From Acidimicrobium ferrooxidans (GTDB lineage: Bacteria > Actinomycetota > Geothermincolia > Fen-727 > Anoxymicrobiaceae), in NCBI GenBank assembly GCA_020723485.1, contig DYIU01000004.1:27057-91056 (forward strand): DNA of 64,000 bases. Reading direction: 5' to 3'. Under the pieces are notes generated by a model. It had not been told where the DNA came from and made no database searches. It saw only the letters and a program-made list of their open reading frames with translations. Shown here piece after piece: positions 1-64,000 of the stretch (position 1 is its first letter; each line of letters opens with the position of its first letter). Position numbers and translations under genes: made by a program.

Positions 1-333
1 GACCCGGAGGGGAGCTGGCGGTACGCGAACAGGCTGGCCGACGAGTACCTGCCGGTCTTCGAGCAGTGCCGCCGGGAGCTCGCGTCTCTCCGCCCGCGCC
101 TGGTATCCCTGGGGCCGGTCCCGTTGAGAGCGCCGCTCGAGATGCTCCTCGGGTCGTGCGACCTCCAGCTCGACGCCGCGGGCTCTTTCGTCCGGGCGCT
201 CCGCCTGGTGAGGGACTGCGACCCGATGACGGTCGGCCAGGCGCTCGAGCTCGCGCAGTCAGCCTCGTCCGGCATCGCCGAGGGCTCGGCGAGCCTCGAG
301 GGGGCCGTCGATTCCATCGCCCTGGTCCGCTGA
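1..333 (+). CDS. hypothetical protein, C-terminal fragment (5' end outside window)
   Basis: Open frame 1 from the window start to TGA at 331-333; GC3-rich codon usage; the ORF-track 124..333 entry is its tail. No recognisable motif. Confidence 0.35.
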   Translation, partial: DPEGSWRYANRLADEYLPVFEQCRRELASLRPRLVSLGPVPLRAPLEMLLGSCDLQLDAAGSFVRALRLVRDCDPMTVGQALELAQSASSGIAEGSASLEGAVDSIALVR

Positions 334-353
334 AGTCCCGCTGGAGGTCCTAC

Positions 354-923
354 ATGAAGAAGAAGGTCATCCTGCTCTCCGGCAGCCCGCGTGCGAACGG
401 CAACACCGCGCGGCTGCTCGCGGAGGCCGCCCGCGTGATGGAGGACGCCGGGGTAGAGACCGAGGTGGTGTCCCTGTCGGGGATGCGGGTCGCCTCATGC
501 ATAGCCTGCGGCAAATGTGAGGAGCTCGGCGAGTGCTCACAGGACGACGGCCTCAATGAAATCATCGCGAAACTGAAGGAAGCCCGCGGCTTCGTGGTCG
601 GTTCCCCTGTCTACTTCGGCACCGCGCGCGGTGACGTTACGGCCGCGCTCCAGCGGATAGGCATGGTCTCGAAGGCGAGCTCCGAGTTCCTCTCCCGGAT
701 GGTGGGCGGCCCGGTGGCGGTGGCGCGCAGGGGCGGCCACACCGCCACCATCCAGGAGCTGCTCATGTTCTTCCTGATAAACGACATGGTCGTGGCCGGC
801 TCCACCTACTGGAACATGGTGTTCGGCCGCCTCCCCGGCGAAGCGCTCTCCGACGAGGAGGGCGTGGACACGGTCCGCAGGTTCGCCGAGAACGTGGCCT
901 GGCTAATCAACGGGCTCTACTGA
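354..923 (+). CDS. NADPH-dependent FMN reductase-like / iron-sulfur flavoprotein (flavodoxin fold)
   Basis: True start ATG 354 (MKKKVILLSGSPRANGNTARL...); the 66..923 ORF-track N-terminus is an out-of-context extension overlapping the upstream gene. The LSGSPR..GNT loop and CxxC..C motif fit NADPH-dependent FMN reductase/ISF proteins. Confidence 0.7.
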   Translation: MKKKVILLSGSPRANGNTARLLAEAARVMEDAGVETEVVSLSGMRVASCIACGKCEELGECSQDDGLNEIIAKLKEARGFVVGSPVYFGTARGDVTAALQRIGMVSKASSEFLSRMVGGPVAVARRGGHTATIQELLMFFLINDMVVAGSTYWNMVFGRLPGEALSDEEGVDTVRRFAENVAWLINGLY

Positions 924-994
924 GCCGATAACCCATCGAAAGACGGTGTTCCGGGACGGGCCCTGGGCCCGCCGCTCTACCGAAAGGTGACAGG

Positions 995-1810
995 ATGTCT
1001 CGCGACCCTATCCTTGCTCCAAAAGGGGCCGGTCCAATCCAGAAACGCATCATCCGCCTGCTCGAGTTGGGCGTCCAGGGCTTTGCAAGGCTACCGTTCC
1101 TGGACAGGGTCCACCCCTGGATCCGCCCTGACAAGTCGAGCATACGGTGGCTCCCGATCAACCAGGACATACAGATGCCGGAGAACGCCCCGATGCCGCT
1201 GGAGCTCCTCTACCGCGTCATCGAGGAAGCGTCCCACCGGGTGATAATCGATTACTGCGGCTGCCGCCGCGGTTTCTCCTGCGAGCATTATCCTGTCGAT
1301 GTCGGCTGCCTCATGATGGGCGATTCCGCCCTGGAGATACGGAAGTTCCCTGGGAGGGAGGTCGGGGTCGATGAGGCTAAGGCCCACGCGCTCAGGGCCG
1401 TCGAAGCGGGCCTGGTCCCGGTAGTGGGCAAGGCGAGGCTCGACAATTTCATATTCGGGGTGAAGGACCGTGGCAAGCTCTTCACGACGTGTTTCTGCTG
1501 CGAGTGCTGCTGCGTGACCCGGTACACGGCGCTCAACAGCGCGGACCAGCTCGACGGCATATTCCCCCGCCTGGAAGGCGTCTCGCTCGAGGTCACCGAC
1601 CTCTGCAAGGGTTGCGGCAAATGCGTGGACCACTGCTATATCGGAGCAATAGAGATAGTCGACAAGCGCGCGGTCCTGGGTGAATACTGCAGGGCCTGCG
1701 GCCGCTGCGCTTCCGTATGCCCCCAGAATGCCATCGAGATACGCATCGAGGACCCGGAGTTCCTCGAGAAGACCTACGAGACCATCCGCTCCTACGTCAA
1801 GTACGACTGA
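995..1810 (+). CDS. 4Fe-4S ferredoxin-domain protein (Cys-rich, two CxxCxxCxxxCP motifs)
   Basis: RBS AAAGGTGA before ATG 995; motifs CKGCGKCVDHC and CRACGRCASVCP plus an extra Cys cluster CFCCECCC. Confidence 0.6.
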   Translation: MSRDPILAPKGAGPIQKRIIRLLELGVQGFARLPFLDRVHPWIRPDKSSIRWLPINQDIQMPENAPMPLELLYRVIEEASHRVIIDYCGCRRGFSCEHYPVDVGCLMMGDSALEIRKFPGREVGVDEAKAHALRAVEAGLVPVVGKARLDNFIFGVKDRGKLFTTCFCCECCCVTRYTALNSADQLDGIFPRLEGVSLEVTDLCKGCGKCVDHCYIGAIEIVDKRAVLGEYCRACGRCASVCPQNAIEIRIEDPEFLEKTYETIRSYVKYD

Positions 1811-1812
1811 CT

Positions 1813-4665
1813 TTACAGGGGGGTGCCGTCGACGCAGTCCGGCGCGGGCCAGCCCATGATCTGGTATACGGTCGGCGCGAGGTCCCCTATCCGCACCGGC
1901 TTCGCGCTCTCTGTGCCGGGAGCGTAGCCGGGATACCCCATCGGCGCCTTGAAGACGAGCGGTATGCGCCCGGTCGACAGGCCCCCGTGGAACGAGGGGA
2001 ATCCCATCTGCACGGTATCCGGAATGTTGCCCAGCGTGATTCCCACAGGATTGAAGCCGCCGGCGAGCACCTGGCCGTGCGTGCAGATGTTGTAGCGGTA
2101 CTGCGGGAACACGAACAGGTCGGCCCAGATGTGCCCCTCCGGCCCGCCCGGGTTGTTTATCCAGTACTCCGAGTAGAGTTCGCCCGGCAGGACCGTACCC
2201 ATCTCGCCGAAGTCCGCGCCGTCCTTCATCTCCTGCCGGTTGATCACCACCATCGGGCGAACCTCGCCGAGCTCCGGGTCGTCCACCACGTACTGTTCGA
2301 GAACCTGCTCTATCTGCGCGGTCTTCGCCGGGTCGGCGCACCAGATGACGCTTCCGGCTCCACCGGCCTCACGGTAGTCCTCGTTGTAGACAAACCCGTG
2401 CCTGCTCAGGATCTTTCGAAGGTCGAGCAGTTCGTAGCCGTTGTCCTGGTCCTTCACGTTCTCCATGCCGTGGTCTGAGAGCACCACGATTATGCTGTTG
2501 TCGTAGACGCCCCTTGCCTTCAGCAGGTCGAGGAACTCGCCGAACAGCACGTCCTCCTCGCGCGCGATGTCCAGGCACTCGTCGCGTTTCATCCAGGGGC
2601 TGTACTTGTTGATGTCGTCGGTCGCGGTTTCGGTCCCCCTTGTGTCCCACTCCTCCGGGTTCCATGATGAGCCTGTGAAGTGCCCGGTGTTGTCGAGGTC
2701 GGCGACGTTGATGTAGGCGACGTCCGGGTCCTCCTCGGCGATCGAGCGGAAGACCGAGCGGGCCAGGTGCCGGTCCTCGCTGTGGCTCCCGGGACCGAGG
2801 CCGAAGACAAGGCTGACGGGTATCGTGAAGAAGCCGAAGCCCAGCAGGAAGTTGAACTGCCCGAGCAGGGTCGGGATTATTATCTCTCTCGTCACGTCAG
2901 AGTACAGGTCCATGCTGAACGGGCCGGACATCGGGTCCCAGGGGTCCGAGTCAGTCACCGGGTCTCCCGCGACGTACTTCCGGGGGGGCGGGTAGAAGTA
3001 AGGCCAGGACTCGCTGTGGCCCTTTATCTCAACGGTCCTCTGGCACTCGAGCTCGGTCAGCCAGTTCTTGTTCGACCAGAAGCCGGTGACCGACTTGCCG
3101 CCCGTCTCTCGCTCCGCCACCTCGTAGATGCGCTCGATGGGCTTGCCCTCCGGGCCGTACTTCATCAGGTCCATCGAGTTTAGCGCGTTCATCGGCTCGT
3201 CGTGCTCTGTGAAGCCGCGCACAGTGCCGCCTACCAGGTATACGCCGGACGTCCCGGTGTACGTCCCTGCGAGAGCGTTGGTGTGGTTCATGTCCGTCGC
3301 GGTCGGGAGGAAGCTCCGGGCGTCGGTGAAGTTCGCCGCCTGGCTGAGGAAGTCGTGGTGATTGGGCATGAGCCAGTCGCCCTCGGAGCCGGGCCCGGTG
3401 CCGGACCTGTTCAGGTACATGTACTCCGGTTCCATGGAGTCCACCGACCAGAAATAGATGTTTCGCGTGGCCGTCACTTCGGCGGCCACCCTGACCGTCT
3501 CTCCGTCCCCGGAGCTCGAGGCCGCCGACACCGCCAACTCGAGCCTCTCCCCGGGAGGCGCGCCCACCGGCGCTTTTACGCTGAGCACCGCCTGCCTGGT
3601 CTCCGTCGGCTCGATGTCGGACATCGCCGCCGTGTCGAGCCCGACCTCCCAGCCGGGCGCTCCACCCGAGAAAGAAAGGCCGACGTCGATGGGGGCGGAC
3701 TCGAGGTTCGTCACGTGGAACACGAAGCTTGTGGACTCCCCGCCCATCAGCTGGTGCGCCGAGGGCCTGGGCCCATCGAGGTCGTTCGCGCAGTAGAGCA
3801 TGCCGGGATCGACCACCTTGAGGCTGACCGTGGAGGTCTCACCGGAGTAGGCTCCGGGCCCGAGCGTTATGTTCACCGTACCGGGGCTGTTCTTCGGTAG
3901 CGTCGCCTTCGGCGTCACCTCGGCCGTGACAGACACGTTGGCCGGGTACAGGTAGTTGCGGGTGAGGCCCCTGACATTTACGCTCGCCGCCTCTCCTCCG
4001 GGGCTGGAGAACTTCACGTCGCAGGGAAAATCCGCCGTGTATCCGAGTTTGTAGGTGTCCTCGGCCGCCCCCAGATTGGAAGCGTTGAAGTTCCACTGGA
4101 GCGGCGCCCCCACGAAGACCCGGGTCTCCGGCTCCTTGTATCCCTTACCGAAGAGCATGTCGCCAGACGACCTCTCGAGGAGCGGCTTCGAGGCCAGGGC
4201 CGTCACCTTGAGCCATACCCGGTGGAGCTCACTACCCCTCTTGCCGGTCACCTTTATCCAGCAATCGGTGCCGTCCGGCACGCTCGGGCTGGCGCACACG
4301 CCTACCCACCCCGATGCTACCCCGTCGGGACCGTCCGGCTTGTAGTAAGAGCCGATAAGCTTCACAGTGAAGCCAGGCTGGTCGCAGACCGCCGAAGCTC
4401 TCACAGTCTTGAGACTTCCGCCGCCGTTGATGTTGCGGACGTCGAGCGGGAACCAGGTGACAGTGCCGCCGGTCCTCGGTGAGATGACCTGTCGAGGGAA
4501 GATGCTGGCCAGCTCGAACGTGGCCTTGCCCGGCCCGAGCGCGCCGGCCGAGGCCGGCGACCTGGTGGCGGCCGGAATCATCACGAGGCAAAGCGCTGCA
4601 ACGAGCAGCAGGCACACGGATGACCGCACGGCGTTATGACACGAGAAGATTTCGCCCGCTCTCAT
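1813..4665 (-). CDS. secreted alkaline-phosphatase-superfamily protein (type I phosphodiesterase/nucleotide pyrophosphatase-like), 950 aa with N-terminal beta-rich domains
   Basis: N-terminal signal peptide (hydrophobic LLLVAALCLVMIPAA); C-terminal half carries the AlkP-core motif VVLSDHGM and metal-ligand Asp/His patterns; long uninterrupted ORF. Confidence 0.65.
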   Translation of the reverse strand: MRAGEIFSCHNAVRSSVCLLLVAALCLVMIPAATRSPASAGALGPGKATFELASIFPRQVISPRTGGTVTWFPLDVRNINGGGSLKTVRASAVCDQPGFTVKLIGSYYKPDGPDGVASGWVGVCASPSVPDGTDCWIKVTGKRGSELHRVWLKVTALASKPLLERSSGDMLFGKGYKEPETRVFVGAPLQWNFNASNLGAAEDTYKLGYTADFPCDVKFSSPGGEAASVNVRGLTRNYLYPANVSVTAEVTPKATLPKNSPGTVNITLGPGAYSGETSTVSLKVVDPGMLYCANDLDGPRPSAHQLMGGESTSFVFHVTNLESAPIDVGLSFSGGAPGWEVGLDTAAMSDIEPTETRQAVLSVKAPVGAPPGERLELAVSAASSSGDGETVRVAAEVTATRNIYFWSVDSMEPEYMYLNRSGTGPGSEGDWLMPNHHDFLSQAANFTDARSFLPTATDMNHTNALAGTYTGTSGVYLVGGTVRGFTEHDEPMNALNSMDLMKYGPEGKPIERIYEVAERETGGKSVTGFWSNKNWLTELECQRTVEIKGHSESWPYFYPPPRKYVAGDPVTDSDPWDPMSGPFSMDLYSDVTREIIIPTLLGQFNFLLGFGFFTIPVSLVFGLGPGSHSEDRHLARSVFRSIAEEDPDVAYINVADLDNTGHFTGSSWNPEEWDTRGTETATDDINKYSPWMKRDECLDIAREEDVLFGEFLDLLKARGVYDNSIIVVLSDHGMENVKDQDNGYELLDLRKILSRHGFVYNEDYREAGGAGSVIWCADPAKTAQIEQVLEQYVVDDPELGEVRPMVVINRQEMKDGADFGEMGTVLPGELYSEYWINNPGGPEGHIWADLFVFPQYRYNICTHGQVLAGGFNPVGITLGNIPDTVQMGFPSFHGGLSTGRIPLVFKAPMGYPGYAPGTESAKPVRIGDLAPTVYQIMGWPAPDCVDGTPL

Positions 4666-4818
4666 CGTTCTACCCCCCGGTCAGACCTCAAAAGGAAGGA
4701 TTCGGTCTAATAGTATTAACACCGGACGGGGCGCCGCAACATCCTCTCGGAAAATCACCCGAAAAGGTTACGTGCGTGAAGCAGGAGTCAGTCCATGGAG
4801 CGGGATGCGCGCGGGCCT

Positions 4819-5352
4819 CTAGTCCTCGAACCGCTCGACCATCTTCTGGTATTTCTCGTGGATGAGTATCCTGTCGAACTCGTCGAACTCGCTGAGCATG
4901 GAGTCCTGCTCCTCCCTGCTGAAGTACTCCTGGCAGGGGAAGAAGAACCGCTTGTCCTCCTTGAATATATGGGCGGGGTAGAACTCCACCAGGTCCCCGA
5001 GCGCCGATATCATCTCCAGGAGGGCGCCGGGCTCGCCGCCGGCGAACCTGTTCCTGGCGTCGACCAGCTGGCCGACCTTGCCCCTGCCGTAAACGTGGTC
5101 GTTCACCAGTTCCTCCATCATGGCCACCAGCTCCGGGGTCATGTCCTTTGCGGCCAGGTCCCTGAACAGGATGTCCTCCTCCTTGCCGTGGTGCGTCCTG
5201 TCGGCGTAGCTCCTGAAGAAATCCACACCTGCATCAACGAGGATGAAGTTCACCTCTTTTTCGGTCTTCATGCGGTCCAGCTCGGCGGCGAGAACCACCA
5301 CCATCCTCTCGATGAGCCTGTGCTCACGCATCAGCGGGCCGATGGGCTTCAT
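4819..5352 (-). CDS. hemerythrin HHE cation-binding domain protein
   Basis: N-terminal PIGPLMREHRLIE plus His/Glu-rich helices typical of hemerythrin-like domain proteins. Confidence 0.65.
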   Translation of the reverse strand: MKPIGPLMREHRLIERMVVVLAAELDRMKTEKEVNFILVDAGVDFFRSYADRTHHGKEEDILFRDLAAKDMTPELVAMMEELVNDHVYGRGKVGQLVDARNRFAGGEPGALLEMISALGDLVEFYPAHIFKEDKRFFFPCQEYFSREEQDSMLSEFDEFDRILIHEKYQKMVERFED

Positions 5353-5394
5353 GCGACATCTCCTCCAGGTCTGATAAGTGCGCTCCCCGGCGGC

Positions 5395-6150
5395 TTATTC
5401 CTTAACGCTGTCCAGCATTCCTGCCGCGCCGGCCATGCCTTCATCGGTGATCCACATCTCGAGCATGGGCTCCCCGCCCGCGATGACGCTCTCGATGCGC
5501 TCTATCGCGCCGCCCCTGACCTGCCTCTTTATCCGGTTATACGGCCCACGGGGCAGGCTCGCCATGTCGGTAGCGACCGCTATCGCGCGTTCGAGCACGT
5601 CGGCGGGTGGGTGCAGCTCGTCGAGGATGCCCCACTCGAGCGCGCGGTCCGGGGTCTGGTTCACGCCGGTCAACAGGAGCCGGCGGAATACCGGGTGGGA
5701 TAGCTCCTGCCGTAGCACCTCCAGTGTCGAGACGGGGAACGGTATGCCGACGCGGGCCTCGGTCACCCCCAGGGGATAGTCGCCCTCGGCTCCCACCCTG
5801 TAGTCGCAGCAGATCATCAGTATGAAGCCCCCCGCGTTGGCGGGGCCGTTGACCGCGGCGACCGTCGGCCGGGGCGCAGCGAAGGTCTCGGTTATGACCT
5901 TGTTCACCAGGTTGATGTACTCATGCTGGCGCTCGACCCCGTAGAACGGGACGGCCTTGAGGTCGAGGCCGGCACAGAAGCACCTCCCGGCCCCGGTCAG
6001 GACTATCGCCCCGATGCTGTCATCCGCATAGAGCTCGGACATCGCCGCGTCCGCTTCCTTCAGTATCTCCAGGTCGATGGCGTTGACCGGCGGCCTGTCC
6101 AGGGTCAGGACCGCCACGGCACCGACGCGTTCCACCCTGATGAATTCCAT
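5395..6150 (-). CDS. enoyl-CoA hydratase/isomerase (crotonase family)
   Basis: VAVLTLDRPPVNAID...GAGRCFCAGLDLK crotonase oxyanion-hole signature. Confidence 0.8.
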   Translation of the reverse strand: MEFIRVERVGAVAVLTLDRPPVNAIDLEILKEADAAMSELYADDSIGAIVLTGAGRCFCAGLDLKAVPFYGVERQHEYINLVNKVITETFAAPRPTVAAVNGPANAGGFILMICCDYRVGAEGDYPLGVTEARVGIPFPVSTLEVLRQELSHPVFRRLLLTGVNQTPDRALEWGILDELHPPADVLERAIAVATDMASLPRGPYNRIKRQVRGGAIERIESVIAGGEPMLEMWITDEGMAGAAGMLDSVKE

Positions 6151-6173
6151 CGTCTCCTCCCTTTCACCGCCCG

Positions 6174-7076
6174 GTGGGCCTGTCGTTCCAGCTGCACTCT
6201 AAAGTCTATACAATCTGCCGCCTCGAATGCTCCCGGCCGCGGAATTGGTTTAGACTAGGGGCGGAGCGGACGGACCGGAAGAAGGCGAGGCAGGCATTGG
6301 ACCTGAGGGAAGAGCTCGAATCCAGGGCCGGGACCCCGGTCTTCGGGGTCGCGGACGCGGCCTCGTACGGGGCGAAAGCGCCCGAGGGGCACCGGCCGTC
6401 TGATTTCATGAGGGAGGCGCGCTCAATAGTGCTTGTCGGCGAGCGGATGCTCGACGCCCCGCTCGACGGCATTCCCGTGACGCGCCAGGAATATACCGCG
6501 AACTTCCACGTCGCCAACGACCGGCTGAATCACGTGCTCTTCGAGCTCGCCGGTGTCCTCCAGGCGGAGGGCTACAGGGCGTTCCCGGTGCCTTACAAGG
6601 AGATGCCCGGGTGGAACCTCGAGGGCCGCTCTCCGCTCGCGCTCAAGCTGCTCCGGCACGTGATGACCGCGCAGCGGGCCAGGCCCCTCGTGGAGGCCTC
6701 CCTCTGGGACAACCTCTCCTACCGGCACATGGCCGTCGAGGCCGGGCTGGGGGAACTGGGCCTCAACAACCTCCTCCTGCACCCGGAGCACGGGCCGCGG
6801 GTGCGGTTCGTCGCCCTGCTGACCGACGCGGAGATGCAGGCGGGTTCGCCGCTGGAGCCGGCTCTCTGCCGCCCGGAGCTCTGCGGGCACGCGTGCGCGA
6901 GGGCATGCCCCGCCGGCGCGCTGAGCGAGGAGGGCGGCCGTACCGACAGGCCGGCCTGCCTCAAGTACTACATCAAGCTCGGGATACCGGGTCAGAGCGG
7001 CGTGCGCTGCGGGCTGTGCGTCGCGAAGTGCCCCGTGTACCGGGCCTCCTTCCGCGACGCAGCCGCCAGCCGCTGA
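6174..7076 (+). CDS. epoxyqueuosine-reductase (QueG)-like 4Fe-4S protein lacking the C-terminal HEAT domain
   Basis: Central region aligns with QueG DUF1730 (AVEAGLGELGLNNLLLHPEHGPRVRFVALLTDAEM) followed by CGHACARACPAGAL and CGLCVAKCP cluster motifs. The first ~40 codons look non-native; a TTG at 6297 with GGCGAGG RBS is a plausible true start. Confidence 0.5.
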   Translation: MGLSFQLHSKVYTICRLECSRPRNWFRLGAERTDRKKARQALDLREELESRAGTPVFGVADAASYGAKAPEGHRPSDFMREARSIVLVGERMLDAPLDGIPVTRQEYTANFHVANDRLNHVLFELAGVLQAEGYRAFPVPYKEMPGWNLEGRSPLALKLLRHVMTAQRARPLVEASLWDNLSYRHMAVEAGLGELGLNNLLLHPEHGPRVRFVALLTDAEMQAGSPLEPALCRPELCGHACARACPAGALSEEGGRTDRPACLKYYIKLGIPGQSGVRCGLCVAKCPVYRASFRDAAASR

Positions 7077-7234
7077 CTGAGGGCTGATGCCGGGGGACGC
7101 ACGCTCTTCGAGAGCAGACCGACGATGACCATCCGCATCCGCAATCTCGTCTTATCCCTTTTGCAGGTCCTTAAAGGAGGGTAGAATCCTTCCTGCGGTC
7201 TGACATCCTTGGTTCTCGAAAGAAGTGATCTCCG

Positions 7235-7924
7235 GTGGAGTGTCCAAAGTGCTCGACGGACCTACCTGAGGGGACCCTCGGCTGCCCCATGTGTGGGGAA
7301 CCTGTAGGAAGAACGGCCGGCCCGCCGGCGCTGCCTGAGCTGCAGAAGACGACGAGACCCGCCGAGCCCGCCGAGACATCGGGCCCTTCGCAGTCCTCTC
7401 AGGAATATATCGCTCCCGGGGAGATCTCACGCCCCGCTTCGCGGCCGGAGAAGCGCGGTCTCTCCCTGGTAGAAGAGAGAAAGAGGTTGGGGCTCATCCT
7501 GGTCGCCGTTCTTCTGTCGGTTGTTGTCGCAATCGGGGGCATTGTCTACTGGCGAACCCGCGAGAGACCTTTGAACACCGTTCAGCAGTTCTGGTTCTGG
7601 GCGAACCATTCGAACCTGGAGGAGGTGTTCGCGTGCTGGACGCCAGAGTACCTCGCCCGGCACCCAGAGATCGAGCAGCAGGTGCTGGGCGCTTTCGATA
7701 AGCCTACCAACGAGGGCAATTTTATCGGCACCCGTGTATGCACGAACAGCTACCAGGACCTGATGTACGACATCCAGCAGACCGGTCCGATAGCACTGGC
7801 CATCACCTATGCTCCCGGTGAGGTCACCGGTAACGCCAGGACCACCAAAGCCAAACTCTCAGAGATGATCCTCATCAAACAGGGCGGGAAGTGGTATATC
7901 ACTACCCTCAAGCTGTTCTGGTAG
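7235..7924 (+). CDS. zinc-ribbon domain membrane-anchored protein with extracytoplasmic domain
   Basis: GTG start; N-terminal CPKC...CPMC zinc ribbon, Pro/Ser-rich linker, one TM helix (LILVAVLLSVVVAIGGIVYW), then a ~120-aa domain. Slightly lower GC than neighbours. Confidence 0.45.
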   Translation: MECPKCSTDLPEGTLGCPMCGEPVGRTAGPPALPELQKTTRPAEPAETSGPSQSSQEYIAPGEISRPASRPEKRGLSLVEERKRLGLILVAVLLSVVVAIGGIVYWRTRERPLNTVQQFWFWANHSNLEEVFACWTPEYLARHPEIEQQVLGAFDKPTNEGNFIGTRVCTNSYQDLMYDIQQTGPIALAITYAPGEVTGNARTTKAKLSEMILIKQGGKWYITTLKLFW

Positions 7925-7933
7925 GCTGATCCT

Positions 7934-8452
7934 TCACTCCTGGTGGTCTCCCCCGCCGGTGACGTAGGCGTACACGCCGTGTGAGAAGAGCACGAATCCC
8001 AGTTCCGCCTGGACGTACCGCCTCGCCGCCGCCACGTCCTCGGGGTCGTAACCGGTCGCGGCCATCACCCTCGCGAACCGCTCCTGGAGCTCATCCGCGA
8101 CCGCCCTGGTCACGAACTCGACCACCTTGTCGGCGCTTCCCATCGCGATGGCGTCTTCCGCCAGCGGGACCACCGGCCCCCAGTCCAGGCCCTCGGGCTT
8201 CAAGCCCGTGTAAGAGGCGCCCTCACCTTCGCGGTGGAGCCTGACCGCGGTCTCGAAGAACCACAGGTCCGAGACCTCCGCCGCCTTTGGAGCCAGGCTC
8301 CGGGTCTCGTACGCCTTCTCGAAGGCGCTCTCGAGCTCCTCCTGTTGCGCTTCGGCAACCCACGGAAGGATAAGGTGGACCTCGCCTGTCTCCAGCGCGC
8401 GCTTCGCGGCTTTTACCACCGGTCCGTCCAGAGTGTCGCAATGCGGCGGCAT
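7934..8452 (-). CDS. conserved hypothetical protein
   Basis: 172-aa ORF with genome-typical codon usage directly downstream of the ADP-forming acetyl-CoA synthetase gene; no identifiable motif. Confidence 0.4.
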   Translation of the reverse strand: MPPHCDTLDGPVVKAAKRALETGEVHLILPWVAEAQQEELESAFEKAYETRSLAPKAAEVSDLWFFETAVRLHREGEGASYTGLKPEGLDWGPVVPLAEDAIAMGSADKVVEFVTRAVADELQERFARVMAATGYDPEDVAAARRYVQAELGFVLFSHGVYAYVTGGGDHQE

Positions 8453-8517
8453 AAGACGTTCACCTCCCCGGCGCGGCGCAGTACCGCGCGCTGTAACGCA
8501 TGTCCGGGTGTGGATTT

Positions 8518-10158
8518 CTATTGAGAGTGGCGAAAACCTGTCGTGGGGTGGTCTCGATTGCCGGCGAAGATGCCGTAGTCCGCGATCTTTGCCGCCGCCC
8601 GCACCGCCCTCTCGGGTGTCGGCGCGGAGAAGATTCCCTTGCTCTGGAGGCGGGCGGCCGCCGACATCTCACGCTCGTCCATGGCCACGGTGATGACCGG
8701 CTTGCCGGTCTTCTTCACCAGCTTCTGCAGCCTCCTGACCAGGGCAGTGTCGGTCCACTGCCAAGCTTCGTTCGGGTTCAGGCCGGAGGAGCTGAGCGTG
8801 CCCTGGGCGCCGCCCGTCCCACCGCCACCGGTCTTCTTCCCGCCCTGCTTGTAGAACGCCCCGAACGAGCCCCTCCACTGAGAGAAGACGAAGGACGGCA
8901 CCCGCTTCACGTGGTTGCGGAGCATGCTCAGGAACGGCTTCATGGCGCCGTGCACGATGCTGTCGATGAAGAACTGCTTGCCTAGCAGGGCTCCCATCAC
9001 TATCAGTATGTCTACCTCGTCACAGCTGACGAGCGCGTCGATCGTCTGGAAGTGGCTCGAGCGCCGGAGGTTTCCCACCAGGTCTACGGGATTGCCCCGG
9101 CTCCAGAACTCGGGGAGTACCCGGTCGAGTTCGCTGATGACCTCCGGCGGGAGCTCCGCGAGTTCGAGGCCCTCCCTCTCGCAGGCGTCCACGGCCACGA
9201 CTCCCCAGCCTCCGCCCATGGTCATGATCGCCACGCGCTTTCCGACGGCCCTGGGCAGGGCGTCGAAAGCCGCCACGATGTCGATGAACTCCTCGGAGTG
9301 CGCGGCCTCGACGATCCCGCCCTGCTCGAACATGCCCTCGAACAGCTCGGGCTGGCCTGCGAGCGCCCCGGAGTGCGATCTGGCCGCTCGCCCCCCCAGC
9401 TCTCCCCGGCCCCCCTTCAGCACCACTATCGGCTTGCGGGGAGAAACTTCCCTTGCCGCGTCGAGAAAAGCCCTTCCGTCCCTCAGGCCCTCCACATAAA
9501 GCGCTATCACGTCCGTCAGCGGGTCCTCGCCGAGGTACCTCAGGTAATCCGGCATGTCGGTGTTCGCCGCGTTGCCGCTGCCTACGAAGCGGCTGAAGCC
9601 GACTCCCCTGCTCTTTCCCCACCTGAGGAGCTGCACGCCCAGGTTGCCGCTCTGCGAGATGAAGCCGACCCCGCCCCGGATGGGGGTCACGGGGCTTCCC
9701 ATGGCGCAGAGCGAAGCCGAGGCGCTGTATATACCCATGGTGTTCGGGCCGATGACATTTATCCGCGCCTCGTTCGCGAACCGGGCGAGCCTCCTCTCGA
9801 GCTCGACACCCTCCGGTCCCACCTCGCTGAAGTTCGAGGAGACTACGACCACGTTCCTGACACCTATCTCCGCCGCGTCGCCGAGGACGTCCAGGACCCT
9901 GGCCGCCGGGATTGTGACTATTGCCAGCTCGACCGGCTCGGGGATGTCCTTGAGTGTCGGGTAAGACGGAAAGCCCAGGACGGTCTTCTCCCCGGGGTTC
10001 ACCATGAGTATCCGGCCGCGATACCCGCCCCCGAGTATGTTCACCGGTATGGTGAAACCCCATTTGCCGGGCACGTTCGAGGCTCCCACCACCGCGATCG
10101 ACCTGGGATCGAACAGCGTGCTGAAATCCCTCGGGAACTCCTGCCTCTCTTTCTCCAA
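8518..10158 (-). CDS. acetyl-CoA synthetase (ADP-forming) / acyl-CoA synthetase (NDP-forming) alpha-domain protein
   Basis: N-terminal CoA-binding domain (LFDPRSIAVVGASNVPGKWG), succinyl-CoA-synthetase-like flavodoxin domain and catalytic His region (SGNLG..GSGNAAN). Confidence 0.75.
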   Translation of the reverse strand: MEKERQEFPRDFSTLFDPRSIAVVGASNVPGKWGFTIPVNILGGGYRGRILMVNPGEKTVLGFPSYPTLKDIPEPVELAIVTIPAARVLDVLGDAAEIGVRNVVVVSSNFSEVGPEGVELERRLARFANEARINVIGPNTMGIYSASASLCAMGSPVTPIRGGVGFISQSGNLGVQLLRWGKSRGVGFSRFVGSGNAANTDMPDYLRYLGEDPLTDVIALYVEGLRDGRAFLDAAREVSPRKPIVVLKGGRGELGGRAARSHSGALAGQPELFEGMFEQGGIVEAAHSEEFIDIVAAFDALPRAVGKRVAIMTMGGGWGVVAVDACEREGLELAELPPEVISELDRVLPEFWSRGNPVDLVGNLRRSSHFQTIDALVSCDEVDILIVMGALLGKQFFIDSIVHGAMKPFLSMLRNHVKRVPSFVFSQWRGSFGAFYKQGGKKTGGGGTGGAQGTLSSSGLNPNEAWQWTDTALVRRLQKLVKKTGKPVITVAMDEREMSAAARLQSKGIFSAPTPERAVRAAAKIADYGIFAGNRDHPTTGFRHSQ

Positions 10159-10213
10159 ACGACCCTCCAGAATCAGGTGACGTTTACGCTGGACCTGTTA
10201 TCCAGCTCGATGC

Positions 10214-11635
10214 TCAGAACTTGTACGGGCGGAACCTGCTGTTGAACGCCCTCCAGACCCGCAGCAGCCTCGGGCGCGAGTAGATCTTGGCCATGGCGAC
10301 CAGCCACAGCACCTCTCGAAGCGGCCTGTAGCCCCCGTATATGAGCAGGGCTGACCATGTGTGCCTGCGGCCGACCGCCCTCTTGCTGAAACCGGGCAGT
10401 TCCAGAACGGGCCGGCGTCTCTCGAGCTTGCTGTCGGGCGGCATCTCCAGGAGGCCCTGCTCCATACACATGTCGTAGAGCCTGGTGCCCGGGTATGGGA
10501 AGAACACGCTCAGGAGATACCAGTTCGGCCTGCAGGCGCGGTTCAGGCGCACCGTCTCCCTGAAGTCCTTCCTGGTCTCCCCCGGAAGCCCTATCAGGTT
10601 GTAGATGCCTACCTCCAGGCCGTGCTCCCTCGCCGAGGTGACGGCCCTGATGATGTCTTCGTTCGAGTAATTGCGCTTGAGCACGTCCCTGCGTATCCGC
10701 TCGCTGCCTGACTCGACCCCTATGTTGATGAAGCGGAAGTTGCTGTTCTGGAACGCGGTGAATAGGTCGTCGTAGCCCGTCCTGGGAGTGACCCTGAGGT
10801 TGGAACCGTACGCGATGGGCACCTCGAACTCGGAGTTGAGCTCCTCGAGCAGGGAGCACAGCTCGATGGCCCATTCCTGGTTGACGCCGAGGGTCTCGGC
10901 CTCGAGGTAGACCTCCTCCAGGAGCGGGAACCTGGTCTTTATGTCCTTTATCTCCTCGTAGACGTTGCGGGCCGAGCGCGTCCGGACGTAACGGCCGCCG
11001 GCCAGGTTGCTCAGGGCGTGGTTGCAGCAGTAGGTGCACTGGAACGGGCAGCCGCGCGCGGCCAGCACCGACGGCCTGGAAAGCGGATTGGCGAGCCACG
11101 GCAGCCACATGTCCCGGTCGGGGAACGGCAGCGAATCGAGGTCTTCGTTGAAGGGGCGCTGAGCGTTCCTCTCGACACCGTCCCCTGTCTTTATCTGCAG
11201 GTTGGCGATGCCCCGCGGAGCATCTCCGCGCTCGAGCTGCTCGACCAGCTCCAGGGTCGGGAACTCGCCCTCCCCGACGCACACCGCGTCGAAGGCTTTC
11301 TGAAGGCACTCCTCCGGCTTGAGCGAAGCGTGCGGCCCGCCCACCAGCAGGAATATCTCGGGGTGGTCCCTCTTCACCTTCCGGGCTACCCCGGACAGGA
11401 ACTCGAACTCGGTGTAGACGGACGTGAAGCACACCAGCTTCGGTCGGAACTCCCTTATGTGGCGCTCGACCTCGCTGTCGTTCATCCTGGTCGGCACGAC
11501 CAGCCTGGTGTCGTGGCCCCTGCTCTTGAGCAGCGAGGAGATGTAGGAGATGCCGAACTGCATCCGCTCGTACCCGTCGAGCGGTTTCTCCTCGGAGTAG
11601 TTGTCCTCCTCCGAATGCACGAATAATACGTTCAT
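10214..11635 (-). CDS. B12-binding domain radical SAM protein (class B rSAM)
   Basis: True start ATG 11635 (MNVLFVHSEED) with RBS GAAAGGAAAC; the ORF-track start at 11953 is an extension. N-terminal cobalamin-binding Rossmann domain (LVCFTS...LLVGGPH) then radical-SAM CPFQCTYCC motif. Confidence 0.75.
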   Translation of the reverse strand: MNVLFVHSEEDNYSEEKPLDGYERMQFGISYISSLLKSRGHDTRLVVPTRMNDSEVERHIREFRPKLVCFTSVYTEFEFLSGVARKVKRDHPEIFLLVGGPHASLKPEECLQKAFDAVCVGEGEFPTLELVEQLERGDAPRGIANLQIKTGDGVERNAQRPFNEDLDSLPFPDRDMWLPWLANPLSRPSVLAARGCPFQCTYCCNHALSNLAGGRYVRTRSARNVYEEIKDIKTRFPLLEEVYLEAETLGVNQEWAIELCSLLEELNSEFEVPIAYGSNLRVTPRTGYDDLFTAFQNSNFRFINIGVESGSERIRRDVLKRNYSNEDIIRAVTSAREHGLEVGIYNLIGLPGETRKDFRETVRLNRACRPNWYLLSVFFPYPGTRLYDMCMEQGLLEMPPDSKLERRRPVLELPGFSKRAVGRRHTWSALLIYGGYRPLREVLWLVAMAKIYSRPRLLRVWRAFNSRFRPYKF

Positions 11636-11689
11636 GTTTCCTTTCAGGTCGCATCGCGCCGGAACTGACGGTTCGGGGCGCCTTGGCAT

Positions 11690-11695
11690 ATTATA
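11690..11695 (-). promoter_or_regulatory. candidate -10 box (GTTCTCTATAAT on the minus strand) for the rSAM gene
   Basis: TATAAT hexamer about 50 nt upstream of ATG 11635. The same extended motif GTTCTCTATAAT lies upstream of tRNA-Asn at 23177..23182. Confidence 0.35.
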
Positions 11696-11747
11696 GAGAA
11701 CAATCGGTCGGAGCGCCGGGCCGGCGCCTTGGACGGCGATATCGGAG

Positions 11748-12197
11748 GTGGTTCTTGTGGTTGAGCCCGGTAAGGTCGAGGGCGAGCAGGAGAATAAGCC
11801 AAGGAGGCGCGGCCTCTGGATAGCGCTCATTTGCGTCGTCGTCATCATAGTCGCAGTCGCGGCGGCCGCGGGGATATACGCCATCGTCTTCAGCTCGGCC
11901 GCCAGCAGGCTCGAGGTAGGAAACGTCGACCTGTCGCGCGTTCCCGACGGCACGTACGAGGGCTCCTTCCGCCTCTATCACGACAGCGCGGTGGTCCGGG
12001 TGGTCGTGAAGGACCACCGTATCGACGAGGTCACTGTCGTCATCAAACCGTCAGGATTCGAGGAGTATGGCGAAGAGATCGTCGAGAGGGTCCTCCGAGA
12101 GCAGGCTATCGACATTGACACCGTCAGCGGCTCGACCACCAGCCAGAAGGTGATCTTGAGGGCGATCCAGGACGCCCTCTCCGGCCAGCAGGACTGA
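11748..12197 (+). CDS. FMN-binding domain protein, membrane-anchored
   Basis: GTG start (alternative GTG 11757 after GGAGGTG); N-terminal TM helix, then FMN_bind-like motif (DGTYEG...VVVKDHRIDEVTVV...SQ). Confidence 0.5.
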   Translation: MVLVVEPGKVEGEQENKPRRRGLWIALICVVVIIVAVAAAAGIYAIVFSSAASRLEVGNVDLSRVPDGTYEGSFRLYHDSAVVRVVVKDHRIDEVTVVIKPSGFEEYGEEIVERVLREQAIDIDTVSGSTTSQKVILRAIQDALSGQQD

Positions 12198-12233
12198 ACG
12201 CGGACGGCCCCTGATGATAAGCGGAGGTGGGAC

Positions 12234-12698
12234 ATGAAAGCAGCAGTCGTTTACCAGTCCAGGTGGGGCAACAACCAACGAATCGCCCAGGCAATCACCC
12301 GTGGCCTGTCAGAAGGCGGCGCGGATGCGACGCTGATAGAGGTGGATGACGCTGGTGGACTAGCGCCCGACGTGGACCTCCTCGTGGTGGGAGCTCCCAC
12401 GCGCGCCGGCCGCGCGACCGGCAAAATAAAGAAGTTCATCAAGCACGAGGTCGGCGGCGCCTGGGCGGGCAAGAGCTTCGCCGCGTTCGGCACGGGCCTC
12501 AAGGACAGGGGCGAGAAGGTGGAACCCAAGGGCGCGGACGACGTGTTCACGCGCCTCGAGGCCGCCGGTCTAAAGCCGGCCGCGCCTGCTTTCAAGGCGA
12601 CGGTCGCCGCCATGAAGGGTCCGCTCCTGGAGGACGAGGCCGAGCGCGCGCAGGAGTTCGGCAGGAAACTCGCAGCCGGCCTTGCCTCCGGCGGCTGA
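12234..12698 (+). CDS. flavodoxin-like protein
   Basis: RBS GGAGGTGG; MKAAVVYQSRWGNNQRIAQAI and LLVVGAPT flavodoxin-fold phosphate-binding loop pattern. Confidence 0.5.
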   Translation: MKAAVVYQSRWGNNQRIAQAITRGLSEGGADATLIEVDDAGGLAPDVDLLVVGAPTRAGRATGKIKKFIKHEVGGAWAGKSFAAFGTGLKDRGEKVEPKGADDVFTRLEAAGLKPAAPAFKATVAAMKGPLLEDEAERAQEFGRKLAAGLASGG

Positions 12699-12707
12699 GG
12701 GGCTTAT

Positions 12708-13574
12708 TTGAACACCCTGGATTCCCTGAGGATGGTCCTCGCCTGGGTCATCGCCTACCTGAAATTCGTTTTATGGACTCTCCGCGCCCGGCCCCGCGAC
12801 AGCCGGGGAAGGGTGACGGTGGGCGACCTGAGTCTCTTCTTCCGCCGTTACGGGGCGGGTGAGCCGGTTCTCCTCCTGCACGGCGGATTCAGCTTCTCGG
12901 AGATGTGGGCCGGCCAGGTACCGGCGCTCTCCGCCAGCTACGAGGTGACGGCGGTCGACTCGCCCGGCCACGGCCGCAGCACGCTGGGGAGCGACCCCCT
13001 CACCTACCGGGGTATGGCTCGTGACTTCGCCGCGCTCATCGAGGAGCTGGGGCTCGGGCAGGTGCACCTGGTCGGATGGAGCGACGGGGGCTGCGTGAGC
13101 CTGGCGCTCGCGCTCCAGCGCCCGGAGCTCGTACGCAGCATGACGCTGCTCGGCACCCCGTTCAACTTCGACAACTACGCGCCCGGGGCCGTGGAGGCGA
13201 TCGCCGATTTCCTTGCGCCGGGCTCGCCGGAGCTCCGGGGCATGCGAGTCATGAACCTCCTCATGAGTCCTGAGCCCGGGCGGTGGCGTGAGTTCATCGA
13301 GAAGATGACTGAGATGTGGACCCATCTACCCGACTTCACCATCGAGGAGCTCGGCGGCATCAATGTCCCGACCCTCGTGATTGGGTGCGACCGTGACGAG
13401 TTTCTCTCGCAGGGTGCCGACCCACTGAGGGTGTTCAAAGAGACCGCCGACGCGATCCCGGGCGCGATGCTGGCGGTGATAAGGGGTGGCACCCACAGCG
13501 TGAACGTCGAGAAGCCGGCCGAGCTCAACCGCGTCCTGCTGGATTTTCTGTCATCCGTGCCCGCTAGCTCCTGA
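12708..13574 (+). CDS. alpha/beta hydrolase
   Basis: LLLHGGFSFSEMW oxyanion region, nucleophile elbow LVGWSDGG, C-terminal His. Confidence 0.75.
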   Translation: MNTLDSLRMVLAWVIAYLKFVLWTLRARPRDSRGRVTVGDLSLFFRRYGAGEPVLLLHGGFSFSEMWAGQVPALSASYEVTAVDSPGHGRSTLGSDPLTYRGMARDFAALIEELGLGQVHLVGWSDGGCVSLALALQRPELVRSMTLLGTPFNFDNYAPGAVEAIADFLAPGSPELRGMRVMNLLMSPEPGRWREFIEKMTEMWTHLPDFTIEELGGINVPTLVIGCDRDEFLSQGADPLRVFKETADAIPGAMLAVIRGGTHSVNVEKPAELNRVLLDFLSSVPASS

Positions 13575-14754
13575 AATCGAAGTCGCCGTTCAAGAGGCGC
13601 CTGAGCATCACTTCGAGGGAATGCTTCTGGAGCGTGGGGACCACGCCGCCGCCGGCCTGCCACGCCAGGATTCCGCGGGTTACCTTGAGCATCATCAGGG
13701 GACTTAGCTTGAACAGCGTTTCGCGCAGCTCGGGACGGGCGCGCCCCGTCATCACCGCGGGCAGCATCCATTCCTTCGCGGTCCTCGCACGCTCCGGCCT
13801 GACACTCTCCCTGTAGAGGGGACCGGGGGCCGACGCGCCAGACGAGGCCGCCGCCGCCCCGGCGAGGTGGCCTGTGGCAAGCGCGGAGGAGATGCCTTCA
13901 CCCATGGAGTTTGCAAAGCCCGCCGCCTCTCCAACCACCAGAACCCTGTCCGTTCCAAGGCAGAACCGGTTCATGGCGGAGGGAAAGCACACCTTGCAGC
14001 CGAGCTTCATGACCGGTTCGGCCGGCCTGAAGCCGTACTCCCGGGACAGCATCTCCTGGAACGCCGACCGCGCGTCGGCAAGGCTCTTGCCCGGGCGCAC
14101 CGAGGTGTCCGTCACCACGAGGTCGTCCTTGACGTACACAGCGGGGTAGGCGCCGAACTCCGGCGAGACGAACACGTGGAGGTACCCCGGCTCGAGCGAT
14201 ATCTCCGTGCGGAAATACTGCTGGGTCGTGTTGACCATGGGGACTCCGGCAAGGAAAGACGGGTCGAGCTTGAGCGGCACCATGGTGAAGCAGCCTACCG
14301 CCGCAATCATCACCCGGGAGTTCACCCGGAGCTCCTGTCCGTTCCTCCGGCACACCAGTTCGACGCGGTCGCGCCACTCCGCGAAGTCCACGAGCCTCGT
14401 TTGGTCCATAACCCGCGCGCCCGACTCTGCGCAGAGCCACGCGTCGAACCGTTCACGCCAGATGTTCTCACCCGCCACGGGTACGTCCAGGAGCGCCCCG
14501 CCGGGAAGCCGCACCTTTACCCCTCCGACCCTTTGCGGCTCGGCCCTGACCTCGTCCGGCATCGGGCCGAAATGCGCCCCCAGCGGCCCCAGCGCTTCGG
14601 CGAACAGGTATCCCGAGCACGGCTTCGGCCTGGGTATGTGTTTGGCCTCCAGAAGGACGGTATCGAGCCCGCCCGCGACCGCTGCCTTCGCCGCCGCCGC
14701 GCCGGCGGGTCCGCCACCCACCACGACGACGTTACATCTCAAGTCTTCGGTCAT
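13564..14754 (-). CDS. geranylgeranyl reductase family FAD-dependent oxidoreductase
   Basis: [16 protein letters not shown] dinucleotide-binding motif, PCSGYL and conserved GGR-family regions. Confidence 0.7.
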   Translation of the reverse strand: MTEDLRCNVVVVGGGPAGAAAAKAAVAGGLDTVLLEAKHIPRPKPCSGYLFAEALGPLGAHFGPMPDEVRAEPQRVGGVKVRLPGGALLDVPVAGENIWRERFDAWLCAESGARVMDQTRLVDFAEWRDRVELVCRRNGQELRVNSRVMIAAVGCFTMVPLKLDPSFLAGVPMVNTTQQYFRTEISLEPGYLHVFVSPEFGAYPAVYVKDDLVVTDTSVRPGKSLADARSAFQEMLSREYGFRPAEPVMKLGCKVCFPSAMNRFCLGTDRVLVVGEAAGFANSMGEGISSALATGHLAGAAAASSGASAPGPLYRESVRPERARTAKEWMLPAVMTGRARPELRETLFKLSPLMMLKVTRGILAWQAGGGVVPTLQKHSLEVMLRRLLNGDFDFRS

Positions 14755-14761
14755 CGAGCTT

Positions 14762-15112
14762 TCACCCGGCCAGCTTCATGAACCACAGGGCGTACTTGAA
14801 ATTGCCGAGGATGCGGAGCTTCGAGCTGCCTATGGCTGAGTACACGTCCAGCTCGTTCTTCGAGAGCATGGTCCGGGCGGCCGTCTCGGCGTCGCGCCAT
14901 ACCAGTTGAGTGTCGGCGGCGGGGTCCGTGCCGCGCCTCGCCCAGGCCCTCCCCTTGCCAACGTGGTACGACCGCGCCCGGCAGCCGTCGGCCGTCCTTA
15001 TCACCAGCACGAAGCGCTCCATTCGCAGCAGCTTGCGGAACTCGGCGCTCGCAAGCCCCGAGATCCTCAGCTTCGCGCCTATCGCGAAGAGCAGTACCGA
15101 GAACTTCACCAT
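14762..15112 (-). CDS. SCP2 sterol/lipid-binding domain protein
   Basis: C-terminal MLSKNELDVYSAIGSSKLRILGNFKYALWFMKL matches the SCP2 fold signature (GKL.I.GN...A.KL). Confidence 0.5.
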   Translation of the reverse strand: MVKFSVLLFAIGAKLRISGLASAEFRKLLRMERFVLVIRTADGCRARSYHVGKGRAWARRGTDPAADTQLVWRDAETAARTMLSKNELDVYSAIGSSKLRILGNFKYALWFMKLAG

Positions 15113-15132
15113 CTTCCTCCGTATCCGGGCGC

Positions 15133-16416
15133 CTACAGGTACGGCCTGACGCTCTCAATCGTTATCTCGCCGCGCTCGACGAGCGGCACGACCTCCCGCA
15201 GGGAGTCCACGAACCTGTCCACGACCTCGTCCGTCACCGGGTCGACCAGTATCTTGATGAGAGGGGGCTGGAAGCCGGGCAGGCAGTACACCTTCCGCTC
15301 GAACAGGCCCCCGATGACCGCGAAGATGTCCATCCCCTCCGGGACCTGGAACACCAGGGGCGTTAGGTCCGTCTCCCAGCACTTCACGCCGTCAACGGAG
15401 TTGATGCCCTCGATGTACCGACGGCGGACCTCCAGGCAGCGCTTTGCCAGCTCAACGTACCCGTCCTCGCCGAGGAACTTCATCACCGCCCACGCCGAGG
15501 CCACGCTTCCCGCGGTGGTCGAGCCCATGATGGCCTCGGTGCTGTACGGCCCGTCCGGCCAGTCACTGGCCGTGAAATCGTGGTACCGCGCCCACTCCTC
15601 GGTCCTGAACGAGATACTCGAGAGGGGTTTGCAAGCGTACCCGTACTTGTGCAGGTCGGCCGATATGCTCCTCACCCCCGGCACCCGAAAGTCCCTTGCC
15701 GGGAGCCGGCGCCCCGCCTTCTCGATGAACGGCGCGAGGAACCCGCCGAGGCAGGCGTCCACGTGCATCCAGATGCCGTGTTTCTCAGCCCCCCGCGCCA
15801 GTCCTTCGATGTCGTCGTACAGGCCGTACGGCCAGCAGGGGGCCGAGCCGGCGATGAAGAATGTGTCCTTCGTTATCGCGCGGTCCATCGCGGCGACGTC
15901 CGCGCGGTAATCGTCACCCAGCTGCACCCGCTTCAGCCTGATTCCCGTATAGTGGCACCACTTGGAGATGGACCCGTGGATGGAGTAGGGCACCACTATC
16001 TCCGGCTCCCGCGCCCGCGGCCGCTCCTGCCGGAACCACTGGTACGCCGCGTTGATGGCGCAGTACAGGCTCTCGGACCCGCCGGACGTGAGCCGCACCC
16101 TCGCGCTGTCGGGATGTCCCAGCATCTCCTTTATCATCCGCTTGACCTCGACCGACATGCGCAGGGTCCCCGGCTGAAGCTCCTTGTACAGCATGTTGTT
16201 CCTGACGAACATCATGTTCGCCTGCTTCGCGATGCGAGCGGCGTCCATGTGGCTCATGAGCTGGACGCCGTACACGATAGAGTGGCCGACTATCCTGTCG
16301 AGGTCCTTCTTCTCGAAGGCCTCCAGCCCGTCCATCACCGCTTTCTCGTCGAGGCCCTGCTTCGGGAAGAGGTCCGAATCGAACCGAGGCTCCTCACCGG
16401 CTCCGAAGTATCCCAT
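15133..16416 (-). CDS. PLP-dependent group II decarboxylase (glutamate/tyrosine decarboxylase / sphingosine-phosphate-lyase superfamily)
   Basis: Fold-type I PLP enzyme with DLHKYGYACKP lysine site and WMHVDACLGGF. Confidence 0.75.
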   Translation of the reverse strand: MGYFGAGEEPRFDSDLFPKQGLDEKAVMDGLEAFEKKDLDRIVGHSIVYGVQLMSHMDAARIAKQANMMFVRNNMLYKELQPGTLRMSVEVKRMIKEMLGHPDSARVRLTSGGSESLYCAINAAYQWFRQERPRAREPEIVVPYSIHGSISKWCHYTGIRLKRVQLGDDYRADVAAMDRAITKDTFFIAGSAPCWPYGLYDDIEGLARGAEKHGIWMHVDACLGGFLAPFIEKAGRRLPARDFRVPGVRSISADLHKYGYACKPLSSISFRTEEWARYHDFTASDWPDGPYSTEAIMGSTTAGSVASAWAVMKFLGEDGYVELAKRCLEVRRRYIEGINSVDGVKCWETDLTPLVFQVPEGMDIFAVIGGLFERKVYCLPGFQPPLIKILVDPVTDEVVDRFVDSLREVVPLVERGEITIESVRPYL

Positions 16417-16447
16417 CTCTCCTCCACAAAAAGGCTCTAAGGTAGGT

Positions 16448-17614
16448 TCAGAACAGCTTTATCACGTAGGCGACGCCTATCCCCAGGTACGTGCCGATGA
16501 CCCAGCCTATGATGCCGGTTATGACCCCGGTGACCACTATCTCCTTGTTCTTGAGCGCAGCGGCCACCATGGGCACGAAAGGCGGGGACATCACGCCCGC
16601 GACGGACGTGATTATCACAGTGTCGGCGTCTATCTTGAAGAAGCTCGCGAACAGCACGTGGAGGAACAGCCCCACGAACACGGCCCAGGCGACCAGCCCG
16701 AGCATGGCCGGAGTGGTGCTGAACAGCTCCTCCAGGTCGGACATCGAGGCTATCACCAGCACGAAGACCAGTATGAAATACTGGCCCAGCTGGTAGGTCA
16801 TCGGGATACGTCTGATCCGGGAGCTGAAAGAAGCGAGTATCCCGAGTGTGCATACGACCAGCACGGCGACCATCATCTCCCAGTCCTTAGGGAAGATAAA
16901 CGTGGTGGCGAGGCCGACGACGACTATCAGGGCGGCGAGCCCGAACCCGCCCAGCAGGGGCACGAACTTCTCGCGGCTGAAGAACCCGTCGTAGCTCTCG
17001 TAGTCCTGTATCTCCATCTTCTCTTCATCCGTCTCCGCCGGCTTGAAGGGGGGGAGGAACTTGAGCAGTATCCGCTGCAGGACGGTTATCACCAGCAGGA
17101 GGTACAGCGCGCCCACGGCGACGTCGGATATCTGGGCCGAGGCGAACACGGTCTTGTTGACGTCGAGGGCGGTCCCGATGGCGGCGAGATTGATGGTACC
17201 GCCGGTATAGCAGCCGATGAGCATGCCGCCCACCTTCCAGGTCTCGCCCCCTATCAAGTTCCTGAAGATGAGGTACCCGGTCGAAGCCGAGATGATGACC
17301 GCCACCGTCTCCAGGCCGAACGACAGCATCGACTTACCGGCCAGCCTCGACCACTTCCTTATGTCAATGGAGAAGAATATGAGGGGAAGGGCCAGGCCGA
17401 TGGAGACGATGAAGATGATGTCCTGAACGCCTGAGAACTTCCTCGGAACCAGGTCGATGGCGCCCCGGGTCAGGAACTCGAGGTTCCCGAGCAGCAGTCC
17501 GGCAATGTAGCACAGCACGACGCCGCCCACGTTCTTCAGGACGGGGAACCTGTGGACCAGGTAGATTACGAGCACCGGAAAGAGGAAGTAGAACGCTAAC
17601 CACGCGATCGCCAT
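16448..17614 (-). CDS. DUF819-like polytopic membrane protein
   Basis: True start ATG 17614 (MAIAWLAFYF) after AGGAG; about 12 predicted TM helices. Confidence 0.5.
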   Translation of the reverse strand: MAIAWLAFYFLFPVLVIYLVHRFPVLKNVGGVVLCYIAGLLLGNLEFLTRGAIDLVPRKFSGVQDIIFIVSIGLALPLIFFSIDIRKWSRLAGKSMLSFGLETVAVIISASTGYLIFRNLIGGETWKVGGMLIGCYTGGTINLAAIGTALDVNKTVFASAQISDVAVGALYLLLVITVLQRILLKFLPPFKPAETDEEKMEIQDYESYDGFFSREKFVPLLGGFGLAALIVVVGLATTFIFPKDWEMMVAVLVVCTLGILASFSSRIRRIPMTYQLGQYFILVFVLVIASMSDLEELFSTTPAMLGLVAWAVFVGLFLHVLFASFFKIDADTVIITSVAGVMSPPFVPMVAAALKNKEIVVTGVITGIIGWVIGTYLGIGVAYVIKLF

Positions 17615-17735
17615 GTCCCGCTCCTGACATCCCAGGCCCACCGCTCCGGCTGACGATAATCTAGCATGAATCACCGCAGCCGGCACGCGGGCAAGCGCCC
17701 GGCCCGGCCGACCAGGGGCCCCACGGCGCCCGCGT

Positions 17736-17751
17736 GTTATGATTTCATAAC
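17736..17751. promoter_or_regulatory. perfect 16-bp AT-rich palindrome GTTATGAttTCATAAC (candidate operator / -10 region) upstream of the penicillin acylase gene
   Basis: 7+7-nt inverted repeat with 2-nt spacer in the divergent intergenic region between DUF819 (-) and acylase (+); AT-rich island in a GC-rich background, about 20 nt before ATG 17773. Confidence 0.4.
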
Positions 17752-17772
17752 GCCGACGCCAGCACAGTCAGG

Positions 17773-20286
17773 ATGAGAGGAGCCGGCGGGTTGGCTCGTC
17801 ACAAGAGACCTTCTGGAAGGCTGTTTCCGTATCTTGCGGCCGCGCTCGGCGGCCCGGCGGCCTACCTGGCGGCGAGGCTCATCGCCTCGAGGCCCCGCAC
17901 CTCCGGAGACCTGAAGCTGGACTGCCTGGACTCGCCGGTGGAGGTCATCTACGACAGGGCCGGCATCCCCCATGTCTACGCCAACAGCGACCTTGACGGG
18001 TTCCGCGCGCTGGGCTTCGCGATGGCCCAGGACCGGATGGTGCAGATAAGCCTCATGCTCGCCCTCGCGAAGGGGCGGCTCTCAGAGCTCATCGGCGCGC
18101 AGGGGCTCGACATGGACAGGTTCGTGCGGACACTCGGCATCGAGCGGACGGCGCGAAAGCTCGTCCAGGCTCTCGAGCCCGGCTCCCTGGAGGCGGTCCT
18201 CGCGTTCGGCGAGGGCATCAACTGCTACCTCTCTCAGGGTTCGCTTCGCATGCCGTTCGAGTTCATCTTCCTGGGGGGAAGGCCCGAGCCCTGGACGCCG
18301 ACCGACTGCATGGCCGCGTTCCTGTACGTGGTATGGCTCCTGGACACCTGGTGGACATCCGACGTGATGCGCGAGAAGCTAATAAGGAAGCTGGGGCTCG
18401 AACGTGCCGCGCAGCTCCTTGTCGAGACGGCCGACTACAACAACCCGCCGTGCAAGGTCGATGGCCCCGGCGTCTCCGCGGAATCGCTCGAGCCGGCGGA
18501 GGAGATAGACTGGGGGTTCGACCGCTGCACCAGCGGCGGCGAGTGGCTCGAAGGCCTGGGCCCGGTCACCGGGTTCGGTTCGAACAACTGGGTGCTGGGC
18601 GGAGGGCGTACGACCACCGGCGGTGCGCTCCTCGCATCGGATCCCCACATGCAGCACAACGCGCCCGGCCTCCTCTACCTGTTCCACATGAAGACCCCTG
18701 GTTTCGACGTCGCAGGCGCCGGGTTCCCCGGGCTCCCCGCGGCGGCGTTCGGTCATAACGGCTACTGCGGCTGGGCCGCCACGAACCTGGACGCCGACAA
18801 CACCGACCTCTACGTGGAGACGTTCGAATCGGACGAGTCGAACCGGTACCTGTACGAGGGAGAGTGGCTCGAGGCCGAGGTCCTCACAGAGGTGGTGCGC
18901 GTGCGCTTCTCCAGGCCCAGGCGCCTGTGCGTGACGGTCACCAGGCACGGGCCTGTCGTCAGGCGCGTCGGGAACAAGGGCCTTGCCCTGCGTTGGGTCA
19001 GCAACGAGGTGCGCACCGACCCGGTCGCGGCGATGCTCCGGCAGTGCAGGGCATCCTCCTGGGAGGAGTTCAGGGCGCCGATGGACGGCTACCTGGGGCC
19101 CTGTTCGAACCAGGTCTACGCCGACCTGGACGGCAACATCGGGTACCAGGCCATAGGGAAGGTGCCACTCAGGCGCTCGGGCGACGGGACAATCCCCTAC
19201 GACGGGCGGAGCGCGGGCTCCGAGTGGGAAGGTCAGCTCCCGTTCGACAGAATGCCTGCGTCGTTCAACCCCCTCGAAGGCTTTGTCGTGACTGCCAATT
19301 CCAAGGCCGCAAGCGAAGGCTACCCCGAGCTCATCTCCAGGGAGTGGAACGCACCATACCGCAATGCGAGGATAACGGAGCTCATCCAGGCGAAAGACAG
19401 GCACTCGCTCGATGACATGCGGGACGTCCAGGCCGACATCCTGACCTGGCCCGGCCGGAACTACCGGCGCCTCGTCATACAGGCGGCCTCAGTCACCGGG
19501 GATGCCGGTGGCGGCCCCGGCGGCCCTTCGCCTGTCGCTCGGGAGGCACTACAGCTCCTCCGGGACTGGGACTGCACCGCTTCGGCGGAATCGGCCGCCA
19601 TGTCGGTCTTCTTCTTCTCCTGGCGCAGGCTGCGCGGGATGCTGCTCGAGCACAGGCTGGGACCCGGGCTCCTCGACGAGTACCTCTCTAACTGGCCGGC
19701 CTGTGACCTGGCCGTCGAGAGGATACTCGAAGCAGGCGATGAGTACTGGCTGCCGCCCGAACACCGGTCATTCGACGAGGCTCTCCTGGCCTCGCTCGAT
19801 GATGGCGCGCGCGACCTCGCCGCCCTGTTCGGGAGCGAGGACGCCTCCATCTGGAAGTGGGGGGAGGTGCACCGACTCGAGCTCAAGCACCCGCTCGGCA
19901 TATTCTGGCCCCTGGACAGGATTTTCAACGTCGGGCCGGTCCCGCTGGACGGGGACGGCAGCACGGTGCGCTGCTCGACCCCGGCGAGCGACGGCATAAC
20001 CCAGCTCCATGCCAGGGGAGCGATGGGTGGCTACTCCACCATGAAGATGCTGCCGCGTCCGGACGACCACTCCGCGTACGGCGGGTCGGTCCTCAGGATG
20101 CTCCTCGATTTCTCGGACCTCGACGAATCCCTGGTCGTGCTGGACATGGGACAGTCGGGGCACAGGCTCAGCCGGCATTACAAGGACCATTTCCCGGCCT
20201 GGCACGGGGCGGGGTACTTCCCGTTCCCGTACTCCAGGGCAGCGGTCCTGGAAAACCGCGAGAGCACCCTCAGGCTGGAGCCCTGA
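17773..20286 (+). CDS. penicillin acylase family protein (Ntn-hydrolase; penicillin amidase / AHL-acylase-like)
   Basis: Alpha-subunit region, then nucleophile motif GFGSNNWVLGG...ASDPH at the start of the beta subunit; 837 aa. Confidence 0.8.
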   Translation: MRGAGGLARHKRPSGRLFPYLAAALGGPAAYLAARLIASRPRTSGDLKLDCLDSPVEVIYDRAGIPHVYANSDLDGFRALGFAMAQDRMVQISLMLALAKGRLSELIGAQGLDMDRFVRTLGIERTARKLVQALEPGSLEAVLAFGEGINCYLSQGSLRMPFEFIFLGGRPEPWTPTDCMAAFLYVVWLLDTWWTSDVMREKLIRKLGLERAAQLLVETADYNNPPCKVDGPGVSAESLEPAEEIDWGFDRCTSGGEWLEGLGPVTGFGSNNWVLGGGRTTTGGALLASDPHMQHNAPGLLYLFHMKTPGFDVAGAGFPGLPAAAFGHNGYCGWAATNLDADNTDLYVETFESDESNRYLYEGEWLEAEVLTEVVRVRFSRPRRLCVTVTRHGPVVRRVGNKGLALRWVSNEVRTDPVAAMLRQCRASSWEEFRAPMDGYLGPCSNQVYADLDGNIGYQAIGKVPLRRSGDGTIPYDGRSAGSEWEGQLPFDRMPASFNPLEGFVVTANSKAASEGYPELISREWNAPYRNARITELIQAKDRHSLDDMRDVQADILTWPGRNYRRLVIQAASVTGDAGGGPGGPSPVAREALQLLRDWDCTASAESAAMSVFFFSWRRLRGMLLEHRLGPGLLDEYLSNWPACDLAVERILEAGDEYWLPPEHRSFDEALLASLDDGARDLAALFGSEDASIWKWGEVHRLELKHPLGIFWPLDRIFNVGPVPLDGDGSTVRCSTPASDGITQLHARGAMGGYSTMKMLPRPDDHSAYGGSVLRMLLDFSDLDESLVVLDMGQSGHRLSRHYKDHFPAWHGAGYFPFPYSRAAVLENRESTLRLEP

Positions 20287-20287
20287 A

Positions 20288-21217
20288 GTGAGCACGGTCG
20301 TAGCCGTCGCCTGCGCAGTCGGGACCGCGGTCTGCTTCAACCTCGCGATGTACTTCAACAAGAAGGCCGTAGCCGGGCTGCCCCGCGTGAGCCTGCGGCA
20401 ACGGGAGAAGGGCGTTCTGAAGGCCTTTCTGGCCAACAGGCTCATGCACAGGTTTCTGGCCTTCGGCCTCGCCGGGGCCGCCCTGTACGTCGTCGCCATT
20501 TCGATGGCGCCTGTCTCGATAGTGCAGCCCATCGTGAGCTCAGGAGTCGTCCTGCTTGCCTACCTCGCGATAAAGAACCTGGGCGAGAGGCCGCGCAGGA
20601 TAGATTACCTGGCGATAGGGTTGAACGTGACCGGCGTGATACTGCTGGGCGTGAGCCTCGCCGAGGGACTGCCGAAGGACATTGAGCACGACCCGGCACT
20701 GCTCTGGACCTGCGTGGGCGTCGTGGTCGGGCTCGCGGTGCTGGTGCCCTTTCTGACGAGGGGCAGGACGGGCAACAGGCAGGCGGCCGCTCTCGGCATT
20801 TCCATAGGGCTCCTCTACGGCATAGCGTCGGTGTTCGCCAGGCTGATGGTAGTGGACTGGGGAAACCGCTGGTCCGAGAGCGGCGTGCTGGTCATATTCT
20901 CGAGCGTGTACCTGCTCGGCTGGCTCTGCACGTTCGTGCCGGCGATCGTGACACTCCAGGCCGCGTTCCAGAGGGGGATGGCGGTCGTGGTGGCCCCCAT
21001 CTTCGCCGGGCTGGCCCAACTGGTGCCGATAGCGGTGGGGATGATAGCGCTCAAAGAGCCTCTGCCGGAAAGTGCAGTACTCACGGCCTTGAGGTTTACT
21101 GGCTTCGCCTTCATACTCTGCGGGACCATCATCCTCTCGCGCCGCGCCGAGGAGGCCTCGCCCGCAGGTCCCGTCGATGCGAACCCGGCTCAGGCGCCGG
21201 GGGTGGATTCAACCTGA
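20288..21217 (+). CDS. polytopic membrane transporter (DMT/NIPA-like), translationally coupled to the acylase
   Basis: GTG start 1 nt after the acylase TGA; about 9-10 TM helices. Confidence 0.45.
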   Translation: MSTVVAVACAVGTAVCFNLAMYFNKKAVAGLPRVSLRQREKGVLKAFLANRLMHRFLAFGLAGAALYVVAISMAPVSIVQPIVSSGVVLLAYLAIKNLGERPRRIDYLAIGLNVTGVILLGVSLAEGLPKDIEHDPALLWTCVGVVVGLAVLVPFLTRGRTGNRQAAALGISIGLLYGIASVFARLMVVDWGNRWSESGVLVIFSSVYLLGWLCTFVPAIVTLQAAFQRGMAVVVAPIFAGLAQLVPIAVGMIALKEPLPESAVLTALRFTGFAFILCGTIILSRRAEEASPAGPVDANPAQAPGVDST

Positions 21218-21256
21218 TAGTCGGAAAGGAATGACTGCTGCCCGAAGGAGGCTGTC

Positions 21257-21946
21257 GTGACGGTAGAAGGAATCGACCGGGAGACAAACGAGATGCTCGA
21301 CAGGGTGCTCCAGATGCGCCGTTCAGTAAGGTCGTTCACAGACGAGGTGCCTCCACGCCGGCAGATAGAGCAGGTCATCGAGGCGGGGCTGCTGGCTCCA
21401 TATGCCGCCGCCGCGCTTGAAGGGGTCACGCTGTTCCGACGTTTCTTTGTCTTCGAGCGCGGCACAGAGAGCATGGCGAATGTAGCTGAACTGGCCGTCG
21501 AGCAGATGAAGGTCGTGGTCGCCGGATTCAAGCAGCAGTGCGAGGCGGACCCTGCACTCGCGGAGAAAGCAGGACCATTCGTGGAACGGGCGGAGACGGT
21601 TGTCGCTTCAGGAAGGCTTCCGATCACGGACGCTCCCTACTTCGTAGTGATCGGTGAGAAGACGGGCTTCCCTCCCGCGGAGAAGCAGTCACTCGCTCAC
21701 GTGCTGGAGAACATGTGGCTCAAGGCGACCGCCCTGGGCCTCGGCTTCCGACTCATCTCGCTCATCGCCAATCTCGCCCACAATGAGGACTTCTGCGGGC
21801 TGGTCGGGGTTATGCCCGGGGAGTTCGCCTTCGACGGCTGCAGCATCGGATATGCCACCGAATGGCCGCCCCCGACCCCCAGGCCCTCTTTCGACGAAGC
21901 GGTAAGCTGGTTCGGAAAGAAAGAACGGCGTCTTTATCAACGCTGA
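21257..21946 (+). CDS. nitroreductase family protein
   Basis: GTG start after GAAGGAGG; RRSVRSF FMN-binding motif. Confidence 0.65.
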   Translation: MTVEGIDRETNEMLDRVLQMRRSVRSFTDEVPPRRQIEQVIEAGLLAPYAAAALEGVTLFRRFFVFERGTESMANVAELAVEQMKVVVAGFKQQCEADPALAEKAGPFVERAETVVASGRLPITDAPYFVVIGEKTGFPPAEKQSLAHVLENMWLKATALGLGFRLISLIANLAHNEDFCGLVGVMPGEFAFDGCSIGYATEWPPPTPRPSFDEAVSWFGKKERRLYQR

Positions 21947-22008
21947 TACACTGCCGGTAAACTCAGCCATGCTGAAACCAGGCTACGCCACCCGCTGGTA
22001 CAGCATGT

Positions 22009-22767
22009 CTACATCTCTTGTGGCCCAAAGAGTATCAGCTGGGTTTTCGGGGCGTACATATACATCATCGGCATCGTTGTGATCAACGCGTCTTCTATCG
22101 TTTTCGCGGTCGGGTTGTCTGAACCAAGCTCAAGCTTGGCATTTCCAGGGTTATAACTCATAACGAATTCGACAGAATTAAAGCGACCCTCGTTCACCAT
22201 CGGCTCTTCACCATGGTCAACGTGACAGAACATCCTTAGCACTTTTTTTCTCCTGGCCGTGACCTTGCGGCCTTGTAGCCTCAGTACAAGTGCTCCCTCT
22301 TCTTTCCACTCACAGGACCACCATCCGTCGATGTCACTGAACTCAAGTGATGATACGAAGTTCGGCCAGCCGGATAGCCTACCGAGTACAACCGCCGCTT
22401 CGTCCATGACCGGTACTCTGTACATGTATAGATGGAAATCCATGCGCAGTAACTGCCTGACCGTGTTGTAGCCGGGTATCTTCGAGAAGTCCGGCGAACA
22501 GAGAGGAACGGCGACTACAACCTCGTACCTGGAGCCGATGTCCGACTCGAAGTACTCCATGGCCGCAACCTGTATTGAGCCGACTCCGGGCACTAGCTGG
22601 GCAGGCACAAGCCGTCGGTCGGGCACAATCTCGCGCAGTCTGGAGAGCTTGGCGGGGAAAACGGCGCTCATCGTCCTTGCCGACTGATAGAAGGTCGGGA
22701 CGGGAATACTGAGGCCGTCGATGTCGTGACGTACTTGTTCGATATCGGAGAAGAAGTCATCAACCAT
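22009..22767 (-). CDS. hypothetical protein on a low-GC, foreign-looking segment (possible acetoacetate-decarboxylase-like fold)
   Basis: True start ATG 22767 after GAGGGGGAT RBS. Local GC about 50% versus about 67% genome background; lies between the nitroreductase gene and the tRNA-Asn/att-like repeats. Confidence 0.45.
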   Translation of the reverse strand: MVDDFFSDIEQVRHDIDGLSIPVPTFYQSARTMSAVFPAKLSRLREIVPDRRLVPAQLVPGVGSIQVAAMEYFESDIGSRYEVVVAVPLCSPDFSKIPGYNTVRQLLRMDFHLYMYRVPVMDEAAVVLGRLSGWPNFVSSLEFSDIDGWWSCEWKEEGALVLRLQGRKVTARRKKVLRMFCHVDHGEEPMVNEGRFNSVEFVMSYNPGNAKLELGSDNPTAKTIEDALITTMPMMYMYAPKTQLILFGPQEM

Positions 22768-22871
22768 CGCTAATATCCCCCTCTGTGCCCCAGAGATGAT
22801 AAGGCCTCCCGCAACCACAAAGTATACTACATGCTAATTCGATGACCGGAGGCGGATTCGTATCAATTGCC

Positions 22872-22951
22872 CTCGTCGGCTGCAGGTTCGAGTCCAGCGC
22901 CGGGAGATAGGGTGGTTGATGAGCAAGGTGGTGGCTCCCCGGGCAGGACTC
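22872..22951. repeat. direct repeat copy 1 (80 nt) = 57 nt of tRNA-downstream flank plus the last 23 nt of tRNA-Asn (att-like remnant)
   Basis: Identical to 23011..23090, 139 bp to the right. Contains tggtggctccccgggcaggactc, the reverse complement of the tRNA-Asn T-loop/acceptor 3' end, but no complete tRNA. Confidence 0.75.
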
Positions 22952-23010
22952 ACCCCACGCTCGCACCTGCTCGCGCGGTGACGCCCCTGCAACAGTGGTT
23001 GCTCGCTCCG

Positions 23011-23090
23011 CTCGTCGGCTGCAGGTTCGAGTCCAGCGCCGGGAGATAGGGTGGTTGATGAGCAAGGTGGTGGCTCCCCGGGCAGGACTC
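23011..23090. repeat. direct repeat copy 2 (80 nt), overlapping the 3' end of tRNA-Asn
   Basis: Perfect copy of 22872..22951; its last 23 nt are the genuine 3' end of the tRNA gene. Confidence 0.75.
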
Positions 23091-23146
23091 GAACCTGCAA
23101 CACACTGGTTAACAGCCAGTTGCTCTACCGATTGAGCTACCGGGGA
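23071..23146 (-). tRNA. tRNA-Asn (anticodon GTT), CCA encoded
   Basis: Manual fold of the reverse complement: acceptor UCCCCGG/CCGGGGA, D-arm GCUC-AAUCGGUA-GAGC, anticodon arm ACUGG-CUGUUAA-CCAGU (U33, GUU, A37), variable GUGUU, T-arm GCAGG-UUCGAGU-CCUGC, discriminator G, CCA. Confidence 0.8.
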
Positions 23147-23176
23147 GAGTGCTTCAATCCGCAGTCACGGTGTCCA

Positions 23177-23182
23177 ATTATA
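23177..23182 (-). promoter_or_regulatory. candidate -10 box (GTTCTCTATAAT) for tRNA-Asn
   Basis: TATAAT on the minus strand about 30 nt upstream of the mature tRNA 5' end; same extended motif as at 11690..11695. Confidence 0.35.
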
Positions 23183-23223
23183 GAGAACGTCGACACCGCG
23201 GGCAATCGGAGCGTTGGACCGGC

Positions 23224-23401
23224 CGTGAGCGACAGGTGTCGGACGTTTGCCTAACAACTTCAACAACAGTTGAACGATGAATCATCATCAACGCCATTCG
23301 TCTTCTCCAGGCTCCTGGAGCCGCTCAAACTGTTGCTTGTGTTGACCCAGTTGGTAATAACGAAAAGAAATGCTTTCTGTTACGCAAACGTCCGACACCT
23401 T
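23224..23401. repeat. 17-bp perfect inverted repeat (AGGTGTCGGACGTTTGC / GCAAACGTCCGACACCT) enclosing about 144 nt with nested hairpins; candidate structured ncRNA or MITE-like element
   Basis: Arms at 23224..23240 and 23385..23401. Interior holds a CTCCAGGctCCTGGAG hairpin, a CAACAGTTG/CAAACTGTTG pair and an AGAAAtgcTTTCT hairpin. Lies between the cupin gene stop and the tRNA promoter. Confidence 0.4.
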
Positions 23402-23443
23402 CATCCGAGAAAATGCAACAAAACGACCTGACCCCGATTTGCG

Positions 23444-23782
23444 CTAGAGGAGGCGGGCTGACTCCGTGGGTTTCGGGGTCTTCACGACCAGGAAGCGGAA
23501 CGGCCCGCCGCCCTCGTTCATCAGGCGGTGGGGGATGCCCTTGGGGCTCTCGATGAGCTGGTCCTTCACCACGTCTACCCGCTCGTCCCCTATCTCGACC
23601 GTGCCTTCGCCCTCCAGCACGTAAAAGAAGACGTCCACCGGGGTGATGTGCTTCTTCAGTGCCTCGCCCGGCATCAGCTTTATCTCCATGACCTGCGCGT
23701 GCTCGGTCTCGAACATCTTGCGGACGTCCACACCGTGGGGCGTCTCCTGGACCGGCTGCTCTCCGTAGCTCGTTACGTTCAT
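23444..23782 (-). CDS. cupin domain protein
   Basis: G(X)5HXH...E...H-type cupin motifs (PHGVD...MPGEALKKH...PKGIPHRLMNEG). Confidence 0.65.
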   Translation of the reverse strand: MNVTSYGEQPVQETPHGVDVRKMFETEHAQVMEIKLMPGEALKKHITPVDVFFYVLEGEGTVEIGDERVDVVKDQLIESPKGIPHRLMNEGGGPFRFLVVKTPKPTESARLL

Positions 23783-24049
23783 CTACTCCTCCCCTTCAGT
23801 CGTGTCATACCCGGCGGGCCTGCCTTCGGACAGGGCGGCGGCGCACTTGTCGGCGTACGGGCACCACTCGAGGCATCCCATGTCCAGCCTGGGGTTCGGG
23901 AACTTGTACCCGCAGTTCGGGCACTTCCGCGAGACGTCGTCCTTGAAGAACTCCACCCGGTGGTCGCACACGGGGCACGGCGTCTCGAAGATGTCCTCCG
24001 GTTTCCAGAACAGCGTGTTCTGGCCCGGGCATATGGCCTCCGCCATCAC
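23783..24049 (-). CDS. small Cys-rich zinc-ribbon protein
   Basis: 88 aa with CPVCDH...CPNCGY...CLEWCPYADKC; abuts the cupin and Fe-S genes in the same operon. Confidence 0.45.
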   Translation of the reverse strand: MMAEAICPGQNTLFWKPEDIFETPCPVCDHRVEFFKDDVSRKCPNCGYKFPNPRLDMGCLEWCPYADKCAAALSEGRPAGYDTTEGEE

Positions 24050-24807
24050 GCACCTACCCCGGTCTTGACATCAACCGTCTCCAGGACGTCCCCCTTGATG
24101 CCGACCTTGGTGAGCTTCAACGGGATGTCCTTCCCCGCGGCTTTCAGGGACTCGTGCACCAGGTGCACCAGGCCGAAGCAGCACGGGACCTCCATGTAGA
24201 CGACCTCGATCGACTTCAGGTCGTTGCCGGCGAATATCTCCTCGAGCTTCTTGCGGTAGAACTCGGCGCTGTCGAGCTTGGGGCAGCCTATCATCAGCAC
24301 CTTGTCGGCCAGGAACCTGCGGTGGAAATCGGCGTACGCGAATGGCACGCAGTCCGCGGCGATGAGGAGGTCCGCCCCCTCGAAGTACGGGGCGTGGGCG
24401 GGCACCAGCTTGAGCTGGACCGGCCAGTTGCCGAGGAGAGACGGCGCGCCGGCCGCCTCGCCGGGCTCGCCCTTCATGTCCACGAGCTCGCACCGCTCGA
24501 TTGTCCTCGAAGCCGACCCCGGGCAGGAGGTCGCGGCCTCCGTAACCGCTGCCGCGCCTGCGAGGCGTTCTTTCACGGCCTCCTCGTCGAAATCGGCTGC
24601 CTCACGCTTCTCGATGGTGATGGCGCCCTGCGGGCACTCGCCGAGGCAGGCCCCCAGGCCGTCGCAGTATACGTCACTCACCAGCCGCGCCTTGCCGTCG
24701 ATTATCTCGATGGCGCCTTCCGCGCAGGCCGTCGCGCACTGCCCGCAGCCGTCGCACTTCTCCTCGTCTATACTCACAACGTCTCTAACCGCCATTGCTT
24801 CCTCCAT
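24046..24807 (-). CDS. 4Fe-4S dicluster domain protein with C-terminal Cys-containing domain
   Basis: N-terminal CDGCGQCATACAEGAI and CDGLGACLGECPQGAI ferredoxin motifs; start overlaps the Rrf2 stop. Confidence 0.55.
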   Translation of the reverse strand: MEEAMAVRDVVSIDEEKCDGCGQCATACAEGAIEIIDGKARLVSDVYCDGLGACLGECPQGAITIEKREAADFDEEAVKERLAGAAAVTEAATSCPGSASRTIERCELVDMKGEPGEAAGAPSLLGNWPVQLKLVPAHAPYFEGADLLIAADCVPFAYADFHRRFLADKVLMIGCPKLDSAEFYRKKLEEIFAGNDLKSIEVVYMEVPCCFGLVHLVHESLKAAGKDIPLKLTKVGIKGDVLETVDVKTGVGA

Positions 24808-25213
24808 ATACGCTCTTGAGTTCGGACAGCCTCGTTCCTTCCAGGTAGTCCCTGACCTCGCGGTTAGCGGTCTCCATCAGCCCCCCCAGTATGCAGCCGT
24901 CCCCGGCGCACGCGGGGCTCTCAAGGAGACAGGTCGTCTCCACCAGCGGCCCGTCGACTGCCTCGTACACCTCGAGCAGCGTCGCGTCCTCGCTTTTCCG
25001 GGCCAGGTTGAAACCTCCACCAGGGCCCCGGGCCGACGTCACCAGGCCGGCCCTTGCGAGCCTCTGCAGGACCTTCGCGAGGTGCGCCTCGGAAGCCCCG
25101 AGCCTTCCCGCGATCTCCTTCGCTCGGAACCGCTTCTCCGGCTCTGAGGCGAGCAGCACCATGGTGTGAAGCCCGAGGGATGCAGCCTCTGAGACCTTGA
25201 CCACGTTCGCCAT
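24785..25213 (-). CDS. Rrf2 family transcriptional regulator (IscR/NsrR-like, 3 Cys)
   Basis: wHTH region SEAASLGLHTMVLLAS...EIAGRLGASEAHLAKVLQRL and cluster-ligand Cys (CLLESPACAGDGC); RBS GGGAGGA. Confidence 0.8.
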   Translation of the reverse strand: MANVVKVSEAASLGLHTMVLLASEPEKRFRAKEIAGRLGASEAHLAKVLQRLARAGLVTSARGPGGGFNLARKSEDATLLEVYEAVDGPLVETTCLLESPACAGDGCILGGLMETANREVRDYLEGTRLSELKSVYGGSNGG

Positions 25214-25244
25214 CCTGGACCGTCCTCCCTGCCTGACTAATAAA

Positions 25245-25266
25245 GGTATTGCAGTACCATAATACC
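25245..25266. promoter_or_regulatory. candidate Rrf2 autoregulatory operator: GGTATTgcagtaccatAATACC inverted repeat
   Basis: AT-rich 6+6 inverted repeat with 10-nt spacer, 32 nt upstream of the Rrf2 start codon. Confidence 0.35.
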
Positions 25267-25370
25267 AGTAAGGCGGGCGAAGTCAAGTATTTTCGTCTTT
25301 TCCGGGTGCCCTGTTCGCGCCGCGCCGGGGAAGCCGCGGCGGGTAGTGCTAAGCTGCCCGCGTATGCAAA

Positions 25371-25397
25371 GAGCCGGGGCTTCGAGCGCCCCGGCTC
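25371..25397 (-). terminator. GC-rich hairpin GAGCCGGGGC-ttcgagc-GCCCCGGCTC downstream of hrb
   Basis: 10-bp perfect stem, 7-nt loop, 23 nt after the hrb stop; no U-tract (common in high-GC genomes). Shares the CCGGGGC core with the 62846..62940 hairpins. Confidence 0.45.
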
Positions 25398-25419
25398 AGA
25401 GTGTGTGAACAGGTTCGGG

Positions 25420-26118
25420 CTAGTCCTCCGGGGAGAACTCGCTCTTCTCGGCTCCGCAGACCGGGCATACCCAGTCATCCGGGAGGTCCTCGAAAGCAGT
25501 CCCTGCCGGGATGTTGCCGTCGGGGTCGCCCTCTTCCGGGTCGTAGATGTATCCGCATACATTGCAGACATACCTCTTCATCCCTGATTCCCCTTTCTTC
25601 TCTGGCGCCCTGTACGTGGGCGCGTTCTTCGGGGCTTTGCCCTTGTTCGCCTGGTACTGAGCATATGTCAGCGGCTTGACGCCCTCCTTGAGCACCCTGC
25701 CGCTGACGACGTCTCCGATGAAGACGGTGTGCGTCCCGGCGTCTGCCGTGGCGAAGACCCTGACCTCGAACATCGCTATCGCGTGTTCGGTGACGCACGG
25801 GATGCCCGTGCTCCCCTCCTCCATCTCGACGGAGGTCATCTTGTCGGTATCCCTGCCGCTCTTGAAGCCGAATCCGCCGATGAACGGCATCGGCACGTCC
25901 TCCCCGAGCACGGAGACGGCGAAGACCCCGCTCTTCTCTATGAGCTCGTGCGTGTAGTTGTTCTTGTTGATGGCGGCGAGCACACGCGGCGGCTCTGCGG
26001 CCACCTGGATGACGGCGTTTGCTATCTGGCCGTTCGAACGGCCGTCATGCGCGGACGTCACCACGTAGATGCCGTAGCTTATGCTCCAGAGGCTCTTCGG
26101 GTCGAGCTCAGCTTCCAC
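25420..26118 (-). CDS. high-molecular-weight rubredoxin (flavin-reductase-like domain fused to C-terminal rubredoxin), Hrb-like FprA partner
   Basis: GTG start 26118 after AAGGAGGTG, overlapping the fprA stop by 11 nt; the ORF-track start 26190 is an extension. C-terminal [16 protein letters not shown]...[10 protein letters not shown] rubredoxin motif. Confidence 0.7.
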
Positions 26119-27322
26119 TCCCAACCACCTCCTTGAGCCTGGCTGCAACCGCGGCTCCCAAACTGCGGCACGCGTCGAATCCGTCTTCATCGGGGACGTA
26201 GTTGATGTTCAGGGGGTCTGCGACCAGCTCGACCTTCATGTCGGCCAGGGCCTCGTTGACGAGCTTCGCCCCCTCGCCCGACCACCCGTACGAGCCGAAA
26301 GCGGCGCCGAGGAGGTTTTTCGGCTTCAAGCCCTTCAAGTAGGTCAGAACGTCCGCGACCGTGGGAAAGACCCCGTTGTTAAGAGTCGGTGTCCCGACGA
26401 GGAGTGCACCGGCGTCGAGCACCTGCGTCGCCACCGCGGCGCGGTCGCAGGCCTTGAGCGGCATCACCTCCACGGCAACGCCCTCGGCCTGCATCGCCTC
26501 ACCGATCACCCGGCCCATGAGGTCGGTGCTGCCCCACATCGTGTCGTAGACCACCACCGCCTTCTTCGTGGGCCTCTGCGCCGCCCACTCACCCCACAGG
26601 CCCAGGATGCGATCGCATCCCTTGCGCCAGATGGGGCCGTGGTCCGGGCAGATGAGGTCTATCTCGACGCCGAGGTTGCTCACTTTCTCGAGCAGCCTGG
26701 TCACCTGGTTGCTGTAGGGCAGGAGTATGTTCGCGTAGTACTTGGCCCCCTCCTCGAAGATGAGGCGGTCCTCCATCTGGTCCGCGAACCTGTCGCTCGT
26801 GGCCAGGTGCATGCCGAATCCGTCCTGGGAAAAGAGCAGCCTGTCGTCCGCCAGGTAGGTGATCATGCTGTCGGGCCAGTGCACCATGCGTGTCTCGAAG
26901 GAAGTGAAACTCAGGCCGCCCAGCTCGTAGGGCTCGGCGTCCTTTATGGGGATTATCTCCCTGTCCATGTGGTAGTGCGCGCCGAGCGCCTTCACCCCCA
27001 TGGGCGAGGCGAACACCTTTTCGGGCTCCACCGCCGCGAGGACGGCAGGAAGAGAGCCGGTGTGGTCAGGCTCGGAATGGTTCGAGATCAGGTAGCGGAT
27101 GCTCTTCAGGTCTGTGACGGAGGCCACACGCGACAGGAGCTCGTCCTTGTAGGCGGCCTTCACCGTGTCGATGAGGATGGGGTCGTCCCCCATCACCAGG
27201 TACGCGTTGTAGGTGGACCCGCGCCTGGTGCTGTACCCGTGGAAGTCGGTTATGCTCCAGTCGATGGCGCCGACCCAGTAGACGTGCTCGCTAACCTTTA
27301 CAGCTTCGAATGGACTGCTCAT
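26108..27322 (-). CDS. fprA: flavodiiron protein FprA (metallo-beta-lactamase-like diiron domain + flavodoxin domain)
   Basis: True start ATG 27322 (MSSPFEAVK) with GAGGGAGA RBS; HxExDH diiron motif ([11 protein letters not shown]) and C-terminal flavodoxin domain ([11 protein letters not shown]). Confidence 0.85.
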
Positions 27323-27341
27323 GATGGTCTCCCTCTCGGCA

Positions 27342-27827
27342 TCAGGTGCGCATGGCAAGCTCTCCGTCGAGCTTCTCGAGCTCCTCGGTCGAGTCCCCTG
27401 CCGACTTTATCATGTCGACGATCTTCTCCGCGGTCTCTTCCTCCTCGACCTGCTCGCTCACGAACCAGGCAAGGAACTCCTCGGTCTCGAGGTCACCCTC
27501 GCTCCTGGCCGTCTCGACCAGGCCGTTGATAAGGCCGGTGACCTTCCTCTCGTGCTCGAGCGCCGCCTCGAACGGACCCGGGACCCCGTCCCATTCAAAC
27601 GGCGGTGCGTCCACGGCCGCCAGCCGCACCCTGCCGTTCTCCGCGATGTAATCGAAGAACTTCATGGCGTGCGTGAGCTCCTCCAGCCTCTGCACCCGCA
27701 TCCAGCTCGCGAATCCCGGCATCCCTATCGACTCGTAGTATGCGGACATGGACAGGTACAGGTAGCCCGAGAATATCTCCGCGTTGAGCTGCCCGTTCAT
27801 GGCTTCCTGCATCTTCTCGGACAGCAC
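27342..27827 (-). CDS. ftn: non-heme ferritin
   Basis: Ferritin-like four-helix bundle with ferroxidase-centre Glu/His spacing (EIFSGYLYLSMSAYY...EELTHAMKFFDY...EHERKVT). Confidence 0.75.
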   Translation of the reverse strand: MLSEKMQEAMNGQLNAEIFSGYLYLSMSAYYESIGMPGFASWMRVQRLEELTHAMKFFDYIAENGRVRLAAVDAPPFEWDGVPGPFEAALEHERKVTGLINGLVETARSEGDLETEEFLAWFVSEQVEEEETAEKIVDMIKSAGDSTEELEKLDGELAMRT

Positions 27828-27833
27828 GGTCCG

Positions 27834-28208
27834 TCACGCCTTCCAGAGCCCGTGGAGGTTGCAGTGCTCGCGGGCGGTGACGTCCGTCCTGTCGAGCCCG
27901 AACAACGCCTGGGGCTCGTCTCCCGCCTGGAGGAAGGCCACGTGGATGACCTCGCCGTCGATGACCTCTATCCACTCTATGTGGTGCTCCTCGACCATCG
28001 GGTGAGCCACGCTGCCCACCTTGACCAGTATGCCGCCGTCAACCTTCTCGATCACCGGGACGTGCTTCTCCACCGCGGCGTCGACGGTATTCTCCTCGAG
28101 AAGCTTCATGGGCTCGCCGCAGCAGACGAGGGCTCCCTTTCCGCCCCGGAACGTCTCTACTATGTTCCCGCACTTCTCGCACTCGTAGACCTGCAGTCTC
28201 TCCGCCAT
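27834..28208 (-). CDS. dfx: desulfoferrodoxin (2Fe superoxide reductase)
   Basis: N-terminal desulforedoxin CEKCGN...CCGEPM and C-terminal SOR His/Cys ligands (HVPVIE...[11 protein letters not shown]...C). Confidence 0.8.
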
Positions 28209-28249
28209 TCCTTACTCCCCCTTCTTCCATCGGCCCGCCGCCGTTCACA

Positions 28250-28287
28250 GGCGCGCACCTTCGATTCCTTCGAACGCCTTGCGCGCC
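28250..28287 (-). terminator. GGCGCGCA...TGCGCGCC hairpin in the rbr-dfx spacer (possible partial terminator/attenuator)
   Basis: 8-bp GC stem with 22-nt loop, 41 nt downstream of the rubrerythrin stop and upstream of dfx. Confidence 0.25.
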
Positions 28288-28327
28288 GGGTCAGCATGAG
28301 ATTTCGACGGCCGTGCCTGTTTTCCTA

Positions 28328-28903
28328 TTACCAGTTCTCGGCCAGGAGCTCGAAGTAGTCCCTGGCGTGGGCGCACGCGGGGCAGGAGGAGGGCGCCTCG
28401 ACACCCTCGTGCAGGTAGCCGCAGTTGCGGCAGCGCCAGACTACCGGCTCGCCCTTCTTGAAGACGGTCCCGGCCTCCACGTTCGCGAGAAGGCCCAGGT
28501 AACGCTTCTCGTGCTGCTTCTCAGCGACCGAGATCCTCTCCCATACTATCGCTACCTCATCGAAGCCCTCCTCGCGCGCGACCCTGGCGAAGCCCGGGTA
28601 CATCTCGCTCCACTCGTAGTTCTCGCCGGCCGCAGCTGCGTTGAGGTTCTCCGCCGTCGTTCCTGTCACGCCCGAGGGGAACGAGGCCGCCACCTCGGCG
28701 CTCCCGCCAGGGAGGAACTTGAAGAACCGCTTGGCGTGCTCCCTCTCCTGGTCCGCGGTCTCCTCGAAGATGTCAGCGATCTGCACGAAACCGTCTTCGC
28801 GGGCCCTGGAAGCGAAATAGGTGTAGCGGTTTCTCGCCTGAGATTCCCCGGCGAACGAGGTTATGAGGTTGGTCTCGGTCCGTGAGCCTTTCAACTCGGC
28901 CAT
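28328..28903 (-). CDS. rbr: rubrerythrin (diiron ferritin-like domain + C-terminal rubredoxin-like domain)
   Basis: ExxH diiron motifs (EREHAKRF, EKQHEKRY) and C-terminal CRNCGY...CPAC. Confidence 0.85.
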   Translation of the reverse strand: MAELKGSRTETNLITSFAGESQARNRYTYFASRAREDGFVQIADIFEETADQEREHAKRFFKFLPGGSAEVAASFPSGVTGTTAENLNAAAAGENYEWSEMYPGFARVAREEGFDEVAIVWERISVAEKQHEKRYLGLLANVEAGTVFKKGEPVVWRCRNCGYLHEGVEAPSSCPACAHARDYFELLAENW

Positions 28904-28950
28904 ACAGCCTCCTTAGGTTTTGGACAATAGTTATCACGAGGGGAATGCGT

Positions 28951-29691
28951 TCAACATTGCGCCCGGTCAATCCCTGACAGAAAACTCTCGAAGGACGCGT
29001 CGTCCCGTATCCCCAAGCGCGTCAGGGCAAAATCGTATCGCACGGGGTCGGCCGGTACAATGCCGCGGAAACCGGACGTTATCTCGAGGGAGGCTTTGAG
29101 GTCGGGGCTGCGGCGCGAGGTAAAGCCCAGCGCGAGGCCGGCCCTGTACATGTGGGTGTCGAGAGGGACGATGAGCTTCGAGCGTGACACGCCGCGCCAG
29201 CCCCCCGGGTCCACCTCGTCCTTCCTCACCAGCCATCGCAGGAACAGGTTCAGCCGCTTGCACGCGCTCCCCCTCGCCGGGTGGGGCAGCAGGAATAGGC
29301 AAGGGCGTCCCGAAAAGCCCTCCAGCGCCGAGGAGAACGCCCCGAGCGCGCCGAGCACGGTCTCGTCCGTGCCCCTGAGGCCGGATGTGAAGCACGCGTT
29401 GAGAGAGCCGTATTCCCCGAGGGCGTGTTTCACGCCCACCATGAGACCGCCAAGCTCCTCGCCTGTGGTGAAGCGGTGCTTGAACCCCGGGAAGGCCTTC
29501 TTCAGGGCCGTGTCGCTCGACCCGGTGACGAACTCGTGCGGAGAGCGGCCCATCTCGCCGAGCACCGACTCCACGCTCCGCAGGATCAGTGCCACCTTCC
29601 CGTAGGCAAGGCAAGAGGCGACCAGCGCCGCCACCTCGCGGTCGCGGGCAAGGCGGTAGCGGTACAGGAACTCGAGCGGGTCCGGGTGCAC
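28951..29691 (-). CDS. TIGR02757/DUF2400 family conserved hypothetical protein
   Basis: 246-aa conserved ORF between the EncFtn-like and rubrerythrin genes; family assignment from recollection of DUF2400 features, no catalytic motif. Confidence 0.45.
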   Translation of the reverse strand: MHPDPLEFLYRYRLARDREVAALVASCLAYGKVALILRSVESVLGEMGRSPHEFVTGSSDTALKKAFPGFKHRFTTGEELGGLMVGVKHALGEYGSLNACFTSGLRGTDETVLGALGAFSSALEGFSGRPCLFLLPHPARGSACKRLNLFLRWLVRKDEVDPGGWRGVSRSKLIVPLDTHMYRAGLALGFTSRRSPDLKASLEITSGFRGIVPADPVRYDFALTRLGIRDDASFESFLSGIDRAQC

Positions 29692-29757
29692 GAACTCGGG
29701 GTGGTTATACCTCTCGTATTGTTCTTCCAGAAGCTCGCGTATTCCCCGCCCCAGCTG

Positions 29758-30090
29758 TCAGCCTTCCTCCATCTCGGTGAGGTCGCCCTCCGTGAACAGG
29801 TAATCTTTCAGTTCCTTCGAGAGCGCCTCGTCCCGCCTCCTCAGCCACTCGAGGAGCATCGAGGCGTGCTCCTTCTCCTCGTCGCGGTTGTGGGCAAGTA
29901 TGGCCGCCAGCTCGGCATCCTTTGTGGCGACGACCCTCTGGTGGTACCAGTCTACGGCCTGCAGCTCCTCGATCATCGAGACTATGGCACGGTGGTAGTC
30001 GCGCGCCTCCTCGGGGATGAGGTCCACGGGCTCGTGGTAAGCTTCAGCCATGACTCCCTCCTGACATGCGGCCTTCAGCAAATCGGACAA
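29758..30090 (-). CDS. encapsulated-ferritin-like (EncFtn family) ferroxidase, orphan (no encapsulin shell gene, no cargo-loading peptide)
   Basis: HEPVDLIPEE...RAIVSMIEELQAVDWYHQR...ELAAILAHNRDEEKEHASMLLEWLRR closely matches the characterised EncFtn core including the EExxH motif, but ends right after YLFTEGDLTEMEEG. RBS AGGAGGGAG. Confidence 0.6.
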   Translation of the reverse strand: MSDLLKAACQEGVMAEAYHEPVDLIPEEARDYHRAIVSMIEELQAVDWYHQRVVATKDAELAAILAHNRDEEKEHASMLLEWLRRRDEALSKELKDYLFTEGDLTEMEEG

Positions 30091-30130
30091 GCACTAGATT
30101 AGCCGCGCGGCAGGGGAATCCTGCCGGGTG

Positions 30131-31318
30131 TCAGTCTTCGATGTAGTCGCGGAGGCGCCCGCTGCGGGAGGGGTGGCGGAGCTTTGAGAGCGTCTTAGAC
30201 TCTATCTGCCGGATGCGCTCGCGGGTGACCCCGAAGACCCGGCCGACCTCCTCGAGCGTGCGCGGCTGACCGTCCAGCAGCCCGAACCGCAGCTGGATGA
30301 CCCGCTTCTCGCGGGTGTTGAGGTCGTCGAGGACCTCCTCGAGCTGCTCCTGCAGCAGCTTGAACGCGGCCGCGTCAACCGGCACAACGGCGCCGGAGTC
30401 CTCGATGAAGTCGCCAAGGTGGCTGTCCTCCTCCTCACCGATGGGGGTCTCGAGGGACACAGGCTCCTGGCTCACCTTCAGTATCTCGCGGACCTTCTCC
30501 GGTGAGAGCTCCATCTCGTCGGCTATCTCCTCGGGGAGCGGCTCGCGGCCCAGGTCCTGCAGGAGCTGCCGCTGCACGCGGACCAGCTTGTTGATGGTCT
30601 CCACCATATGGACGGGGATGCGGATGGTGCGCGCCTGGTCTGCGATGGCGCGGGTAATGGCCTGCCTTATCCACCACGTCGCGTACGTGCTGAACTTGTA
30701 TCCCTTGCCGTGGTCGAACTTCTCGACCGCGCGGATGAGGCCGAGGTTGCCCTCCTGGATGAGGTCCAGGAACAGCATCCCGCGGCCGACGTAGCGCTTT
30801 GCGATGCTCACCACGAGCCTCAGGTTGGCCTCGACCAGCTTCTTCTTGGCCTCGAGGCCGTCGGCCTCGACGAACTGCAGCCGCGATACCTCGTCCTTGC
30901 TCAGCTTCTCCTCGGAAGCAAGACGCGCCGACGCGGCCTCCCCGGCCTCTATCCTCTTTGCGAGCGAGACCTCTTCCTCGGCGGTGAGCAGGGGAACCTT
31001 GCCGATCTCCTTGAGGTACATCCGGACCGGGTCGTTGGTGGCGGGCTGCACGGAGAGGTCCAGCTCCTCGCCGCCGCCCTTCTCTCCCTCCTTGCGCTCC
31101 TCCTCCATCTCCTCCTTGATCTCGTCAACCGCTTCGTCGGTTATCTCTATGCCGAGGTCCGAGAGGTAGACGAAGACGCTGTCGACCTGGTCGGGAGTGA
31201 GCTCGACCGTCTTCAGCCTCTCCACTATTTCGTCTGTGCTCAGCGAGCCGCGCTCCTGGCCCACCGCGGCCAGTTCGCGCACCTCATCTATGTCGAGGTC
31301 TTTCCAGTCTTCTGCCAT
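30131..31318 (-). CDS. rpoD: RNA polymerase sigma-70 factor RpoD
   Basis: Regions 1.1-4: [34 protein letters not shown] (region 2.4/3.0), C-terminal 4.2 HTH. Confidence 0.9.
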
Positions 31319-31361
31319 CTACCAGATATCACCGCCTCGCGGGCCTCCTCGAGGCCCGGCG

Positions 31362-33209
31362 CTAGTCACGGTCAAAGGGGAACTGCTCCCGGATCACCTG
31401 CTGGATCTCCAGGAGACGGGCGCACAGCGCCTCGTATTTCTTCGGCTCCAACCTGGGGTTTACCTTGCTTACTTCGATCTCGAGCTGCTGTTTCTCTCTC
31501 TTGAAGAAATTCAACTTGAGTGTCTCGAAGACCTTATTCTCGTAGCCGGGACTGCCTTCGGGGGGCGCCTCCACGAGGAGGCGTGTCACTTTGCCGCGCA
31601 GTGTGTCGTCCAACCGTTCGAGCATGCCCCTGACAAAGCTATCAAATTCGGCCTGTAAACCTTCTTCGTCACCGGCCGGGAATTCCTTTAACATCTCGAA
31701 TATTTTTTTGTTCCCGGCGTCGGTGAAGTAGTCGGAGTCAAGGTACATCTGCTCGTGAAGCGAGTTCGGATCGTGCAGGAGGACCTGGAGGGCCTCGTTT
31801 TCTACCTTGTCCCACATCCCCGCCGCGCGAGCGCCCTCGGGCCTTCTCTCCGCGGCGCCGGAGGAGGCCCTGGGCTTTGCCGCCTGGCGCATGTACACCT
31901 GGACCGTCTCTTCGGGCATGTCCAGCATGCCCCCGACCTTGCGGACCAGGTCGTTGCGCACCGGCATGAACTCGTCCGCCGAGACCCGCGCGATCACGGG
32001 CGCGCAGGCGGCCATCGCCCGCTGGCGTCCCATCGGCGTCGTGGTGTCGCATCCCTCGATTATCTTCTTCACGGAGAAGTCGAGGAGGTTCTCCGCGGCC
32101 CCCATGTGCCCGGCGAAAGCCCCTGCCCCGCCCTTCTCCACCAGGCTCGCCGGGTCCTCTCCCTCGGGCAGGCTCACCACGAAGACCTCCATGCGGAACC
32201 TGTTCCAGAACTCGAGCGCCCTGCGGGCGGCGTCCGTCCCCGCCCTGTCGGCGTCGAACGCCAGGTACACGTTGTCGCAGACCCTGGCCAGGAGGTCGAA
32301 GTGGTTCTCGGTGAGTGCCGTCCCCAGCGTCGCGACCACCTCGGCTATGCCCGCCTGGCGCAGCGCCAACAGGTCGGTGTAACCCTCGACCACGACCGCC
32401 CGCCGCGCCTCGGAGATGGCCTGGCGCGCCTGGTAGTACCCGTAGAGCGTGTGGCCCTTGCGATAGATAGGGGTCTCCGGCGAGTTGAGGTACTTGGGCT
32501 CGTCAGCGGAAGACTGCCCGGGAAGCTTTCGCCCGCCGAACGCGACCACGCGCCCGCGGTGGTCCATTATCGGGAACACCACCCGGTTCCTGAAGATGTC
32601 GTATATCCCCCTGCCCTGGCCGCCCGAGCGCTCGCGCGCGAGCCCCACCGTCACAATGTCCTTCTCGGCGAAACCCTTCTTGCCCAGGAACCCGGCCAGG
32701 TTCTCCCACCCCGGGGGGGCGAACCCGAGCTTGAACTCGTCTATTATCCGGCTCTCGAAGCCCCTGCCGGAGAGGTAGTCACGCGCGCCACCAGCGCCCT
32801 CCGTCTCCTTGAGCAGGTAATGGTAGTAGTCCGCCGAGGTCTGGTTGAGCTTGAAGAGGCGGTCCTTCTCCAGGCGGCCTTTCATCTCGGCTTCGCTGGA
32901 AGCCTCGTACGTCAGCTGCACACCGATGCGGTCTGCCAGCCGCTCGACGGCGTCCGCGAACGAGAGGCCGTCGGCCTTCATGACGAAATCGAAGGCGTTG
33001 CCGCCCACCTTGCAGCCGAAGCAGTGGAAGACGGCCTTGGAGGGGTCGACGTAGAACGACGGGTCCTTTTCCTTGTGGAACGGGCAGGGACCCCGGAACT
33101 GCCGGCCCGACTTCTTGAGAGGGATGTACTCGGAGATCAGCTGCACTATGTCGGTGCGGTCGCGCACCGTCTCGATGTCCGACTGTCTTATCCGCCCGCC
33201 GGGCGCCAC
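31362..33209 (-). CDS. dnaG: DNA primase DnaG
   Basis: CHC2 zinc finger CPFHKEKDPSFYV, TOPRIM EGYTDLLAL. Start proposed at GTG 33209 (GTGAGG RBS); the 18 codons of the ORF-track start 33263 are a read-through of palindromic element E. Confidence 0.8.
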   Translation of the reverse strand: MAPGGRIRQSDIETVRDRTDIVQLISEYIPLKKSGRQFRGPCPFHKEKDPSFYVDPSKAVFHCFGCKVGGNAFDFVMKADGLSFADAVERLADRIGVQLTYEASSEAEMKGRLEKDRLFKLNQTSADYYHYLLKETEGAGGARDYLSGRGFESRIIDEFKLGFAPPGWENLAGFLGKKGFAEKDIVTVGLARERSGGQGRGIYDIFRNRVVFPIMDHRGRVVAFGGRKLPGQSSADEPKYLNSPETPIYRKGHTLYGYYQARQAISEARRAVVVEGYTDLLALRQAGIAEVVATLGTALTENHFDLLARVCDNVYLAFDADRAGTDAARRALEFWNRFRMEVFVVSLPEGEDPASLVEKGGAGAFAGHMGAAENLLDFSVKKIIEGCDTTTPMGRQRAMAACAPVIARVSADEFMPVRNDLVRKVGGMLDMPEETVQVYMRQAAKPRASSGAAERRPEGARAAGMWDKVENEALQVLLHDPNSLHEQMYLDSDYFTDAGNKKIFEMLKEFPAGDEEGLQAEFDSFVRGMLERLDDTLRGKVTRLLVEAPPEGSPGYENKVFETLKLNFFKREKQQLEIEVSKVNPRLEPKKYEALCARLLEIQQVIREQFPFDRD

Positions 33210-33226
33210 ATAAACCTCACTTAAAT

Positions 33227-33280
33227 CCGGGGTCAGGCCGCGAGTCAAGCCCGGCGGGCTCAACTCGCAGCCTGACCCCC
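33227..33280. repeat. palindromic element E (CCGGGGTCAGG...CCTGACCCC termini) in the dgt-dnaG spacer
   Basis: TIR CCGGGGTCAGGCCGCGAGTCAAGC / GCTCAACTCGCAGCCTGACCCC; the right end overlaps the dgt TAG stop (gaccccCTA) and is followed by TATCCC, as for element A. Confidence 0.55.
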
Positions 33281-34284
33281 TATCCCATCCAGGAGCGCGG
33301 GAGGAAATATTCCCCGTACTTCGTCAGTGCGTAGCGGTCCGTCATGCCCGCCACGTAATCGCACACCTTCGTCGCAAGGTCCTCGCCGTTTCTTGGACGG
33401 AACTCGTCAGGCATCTGTTCCGGGTTGGCCATGTAGTACTCGGCGAGCGACTGAAGGACGCGGACCGCCTTATCCTCTTCCGTCTTCGCTATCGACCCGA
33501 TGTAAACCTGGTCGAAGAGGAAGTCGCGCAGCTCGTTCATGAGGGCGCTTACCTCCTCGCTCATCTGTATCGTGTCCGAGTCCAGGCTGCTCGAGACCAT
33601 GTCGTGGGCCAGCGCGTCAATCCTGTGGCTGGGGTACTGCCCCAGCACCCTCATGGGTTCTGATGGAAGGTCCTCCATGCGTAGCAGGCCTGCCCGGAGC
33701 GCGTCGTCGATGTCGTGGTTGATATACGCTATGCGGTCGGCCGTCCGGACAATCTGGCCCTCCAGGGTGGCGGGCATCTCTTCGCCGGAGTGGTTCAGTA
33801 TCCCGTCGCGGACCTCCCAGGTGAGGTTCAGGCCCCTTCCCTCGTACTCGAGCACCTCCACCACCCTGAGGCTCTGCACGTTGTGCCGGAACTCGGTCCC
33901 GGCGGGCATGAACATGGAAAGGGCGTTCTCCCCGATATGCCCGAACGGGGTGTGCCCGAGGTCGTGTCCCAGGGCGATGGCCTCGGTCAGGTCCTCGTTC
34001 AGCCGCAGCGCCCTGGCGATGGTGCGGGATATCTGCGCGACCTCCATGGTATGGGTGAGCCTGGTGCGGTAGTGGTCGCCCTCCGGCGCAAGGAAGACCT
34101 GTGTCTTGTGCTTAAGGCGCCGGAAAGACTTGCAGTGGATGATGCGGTCGCGGTCGCGCTGGTACTCGGTGCGGATGCTGCAGGGCTCCTCCGGCCTCTC
34201 CCTGCCGCGCGTCTCTGCCACGAGCGCCGCCCGCGGCGACAGGGTGCGCCGCTCGAGCTCCTCGGTCTCCTCCCGGATGGTCAT
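33280..34284 (-). CDS. dgt: dGTP triphosphohydrolase-like HD-domain protein
   Basis: True start ATG 34284 (MTIREETEELERR) after GGAGG; HD motif (RLTHTMEVAQI...LGHDLGHTPFGH). Confidence 0.8.
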   Translation of the reverse strand: MTIREETEELERRTLSPRAALVAETRGRERPEEPCSIRTEYQRDRDRIIHCKSFRRLKHKTQVFLAPEGDHYRTRLTHTMEVAQISRTIARALRLNEDLTEAIALGHDLGHTPFGHIGENALSMFMPAGTEFRHNVQSLRVVEVLEYEGRGLNLTWEVRDGILNHSGEEMPATLEGQIVRTADRIAYINHDIDDALRAGLLRMEDLPSEPMRVLGQYPSHRIDALAHDMVSSSLDSDTIQMSEEVSALMNELRDFLFDQVYIGSIAKTEEDKAVRVLQSLAEYYMANPEQMPDEFRPRNGEDLATKVCDYVAGMTDRYALTKYGEYFLPRSWMG

Positions 34285-34860
34285 CGCTCCGCCGCCTCCA
34301 CAAGGCCCTCGGCCATCACCTTCGCGCGCTCCAGGGCCGCGGCGTCCTCGGAAGCCGGCCGCTGGGCGCACACCCCCTGGTGGCCCGGCCCTGAGGCCTT
34401 CGAGGCGTCCCCGATAATCCTCATGCCGTGCACTAGCAGGATGTCATGTATCGCGCGCACCGTCGTCTCCTGGCCGCCAAACCTCCCGGCGCCGACGCTC
34501 AGCGCACCTGCGGGCTTGTTCAAAAGGGCTCTCTCGCCCCTTATGTTCCGGCTCTTGTCCCAGAACGACTTGAGCTGCCCGCTCACCGTACCGAAGTAGA
34601 CCGGGCTGCCGACCACCAGGGCGTCACAGTCCCGTAGCAGGTCGTAGGCGTCGGCGAGCGCCGGCTCCTGGTGGCAGGTCTCCGGGCACGGGGTCGCGCA
34701 GGCCGCGCAGTAGGCGTTCTCCTGGCCCTCGAGCGCGTCCATCACGTGGATGACCTCCGTCCGCGCGCCGAGCTCCGCGCACCGTGACAGCACCGCGTTC
34801 AGAAGGAAAGCCGTGCTGCCTGCGCGGTCAGGGGAGCCGTTGATTCCTACGATGAGCATT
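34281..34860 (-). CDS. NADPH-dependent FMN reductase-like / iron-sulfur flavoprotein
   Basis: Start ATG 34860 (MLIVGINGSPDRAGST) after GAGGTGG; paralogue of 354..923; stop overlaps the dgt start (ATGA). Confidence 0.65.
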
Positions 34861-34882
34861 TCGACCACCTCATATTCCGGCG

Positions 34883-34958
34883 TCACGTCTTATTCTATGA
34901 CCGCGTTGCCACAATCCGGGGCATGCCGGTCGCCCCGGTCATAGAATAAGACGTGACC
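34883..34958. terminator. 22-bp perfect inverted repeat hairpin (GTCACGTCTTATTCTATGACCG / CGGTCATAGAATAAGACGTGAC) with about 32-nt loop between ppdK and the flavoprotein-dgt-dnaG-rpoD operon
   Basis: Arms 34883..34904 and 34937..34958; AT-rich stem core, GC-rich loop; 5 nt downstream of the ppdK stop. Confidence 0.5.
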
Positions 34959-34963
34959 CCCAA

Positions 34964-37696
<2,733 letters not shown>

Positions 37697-37740
37697 TGAC
37701 TGTCGCCTGACAGGTGTATACCCTTTCGCCCCCCGGCGGC

Positions 37741-39819
37741 TCAATCCCACGTGAGCTTCGAGAAATCCGCCACGCGGTTGAACAGCGCGTCCAGGCACGC
37801 CAGCAGTGAGAGCCTGTTGGCGCGGACCGCCGGGTCCTCGGCCATTATCAGCACTTCGTCGAAGAGCCGGTCCACCGGGGCGCACAGGGGCTCCAGCGCG
37901 CCGGCGGCGCCCCTGAAGTCGAGGACCGCCAGGGCCGCCTCGACCGCCTCCTCCGCATCGAGCATCGCCCGGTACACCTCCCGCTCGCTATCCTCGGCAA
38001 GGAGGCCCCCGTCGACGGTGCCCGTCTCCTGCCCGCGGGCGAGGTTGTGGCACCGCTCGAAGCCCGTATAGAGCCTCGCGAGCAGGCCCGAGTCTCGTGC
38101 CTCCACCAGGGCGTCGAGGCGCCTCCTGGCGGAGAGGGGCACATCCCAGTCCACTGCCAGCGCGGCGTCGACCAGGTCGTACCTGTAGCCGCTCTCGGTG
38201 AAATAGACCCTCTCACGGCCGGCGAAGAACTCTGAGAACGCCTCCTCGGACCCGGCGGTCCAGGAAAAGCCGTGGGCTTCCGCCTCCAGCTGGGCCGCGG
38301 CCTGTCGCACCATCCCGCTCACCGACAGGTCGAGCCCGCGGTCTATGAGGATGAGCACCATCCCGAGCGCCTGGCGCCGGAGGGCGTAAGGGTCCTCGGA
38401 GCCGGTCGGGACGTGCCCCAGGCCGAACGACGCGGCCAGGTTGTCCGCCTTTTCTGCGAGGGCGAGCAGGGCACCCTCGGTCGTTGCGGGCAGGGCGTCG
38501 CCCAGCCTGCGCGGCAGGTACAGCTCGCCTATGGCGGCAGCGACCCGCTCGTCCTCGCCCCCGAGGCGCGCGTAGATGGAGCCCACGATCCCTTGCAGGT
38601 CCGGGAACTCGATGACCATGTGCGTGACGAGGTCGCACTTGGAGAGCTCCGCGGCCCTCTTCGACCGCCGGACGAGGCCCTCGTCCTCCTCGACGGCCCC
38701 GGCGGAGCTCTCGACCAGGGCCGCGAGCCTCCTCGATTTCTCGGCCATGCTGCCGAGCTCCGACTGGTATACGACGTGCTCGAGGTCCGACACCCTGTCC
38801 GACAGCGGCCTCTTGAGGTCCTCGTCGAAGAAGAACTCCGCGTCGGCGAGCCTCGCCGCCAGCACGCGCTCATGGCCCCTGCGGATTATCTCCTCCTGCT
38901 CGGGGTCCCCGTTGTGGACGGCCAGGAAGCTCGGCCTCAGGTCCCCCTCCGAGTCCTCTACCGGGAAGTACCTCTGGTGGGACTGCATCGCGTGCGCGAG
39001 CACCTCGCGCGGAAGCCTCAGGTAGCGCTCGTCGAACGAGCCCAGCGCGACGCCTGGCCACTCCACGAGCTGCACTACCTCCTCCAGCACCTCGTCCTCC
39101 ATCACCGGGTGGTCGCCCGCTGGCCGGCATATCTCCTCCGCGCCGGTGACTATCCTGTCGAGCCTCGAGCGGTGGTCGACCATGACGCAGGACTCCATGA
39201 GAAGGCGCTCATACTCGTGCGGCGCCGGGACCTCGACCGGACCCTCGGAAAGGTACCGGTGCCCCCAGGTCACGTTCGATGACTTCAAGCCGGCGTACTC
39301 GAACTCGACGACCGCCCCGTCCAGAAGGGCCGCGAGCCAGCGGACCGGCCGGCTGAAGCGCTCCTCCCCGCTCCCCCAGCGCATTGATTTCTTGAACCTG
39401 AGAGACGTGACCAGCTCCGCCAGGAGCGCCGGCAGTACCTCGGAGGCCTGCCGCCCCGGCTCCTCCGATACCACGAAGACGTAGCTGCCTTTGTCGGTCT
39501 CCTTGACGACCAGCTCGCTCTCCGTGACGTTCTGCGACCGGGCGAACCCCAGCGCCGCCTTCGACCAGGTGCCGTCCTCGTTGCGAGCGGCGGACAGTGG
39601 CGGGCCTTTCCTGGTCACCGCCCTGGCCGCGCTTCTCTCATGGAGGCCGCGCACCGTCAGGGAGAGCCTCCGGGGGCTGGCGAGGACCCACGATTCCTCG
39701 AAAACCAGGTGTTCCCGGCCCATCAGCTCCCCGATGGCCCGCTCCATCTGCTCCACCGCGCCGTACACGGCGGAGGCCGGCAGCTCTTCTGTTCCTATCT
39801 CCAGCAGGAGGTCGGGCAA
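37741..39819 (-). CDS. glyS: glycine--tRNA ligase beta subunit
   Basis: [16 protein letters not shown]-terminus and overall GlyS architecture; immediately downstream of glyQ. Confidence 0.9.
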
Positions 39820-39834
39820 TTCACTCCTCCTGTC

Positions 39835-40716
<882 letters not shown>

Positions 40717-40741
40717 ACTCCGTAAACGCCCGCTGTTGGGA

Positions 40742-41806
40742 TCACTTGATTACTAAGCTCGCCATGATGGGATACAGGGCGAAGCCCAGCATTCCGGCGA
40801 GCAACGAGTATTCTAACCCCTTCTTCCAGAAAACGTAACCCAGCAGGATGACGGGTGCCGCCAGGGCCACCGCGTAGAGGACCTGGGTGCTCGTGGCTAT
40901 CTTCTCGCCGGCCGAGCGGGTGCTGCTGGAGACGTTGAGCAGGATGAACCCCCACGCCAGCAGGAACGCGGCGCCGAGGCCCGCCCAGTGCGGCTCCACC
41001 TTGACGCGGTCGCGGTAGCGCAGGAACAGCCATATGAACGCCGGGACGGCCACCATCACGAACAGGACTATGAAGAAGAGGGAGTCGTTCAGCGAGCCCA
41101 GCAGCTGCTGCCAGACGGGGTACTTTACCTCGGTGGTCTCCGTGGCCTTGAAGACGCTGTTTATCAGGTTCTCGCTTATCCTGGCGTTGAGGTACAGCGG
41201 CCCGAGCATGATGGCTGCGGCCGGCAGCGACCAGGTGAGGAAGGGCCGGAAGTCCGGCCAGCCCAGCCGGCCCCCCGATAACGCCGTGTCCAGCACCGGG
41301 GTGCCGAGGTCGGTTCGCCTGATTATGTTTATCCCCAGGAACGAGAAGATGGCCGCCTGCAGGGCGCCGAAGAGCACGCTCACCAGTATGACGTTGGTGG
41401 TGGGCTCCTGCGGCTTCTTGGGCCTGGTCTTCTCGTGTTTCTTCTGCTCTGCCTCCGTGGGGTACTTCTTCTCGAACGCGGCTACGTCTTTGTTGTATTG
41501 CTTGACCGCTGCATTGTACTGGGCGTCGGCCTCCGCGGCGGTGAGCGGGTAGCGGGCGAGCGCGGCGAGAAGTATGAGCGCGAAGAGCGCCCACATGACC
41601 TTTACCTCGAGCGTCCCCTTCCGGACGAGGTTCCACTGCTGCCTCTCCTCCGTCGCGGCCGGCGCCTTCTCTCCGGCCTTGGCGGCCGGCTTCTGCGCCG
41701 CGGCGGGCGCCTTCTTCCTGGTCGTTTCGGGGGTCACCGGCTTGCCCTTGGCGTACGTCGGCTTGCGCGCTCCGGCGGGCTTTTTCTTCTTTTTTTTCTT
41801 GGCCAC
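40742..41806 (-). CDS. membrane protein with lysine/alanine-rich (histone-H1-like) N-terminal tail
   Basis: [16 protein letters not shown]...[21 protein letters not shown] followed by about 8 TM helices; an A8 (T8 on plus, 41790..41797) homopolymer encodes the poly-K. Confidence 0.5.
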
Positions 41807-41920
41807 TCTCTCACCGTCCCTCGGGTATCCCGCCTATTGTATAGTAGTTGGTGGATGGTTTAGAAACGCAACAATGGGGTCAGGTCACATTGTTGCAGAA
41901 ATGCCCGAGGGGGGCCCGCA

Positions 41921-43159
41921 ATGTTTGATTTCATGATGACGGACGCTCAGAAGGAGCTCCAGGAAGAGATGCGCGACTTCGCGCGTTCCATAGACCGCCA
42001 GTACCTGCTCGACATGGACGCGGAGAAGATCCAGTACCCCAAGGAGATACTCGTAGGCGCCGCCGAGCGCGGCCTGCTGGGCCTGCGCTTCCCGAAGGAG
42101 TACGGCGGCAGGGGACTCGGGTGGGTCGAGGAGTGCATAGCCATCGAGGAGATGGCGACCCTCGGCATACCGCCCGCGTGCCTGTACTCGCTGGTCTCCA
42201 TCGTGGGCGAGTGCACGAACGAGTTCGGGACCGAGGAGCAGAAGCAGAAGTACCTCAAGCCCACCTGCGAGGGCAGGCTCTTCTGCTCCGAGGCCCTCAC
42301 CGAGCCGAGGGGAGGCTCGGATTTCTTCGGGGCCACCACAACCGCGAAGAAGGAGGGCGACCACTTCGTCCTCCACGGCCAGAAGAGGTTCATCGTCGGC
42401 GCCGAGGGCGCGGATTACTTCATGGCCTATGCCAAGACCGACCCGGACGCGGCTCCGCGGGACAGCATCTCCTGCTTCCTGGTGGACCGCGACGACGACG
42501 TCGAGGTCAAGCACGTCTACGGCCTCATGGGGGCCCGCGGAGGGGGGACCGGCCGTGTGCTCTTCCGCGACACGAAGGTGCCCGCGGAGAACCTTGTAGG
42601 CGGCGAGAACGAGGGGGGCAGGATATTCTACCGGATGATGGTCCCCGAGCGCCTCACGTCCGCCGCGGGAGCGCTTGGAGGCGCACGCGCCTCACTCGAG
42701 GTCGCGATGCGCTACACGACCAGGCGGAAGGCGTTCGGCGTCCCCATCAAGAACTTCCAGGCCGTCTCATTCAAGGTGTCGGAATCCATCACGCAGCTCG
42801 ACGCGGCCCGGGCGCTGGTTTACGCGACCGCGAGCGCCATCGACAGCGGGAAGGTCCCGGCGGGCCGCCTGCGGCGCATGGTGTCCGAGTCAAAGAAGTT
42901 CGCCACCGAGGCGTCGTGGAGCGTCATCAACCACTGCATGCAGGCGATGGGAGGCATAGCCTACACCAACGTCTATCCCATAGAGCGCGCGCTGCGGGAC
43001 TGCAGGCTCATCATGATCTGGACCGGCACCAACGAGATAATGAACCTCATCATCCAGCACGAGCTCTACAAGGAGATGGCCGACGGCAGGGCCGCCGGCC
43101 GCGACACGGAGTTCGACGCCGCCGAGGCATACAACGACGACGAGAAGATTTACGAATAG
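41921..43159 (+). CDS. acyl-CoA dehydrogenase
   Basis: ACAD N-terminal, middle beta-barrel ([13 protein letters not shown]) and C-terminal helical domains (catalytic-base region IYE at the terminus). Confidence 0.85.
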
Positions 43160-43263
43160 GGTCAGACCACTTTCGTTGCACTGGCCACAACGGTTAACTC
43201 AAACAACATCCGCCGGTGGCGGATGTTGTAGATGTTGTTTATGCAACGAAAGTGGTCTGACCC
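43159..43263. repeat. palindromic element A (105 nt, GGGTCAGACC...GGTCTGACCC termini), bidirectional terminator-like
   Basis: 22-bp perfect terminal stem plus an internal 12-bp hairpin (ACAACATCCGCC/GGCGGATGTTGT). Its ends overlap the TAG stops of both convergent genes by 1 nt each. 90% identical to element B. Confidence 0.7.
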
Positions 43264-44066
43264 TATCCCTCCGGCCAAGGCTGGGTGTTAGCGGGGGGCT
43301 GCAGGTTGAGCTTCTCGTTGAACTTGCTGAGCGTGGTGACCTGGTCGAGCTTGACCCGGTCGCCGGCCTGCGCGTACCCGAGCTTGATGAGGTCTTCGGT
43401 AGCCCTCACGTCGATAGACGCCTTTGACTGCTTCATGTAGTAGTCCTTCTTCCTGATGTAGAAGTCAAAGACCGCCTTGGCGTCGGCCAGCTCGTCGACC
43501 GAACGTATCTGCTGCCCGGTGCCCGGATCCTTCAGGAGGTCGGTTATGCCGGGGAGCTTCACGAGCTCTTTCATGTCGGGCTCGCCGCGGAGGTGGTAAC
43601 AGGCCTCGCCGTCGACGTCCGCGTCGCCCTCTTTCGCGAGCGTCTTGAAGTACTTCAGGTACTGGGACATGGACAAGCTCTGCGTCACGGGGGTGGGCAG
43701 CTGGAACGACTCGGGCATCTCGTACCAGTTACCGCCCAGCTGGATGTAGAGCTTCTCTTCGACCTGCATTGCGGTCACCGGCACGCCCGGCGCAAGCTCG
43801 AGCTCGACCCTCAGGTCGCCGCTCTGCTGGTCGACGTCTCCTGAAGAACTGCTGGTGTAATTCTGCTTCTCTACTTTTCCGTCCTTGAGCGGCGCCCGCG
43901 GAAGCTGCTGCTCGGAGGTGATCTGGAAGTGCAGGGTCTTGATCTTCTCCGAGGCCTTTATGCTGTTCTTCGCGATCTCCTCGGCGCCGGGGCCGCAGCC
44001 CACGATGCTCAGCGACAGCGGTACCAGCAGCGCCGCCAGCACCAGCAGCACAAGCAGCTTCTTCAA
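43263..44066 (-). CDS. putative lipoprotein
   Basis: Signal peptide with lipobox LSIVGC, then a soluble about 240-aa domain. Confidence 0.5.
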   Translation of the reverse strand: MKKLLVLLVLAALLVPLSLSIVGCGPGAEEIAKNSIKASEKIKTLHFQITSEQQLPRAPLKDGKVEKQNYTSSSSGDVDQQSGDLRVELELAPGVPVTAMQVEEKLYIQLGGNWYEMPESFQLPTPVTQSLSMSQYLKYFKTLAKEGDADVDGEACYHLRGEPDMKELVKLPGITDLLKDPGTGQQIRSVDELADAKAVFDFYIRKKDYYMKQSKASIDVRATEDLIKLGYAQAGDRVKLDQVTTLSKFNEKLNLQPPANTQPWPEG

Positions 44067-44265
44067 ATCGCTCTCCTCTCAAGATGTGTATCGACCGCGC
44101 ACATGCGGTCGAACGGCGCGGAATCACCGACTATTATAACGGGTACCGAACCCACCAGATACCCCGCCGCCGCAGGTCTGCGCGGCACCGTTGTAGTAGA
44201 ATACTGCGGGCAGCCGGTCAAACAGCACTGCTCCTTAGACGGTCTGACAGCCGAGCAGGTTCGAA

Positions 44266-46164
44266 ATGGACGGGTACGCCGGAAAGTTCCTGAATCTCAA
44301 TCTCAGCGATGGCAGCGGCAAGGATTTCGTTGTCCCCGAAGAGGTCACCCAGAGGTACCTCGGAGGGAAAGGCATCGGGACCTGGCTGCTGTATAACGGC
44401 CTGGAGCCGCACGCTGACCCCCTGTCCCCGGAGAACGTCCTGGTGATAGCCACGGGGCCCCTCACTGGCGTGGGACTGCCCGCCGTCAATCACGCCGTGG
44501 TCTGCACCAAGTCGCCGCTGACCGGCACTATCACCTGCGCGTCTCTCGGGGGAGACTTCGCCACCCGGCTCAAGTCGTGCGGATACGACGGGTTGATACT
44601 CCGCGGCAGGTCCCCGCGCCCGGTAATAGTGGACGTCACCGAGGGGCGCTGGAAGATACGCGAAGCGGGCAAGCTCTGGGGGCACAACGTCGTCCGCACC
44701 CAGGAGGTCCTCGAGAGCCGCGTCGCGAGCATCCTGTGCATAGGCCCCGCCGGGGAGAACATGGTGCGCTACGCGACCATCGTCTCCGGGGAGCACACGG
44801 CCCAGAGGGGCGGAACTGGCGCGGTGATGGGCTCCAAGCGCCTCAAGGCGCTGAGGGTGGGCGGCGGCTTCGAGACGTCGGTCTTCGACCGGGACAGGCT
44901 CGCCCGCCCGGCGGAGTCGCTGCGCTCCAGGCTCAAAGCCGGTGATTCGTACCCCAGGTATGGGACAGCCGGGAACGTGTCCCTCTCCCAGGAGAAGGGC
45001 GTACTGCCGACCCGCAACTTCACCTTCGGGACCTTCGACCGGCACGTGAAGATAAGCGGCGAAGCGCTACGCTCCCAGATACGCCGCAAGGGGCGGGACT
45101 GCCCGGGGTGCCCGGTCGACTGCACCACCGAGGTCAAGCTCGCCACGAAGACCGGCACGGTCCGCGTCAAGGGCCCGGGCTACCAGCCGCTGGTCATGCT
45201 GGGAAGCAACCTGATGATAGACGACCTGGAGCAGGTGATACGCAACAACTACCTGTGCTATCTGCTCGGGCTGGACCCGGTGAGCACGGGCGGGACCATA
45301 GCGCTCGCCATGGAGCTCTCGGAGAAAGGCAGGATGCACCTGCCCCTGCGGTTCGGCAGCGTGCGCGAGGTGGGCCCTCTCATCCCGCTCATCGCCGAGC
45401 GGAAAGGCCCCGGGAAAGAGCTCGCCGACGGCGCCGCGCGGCTGGTGGAGGTCTACGGTTACAGCGAGCTCTCGATGGCAGTCAAGGGCATGGAGCTGCC
45501 CGGGTACGACCCGAGGGGATGCTGGGGCCAGGGGTTGGCGTACGCCACCTGCCCGGAGGGCGGCAGCCACATAAGCTCGATGATGGCCTCCCCGGAAGTG
45601 CAGGGGAGACCCGCAGCGCTCGCGGGCGCCCGCGCTGCCGGCAAGGTCCAGCTCACCATCTTCGCGCAGAACATGTTCTGCGCGCTCGACTCCCTGGTGA
45701 CCTGCAACCGCGCGACCTACTGCACGCTGGTCGTACCGGCCTGGGTGAAGGGCTTGCCGGGCTGGATGAGAGGCTTCTTCGCGGGCAGGATGCCGGGCTT
45801 CGCGGCGTCGATGCTCGACCTGCGGGACTACTGCCAGGCCCTTTCATTCATCACCGGCGTGAAGTACAGCAGGCATACACTGCTCAGGGTAGGCGAGCGC
45901 GCCTTCAATCTCGAGAGGCTCTTCAACCTCCGCGAAGGCTTCACGAGCAAGGACGACATGCTTCCCCTGCGTTTCGTGGGCGAGCCGCTGAGAGAGGGGC
46001 CGTCGGCCGGCAAGGTGAGCCCGCTCACGAAGATGCTGCTCAAGTACTACCGGTTGAGGGGCTGGAACGACGTGGGCATCCCGACCGAGCAGTTCCTCAA
46101 ACGTCTCTCCATCGACGAACGCCTGGGGTCAGACCACTTTCGTTCCATTGGCCACAGTGGTTAA
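44266..46164 (+). CDS. aldehyde:ferredoxin oxidoreductase family (tungsten-containing) protein
   Basis: N-terminal AOR domain (GGKGIGTWLLY...IATGPLTG...CTKSPLTG), AQRGGTGAVMGSKRLKAL region and C-terminal pterin/4Fe-4S ligands (CPGCPVDC). The last 12 codons plus stop lie inside element B. Confidence 0.85.
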   Translation: MDGYAGKFLNLNLSDGSGKDFVVPEEVTQRYLGGKGIGTWLLYNGLEPHADPLSPENVLVIATGPLTGVGLPAVNHAVVCTKSPLTGTITCASLGGDFATRLKSCGYDGLILRGRSPRPVIVDVTEGRWKIREAGKLWGHNVVRTQEVLESRVASILCIGPAGENMVRYATIVSGEHTAQRGGTGAVMGSKRLKALRVGGGFETSVFDRDRLARPAESLRSRLKAGDSYPRYGTAGNVSLSQEKGVLPTRNFTFGTFDRHVKISGEALRSQIRRKGRDCPGCPVDCTTEVKLATKTGTVRVKGPGYQPLVMLGSNLMIDDLEQVIRNNYLCYLLGLDPVSTGGTIALAMELSEKGRMHLPLRFGSVREVGPLIPLIAERKGPGKELADGAARLVEVYGYSELSMAVKGMELPGYDPRGCWGQGLAYATCPEGGSHISSMMASPEVQGRPAALAGARAAGKVQLTIFAQNMFCALDSLVTCNRATYCTLVVPAWVKGLPGWMRGFFAGRMPGFAASMLDLRDYCQALSFITGVKYSRHTLLRVGERAFNLERLFNLREGFTSKDDMLPLRFVGEPLREGPSAGKVSPLTKMLLKYYRLRGWNDVGIPTEQFLKRLSIDERLGSDHFRSIGHSG

Positions 46165-46229
46165 CACAAACAACATCCGCCGTGGCGGATGTTGAAGATG
46201 TTGCTAATGGAACGAAAGTGGTCTGACCC
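46126..46229. repeat. palindromic element B (104 nt), second copy of the A family
   Basis: 24-25-bp terminal stem; compensatory G:C to C:G change relative to A at stem position 20, plus two changes that convert A mismatches into pairs. Overlaps the AOR 3' end and the uppS stop. Confidence 0.7.
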
Positions 46230-46945
46230 TATATCAGCGCGCCGAACTTACGCGTGCGGCGGTTGTACTCCTCGATGGCCTGCATCAGGTGCTCCCTGCG
46301 GAACTCGGGCCACAGTATCGGTATGAACACCAGCTCGGTGTATGCGAGCTCCCACAGCAGGTAATTGCTCACCCTAACGTCACCCGCGGTGCGTATGAAC
46401 AGGTCGTAGTCGGGGACATCCGGCGCGTAAAGGTGAGCCGCGACGGTATCCTCGTCGATGTCCGCCGGGTCGAGCTCGCCCGCGGCGACCTCGGCGGCGA
46501 TCCTCTTCGCGGCGTCGACCAGCTCCGCGCGGCCTCCGTAGTTGTAGGCCACGTTAAGCTTCATGCCGGTGTTCCCGCCGGTGAGCTCCATCGTCTCGAC
46601 CATCTTGTCCCACAGGAAAGCGGGAAGGCCCTCGCTCCGGCCGATGAACCGTATCATCACGTTCCTCTCGTGGAACTCGTCCACGCGGAGGTCGAGCAGC
46701 TCCTTGTTGAACCTCATGAGGAAGTCGACCTCTTCCTTCGGCCGCTTCCAGTTCTCTGTGGAGAACGCGTACAGCGCCAGGGCCTCCAGCCCGAGGTCGA
46801 TCCCGGCCCTCACCGTGTCGGTTATGGCCTTCTCGCCCTCCCGGTGACCGTCGATGCGGTTCATGCCACGGGTGGTCGCCCACCGCCCGTTGCCGTCCAT
46901 GATGATTGCTATCCTGCCCGGTATCTCCAGCTCCTGCTCCGGCAT
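46229..46945 (-). CDS. uppS: isoprenyl transferase (undecaprenyl diphosphate synthase)
   Basis: IAIIMDGNGRWA...FSTENWKRP cis-prenyltransferase signature. Confidence 0.9.
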   Translation of the reverse strand: MPEQELEIPGRIAIIMDGNGRWATTRGMNRIDGHREGEKAITDTVRAGIDLGLEALALYAFSTENWKRPKEEVDFLMRFNKELLDLRVDEFHERNVMIRFIGRSEGLPAFLWDKMVETMELTGGNTGMKLNVAYNYGGRAELVDAAKRIAAEVAAGELDPADIDEDTVAAHLYAPDVPDYDLFIRTAGDVRVSNYLLWELAYTELVFIPILWPEFRREHLMQAIEEYNRRTRKFGALI

Positions 46946-46949
46946 CTTC

Positions 46950-47783
46950 TCATCTCCCCCGGCTGTCTTCGTCCGTCCCTCCCGGCATCGACCTCATGAC
47001 CCTGTGCGTACGGAACTCCCTCTCCATCCAGTGTTCGAGGACCCTGTCCATCAATAGTCCCGCCTCCCGCGCGGCCGCCCCGGGCGGCCCGTCGGGCCAG
47101 TCGCCGAGCTCGTGCGTGGACATCCATGATAGCACCCCGGTGGCCCCCGCGGAGACCCTGACGAGTTTACCTGCGTCCGCGGCCCGCCAGGCCCTGCACG
47201 ACCCGCAGATATTTCCGCCCAGGTGAAGTGAGAACCAGGTCTCGCCCTCCTCCAGCTCACCCCCGCACGCCGCGCACCCGGCTACCATCAGGCCGAACCC
47301 CGAAGCGGACATCACCTTGAACTCGAAAAGCGCCCTGGTTAAGGCCGCGCGGGCCGGAAACTCGACCAGGAGCTCCAGTGCGCCGAGGAGCAGGTCGAAC
47401 AGCTCCGGGTGGGGCTCGTCCTCGGCGGTAATGCTGTCCGCGAGCTCGCACATGGCCTGCGCGCACATGAACAGATCGAGGTCCTCACGCACCTCCTTGA
47501 AGGACGTGCGTATCTCCACCTGCTTTATCGTGTCCATGTTCCTGCCGCGGTGCATGAAGAGCCTGGCGCAGGTGAGCGGCTCGAGCCTCGCCCCGAACCG
47601 GCTCGAGGTCTTCCGAACCCCCTTTGCGACCGCCGAGCGCTTCCCGTGCTCGCGGGTCAGGATGCGCAGTATCTTGTCCGATTCACCCAGCTTATGCGAG
47701 CGAAGTACTATCCCGACGTCGCTGTACTCCCGGGCGCCGCGTTCCCTGGGGCCGCCCCGACGGCCGGTGTCCTCACCGGCCAC
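46950..47783 (-). CDS. recO: DNA repair protein RecO
   Basis: N-terminal OB fold (GIVLRSHKLGESDKILRILT) and C-terminal Cys4 zinc motif (CAACG...CGSC). The start may lie a few codons downstream, since the ORF overlaps the deoC stop by 11 nt. Confidence 0.75.
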   Translation of the reverse strand: MAGEDTGRRGGPRERGAREYSDVGIVLRSHKLGESDKILRILTREHGKRSAVAKGVRKTSSRFGARLEPLTCARLFMHRGRNMDTIKQVEIRTSFKEVREDLDLFMCAQAMCELADSITAEDEPHPELFDLLLGALELLVEFPARAALTRALFEFKVMSASGFGLMVAGCAACGGELEEGETWFSLHLGGNICGSCRAWRAADAGKLVRVSAGATGVLSWMSTHELGDWPDGPPGAAAREAGLLMDRVLEHWMEREFRTHRVMRSMPGGTDEDSRGR

Positions 47784-48498
47784 CGGTGAAGTCCTCGACT
47801 ATCGCCGGGCCGGTGCTGGTTCCAATGCGGTTCGCCCCCGCCGCGAACATGGCCCTAGCGTCCGCCCAGGACCTTATGCCGCCCGCCGCCTTCACGCCGA
47901 GCGAATCGCCCACCGCCCGGCGCATCAGGGCGACGTCCTCCGCGGTGGCTCCGCCGGGCCCCAGCCCCGTGGCGGTCTTCACGAAATCCATGCCGGCGTC
48001 CGCGGCCGCGGCGCAGGCCCTTATCTTCTGCCCGTCATCGAGGTAGGGGGTCTCGAGGATAAGCTTCATGACCACGGGCCCCCCGAGCGTCACCTTCTCC
48101 CAGTCCCGCACCGCGGAGACCACGACGGCGAGGTCTTCGGAGACGAGCTCCCACTCGCCCGAGCGCGCGGCGGATACGTTCATGACCACGTCGAGCTCCC
48201 GGGCGCCGTCCTCCAGCGCCGTGAGGGCCTCCGCGGCCTTGGCCTCCGGGGCCGAGTAGCCGAACGGGAACGACACGGGCGTACCCACGCCGACGGAGGC
48301 AGCCGAGAGCATTCCCGCCGCGAGGGGCACGTAGCAGGGCGGGACGAAGACGTTCGCGAAGCCCCAGTCCCGGGCCTCGGCTATGAAACGGGTATACGCC
48401 TCCATGGGCTCCTCGGGCTTGAGGAGCGTGTAATCTATCGTCCTGAGCAGGCTTTCCCTGTCGAGTGATTCCGGGTCTACCGCCTGATACTTGCTCAC
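47773..48498 (-). CDS. deoC: deoxyribose-phosphate aldolase
   Basis: Class I aldolase TIM barrel with Schiff-base Lys (DFVKTATG) and C-terminal GVKAAGGIR. Confidence 0.8.
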   Translation of the reverse strand: MSKYQAVDPESLDRESLLRTIDYTLLKPEEPMEAYTRFIAEARDWGFANVFVPPCYVPLAAGMLSAASVGVGTPVSFPFGYSAPEAKAAEALTALEDGARELDVVMNVSAARSGEWELVSEDLAVVVSAVRDWEKVTLGGPVVMKLILETPYLDDGQKIRACAAAADAGMDFVKTATGLGPGGATAEDVALMRRAVGDSLGVKAAGGIRSWADARAMFAAGANRIGTSTGPAIVEDFTGGR

Positions 48499-48513
48499 GC
48501 CGGGCCTTTCGTT

Positions 48514-49863
48514 TCAGATGAGGAGCAGCCTGCCGATGACAAGGTATATGGCCAGGCTGATGACATCCATCGTCGTGCCGAGAAGCGGCCCCGACACCGC
48601 CCCCGGGTCGCGCTTGAACGCCTTCAGGGTCAGGGGCAGCGCGCACCCCACCAGCGATGCCGCGATCACCGTAAGGGCCAGGGACAGGCCCACCACGATC
48701 CCGATATAGGCGTCCTGCTCGAATATCACCGCTATGAGGGCTACCACCGCCCCGGTGACCGCTCCCACCAGCACCGCCCACCCCAGCTCCCCGGTCATTG
48801 CTCGAACGGTAGAGCCCTGGGGCGCCGTCCCGGTGGTGAGCCAGCGGCCCATGATGGTCGAGGACTGCACGGCGATGTTGCCTCCCATCGTGACCAGCAG
48901 GGGGATGAAGAAGACGAGCACGAGGAACCTGGTGAAGACCGGCGAGTAGAGCTTGAGGATCCCCCCCGCCACCAGCACTTCGATGACCACCGCCAGCACG
49001 AACCACGGGAGCCTCCTCGACAGGTCGGTCCACAGGCCGCGGGGCTCCTCCTCGTCGAAGCCCGCCGCTCCCGCGAACCGCATGAGGTCCTCCTCGGCTT
49101 CGTCGCCGATGACGTCCATCACGTCGTCGACCGTGACGATGCCGAGCAGGTAGCCCTCCTCGTCCGTGACCGGGACGGCCAGCCAGTCGTACTTGCTTAT
49201 GATGCCGGCGACCTCCTCCTGGTCGCGCTCCGGCCTGACCGCGACGGAGTCACCGCGTATCATCTCTCCCACCCTGCGCCCCGGGGGGCTGACGATGAGC
49301 TCCCGGAGCGAGAGCACGCCCAGCAGCTTTCCCTCGTCGGAGACGACGTAGACGTAGTATATGGTCTCTATCTCGGGCGGGACTCCGCGGAGCCGGTTTA
49401 TGACCTCGTCGGCGGTGGCGTCGGGGCTCACCGCGATGTAATCGGTGGTCATCAGGCCGCCGGCGGTCTCGTCGCCGTAGGTGAGCAGCATCTCCAGCTC
49501 GTCGGCTTCCTGTCGGCCGAAGAGCTTCAGGAGGCGGTTGCGCTGGCCCTCGGGGATGTCGCCGAGCAGGTCCACCGCCTCGTCAACGGGCATCCGCGCC
49601 AGCAGGTTGCGCAGCTCACCCGTCCTCAGGCGTCCCGCCACCTCCACCTGGTGGGGCTCCTCCATCTCGAGGAGCACCCGCGCCGCCGCACGCGGCTCCA
49701 TGTTCACCAGCAGTTCTACCTCGTCGTCCAGCTCGAGCTCCGGCAGCACCTCGGCGGCGTCAGCGGACTGGAGCCCCGCGACTGTGCGGACCGCGTGCTT
49801 TATCTCGCCGCGCTCCAGCAGGTCCCTGACCGTCTGGAGCATGAGCTCGTTCTGTTCGTCCAT
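48514..49863 (-). CDS. mgtE: magnesium transporter MgtE
   Basis: MgtE N domain, tandem CBS domains, C-terminal 5-TM channel domain. Confidence 0.85.
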   Translation of the reverse strand: MDEQNELMLQTVRDLLERGEIKHAVRTVAGLQSADAAEVLPELELDDEVELLVNMEPRAAARVLLEMEEPHQVEVAGRLRTGELRNLLARMPVDEAVDLLGDIPEGQRNRLLKLFGRQEADELEMLLTYGDETAGGLMTTDYIAVSPDATADEVINRLRGVPPEIETIYYVYVVSDEGKLLGVLSLRELIVSPPGRRVGEMIRGDSVAVRPERDQEEVAGIISKYDWLAVPVTDEEGYLLGIVTVDDVMDVIGDEAEEDLMRFAGAAGFDEEEPRGLWTDLSRRLPWFVLAVVIEVLVAGGILKLYSPVFTRFLVLVFFIPLLVTMGGNIAVQSSTIMGRWLTTGTAPQGSTVRAMTGELGWAVLVGAVTGAVVALIAVIFEQDAYIGIVVGLSLALTVIAASLVGCALPLTLKAFKRDPGAVSGPLLGTTMDVISLAIYLVIGRLLLI

Positions 49864-49876
49864 GGCTGTCCCGGTG

Positions 49877-50788
49877 TCACTGGTAATCGAGTCTCTTGAT
49901 GAACCCTGGGTTCTTCGACCAGTCCTTTTCGACCTTCGCCCGGAGGCTCAGGAATACCTTGTTTCCGAGGATGGGCTCCATCTCGGCGCGAGCGCGCGAG
50001 CCGATCTCCTTTATCATGCGGCCGTTCTTGCCCACGATTATCCCCTTCTGCGACTCGCGCTCCACGTAGATGACGGCCTCGATGTCGATGAGGTCGGCGT
50101 CCTCCCTCGGCTTCATCTCCTCGACCAGGACCGCTACGCTGTGCGGGACCTCGTCCCGGGTGAGCTCGAGTGCTTTCTCGCGGATGAGCTCCGCGACCAG
50201 GACCCGCTCCGGCTGGTCCGTGACCATGTCCTCCGGGAAATACCTCGGGCCCTCGGGAAGGAAGGAGGCCAGCATGGACTCGAGCTCCTCCAGGCCGGCG
50301 CCCAGCTTCGAGGAAACCCCCGCCACGCCGGCGAACCGGTAGAGGTGGCGGGCGACCTCCAGCTGAGAGTTTATCCTGCCGCTGTCGAGGAGGTCTATCT
50401 TGTTGACCACTCCGACGACGGGGGTAGGGACCTTTTCGAGCTCTCCCGCTATGAATATGTCCCCTTTGCCTATGGTCTGGGCGCCGTCCAGCACGAAGAC
50501 CACCACGTCCACGTCGCGCATCGTCCCGAGCACCAGTGAGTTCAGGCGGTCGCCCAGGGCGTCGCGCGGCTTGTGGAAGCCGGGGGTGTCGACGAAAACC
50601 AGCTGCGCGTCGGGCCTTGTGATGACGGCCCGGATGCGGTTCCTCGTGGTCTGCGGCTTCTCGGACGTGATGGCGACCTTGCGCCCGGCCAGCCTGTTCA
50701 AGAGCGTGGATTTCCCCACGTTGGGCCGGCCCACGAGGCCTATGAAGCCGGAACGGTACTGCGTGCCTGAATCGCCGCCTAGGTCCAA
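49877..50788 (-). CDS. era: GTPase Era
   Basis: G1 GRPNVGKST, G3 DTPG, G4 NKID, C-terminal KH domain. Confidence 0.9.
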   Translation of the reverse strand: MDLGGDSGTQYRSGFIGLVGRPNVGKSTLLNRLAGRKVAITSEKPQTTRNRIRAVITRPDAQLVFVDTPGFHKPRDALGDRLNSLVLGTMRDVDVVVFVLDGAQTIGKGDIFIAGELEKVPTPVVGVVNKIDLLDSGRINSQLEVARHLYRFAGVAGVSSKLGAGLEELESMLASFLPEGPRYFPEDMVTDQPERVLVAELIREKALELTRDEVPHSVAVLVEEMKPREDADLIDIEAVIYVERESQKGIIVGKNGRMIKEIGSRARAEMEPILGNKVFLSLRAKVEKDWSKNPGFIKRLDYQ

Positions 50789-50834
50789 GTCTATCCACTC
50801 CGTTTCGCCGGTCGGAGCGGCAGGCCCCCTGGCA

Positions 50835-52004
50835 TCAGGTCCCCTTGGGGAACCGGCGCATGCCGATATTCAAGAGCAGACCGATACAGAAGAAATTGAC
50901 CAGGAGCGAGCTGCCGCCGTAGCTCACGAAAGGTAACGGGATACCTGTTATCGGCATTATCCCCATCGTCATGCCGACGTTGACCACTATCTGGAAGAAG
51001 AACATGACCACTATGCCCACGGCCAGCATCGTGCCGAACGGGTCGCGGGCGGTTATCGCTATCTTGAAAGCCCTCCACAGGAGCACGGCGAAGAGCGCCA
51101 GCAGTACGACCGCACCCAGGAAGCCCAGCTCCTCGCCTATAACCGAGAAGATGAAGTCGGTGTGGTGCTCGGGGATGAACTTGAGGTTCGTCTGCGTGCC
51201 CTGGAAGAGGCCCTTGCCCAGGAGCTGGCCGGAGCCGATGGCGATCTTTGACTGGAGCAGGTTGTAGCCTGACTGCAGGGGGTCCATGTCAGGCTTCAGG
51301 AAAACCATCAGGCGCGTGAGCTGGTACGATTTGAGCACGTGCAGCTGCAGCGCCGCGAGGACCGCGACGAGAGAGCCCGCCCCCAGGACCGCCATCTGCC
51401 TCAGGGTCGCCCCTCCCACCACCAGCATGCCCACGGCGATGATGAAGATGGAGAGCGTCATGCCAAGGTCGGGCTCCAGGAAAATGAAGAACATCGGGAC
51501 CAGGGCGATTCCGAGCGCCTGCGCGAAGTCCTTGATCGAGCTGAGCTCCATCCTGCGGTCGGCGATGAAGGTCGCGAGCATGATTATCACGGCGAGCTTC
51601 GCTATCTCGGAGGGCTGCGGGTCGAAGAAGGGAAGCGATATCCACCTGTGGGCGCCGCCCCTCGCCGGGAACAGGAGCACGACCATCAGCAGGAAGACCG
51701 TGACGCCGTAGATTATCTTGGCGTACGGCATTGTCTTGTGGTAGTCAAAACCCGCCCCGAGCGCCATGAAAAGCAGGGCCAGGACGAAGAAGAGCAGCTG
51801 CCGCTTCAGGTAGAACGTGGAGGGCGTGTCCGCGCGGGTGGCGCTGAATATCATGATTATCCCGAACACTCCCAGCGCGAGGGCCGCGAAGAGCAGCAGC
51901 TTGTCTACGTTGCGCATCGGGAAGCGCTTGAGGAGCTCCTTCGAGGCGCTCCGGCGCACGAGCCCCGGTGAGAACTCCGCGTTTCCCGGTCGGCTGCTCA
52001 TCAT
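50835..52004 (-). CDS. rodA: SEDS-family peptidoglycan glycosyltransferase RodA
   Basis: FtsW/RodA/SpoVE polytopic architecture; directly downstream of mrdA. Confidence 0.8.
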   Translation of the reverse strand: MMSSRPGNAEFSPGLVRRSASKELLKRFPMRNVDKLLLFAALALGVFGIIMIFSATRADTPSTFYLKRQLLFFVLALLFMALGAGFDYHKTMPYAKIIYGVTVFLLMVVLLFPARGGAHRWISLPFFDPQPSEIAKLAVIIMLATFIADRRMELSSIKDFAQALGIALVPMFFIFLEPDLGMTLSIFIIAVGMLVVGGATLRQMAVLGAGSLVAVLAALQLHVLKSYQLTRLMVFLKPDMDPLQSGYNLLQSKIAIGSGQLLGKGLFQGTQTNLKFIPEHHTDFIFSVIGEELGFLGAVVLLALFAVLLWRAFKIAITARDPFGTMLAVGIVVMFFFQIVVNVGMTMGIMPITGIPLPFVSYGGSSLLVNFFCIGLLLNIGMRRFPKGT

Positions 52005-52019
52005 TTCGCGGACACCGCC

Positions 52020-53999
52020 CTAGTCCCCGACGCTCGGCCGTATCTCGCCGGCCGGCGGGATGTTGAAGAGCCCCTCGAGGATGCGCCTGGCCACCGGAGC
52101 GGCGACCTCGCCGCCGTGGCCTCCCTGCTCGATGGCGACGGCCACCACGTACTTCGGGTCTCCCACCGGCGCGAAGCAGACGAACCACGCGGTGGGCTGC
52201 TTGCCGGCTATCTCGCTCGTTCCGGTCTTGCCGGCCACCGGTATCTGCGCGATGGGAAAGCCCTCGAAGGTTGCGGAAGCCGTGCCGCCCCCCTGGACCA
52301 CCCCGGTGAGGGCCTGGATGACGAAGTTCAGGTGCTGCGGGTCTATCTGCAGCTCCGCCGAGACCTCCGGCTGGACCTTCTTCACTACCTTGCCGTCGAC
52401 GTCCTCGAGCTGCTTCATGACGTGTGGCCTCATGAACTTCCCGTTGTTGGCAAGCCCGGAGTACATGTACGCCACCTGCAGGGGAGTCGTGAGGATGTCG
52501 CCCTGCCCGATGGCCATGTTGACCGTGTCGCCCGGGTACCAGACCTGGTACTCGGGGTTGTCCTTGTTGAAATCCTTCTTCCACTCCGGGCTGGGGACCC
52601 GGCCGTCCATCTCGCTTGTCAGGTCGATGCCGGTGCGCTTGCCCAGCTGCCAGTCCCGCGTGTACTCCCACAGCGGCCGCCCGGTGCTGGTGCCCTGCCG
52701 CTGGTAGAAGGTTAGACCGAGGTTATAGAAGACGATGTCGCAGGACTCGACTATGCCGTTGAAGAGGTCGATGTGGTTATGAGTGCTCCAGCAGGTCTTC
52801 GGGTAGTCCTTGAACGGACCGGTCGTGAACACGTGCGCGCAGTCGAAGGCCGACTGCATGTTGTACGTGCCCTCCTTGAGGGCGGCCAGCGCCGTGACGA
52901 CCTTGAAGGTGGACCCGGGCGGCAGCTCGCTCATTATCGCGCGGTTGTTCATAGGGTACTCGTTCTTCGGGTCGGTGAGCTGCTTCCACTTCTTGTCGCT
53001 TATGCCGCCCACGAAGTCGTTCAGGCTGAACGTAGGGTATGAGGCCATGGCGATTACCTCGCCGGTCTTGGGGTCCATCACGACCGCGGCGGCGCCCGTC
53101 GCCTTGTACCTGATGTCCTCCTTGGTCTTTGCCTCGGGGTCGTTCCTGGTCCGGGCGATCTCGACTCCGGACATCAGCGAGGATTCGACCAGCGCCTGGA
53201 TGTTCTGGTCGATCGTGGTGCGCATGTTCTGGCCCGCCCGGGCTTCCTCGCGTGATATCTCGCGGATGGAGTTGCCCTGGGCGTCCACCTCGAGGCGGTA
53301 CTTGCCTACCTTGCCGCGGAGCTCCTCGTCGTAGGTGGACTCGACGCCGGAGAGACCGATCTCGTCGCCGGCGATGTAGCCCTCGCCCTTCTTCTCCTCG
53401 AGCATCTCCGGGTTTATCTCGCCCAGGTACCCTATGATGTGGGCCGCGAGCGAGCTGTACGGGTACTCCCGCACCGGCCTCGTGCTGGCGATGACGCCGG
53501 GGAACTCCCGCTGGTGCTCGCGGACGTAGGTCACTATCTCCTCGCCGACGTCGCTCTTTATTAGGACCGCCCTGCGGTTGGGGGCCTGGGACTTCTCTAT
53601 CTTGTAGGCAATCTCCTTCTCGCCCATCCCGAGCAGCTTGGAGAGCCTTCCGATGACGGCCTCCTCCTGGTCCTTCATCTCGGCCGGCACAACCGAGATG
53701 GTGAGCGCGTTCCTGTTCTTGACCAGGACCAGGCCGTTGCGGTCGAGGATGCGGCCCCGGGGCGCCTCCACCGAGATCTCGCGGATGCGGTTCCCCTCCG
53801 CCTTCTTGCGGTAGTCGTTGCCGGAGACTATCTGCATGAACCACAGCCGCGTGAACAGCACCGCGAAAGCTATTGCGATGACGATGCCGAGGATGGCTAT
53901 GCGCCGCTGCAGGTTGTCCTGGGCGGTGTCCGGCTTGTAGTACGTCGTCTCATCCGGCTTTATCTTGAGCCCGTTGCGCTTAAATAGCTGCATAAACAT
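52020..53999 (-). CDS. mrdA: penicillin-binding protein 2 (elongasome transpeptidase)
   Basis: N-terminal TM anchor, dimerisation domain, transpeptidase motifs STFK, SxN region and KTG (VAGKTGTSE). Confidence 0.85.
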   Translation of the reverse strand: MFMQLFKRNGLKIKPDETTYYKPDTAQDNLQRRIAILGIVIAIAFAVLFTRLWFMQIVSGNDYRKKAEGNRIREISVEAPRGRILDRNGLVLVKNRNALTISVVPAEMKDQEEAVIGRLSKLLGMGEKEIAYKIEKSQAPNRRAVLIKSDVGEEIVTYVREHQREFPGVIASTRPVREYPYSSLAAHIIGYLGEINPEMLEEKKGEGYIAGDEIGLSGVESTYDEELRGKVGKYRLEVDAQGNSIREISREEARAGQNMRTTIDQNIQALVESSLMSGVEIARTRNDPEAKTKEDIRYKATGAAAVVMDPKTGEVIAMASYPTFSLNDFVGGISDKKWKQLTDPKNEYPMNNRAIMSELPPGSTFKVVTALAALKEGTYNMQSAFDCAHVFTTGPFKDYPKTCWSTHNHIDLFNGIVESCDIVFYNLGLTFYQRQGTSTGRPLWEYTRDWQLGKRTGIDLTSEMDGRVPSPEWKKDFNKDNPEYQVWYPGDTVNMAIGQGDILTTPLQVAYMYSGLANNGKFMRPHVMKQLEDVDGKVVKKVQPEVSAELQIDPQHLNFVIQALTGVVQGGGTASATFEGFPIAQIPVAGKTGTSEIAGKQPTAWFVCFAPVGDPKYVVAVAIEQGGHGGEVAAPVARRILEGLFNIPPAGEIRPSVGD

Positions 54000-54014
54000 T
54001 CACCGGCAGGCCGG

Positions 54015-54533
54015 TCACGCTCTCCTCGTCACTAACAGTGAGTCTTCTTTCTCAGGGAAACGGAAGCGGCGCAGCAGAGGGTATATCACCAGGACCGCGA
54101 GCACGTTGTAGAGCGCGGCCGCGAACATGACCCCGGCCCGCAGCGGGGGCAGCACGTCCTCACCCAGCACCACCATGACGCCCTGGTGGAGCAGTATCTC
54201 GAAGAACGTGAGGAAGAACACCAGCAGCACGGGCAGCAGTATCGAGTACGTCATGAAGAAATCCTTCAGGACCCCGGCCATGAACCCCGCCAGCGTCTTG
54301 GTGAGCGCGCTGACCCCCATGACCTGCGGGCTCGCTATGTCCTGGAGCATCCCGCCCACGAAGCCCACCACGGCTCCGGCGACGGGCCCGTCCTGCACCG
54401 CCACGACTATCGCCACCACCAGTATCAGGTCCGGCTGGACGCCCAGCAGCTTGAACTGCGGCATCACGGAGAGCTGCAGGACGAACGCGAGCGCCACCAC
54501 TACAAAGAGGAACAGCTCGCGGTTGCGGCTCAC
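54015..54533 (-). CDS. mreD: rod shape-determining protein MreD
   Basis: Small polytopic membrane protein (about 5 TM) overlapping the mreC stop; position in the mreBCD-mrdA-rodA operon. Confidence 0.6.
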   Translation of the reverse strand: MSRNRELFLFVVVALAFVLQLSVMPQFKLLGVQPDLILVVAIVVAVQDGPVAGAVVGFVGGMLQDIASPQVMGVSALTKTLAGFMAGVLKDFFMTYSILLPVLLVFFLTFFEILLHQGVMVVLGEDVLPPLRAGVMFAAALYNVLAVLVIYPLLRRFRFPEKEDSLLVTRRA

Positions 54534-55387
54534 TGCGCCTCCTTGAGTATCACCGATTCCGGCTCGGGAGTGACGATAATGAGCACCTTGTCTAGCTTGG
54601 AGTAGCTCACGTAAGGCCGGACCTCCACGAACCGGTCCAGCCCGCTCGAGCGCTTCTTGACGTCGCTCACCTTGCCTATGACCACTCCGGGCGGCACCGT
54701 CCCGCCCAGGCCGCTCGTCTCTATCACGTCGCCCTTGCGGATGTCCGCGTCCTGATTCATCGGGACGAACCTTATTATCTCTTCGTTCCTGCCCTCGACG
54801 ATGCCGGTCTCCCGGGAGCGCTGGATGCGGGCCCCCACGCCGGAGCGTGAGTCGGTCACGAGCTGCACCACGGACGAGCGCGAGCCGACCGATATGACCC
54901 TTCCGACGAGGCCTTCCTCGGTAACGACCGCCATATACTTCTTAACCCCGGCCGAGGACCCCTTGTTGACTATCATCAGGCGCTGCCAGTTGTCCGGGGA
55001 CTGCCCGATGATGTCCGCTCCGACAGTCTCGAACTCGGCCTGGGTCTCCCCCCAGTCCAGCAACTTCCTTAGCTCCTGGTTCTCCTCGATTATCTCTTTG
55101 GACTCGATGCGCTGCCGGCGGAGCTCCGCCACCTCCCTCTGGAGGTCGGCCCTCTCCTTTGAGAGCGACGGCAGGTGGACGAGGTTCACGAAGCCGTCCT
55201 TGATCGGCCGAAATACCTTCGCGAAGACACTGCTCACCGGGGAGACCAGGTCGAGGAAGAAGTTCTGCACCTTGTGCAGCGGGCCGCTGTCGGTCTCGCG
55301 CACGTAGAGGGTGACCACGGAAACACAGACTATTATCAGCAGTATCAGGATGATGCGGTTTCTGCTGGTCCTGGGAGCGGCAGGCAT
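54530..55387 (-). CDS. mreC: rod shape-determining protein MreC
   Basis: N-terminal TM, coiled coil (LQREVAELRRQRIES), C-terminal beta domains. Confidence 0.75.
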   Translation of the reverse strand: MPAAPRTSRNRIILILLIIVCVSVVTLYVRETDSGPLHKVQNFFLDLVSPVSSVFAKVFRPIKDGFVNLVHLPSLSKERADLQREVAELRRQRIESKEIIEENQELRKLLDWGETQAEFETVGADIIGQSPDNWQRLMIVNKGSSAGVKKYMAVVTEEGLVGRVISVGSRSSVVQLVTDSRSGVGARIQRSRETGIVEGRNEEIIRFVPMNQDADIRKGDVIETSGLGGTVPPGVVIGKVSDVKKRSSGLDRFVEVRPYVSYSKLDKVLIIVTPEPESVILKEAQ

Positions 55388-55406
55388 GGTTATTCCCCGG
55401 TCGCCA

Positions 55407-56525
<1,119 letters not shown>

Positions 56526-56619
56526 TCAAGTAACCTATTATGCACAAATGGTGCTCACATGCTACACGCGATTTTAACACAACTTTACTTATCTAACATT
56601 AGCCAACCAGAGCAACAAC

Positions 56620-56719
56620 ATGCACACCGGGGTCAGGTCCCTTGTTGCGTTCGCCTCGTGCGCACCGCGAGGCGAGATAAAGATAAAAACGCAACAAGGG
56701 ACCTGACCCCGGTGTGCAT
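56620..56719. repeat. palindromic element C (100 nt) with 32-nt perfect terminal inverted repeats (ATGCACACCGGGGTCAGGTCCCTTGTTGCGTT)
   Basis: Terminal 32-bp stem and internal CGCCTCG...CGAGGCG hairpin. The right end overlaps the ndk TAA stop by 1 nt; lies upstream of the mreB promoter region. Confidence 0.65.
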
Positions 56720-57126
56720 TACTCGGGGAAGAAGAGGGATATCTCGCGGGCGGCGCTCTCGGAGGAGTCGGAGCCGTGCACCAGGTTGTGCGTCACGCTC
56801 GTCGCGTAGGCGCCGCGTATGGAGCCGGGAGTCGCCTCGAGCGGGTCCGTGGGCCCCATTACGACCCGTACCGACTCGATCGCGTTCTCCCCTCCTATCA
56901 CCGCAAGGACCGACAGGCCTTCGGTGATGTATTCGATGAGGTCGTCGTAGAACGGCTTGCCCTTGTGCTCGGCGTAGTGCTTCTCGGCGAGCTCGCGGCT
57001 TATGTGCATCCCCTGGATCTTCTGTATGGTGTAGCCCTTACGCTCGACGCGCTGCAGTATCTCGCCGACCAGCCCCCGGGAGACCCCGTCCGGCTTCACT
57101 ATCAGTAGCGTCTGCTCGTATGCCAT
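56719..57126 (-). CDS. ndk: nucleoside diphosphate kinase
   Basis: Active-site NLVHGSDS (His) and characteristic QTLLIVKPDGV N-terminus. Confidence 0.9.
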   Translation of the reverse strand: MAYEQTLLIVKPDGVSRGLVGEILQRVERKGYTIQKIQGMHISRELAEKHYAEHKGKPFYDDLIEYITEGLSVLAVIGGENAIESVRVVMGPTDPLEATPGSIRGAYATSVTHNLVHGSDSSESAAREISLFFPE

Positions 57127-57135
57127 GTACCCTCC

Positions 57136-58491
57136 TCACCTGTCCTGCCGCATCTCACGGGAGGCCTTCTGGTGCCTGAAATAGACCCTGGCCTCGGAGA
57201 CCGTGTAGAGAGAGCCGGTCACGCAAATCAGACCGGCCTCACCCGCGATATTATACGCGAGCCTCATCGCTTTGGCGAAATCCGGCTCGGCGCGGTGCTC
57301 TATCCTCTCCATCCTGCAGAAGCTGGCCAGCCGGCTCGCGCTTGTCGACCTCGCGCTCCTGTTCTCAGTGAGCACGAGCTCATCGGCGACCGCCCCGAGT
57401 ATCTTGAGCATGCCCCGCGCGTCCTTGTCGGCGAGTATCGCGACTACCACGATGAGCCGGTCGTAGTCGAACTCGCCGCTGAGCGCGGCGGCGAGCCTGT
57501 CCACCCCCAGGACGTTGTGCGCCCCGTCGGTCACCACCATCGGTCTCGTGGAGAGGACCTCGAGCCTGCCGGGGACTTTGCTTTCCTCGAGCGCGCCCCT
57601 GAAGGCCTCGGCGTCGGTCCTGCCGCGGGGGTCCGTGTACGCCTGGCAGGCCGCGATGGCGCACGCAGCGTTGACCGCCTGGTGCTTCCCGATGAGCGGG
57701 AGCTTGATGTCGTTGAACTCGATGCCGTCGAGCCCGCGAAGCGAGAGCAGCTGCGCTGGAGGCTCGCCCGCGACGCGGTACGGCAGGTGGTACTCCAGCC
57801 TGAAGTCGCGGCCGAACACCTTCATCTCGGCGCCGACCTCCTCGCAGCGTTCGGACATGAGCATCAGTATCTCCCTGCGGCCCTCGGCGGTCACCAGGAT
57901 GGAGCCCTCGTTGATTATGCCCGCCTTCTCGCGCGCTATCGCCTCGCGCGTCCGGCCCAGCTCGTCCACGTGGTCGAGGTCCACGTTGGTTATGACGGCC
58001 ACGTCGCAGTCGACCACGTTGGTCGAGTCCCAGCGGCCGCCCATGCCCACCTCCAGCACCGCGACGTCCACCTCCATCAACCTGAAGTACTCGAGCGCCA
58101 TAGCGGTCACGACCTCGAAGTATGTCAGCGCTTCGCCCGCCTCCCGCTCGGCGGCCTCGATGGCCGGCTTTATGGAGGTCAGTACCTGCGCGAAGGAGTT
58201 GGCCTGGATGAGCCTCCCGTCGACCGAGATACGCTCACGGACGGTCTCGAGGTGCGGTGAGGTGAAGAGGCCGGTCTTTAATCCGCACCTGCTTAGGATG
58301 CCCGCGCACATGTGAGCGACCGAGGTCTTGCCGTTGGTCCCGGTTATCTGGATGGCGTCGTACGCCGACTGAGGTTCGCCCAGCTCGCGGCAGGTCGCGC
58401 TGATGCGGTCGAGCGAGGGCTTGACCCCCAGCACGACCTTGCTGTCCAGGAAATCGACCGCCTCAGAGTACTTCAAACCACTCCCCACCAC
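57136..58491 (-). CDS. folC: bifunctional folylpolyglutamate synthase / dihydrofolate synthase
   Basis: Mur-ligase P-loop ITGTNGKTS, DVAVITNVDLDH; GTG start abuts element D. Confidence 0.85.
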   Translation of the reverse strand: MVGSGLKYSEAVDFLDSKVVLGVKPSLDRISATCRELGEPQSAYDAIQITGTNGKTSVAHMCAGILSRCGLKTGLFTSPHLETVRERISVDGRLIQANSFAQVLTSIKPAIEAAEREAGEALTYFEVVTAMALEYFRLMEVDVAVLEVGMGGRWDSTNVVDCDVAVITNVDLDHVDELGRTREAIAREKAGIINEGSILVTAEGRREILMLMSERCEEVGAEMKVFGRDFRLEYHLPYRVAGEPPAQLLSLRGLDGIEFNDIKLPLIGKHQAVNAACAIAACQAYTDPRGRTDAEAFRGALEESKVPGRLEVLSTRPMVVTDGAHNVLGVDRLAAALSGEFDYDRLIVVVAILADKDARGMLKILGAVADELVLTENRSARSTSASRLASFCRMERIEHRAEPDFAKAMRLAYNIAGEAGLICVTGSLYTVSEARVYFRHQKASREMRQDR

Positions 58492-58581
58492 TTAAAGCCG
58501 GGGTCAGGCCTGATTTTTTTAAGCCCGCTGCCATATGTTGGGGCCCTGCTCAAATAATCAGGCCTGACCCCGGCTTAAATA
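58492..58581. repeat. palindromic element D (about 90 nt; TTAAAGCCGGGGTCAGGCCTGATT termini)
   Basis: 24-nt near-perfect TIR; fills exactly the gap between the folC start codon and the TetR TAG stop. With element C it brackets the folC-ndk pair. Confidence 0.6.
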
Positions 58582-59223
58582 CTATTTCAAGATGCCGGTG
58601 AGATACAGTTCTGAGAACTCCTCGGCCAGGCGGGCGGGCTCGTAGGACGCGAGCTCGGGGTTGGCGAAGAGCGCCTGCTCTACCATCAGGTAGCCCGTCA
58701 TGCCCATGAACGCCATGGTGGCGAGCAGCGGGTCCACGCTCTCTCGCAGGAGGCCCTTCTCCTGCCAGAGCACCACGCACTCCCGGACGAAATCTCGCGA
58801 CGGGGCGAGCATCTTCTCGAAGAAAGCGCCCGCCATGGCCGGGTCCTTCACCGACTCCCCGACGACGACCCGCATGAAGTCCGCCTCGAGGTAGAAGTAG
58901 GTGAACATCCCCTGGATCAGGAACTTGATGGCGGTCCCGGGCTCGAGCTCGGGTATCAGGTCCCGCACCATGTCGAGCGCGGTGAAAGCCATGGAGCGGC
59001 TCTCGACCACGGCCTGGAACACGCCTTCCTTGTTATCGAAATAGCGGTACAAGGCGCCGCCCGTAAGGCCCGCCCGCTTCGCTATCTCGCTCATCGTTGC
59101 CCCGTGGAGCCCCCTCTCGGCAAAGACCTCCAGAGCGACTTGCAGTATCCTATCGCGCGTGGTGAGCGATTCGGCGCCGGCCTTCTCGACCGAGGTCCCG
59201 TCCTTACCGTCCTTTTTCGCCAT
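58582..59223 (-). CDS. TetR/AcrR family transcriptional regulator
   Basis: Start ATG 59223 (MAKKDGKDG) after AGGAGAG; HTH RDRILQVALEVFAERGLHGATMSEIAKRAGLTGGALYRYF. Confidence 0.8.
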   Translation of the reverse strand: MAKKDGKDGTSVEKAGAESLTTRDRILQVALEVFAERGLHGATMSEIAKRAGLTGGALYRYFDNKEGVFQAVVESRSMAFTALDMVRDLIPELEPGTAIKFLIQGMFTYFYLEADFMRVVVGESVKDPAMAGAFFEKMLAPSRDFVRECVVLWQEKGLLRESVDPLLATMAFMGMTGYLMVEQALFANPELASYEPARLAEEFSELYLTGILK

Positions 59224-59291
59224 CACTCTCTCCTGGTGACTCGTTTCCGACTGGGTTTTCCTTAATATCGAAGAATTCACCCGTAAGAGTC

Positions 59292-59350
59292 TTGACATGG
59301 GTCGTAATAGTTATAATACTGGACGTAACGATGTCTTCACTTATCATAAG
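59292..59350. promoter_or_regulatory. sigma-70-like promoter (TTGACA-N14/16-TATAAT/TAATAC) and 11-bp palindrome CTTATcATAAG (candidate TetR operator) in the divergent TetR / efflux intergenic region
   Basis: TTGACA 59292..59297, TATAAT 59312..59317, palindrome 59340..59350; AT-rich relative to the genome. Confidence 0.35.
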
Positions 59351-59394
59351 ACTATCGTATCACACAAGCAGGAATATGTCGAGAGGTGGTGGCA

Positions 59395-60797
59395 ATGAAA
59401 CAGACGGGGAGCAGGGCAAAGGCATACACTCTACTCCGTTACGTGACCGTCGTCTCCATCGCCCTGGCCGTGGCGGCGGGGGGCTTTTCGGGCTGCCGCG
59501 CCAGCGGCGTAACAGTCGCTCGGGCCGGGACCACCGGTTTCAGCAAGACGGTTTCCGCCACCGGCACCGTCGAGCCCTGCGAGCCGCTGTATGTCTACCC
59601 GGGGGCGAGCGGCCCCATCGCAGCGCTCGCCGTCCGCGACGGCGACAGGGTCGAGGCGGGACAGCTCCTTGCGACCCTCGACGCGGCTACCCTGGAGACC
59701 GAGGCCAGGAAAGCCGAATCGAACTACCTCACCCAGGCTTCGATGGGCGCGCTCTTCTCCTCCCTCTTCGCGAACATAGACTCGATGTTCGCCGCGCTCA
59801 ACTCGACCATGAGCATCGTGGATTACTACCGGGGCACCGTGGACACCGTCGTCAAGGACCTGAGCGGGCGCCTGGACGGGCTCGTGGCGCAGCTCCCTGA
59901 AGCAGCCAGGGCCAAGGCGGAGGAGGCCGCCGGCCTAGCCCGAGAGCAGTACCAGCTTCTCGTGTCGCAGGCGCCGTCGGCGCCCAGGATCGGAGGCTCA
60001 GGCTACCCCGGGCTCGCGTCCGCCGCCGACGAGGCCCGCTCGAAGCTGGCATACGACCAGTACCAGGAAGCGCTCGCGAGCTGCGCGAACAGCGAGGTCA
60101 GGGCGCCGGCCTCCGGGTACGTCTTCTTCGTCTCATCGGGCGGCCTTGTCCCCGAGGACCTCGTCTCGAGCATAAAGAGCAAGGCCGGGGGGTTCACGTC
60201 CTCCCTCAAGTTCCTGGGAGGCGGGATGGAGTCGATGTTCGAGGACACCGTCCTCGACTTCGTGCTGCCGGAGCTCGAGCTCAAGACAGGGAGCCTCATC
60301 GAGAAGGACAAGCCCGCCTTCATGATCTGCGACTTTAGCAGGGTGACCGTCAAGGTCGAGGTCGAGGAAGCCGACGTCCCGCTGGTCGAGGCGGGCCAGC
60401 GGGTCGACGTGACGCTCGAGGCCCTGAGGGGCGAGCCGCTACCTGGTGTCGTGGAGCACGTGGCCATGCGCCCCAGCCTGAGCCTGTCGGAGACCCCGGT
60501 GTACGAGGTATCGGTCCAGGTGGAAGCAGGAGCGGCGGCCCGGTATCTCAGGCTCGGGTACACGGCGAACGCGGAGATACGGGTCGTCGACGAGAAGAAA
60601 GCCGTCACCCTTCCGCTCGAGGCCGTGCTCATGGAGCCAAGCCCCCACGTGTTCGTTGTGCGCGACGGCCGCGCCAGGACCCGCAAGGTCGAGCTCGGGG
60701 CCGAGGACGAGACGAGGGTGGTGGTCGCGGGCGGGCTTCGGAAAGGTGAGAGCGTGGTCGTGAAAGGCGCGGGTAAGCTCGAGGACGGGAGCGAATT

Positions 60798-60801
<4 letters not shown>
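59395..60801 (+). CDS. efflux transporter periplasmic adaptor (HlyD/MacA-family membrane fusion protein)
   Basis: ATG 59395 after GAGAGG; N-terminal anchor, long coiled-coil region, beta-barrel/lipoyl-like domains; stop overlaps the ABC ATPase start (ATGA). Confidence 0.7.
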
Positions 60802-61591
<790 letters not shown>

Positions 61592-61595
<4 letters not shown>

Positions 61596-62839
61596 GAGCT
61601 TCCGAGACGTTCCGGGCAAGCGTTAGCGCGCTGGGCGCCAACAAGCTGCGCGTGCTCCTCACAACCGTGGGGGTTGTCTCCGGCTCTTTCCTCATCTTCG
61701 TCCTGCTCTCGGTCGGCAGCGGGACCGCGAGGCAGGGGACGAACCTCATAAGGAACCTCGCCCCCAACGCGGTGGTGGTGGTGCACGGCTACTTCCCGAG
61801 CGAAGCGGACGCCGGCAGCATAAGCTTCTCCCCCTCCGAGATGCTGCAGCAGATGGAGACCGGCGGCCAGGGCCTGCCCCTGTTCGGGAGCAGCCTCGAG
61901 CCCGAGATGGCCTACCAGATCCAGAAGAAGCTCCCGGAAGGCTGCTACGCGTGCCCCCTGAGCGTCGACATAAAGACAGTCGAGTTCGGCGGGGCCTCGC
62001 GCAACGTATTCCAGTTCGCGACCAACGAGAACTACCCGCGCGTGCGCGGGCAGGAGATGCTGGCCGGGAGGTACTTCAACCGCTCGGACAGGGGGCGCAG
62101 CGTCTGCGTGCTTGGCAGCTACCTGAAGGAGAGGGTGTTCGGGGACGTCGACCCGGTGGGCAGGGAGGTCAGGGTCGACGGGAGGCGCTTCAAGGTCACC
62201 GGCGTGCTCGAGCCGAAGGGCATGACGTTCGTGGTCAACAACGACGACTTTCTCCTGGTGCCTTACTGGGTGGGCGGGCACCTCGGGGGCGGCAAGACGG
62301 ACGGGTTCCTCGTCTCTACCCCGTCGCGCGACGCGATGCGCAGGGTCAAATCGATCTGCGAGAAGGAGATGAGGGCGCTCGTCGGTGACGAAAGCTACAC
62401 CATCGTCTCCGAGGACGAGCTCCTGGCGCTCGCCGGCCAGGCGACGCGGATGCTCGAGATAATGTCTGCCATCATCACCGCCGTGGCCCTCGTGGTAGGC
62501 GGGGTGAGCATCATGAACATCATGCTGGTGGCTGTGAGGGAGCGCTACCGCGAGATAGGCATCCGCAAGGCGGTCGGCGCCGGGCCCGCCGAGATCCTGG
62601 CGCAGTTCCTCGTCGAGGCCGTGCTGATGGGCCTTGCCGGCGGGATAGCGGGCATCGCGCTGGGCTACGTTTTCATCAAGGCCGTCGAGCTGCTCTTCGA
62701 CTACCCGGCGTACGTGAGCGCATGGTCCGTGTGCGTCGCTTTCGGGTTCTCGCTCGCGGTGGGCGGGTTCTTCGGAGCGTGGCCGGCGCTCAAGGCCGCG
62801 AGGCTCGACCCCGTGGAGTCCCTCGGCCACCAGGTGTGA
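61592..62839 (+). CDS. ABC transporter permease (FtsX/MacB-type)
   Basis: N-terminal TM, large periplasmic domain, C-terminal FtsX 3-TM bundle; start overlaps the ATPase stop. Confidence 0.85.
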
Positions 62840-62845
62840 CACGCA

Positions 62846-62940
62846 ACCGGTTCGACCCGGGGCCCTCGCGCCCCGGACCCGGTTTGAGCCGGGGCTCTGC
62901 GGCCCCGGACCCGGTTTGAGCCGGGGCTCTCCAGCCCCGG
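62846..62940. repeat. three tandem about 32-bp units each forming a CCGGGGC-N6-GCCCCGG hairpin
   Basis: Units aaccggttcgaCCCGGGGCcctcgcGCCCCGGac, ccggtttgagCCGGGGCtctgcgGCCCCGGac, ccggtttgagCCGGGGCtctccaGCCCCGGac, between the permease stop and the next gene RBS. Confidence 0.6.
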
Positions 62941-62962
62941 ACCTGACAGCAAGGAGGCGGAT

Positions 62963-64000
62963 ATGGACTACGACGTGATAGTGATAGGGGCCGGGGCCGG
63001 AGGGCTCTCGGCGGGTGCCACGCTCGCCTCCAGGGGGTTCAGCACGCTGGTCGTCGAGCAGTCCGGCACGGTCGGCGGCTGCGCCTCCTACTTCGAGCGG
63101 GACGGTTTCCAGTTCGACGTGGGTGCATGCATCGTGGAGATGCCGGAAGCCCACGAACGTTTCTACGCGGGGTTGGGCCTGCGCCGGGAGGACTACGTCA
63201 CGTTCCTGCGCAACGACCCTCTCTACGAGCTCATCGACATGACCACGGGCGAGCGCATACTGGTCCCCTCCTCTCTCGAGGAGACAGCGGAGATGATAGG
63301 CGCCTACAGCGCCCGGGACGCGGCCAGCTTCAGGTGGTTCATGAACAAGTACGGGCCCGTCCTCGACCGGTTCGCCGACGTCCTGTTGACCACGCCTCAG
63401 GGCCGGGCGAGGGACATGCTGAAGGTCTTCGCGCGGTGCCCGGGCATCATTAAGAGCGCCCATGTCTGGATGACACCTTACGGGAAGCTGCTCGACGACC
63501 TGTTCGAGCACCCGGTCACGAAGGGGATGCTCGGCAACTACTCGGTGATAGGGGGCCTTCCCCCGTCGGTGCAGGTCGGGCTCATGATGTGGCTCGTCTA
63601 CCTCGAGCACCGCGGCATGTACTACCCCGAGGGCGGCATGGGCGCCATCCCCAGGGGCATGGCGAGGGCGCTGGAAGACGTCGGGGGCGAGCTGGCGCTC
63701 GACACGCCCGTGCGGCGGGTCATCGTTGACAGGCACAGGGCCCGCGGCGTGGTGCTGGCCGACGGCACGCCGGTCACGGCGCGCGCGGTCGTGAGCAACG
63801 CCAACGCCCTACCCCTCTACATGGACCTCGTCGGGCCCGAGCACCTCCCCGGCGCCGTGGTGAAGGGCCTCAAGAGCTACAGGCCGTCTCCCAGCTGCAC
63901 CGTGGCCTACCTCGGGCTCGACTACCAGCCGCCCATGAGGGCTCAGCACATCTTCGCGATGGCGAGCCCCGAGCTCCTCGACAGCTTCTGGTTCAGCATC
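62963..64000 (+). CDS. FAD-dependent oxidoreductase, phytoene-desaturase (CrtI)-like family; 3' end outside window
   Basis: AAGGAGG then ATG 62963; DVIVIGAGAGGLSAGATLASRG dinucleotide fold; open to the window end, so absent from the ORF track. Confidence 0.7.
   Translation, partial: MDYDVIVIGAGAGGLSAGATLASRGFSTLVVEQSGTVGGCASYFERDGFQFDVGACIVEMPEAHERFYAGLGLRREDYVTFLRNDPLYELIDMTTGERILVPSSLEETAEMIGAYSARDAASFRWFMNKYGPVLDRFADVLLTTPQGRARDMLKVFARCPGIIKSAHVWMTPYGKLLDDLFEHPVTKGMLGNYSVIGGLPPSVQVGLMMWLVYLEHRGMYYPEGGMGAIPRGMARALEDVGGELALDTPVRRVIVDRHRARGVVLADGTPVTARAVVSNANALPLYMDLVGPEHLPGAVVKGLKSYRPSPSCTVAYLGLDYQPPMRAQHIFAMASPELLDSFWFSI

Follow-up and report, generated by a model that had tools for sequence, protein, structure and literature searches.

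Intergenic palindromes A and B of a Geothermincolia-like actinobacterium as probable REPIN-like dimers of TIRYT-associated repeats

Introduction

The 64-kb window analyzed here (the whole stretch of DNA under study, 64,000 nt, from a Geothermincolia-like actinobacterium) contains two copies of a long palindrome, elements A and B, each lying between two convergent genes, and raises the question of whether such elements are RNA structures that the host maintains at gene ends or mobile DNA that has settled there. A preliminary description of the sequence had drawn on both ideas, reading a compensatory difference between the copies as selection on the fold and proposing that the element may also be a mobile MITE. 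Our analyses place A and B in a known class of small mobile palindromes settled between gene ends; they are not a new structured RNA.

The transposases relevant to this assignment are the TIR-associated tyrosine transposases (TIRYTs), HUH/Y1 enzymes that act on single-stranded DNA, are kin to the IS200 transposase, and make up the RAYT group with the most members and the widest distribution; this group has so far been held to be not, or only weakly, associated with repeats. TIRYTs correspond to RAYT group 1 (Bertels et al. 2017, PMC5581495) and to TnpA-Y1 subclass 2.1, whose members are about 240–290 amino acids long and combine the HuH motif NH[YFV]H, an FQ/WQ motif, and a Y..NP motif with a C-terminal HTH (PMC6006769). 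The published consensus of the TIRs that flank TIRYT genes is GGGG[AT][CG]A[CG], and such TIRs are reported to occur as REP-like dimers and clusters (PMC3733652, PMC6006769); Quentin et al. (2018) did not find REP-like hairpins beside subclass 2.1 genes (PMC6006769).

Results

Elements A and B Are Copies of One Palindrome

In agreement with the preliminary description, which had presented A and B as hairpin-forming repeats with common termini, the two elements are identical in 95 of 105 aligned columns (~90%), and both strands of each fold into long hairpins (dG of −65 to −71 kcal/mol, z of −11 to −13; table 1). All four arms contain the 19-mer GGGTCAGACCACTTTCGTT, which has no other site in the window (chance expectation 0.03), and the flanks of A and B are unrelated to each other. 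The GC content of the element is 51% vs. 64.5% for the window. The perfect inverted repeat of A comprises 25 nt once the flanking ATA/TAT is added (43156–43180/43242–43266). A contig from an independent assembly (Logan SRR13164373_7292) matches the window at 100% identity and ends at 46202, the inner edge of the right arm of B, which is the behavior expected of a multi-copy repeat. In a terminator scan the inner hairpin alone passed, on one strand per copy (plus in A, minus in B); in both elements CUAUCCC or CUAUAUC comes after the outer stem, without a U-tract. Rfam covariance models gave no match to A or B at gathering thresholds, with sub-threshold microRNA noise only at E < 10, and the elements of 18 other loci were likewise without an Rfam match.

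Table 1. Positions of Elements A and B, Their Parts, and Related Palindromes in the Window
Feature	Coordinates	Strand	Description
Element A	43159..43263	.	105-nt putative REPIN-like dimer; spans the whole acd/DUF6612 spacer, from one stop codon to the other
A left arm	43159..43180	+	Repeat unit GGGTCAGACCACTTTCGTTGCA
A right arm	43242..43263	-	Repeat unit, inverted copy
A inner hairpin	43203..43229	+	12 bp with U-rich tail; terminator-like score on plus strand
Element B	46126..46229	.	104-nt copy in the AOR/uppS spacer; same orientation as A; 90% identical
B left arm	46126..46152	+	With G at 46125, full head GGGGTCAG (46125-46132)
B right arm	46203..46229	-	Inner edge is the break point of an independent assembly contig
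B inner hairpin	46171..46194	-	Terminator-like score on minus strand
AOR C-terminal tail encoded by element B	46126..46164	+	GSDHFRSIGHSG, 12 aa, plus TAA stop
Sister palindrome	33229..33279	.	Head GGGGTCAGGCC; between convergent stop codons
Sister palindrome	34872..34967	.	Head GGGGTCACGTC, also flanking the L118 TIRYT gene; downstream of one gene's stop and upstream of the RBS of its neighbor
Sister palindrome	56620..56719	.	32-nt perfect arms, head GGGGTCAGGTC; overlaps a stop codon
Sister palindrome	58492..58579	.	Head GGGGTCAGGCC; 2 nt from a stop codon
Short hairpin	41866..41900	+	Head GGGGTCAGGTC displayed in loop; just upstream of acd
Solitary head	23416..23440	-	AAAACGACCTGACCCCGATTT; near tRNA-Asn

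Element B Supplies the End of a Protein

The identities previously given to the neighboring genes (acd, lipoprotein, AOR, and uppS) proved correct, and the lipoprotein, a DUF6612 member, contains the lipobox IVGC. Each copy had been described as overlapping the stop codons on both its sides by one nucleotide, which holds for acd (TAG, 43157–43159) and the lipoprotein (TAG, complement of 43263–43265) at element A and for uppS (TAG, complement of 46229–46231) at element B, but not for AOR. No AOR stop codon occurs where B begins on the left; the reading frame continues as CTG GGG TCA GAC ... GGT TAA and stops at 46162–46164, 39 nt within the element. The resulting tail is missing from all 50 closest AOR homologs, whose sequences end in ...DER[LIMVP], and the native AOR stop has been overwritten by element B.

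Paired Changes in the Arms

At stem position 20, the A/B alignment bears out the reported G:C pair in A and C:G pair in B, a double change. Differences that improve pairing in B had also been noted, and these number three rather than two, all one-sided (position 23, C.A to T:A; 24/82, T.T to T:A; 26/80, G.T to G:C). As the lone compensatory pair among 10 A/B differences, position 20 is weak on its own (p ~0.08 by chance, a rough estimate); over five family members, arm positions 20–23 covary (GC/UA/CG at 20 and AU/GC at 22). The arms do covary, as previously proposed, but selection on a folded RNA cannot safely be deduced from this. Compensatory arm changes are frequent in REPINs, in which the hairpin is held to be important to the transposase in its single-stranded DNA form (PMC3116915), and a dimer whose two halves derive from a single repeat variant would look compensated too. 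The paired changes are expected for REPIN-like elements and are no proof of RNA-level selection.

The Head Motif Recurs in Palindromes at Gene Ends

The six strongest short-range inverted repeats of the 64 kb all have GGGGTCA[G/C] (or aGGGTCAG) near the outer ends of their arms, and all six overlap a stop codon or stand 0–2 nt from one. Nine of the 11 occurrences of GGGGTCAG in the window are inside intergenic palindromic elements. Three of the four A/B arms carry aGGGTCAG, a 7/8 match to the TIR consensus GGGG[AT][CG]A[CG]; the full motif is present in the left arm of B, in the family copies L060, L061, and L064, and in four sister palindromes of the window. Hairpins with the head GGGGTCAGACC are enriched (30 loci vs. 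0 and 5 in composition-matched controls) and were found in at least seven phyla.

TIRYT Genes between the Same Heads

Eight loci (L062, L110, L113, L114, L115, L116, L118, and L119) have a TIRYT gene between such heads. L062, found solely by way of the 19-mer of the A/B arm, encodes a 234-aa Y1 transposase (motifs NHVH, WQ, and YIDMNP) with two CAACACCGGGGTCAGACCACTTTC.. copies upstream and three inverted copies downstream, these flanks comprising the A/B arm 19-mer and variants of it. No other TIRYT with the exact A/B arm was found, and the homologs of the L062 protein point to a betaproteobacterial, not actinobacterial, origin. In L110, L115, and L119, all from relatives, a Y1 gene encoding 282–289 aa occupies the AOR/uppS spacer, the very spacer that holds B, between inverted GGGGTCAGGTCTA heads that in L115 and L119 overlap or abut both stop codons; the head GGGGTCAGGTC of the window palindrome at 56620..56719 also flanks these three genes. 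The L110 protein (282 aa) scores 91.4 bits against the NCBIfam model REP_Tyr_transpos (NF047646; cutoff 80), also matches PF01797, and has the motifs NHYH, LFQGRF (FQ), and YVVQNP followed by a sigma70-r4-like C-terminal HTH, in keeping with subclass 2.1. The remaining loci have heads of their own: the L118 head (GGGGTCACGTC) is that of the window element at 34872, the L116 head (GGTGCCAGGTC) is that of the L071 palindrome, and the arms of L114 (GGGGTCAGACCACTTTT) and L113 (GGGGTCAGAsCTCC) are close kin of the A/B arms. A Y1 gene is also situated at Amidohydro_3/Ada in two Burkholderiales genomes. Within the 64-kb window, no Y1/TIRYT gene was found.

Orthologous Spacers and Metagenomic Copies

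Comparison of orthologous loci for presence or absence, which had been suggested as a check on mobility, revealed that the B site is empty, differently filled, or transposase-bearing in relatives. In L068 and L069 the AOR/uppS spacer has a plain hairpin of 39 nt, and in L070 and L111 it has other small palindromes. The acd/DUF6612 spacer, which measures 106–142 nt in relatives, contains different palindromes in L067–69, L071, L110, and L111. Metagenomes yielded three further dimers that have the A/B arms but unrelated spacers.

Discussion

Based on the comparison of arms, heads, and orthologous sites, A and B are probably non-autonomous REPIN-like dimers, made of TIRYT-associated repeats and mobilized in trans. 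The earlier suggestion of a mobile element was essentially right, but the class is a Y1 (HUH) TIRYT-linked REP/REPIN-like repeat and not a DDE-type MITE. Each element is built of two inverted ~20-nt units, (G)GGGTCAGACCACTTTCGTT, around a 50–60-nt spacer with a small hairpin of its own. We posit that a TIRYT whose gene lies in another part of the genome would recognize the GGGGWSAS head on folded single-stranded DNA, cut, and rejoin it, and that this would spread or exchange dimers among gene-end spacers; given that the hairpin would have to be kept for TIRYT recognition, paired changes in the two arms would follow. An element settled directly after a stop codon can give a gene its TAG stop or extend the protein by a short C-terminal tail, and probably provides the flanking transcripts with a 3′-end hairpin that acts as a terminator or exonuclease block. 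Against this assignment stand the GGG in place of GGGG in three of the four A/B arms, the betaproteobacterial affinity of L062, the window devoid of a TIRYT gene, the failure of Quentin et al. to find REP-like hairpins beside subclass 2.1 genes, the mere two copies countable in the window, and the exact stop-to-stop fit, for which no known insertion rule accounts. We speculate, while regarding the idea as somewhat doubtful, that TIRYTs maintain populations of REPIN-like elements across many phyla, with a GGGGWSAS-headed repeat specific to every enzyme variant, and that dimers are exchanged as cassettes between fixed gene-end heads; such an exchange would explain the stop-to-stop fit, the differing palindromes at orthologous spacers, and the stops and tails supplied by elements.

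It is unlikely, in our judgment, that A and B are primarily RNA structures selected by the host, acting as bidirectional terminators or 3′-end stabilizers and resembling each other through selection on the fold rather than through mobility. Their location exactly at gene 3′ ends, the high stability of the hairpins on both strands, the terminator-like inner hairpin with its U-rich tail, and the paired arm changes all fit this explanation, and REPs are reported to act in E. coli as 3′UTR regulators; however, independent terminators need neither a common 19-nt arm nor an 8-nt head of the kind found beside transposase genes, no U-tract follows the outer stem, the plain 39-nt hairpin suffices at AOR/uppS in relatives, and members of this repeat class are also found within operons and ahead of start codons. 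A role as terminator or stabilizer is plausible as a secondary, co-opted function, which is compatible with a mobile origin.

Were A and B classical MITEs moved by an IS630/Tc1-mariner-type DDE transposase, insertion at TA and its duplication would yield their TAG/CTA ends, and TA is indeed present on both sides of A (ATA/GGG...CCC/TAT) and beside the head in several family copies; we nevertheless hold this origin to be improbable, given that the sequence to the left of B is CTG and not TA, that TA is self-complementary and may simply lengthen the palindrome, that excising A together with one TA restores neither native stop, and that the spacer at this site measures 106–142 nt in relatives. 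In addition, the search turned up no DDE transposon with GGGTCAGACC ends but did turn up Y1 transposase genes with such ends, and the repeat had no matches in 72,556 plasmids. Very improbable, and rejected, is a derivation from Tn3 as miniature elements (TIMEs): the A/B arms match nine of the first 10 bases of the Tn3 inverted repeat, which starts GGGGTCTGAC, and the string is also met in papers on pET and Tn3 sequences, yet the similarity ends after base 10, the arms of 22–27 nt contain no ~38-bp GGGG...TAAG inverted repeat, and no 5-bp direct duplication borders the elements (GAATA vs. TATCC at A and CGCCT vs. TATAT at B). Chance similarity or local segmental duplication of one intergenic hairpin, to which the small copy number in the window (two, separated by 3 kb) might point, is scarcely credible and was also rejected on account of the low arm expectation, the unrelated flanks, the arms in unrelated metagenome contigs, and the orthologous site that is empty in relatives.

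With A and B read as TIRYT-associated dimers, the apparent structured RNA is explained, its hairpin and paired changes following from the build of known mobile palindromes. This reading adds a Geothermincolia-like actinobacterium to the hosts of TIRYT-linked repeats, and the related genomes offer clear cases of a dimer vs. a full transposase unit at the same orthologous spacer. Such elements can rewrite gene ends, as in the 12-aa AOR tail and the TAG stops, which matters for annotation and for the interpretation of 3′ UTRs. The GGGGTCAGACC head, recurring across phyla, is a concrete substrate for what would be the first biochemical test of a TIRYT.

Comparison with Known Systems

The closest counterparts are TIRtrons, the TIRYT-associated TIR families (Di Nocera, De Gregorio & Rocco 2013, PMC3733652), in which, as here, heads fit GGGG[AT][CG]A[CG], inverted repeats surround a Y1 transposase gene and are also dispersed as inverted dimers, the transposase has the motifs NH[YFV]H, FQ/WQ, and Y..NP and a C-terminal HTH, and every variant of the enzyme is matched by a repeat variant of its own. 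Unlike in those families, the host here is a Geothermincolia-like actinobacterium (the word "Actinobacteria" is absent from the text of PMC3733652), the dimers, at about 105 nt, are long, contain a conserved hairpin in the spacer, and fit exactly from stop to stop, one copy donates a protein tail, and the window has no cognate transposase. The REPINs and REPs of RAYT groups 2 and 3 (Bertels & Rainey 2011, PMC3116915; Nunvar et al. 2010, PMC2817692) share with A and B the inverted doublet, the long hairpin, the less conserved spacer, the compensatory arm changes, the extragenic location, and the bias toward gene 3′ ends; their Y1 transposase is single-copy, vertically inherited, and situated between its own repeats, and here it is located in AOR/uppS in three relatives. 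In contrast to canonical REPs, the A/B arms start (A/G)GGGTCAGACC, have no GT[AG]G (GTAG/GTGG) at the hairpin foot, and form no clear imperfect hairpin within the unit, just the 9-nt dyad GGTCAGACC. The transposase found here is also of a different clade from those of RAYT groups 2 and 3.

Correia/NEMIS elements of Neisseria and ERIC resemble A and B as palindromic intergenic repeats of 100–150 nt that are co-transcribed with flanking genes and form long hairpins. Correia elements also have TA at their ends, as does A, but duplicate it, unlike A and B; Correia/NEMIS and ERIC have other termini and no known Y1 partner, and in both respects differ from the A/B class. Intrinsic bidirectional terminators between convergent genes are similar in position and in the strong hairpin on both strands; unlike these, A and B have an outer stem without a U-tract and a sequence common to unrelated loci and to the flanks of transposase genes.

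Palindromes of the Window

Elements A and B, the two palindromic repeats initially described, are both present (table). Every one of their four arms (the inverted repeat units) contains the 19-nt sequence GGGTCAGACCACTTTCGTT, which has no other occurrence in the window; 0.03 occurrences would be expected by chance. The elements are collinear and in the same orientation, with 95 of 105 columns identical, and their GC content is 51%, compared with 64.5% for the window. Either strand of each is predicted to fold into a long single hairpin (dG of -65 to -71 kcal/mol; z of -11 to -13 relative to shuffles), and folding with DNA energy parameters gives the same picture. The ten differences between A and B include a double change in which arm position 20 pairs as G:C in A and as C:G in B, and three one-sided differences that result in better pairing in B than in A; the remainder are one loop deletion and spacer changes. 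A Logan contig with 100% identity to the window sequence stops at 46202, the inner edge of the right arm of B; contig breaks of this kind are typical of assemblers at repeats.

A and B are among the six strongest short-range inverted repeats of the 64 kb. All six contain GGGGTCA[G/C] near the outer end of every arm (the head, GGGGTCAG), followed by a variable stem, and three of the four A and B arms read aGGGTCAG. Every one of the six overlaps a stop codon or is 0-2 nt away from one, and their sites lie either between convergent genes or between a stop codon and the RBS or promoter of the next gene. Separately, an 80-nt sequence is directly repeated in the window without mismatch, with a spacing of 139 nt. 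This repeat takes in the 3' 20 nt of tRNA-Asn and, on the plus strand, a T-arm-like GGTTCGAGTCC fragment, and it resembles the remnants of attachment sites from an integrated element. Each unit of a second, tandem repeat (CGGACCCGGTTTGAGCCGGGGCTCT...) has internal CCGG...CCGG dyads.

Positions of palindromes, heads, and other repeats in the window
Feature	Position	Length	Description
Element A	43159-43263	105 nt	Palindromic repeat
Element B	46126-46229	104 nt	Palindromic repeat
Sister palindrome	33229-33279		
Sister palindrome	34872-34967		
Sister palindrome	56620-56719		
Sister palindrome	58492-58579		
Short hairpin	41866-41900		Same head shown in loop
Solitary head	~23428		
Direct repeat, copy 1	22872-22951	80 nt	
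Direct repeat, copy 2	23011-23090	80 nt	
tRNA-Asn	23071-23146		Minus strand
Tandem repeat	62842-62937	32 nt	Three copies of the 32-nt unit

Flanking Genes and Orthologous Spacers

The genes flanking the elements were correctly recognized in the preliminary description: acd (acyl-CoA dehydrogenase) and a DUF6612 lipoprotein (lipobox IVGC) flank A, and aldehyde:ferredoxin oxidoreductase (AOR) and uppS flank B. Each element had also been said to overlap both neighboring stop codons by one nucleotide. This holds for acd, DUF6612, and uppS, in which TAG is composed of a flanking TA and the outermost G of the element, but not for AOR, which has no stop codon at the edge of B; its frame enters B by 39 nt and ends at a TAA at 46162-46164. 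The final 12 AOR residues (GSDHFRSIGHSG) are missing from the 50 closest homologs, whose ends read ...DER[LIMVP]. In relatives, the stop codons native to acd, DUF6612, and uppS have the same codon positions as in the window, and the AOR stop alone is overwritten. We considered whether the PSGVGLT tails of other AOR homologs are element-encoded and rejected this possibility, given that the terminal inverted repeat (TIR) in one relative's locus, L115, does not start until the TAA stop.

The names of AOR homologs point to a Geothermincolia-like actinobacterium as the source organism, and the synteny glyQS, acd, DUF6612, AOR, uppS, recO is kept in relatives. Comparison of orthologous loci for presence or absence had been put forward as a way to show mobility. 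The AOR-uppS spacer contains a 39-nt ordinary GC hairpin in two relatives' loci (L068 and L069; AOR 86% identical), a small hairpin with GGGGTCAGGCACC in another (L070; 90% identical), and a GGGGTCGTTCAC palindrome in L111, and it extends over 488 nt in L071; the palindromes of the acd-DUF6612 spacer differ in every lineage. These varying contents, together with the overwritten AOR stop, indicate that B is a lineage-specific gain and that these spacers turn over. L067 (11864-12660) and L068 (7691-7770) are nearly identical assemblies of a single relative, but directly after AOR L067 has a G-rich run (GGCGCGGGCCGGGGGCGGGGGCCGGCGCGGGGGCC) in place of the plain hairpin, and it has no gene call for uppS. 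L071, from a 76%-identity relative, has a palindrome at 427-523 between two co-directional genes, with a core (ACCTCAGACCA/TGGTCTGAGGT) that is one base away from the A and B head.

Transposase Genes Bordered by the Heads

In three further relatives' loci (L110, L115, and L119), the AOR-uppS spacer contains a gene for a 282-289-aa protein with the Pfam domain Y1_Tnp, bordered by inverted heads (...GGGGTCAGGTCTA.../...TAGACCTGACCCC...); in L115, 24-nt TIRs (TTAACTTTTCGGGGTCAGGTCTAG) overlap both stop codons. The L110 protein matches NCBIfam REP_Tyr_transpos with 91.4 bits (cutoff 80) and contains the motifs NHYH, FQ, and YVVQNP and a C-terminal HTH. A locus retrieved solely for containing the A and B arm, L062, encodes a homolog of this protein (36% identity, E 5e-23), and around its Y1 gene lie copies of CAACACCGGGGTCAGACCACTT(TC), two of them direct and three inverted. 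Relatives of the L062 protein are found in Massilia, Telluria, and other Betaproteobacteria, the same taxa as those of the GGGGTCAGACCAC palindromes. Doubled inverted heads again border the gene for a TIR-associated tyrosine transposase (TIRYT) in L113 and L114, which come from a Massilia genome and a Pseudomonadota MAG. Further TIRYT variants have different heads: the TIRYT head of L118, GGGGTCACGTC, is that of the window element at 34872, and the TIRYT head of L116, GGTGCCAGGTC, is of the type of the L071 palindrome. No TIRYT gene was found within the 64-kb window. Synteny places the gene at one site in both L113 and L114, with an Amidohydro_3 gene on one side and an Ada-type regulator on the other; this fixed locus suggests that the transposase unit has long been inherited vertically.

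Distribution of the Arm and Head

A metagenome scan with the 19-mer returned eight loci, three of which (L060, L061, and L064) are full dimers with the same arms (22-35 nt) and unrelated spacers, each with a gene whose terminal TAG falls on the head. A tblastx comparison of the metagenome copies with the window and relatives found no orthologous flanks and so added no empty/filled site pairs. A genome scan for GGGTCAGACCA...TGGTCTGACCC returned 57 loci (Burkholderiales, Pseudomonas, Isosphaeraceae, Acidobacteriota, Ferruginibacter, Acidimicrobiaceae, and Saccharibacteria), and an extra G precedes the pattern in almost all of these lineages. ORF clustering across the 57 loci revealed no gene in common, as would follow if the dispersed copies are non-autonomous; the link to the transposase was obtained only via syntenic loci. 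In viral contigs, short GGGGTCAGACC hairpins occur at 30 loci, compared with 0 and 5 for two composition-matched controls. This excess and the extra G show that the sharing of the 11-mer across phyla is not a chance effect among abundant hairpins, and the sequence comparisons indicate that the head is a specific, widely shared signal.

Several other arrangements were observed among these loci. IMG/VR contigs of GC ~0.7 (L074, L078-L083, L085, L087, L089, and L100) contain 27-nt hairpins, GGGGTCAGACCC(GCA/TGC)GGGTCTGACCCC, bordered on one side by a heptamer three times in tandem (e.g., CCTACTC CCTACTC CCTATTC). In L081 and L083, small high-GC contigs and the sole ones with ORFs examined, the hairpins lie between terminase, portal, and capsid genes in phage-like head-gene clusters, which we read as alphaproteobacterial gene-transfer-agent clusters. 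Five GGGGTCAGACCCC...GGGGTCTGACCCC hairpins (L077, L084, L091, L096, and L101) are on one contig of a 50-kb giant-virus MAG, GVMAG-S-404869-41, and may reflect either contaminating bacterial sequence in the bin or occurrence of the motif outside bacteria. L020, from an Isosphaeraceae MAG, contains Group II intron D1-D4 domains at 2432-2574 and 5331-5474 (Rfam RF02003, 98 and 65 bits), and a GGGGTCAGACC palindrome (5095-5210) lies ~120 nt from one of them. Class C introns are known to insert after hairpins, a habit that this arrangement resembles.

Classification of the Elements

The elements match no Rfam family, and a literature search by sequence string matched only primers and Tn3 or pBR322 sequence. 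The resemblance to the Tn3 IR was dismissed because the IR length does not fit and both TAAG and a 5-bp duplication are lacking. BLAST searches of plasmids, with element A and a Massilia-type palindrome as queries, returned no real matches, which argues that the element is not plasmid-borne. A TA-duplicating MITE is likewise rejected; for example, B has no TA on its left side. Recoding of the PYLIS or SECIS kind, suggested by TAG followed by a hairpin, was dropped, as the stops have their native positions and read-through would give meaningless products.

The preliminary description took covariation in the stem as a sign of selection on the folded structure. Across five family members, arm positions 1-19 do not vary and positions 20-23 covary (GC/UA/CG at 20, AU/GC at 22; a single unpaired cell) with a score of 0.26; shuffles score 0.15 and slid partners 0.04-0.11. 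This covariation argues that the hairpin is maintained, but it is no proof of selection at the RNA level: the hairpin would be needed by a Y1 enzyme whose substrate is folded single-stranded DNA, and covariation could also arise if each dimer simply contains the same repeat variant twice. The position and the inner terminator-like hairpins make a role at the transcript level plausible.

The elements are real and of an already known kind; we consider it highly probable, from the shared heads and arms, that A and B are REPIN-like (inverted REP doublet) dimers of a TIRYT-associated repeat. We are more tentative, and rather doubtful, about a broader proposal that in many phyla TIRYTs might drive populations of palindromes that are head-specific and exchangeable. 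The names TIRtrons and TIRYTs were given to exactly this arrangement, with a TIR consensus of GGGGWSAS and TIR families that are moderately abundant as dimers or clusters (Di Nocera et al. 2013, PMC3733652). TIRYTs are TnpA-Y1 subclass 2.1 (Bertels group 1), for which the motifs have been listed (Quentin et al. 2018, PMC6006769); group 1 is the most widely distributed, with flanking 16-mers at ~12 repeats per replicon (Bertels et al. 2017, PMC5581495). Compensatory changes on both sides are common in REPIN hairpins (Bertels and Rainey 2011, PMC3116915).
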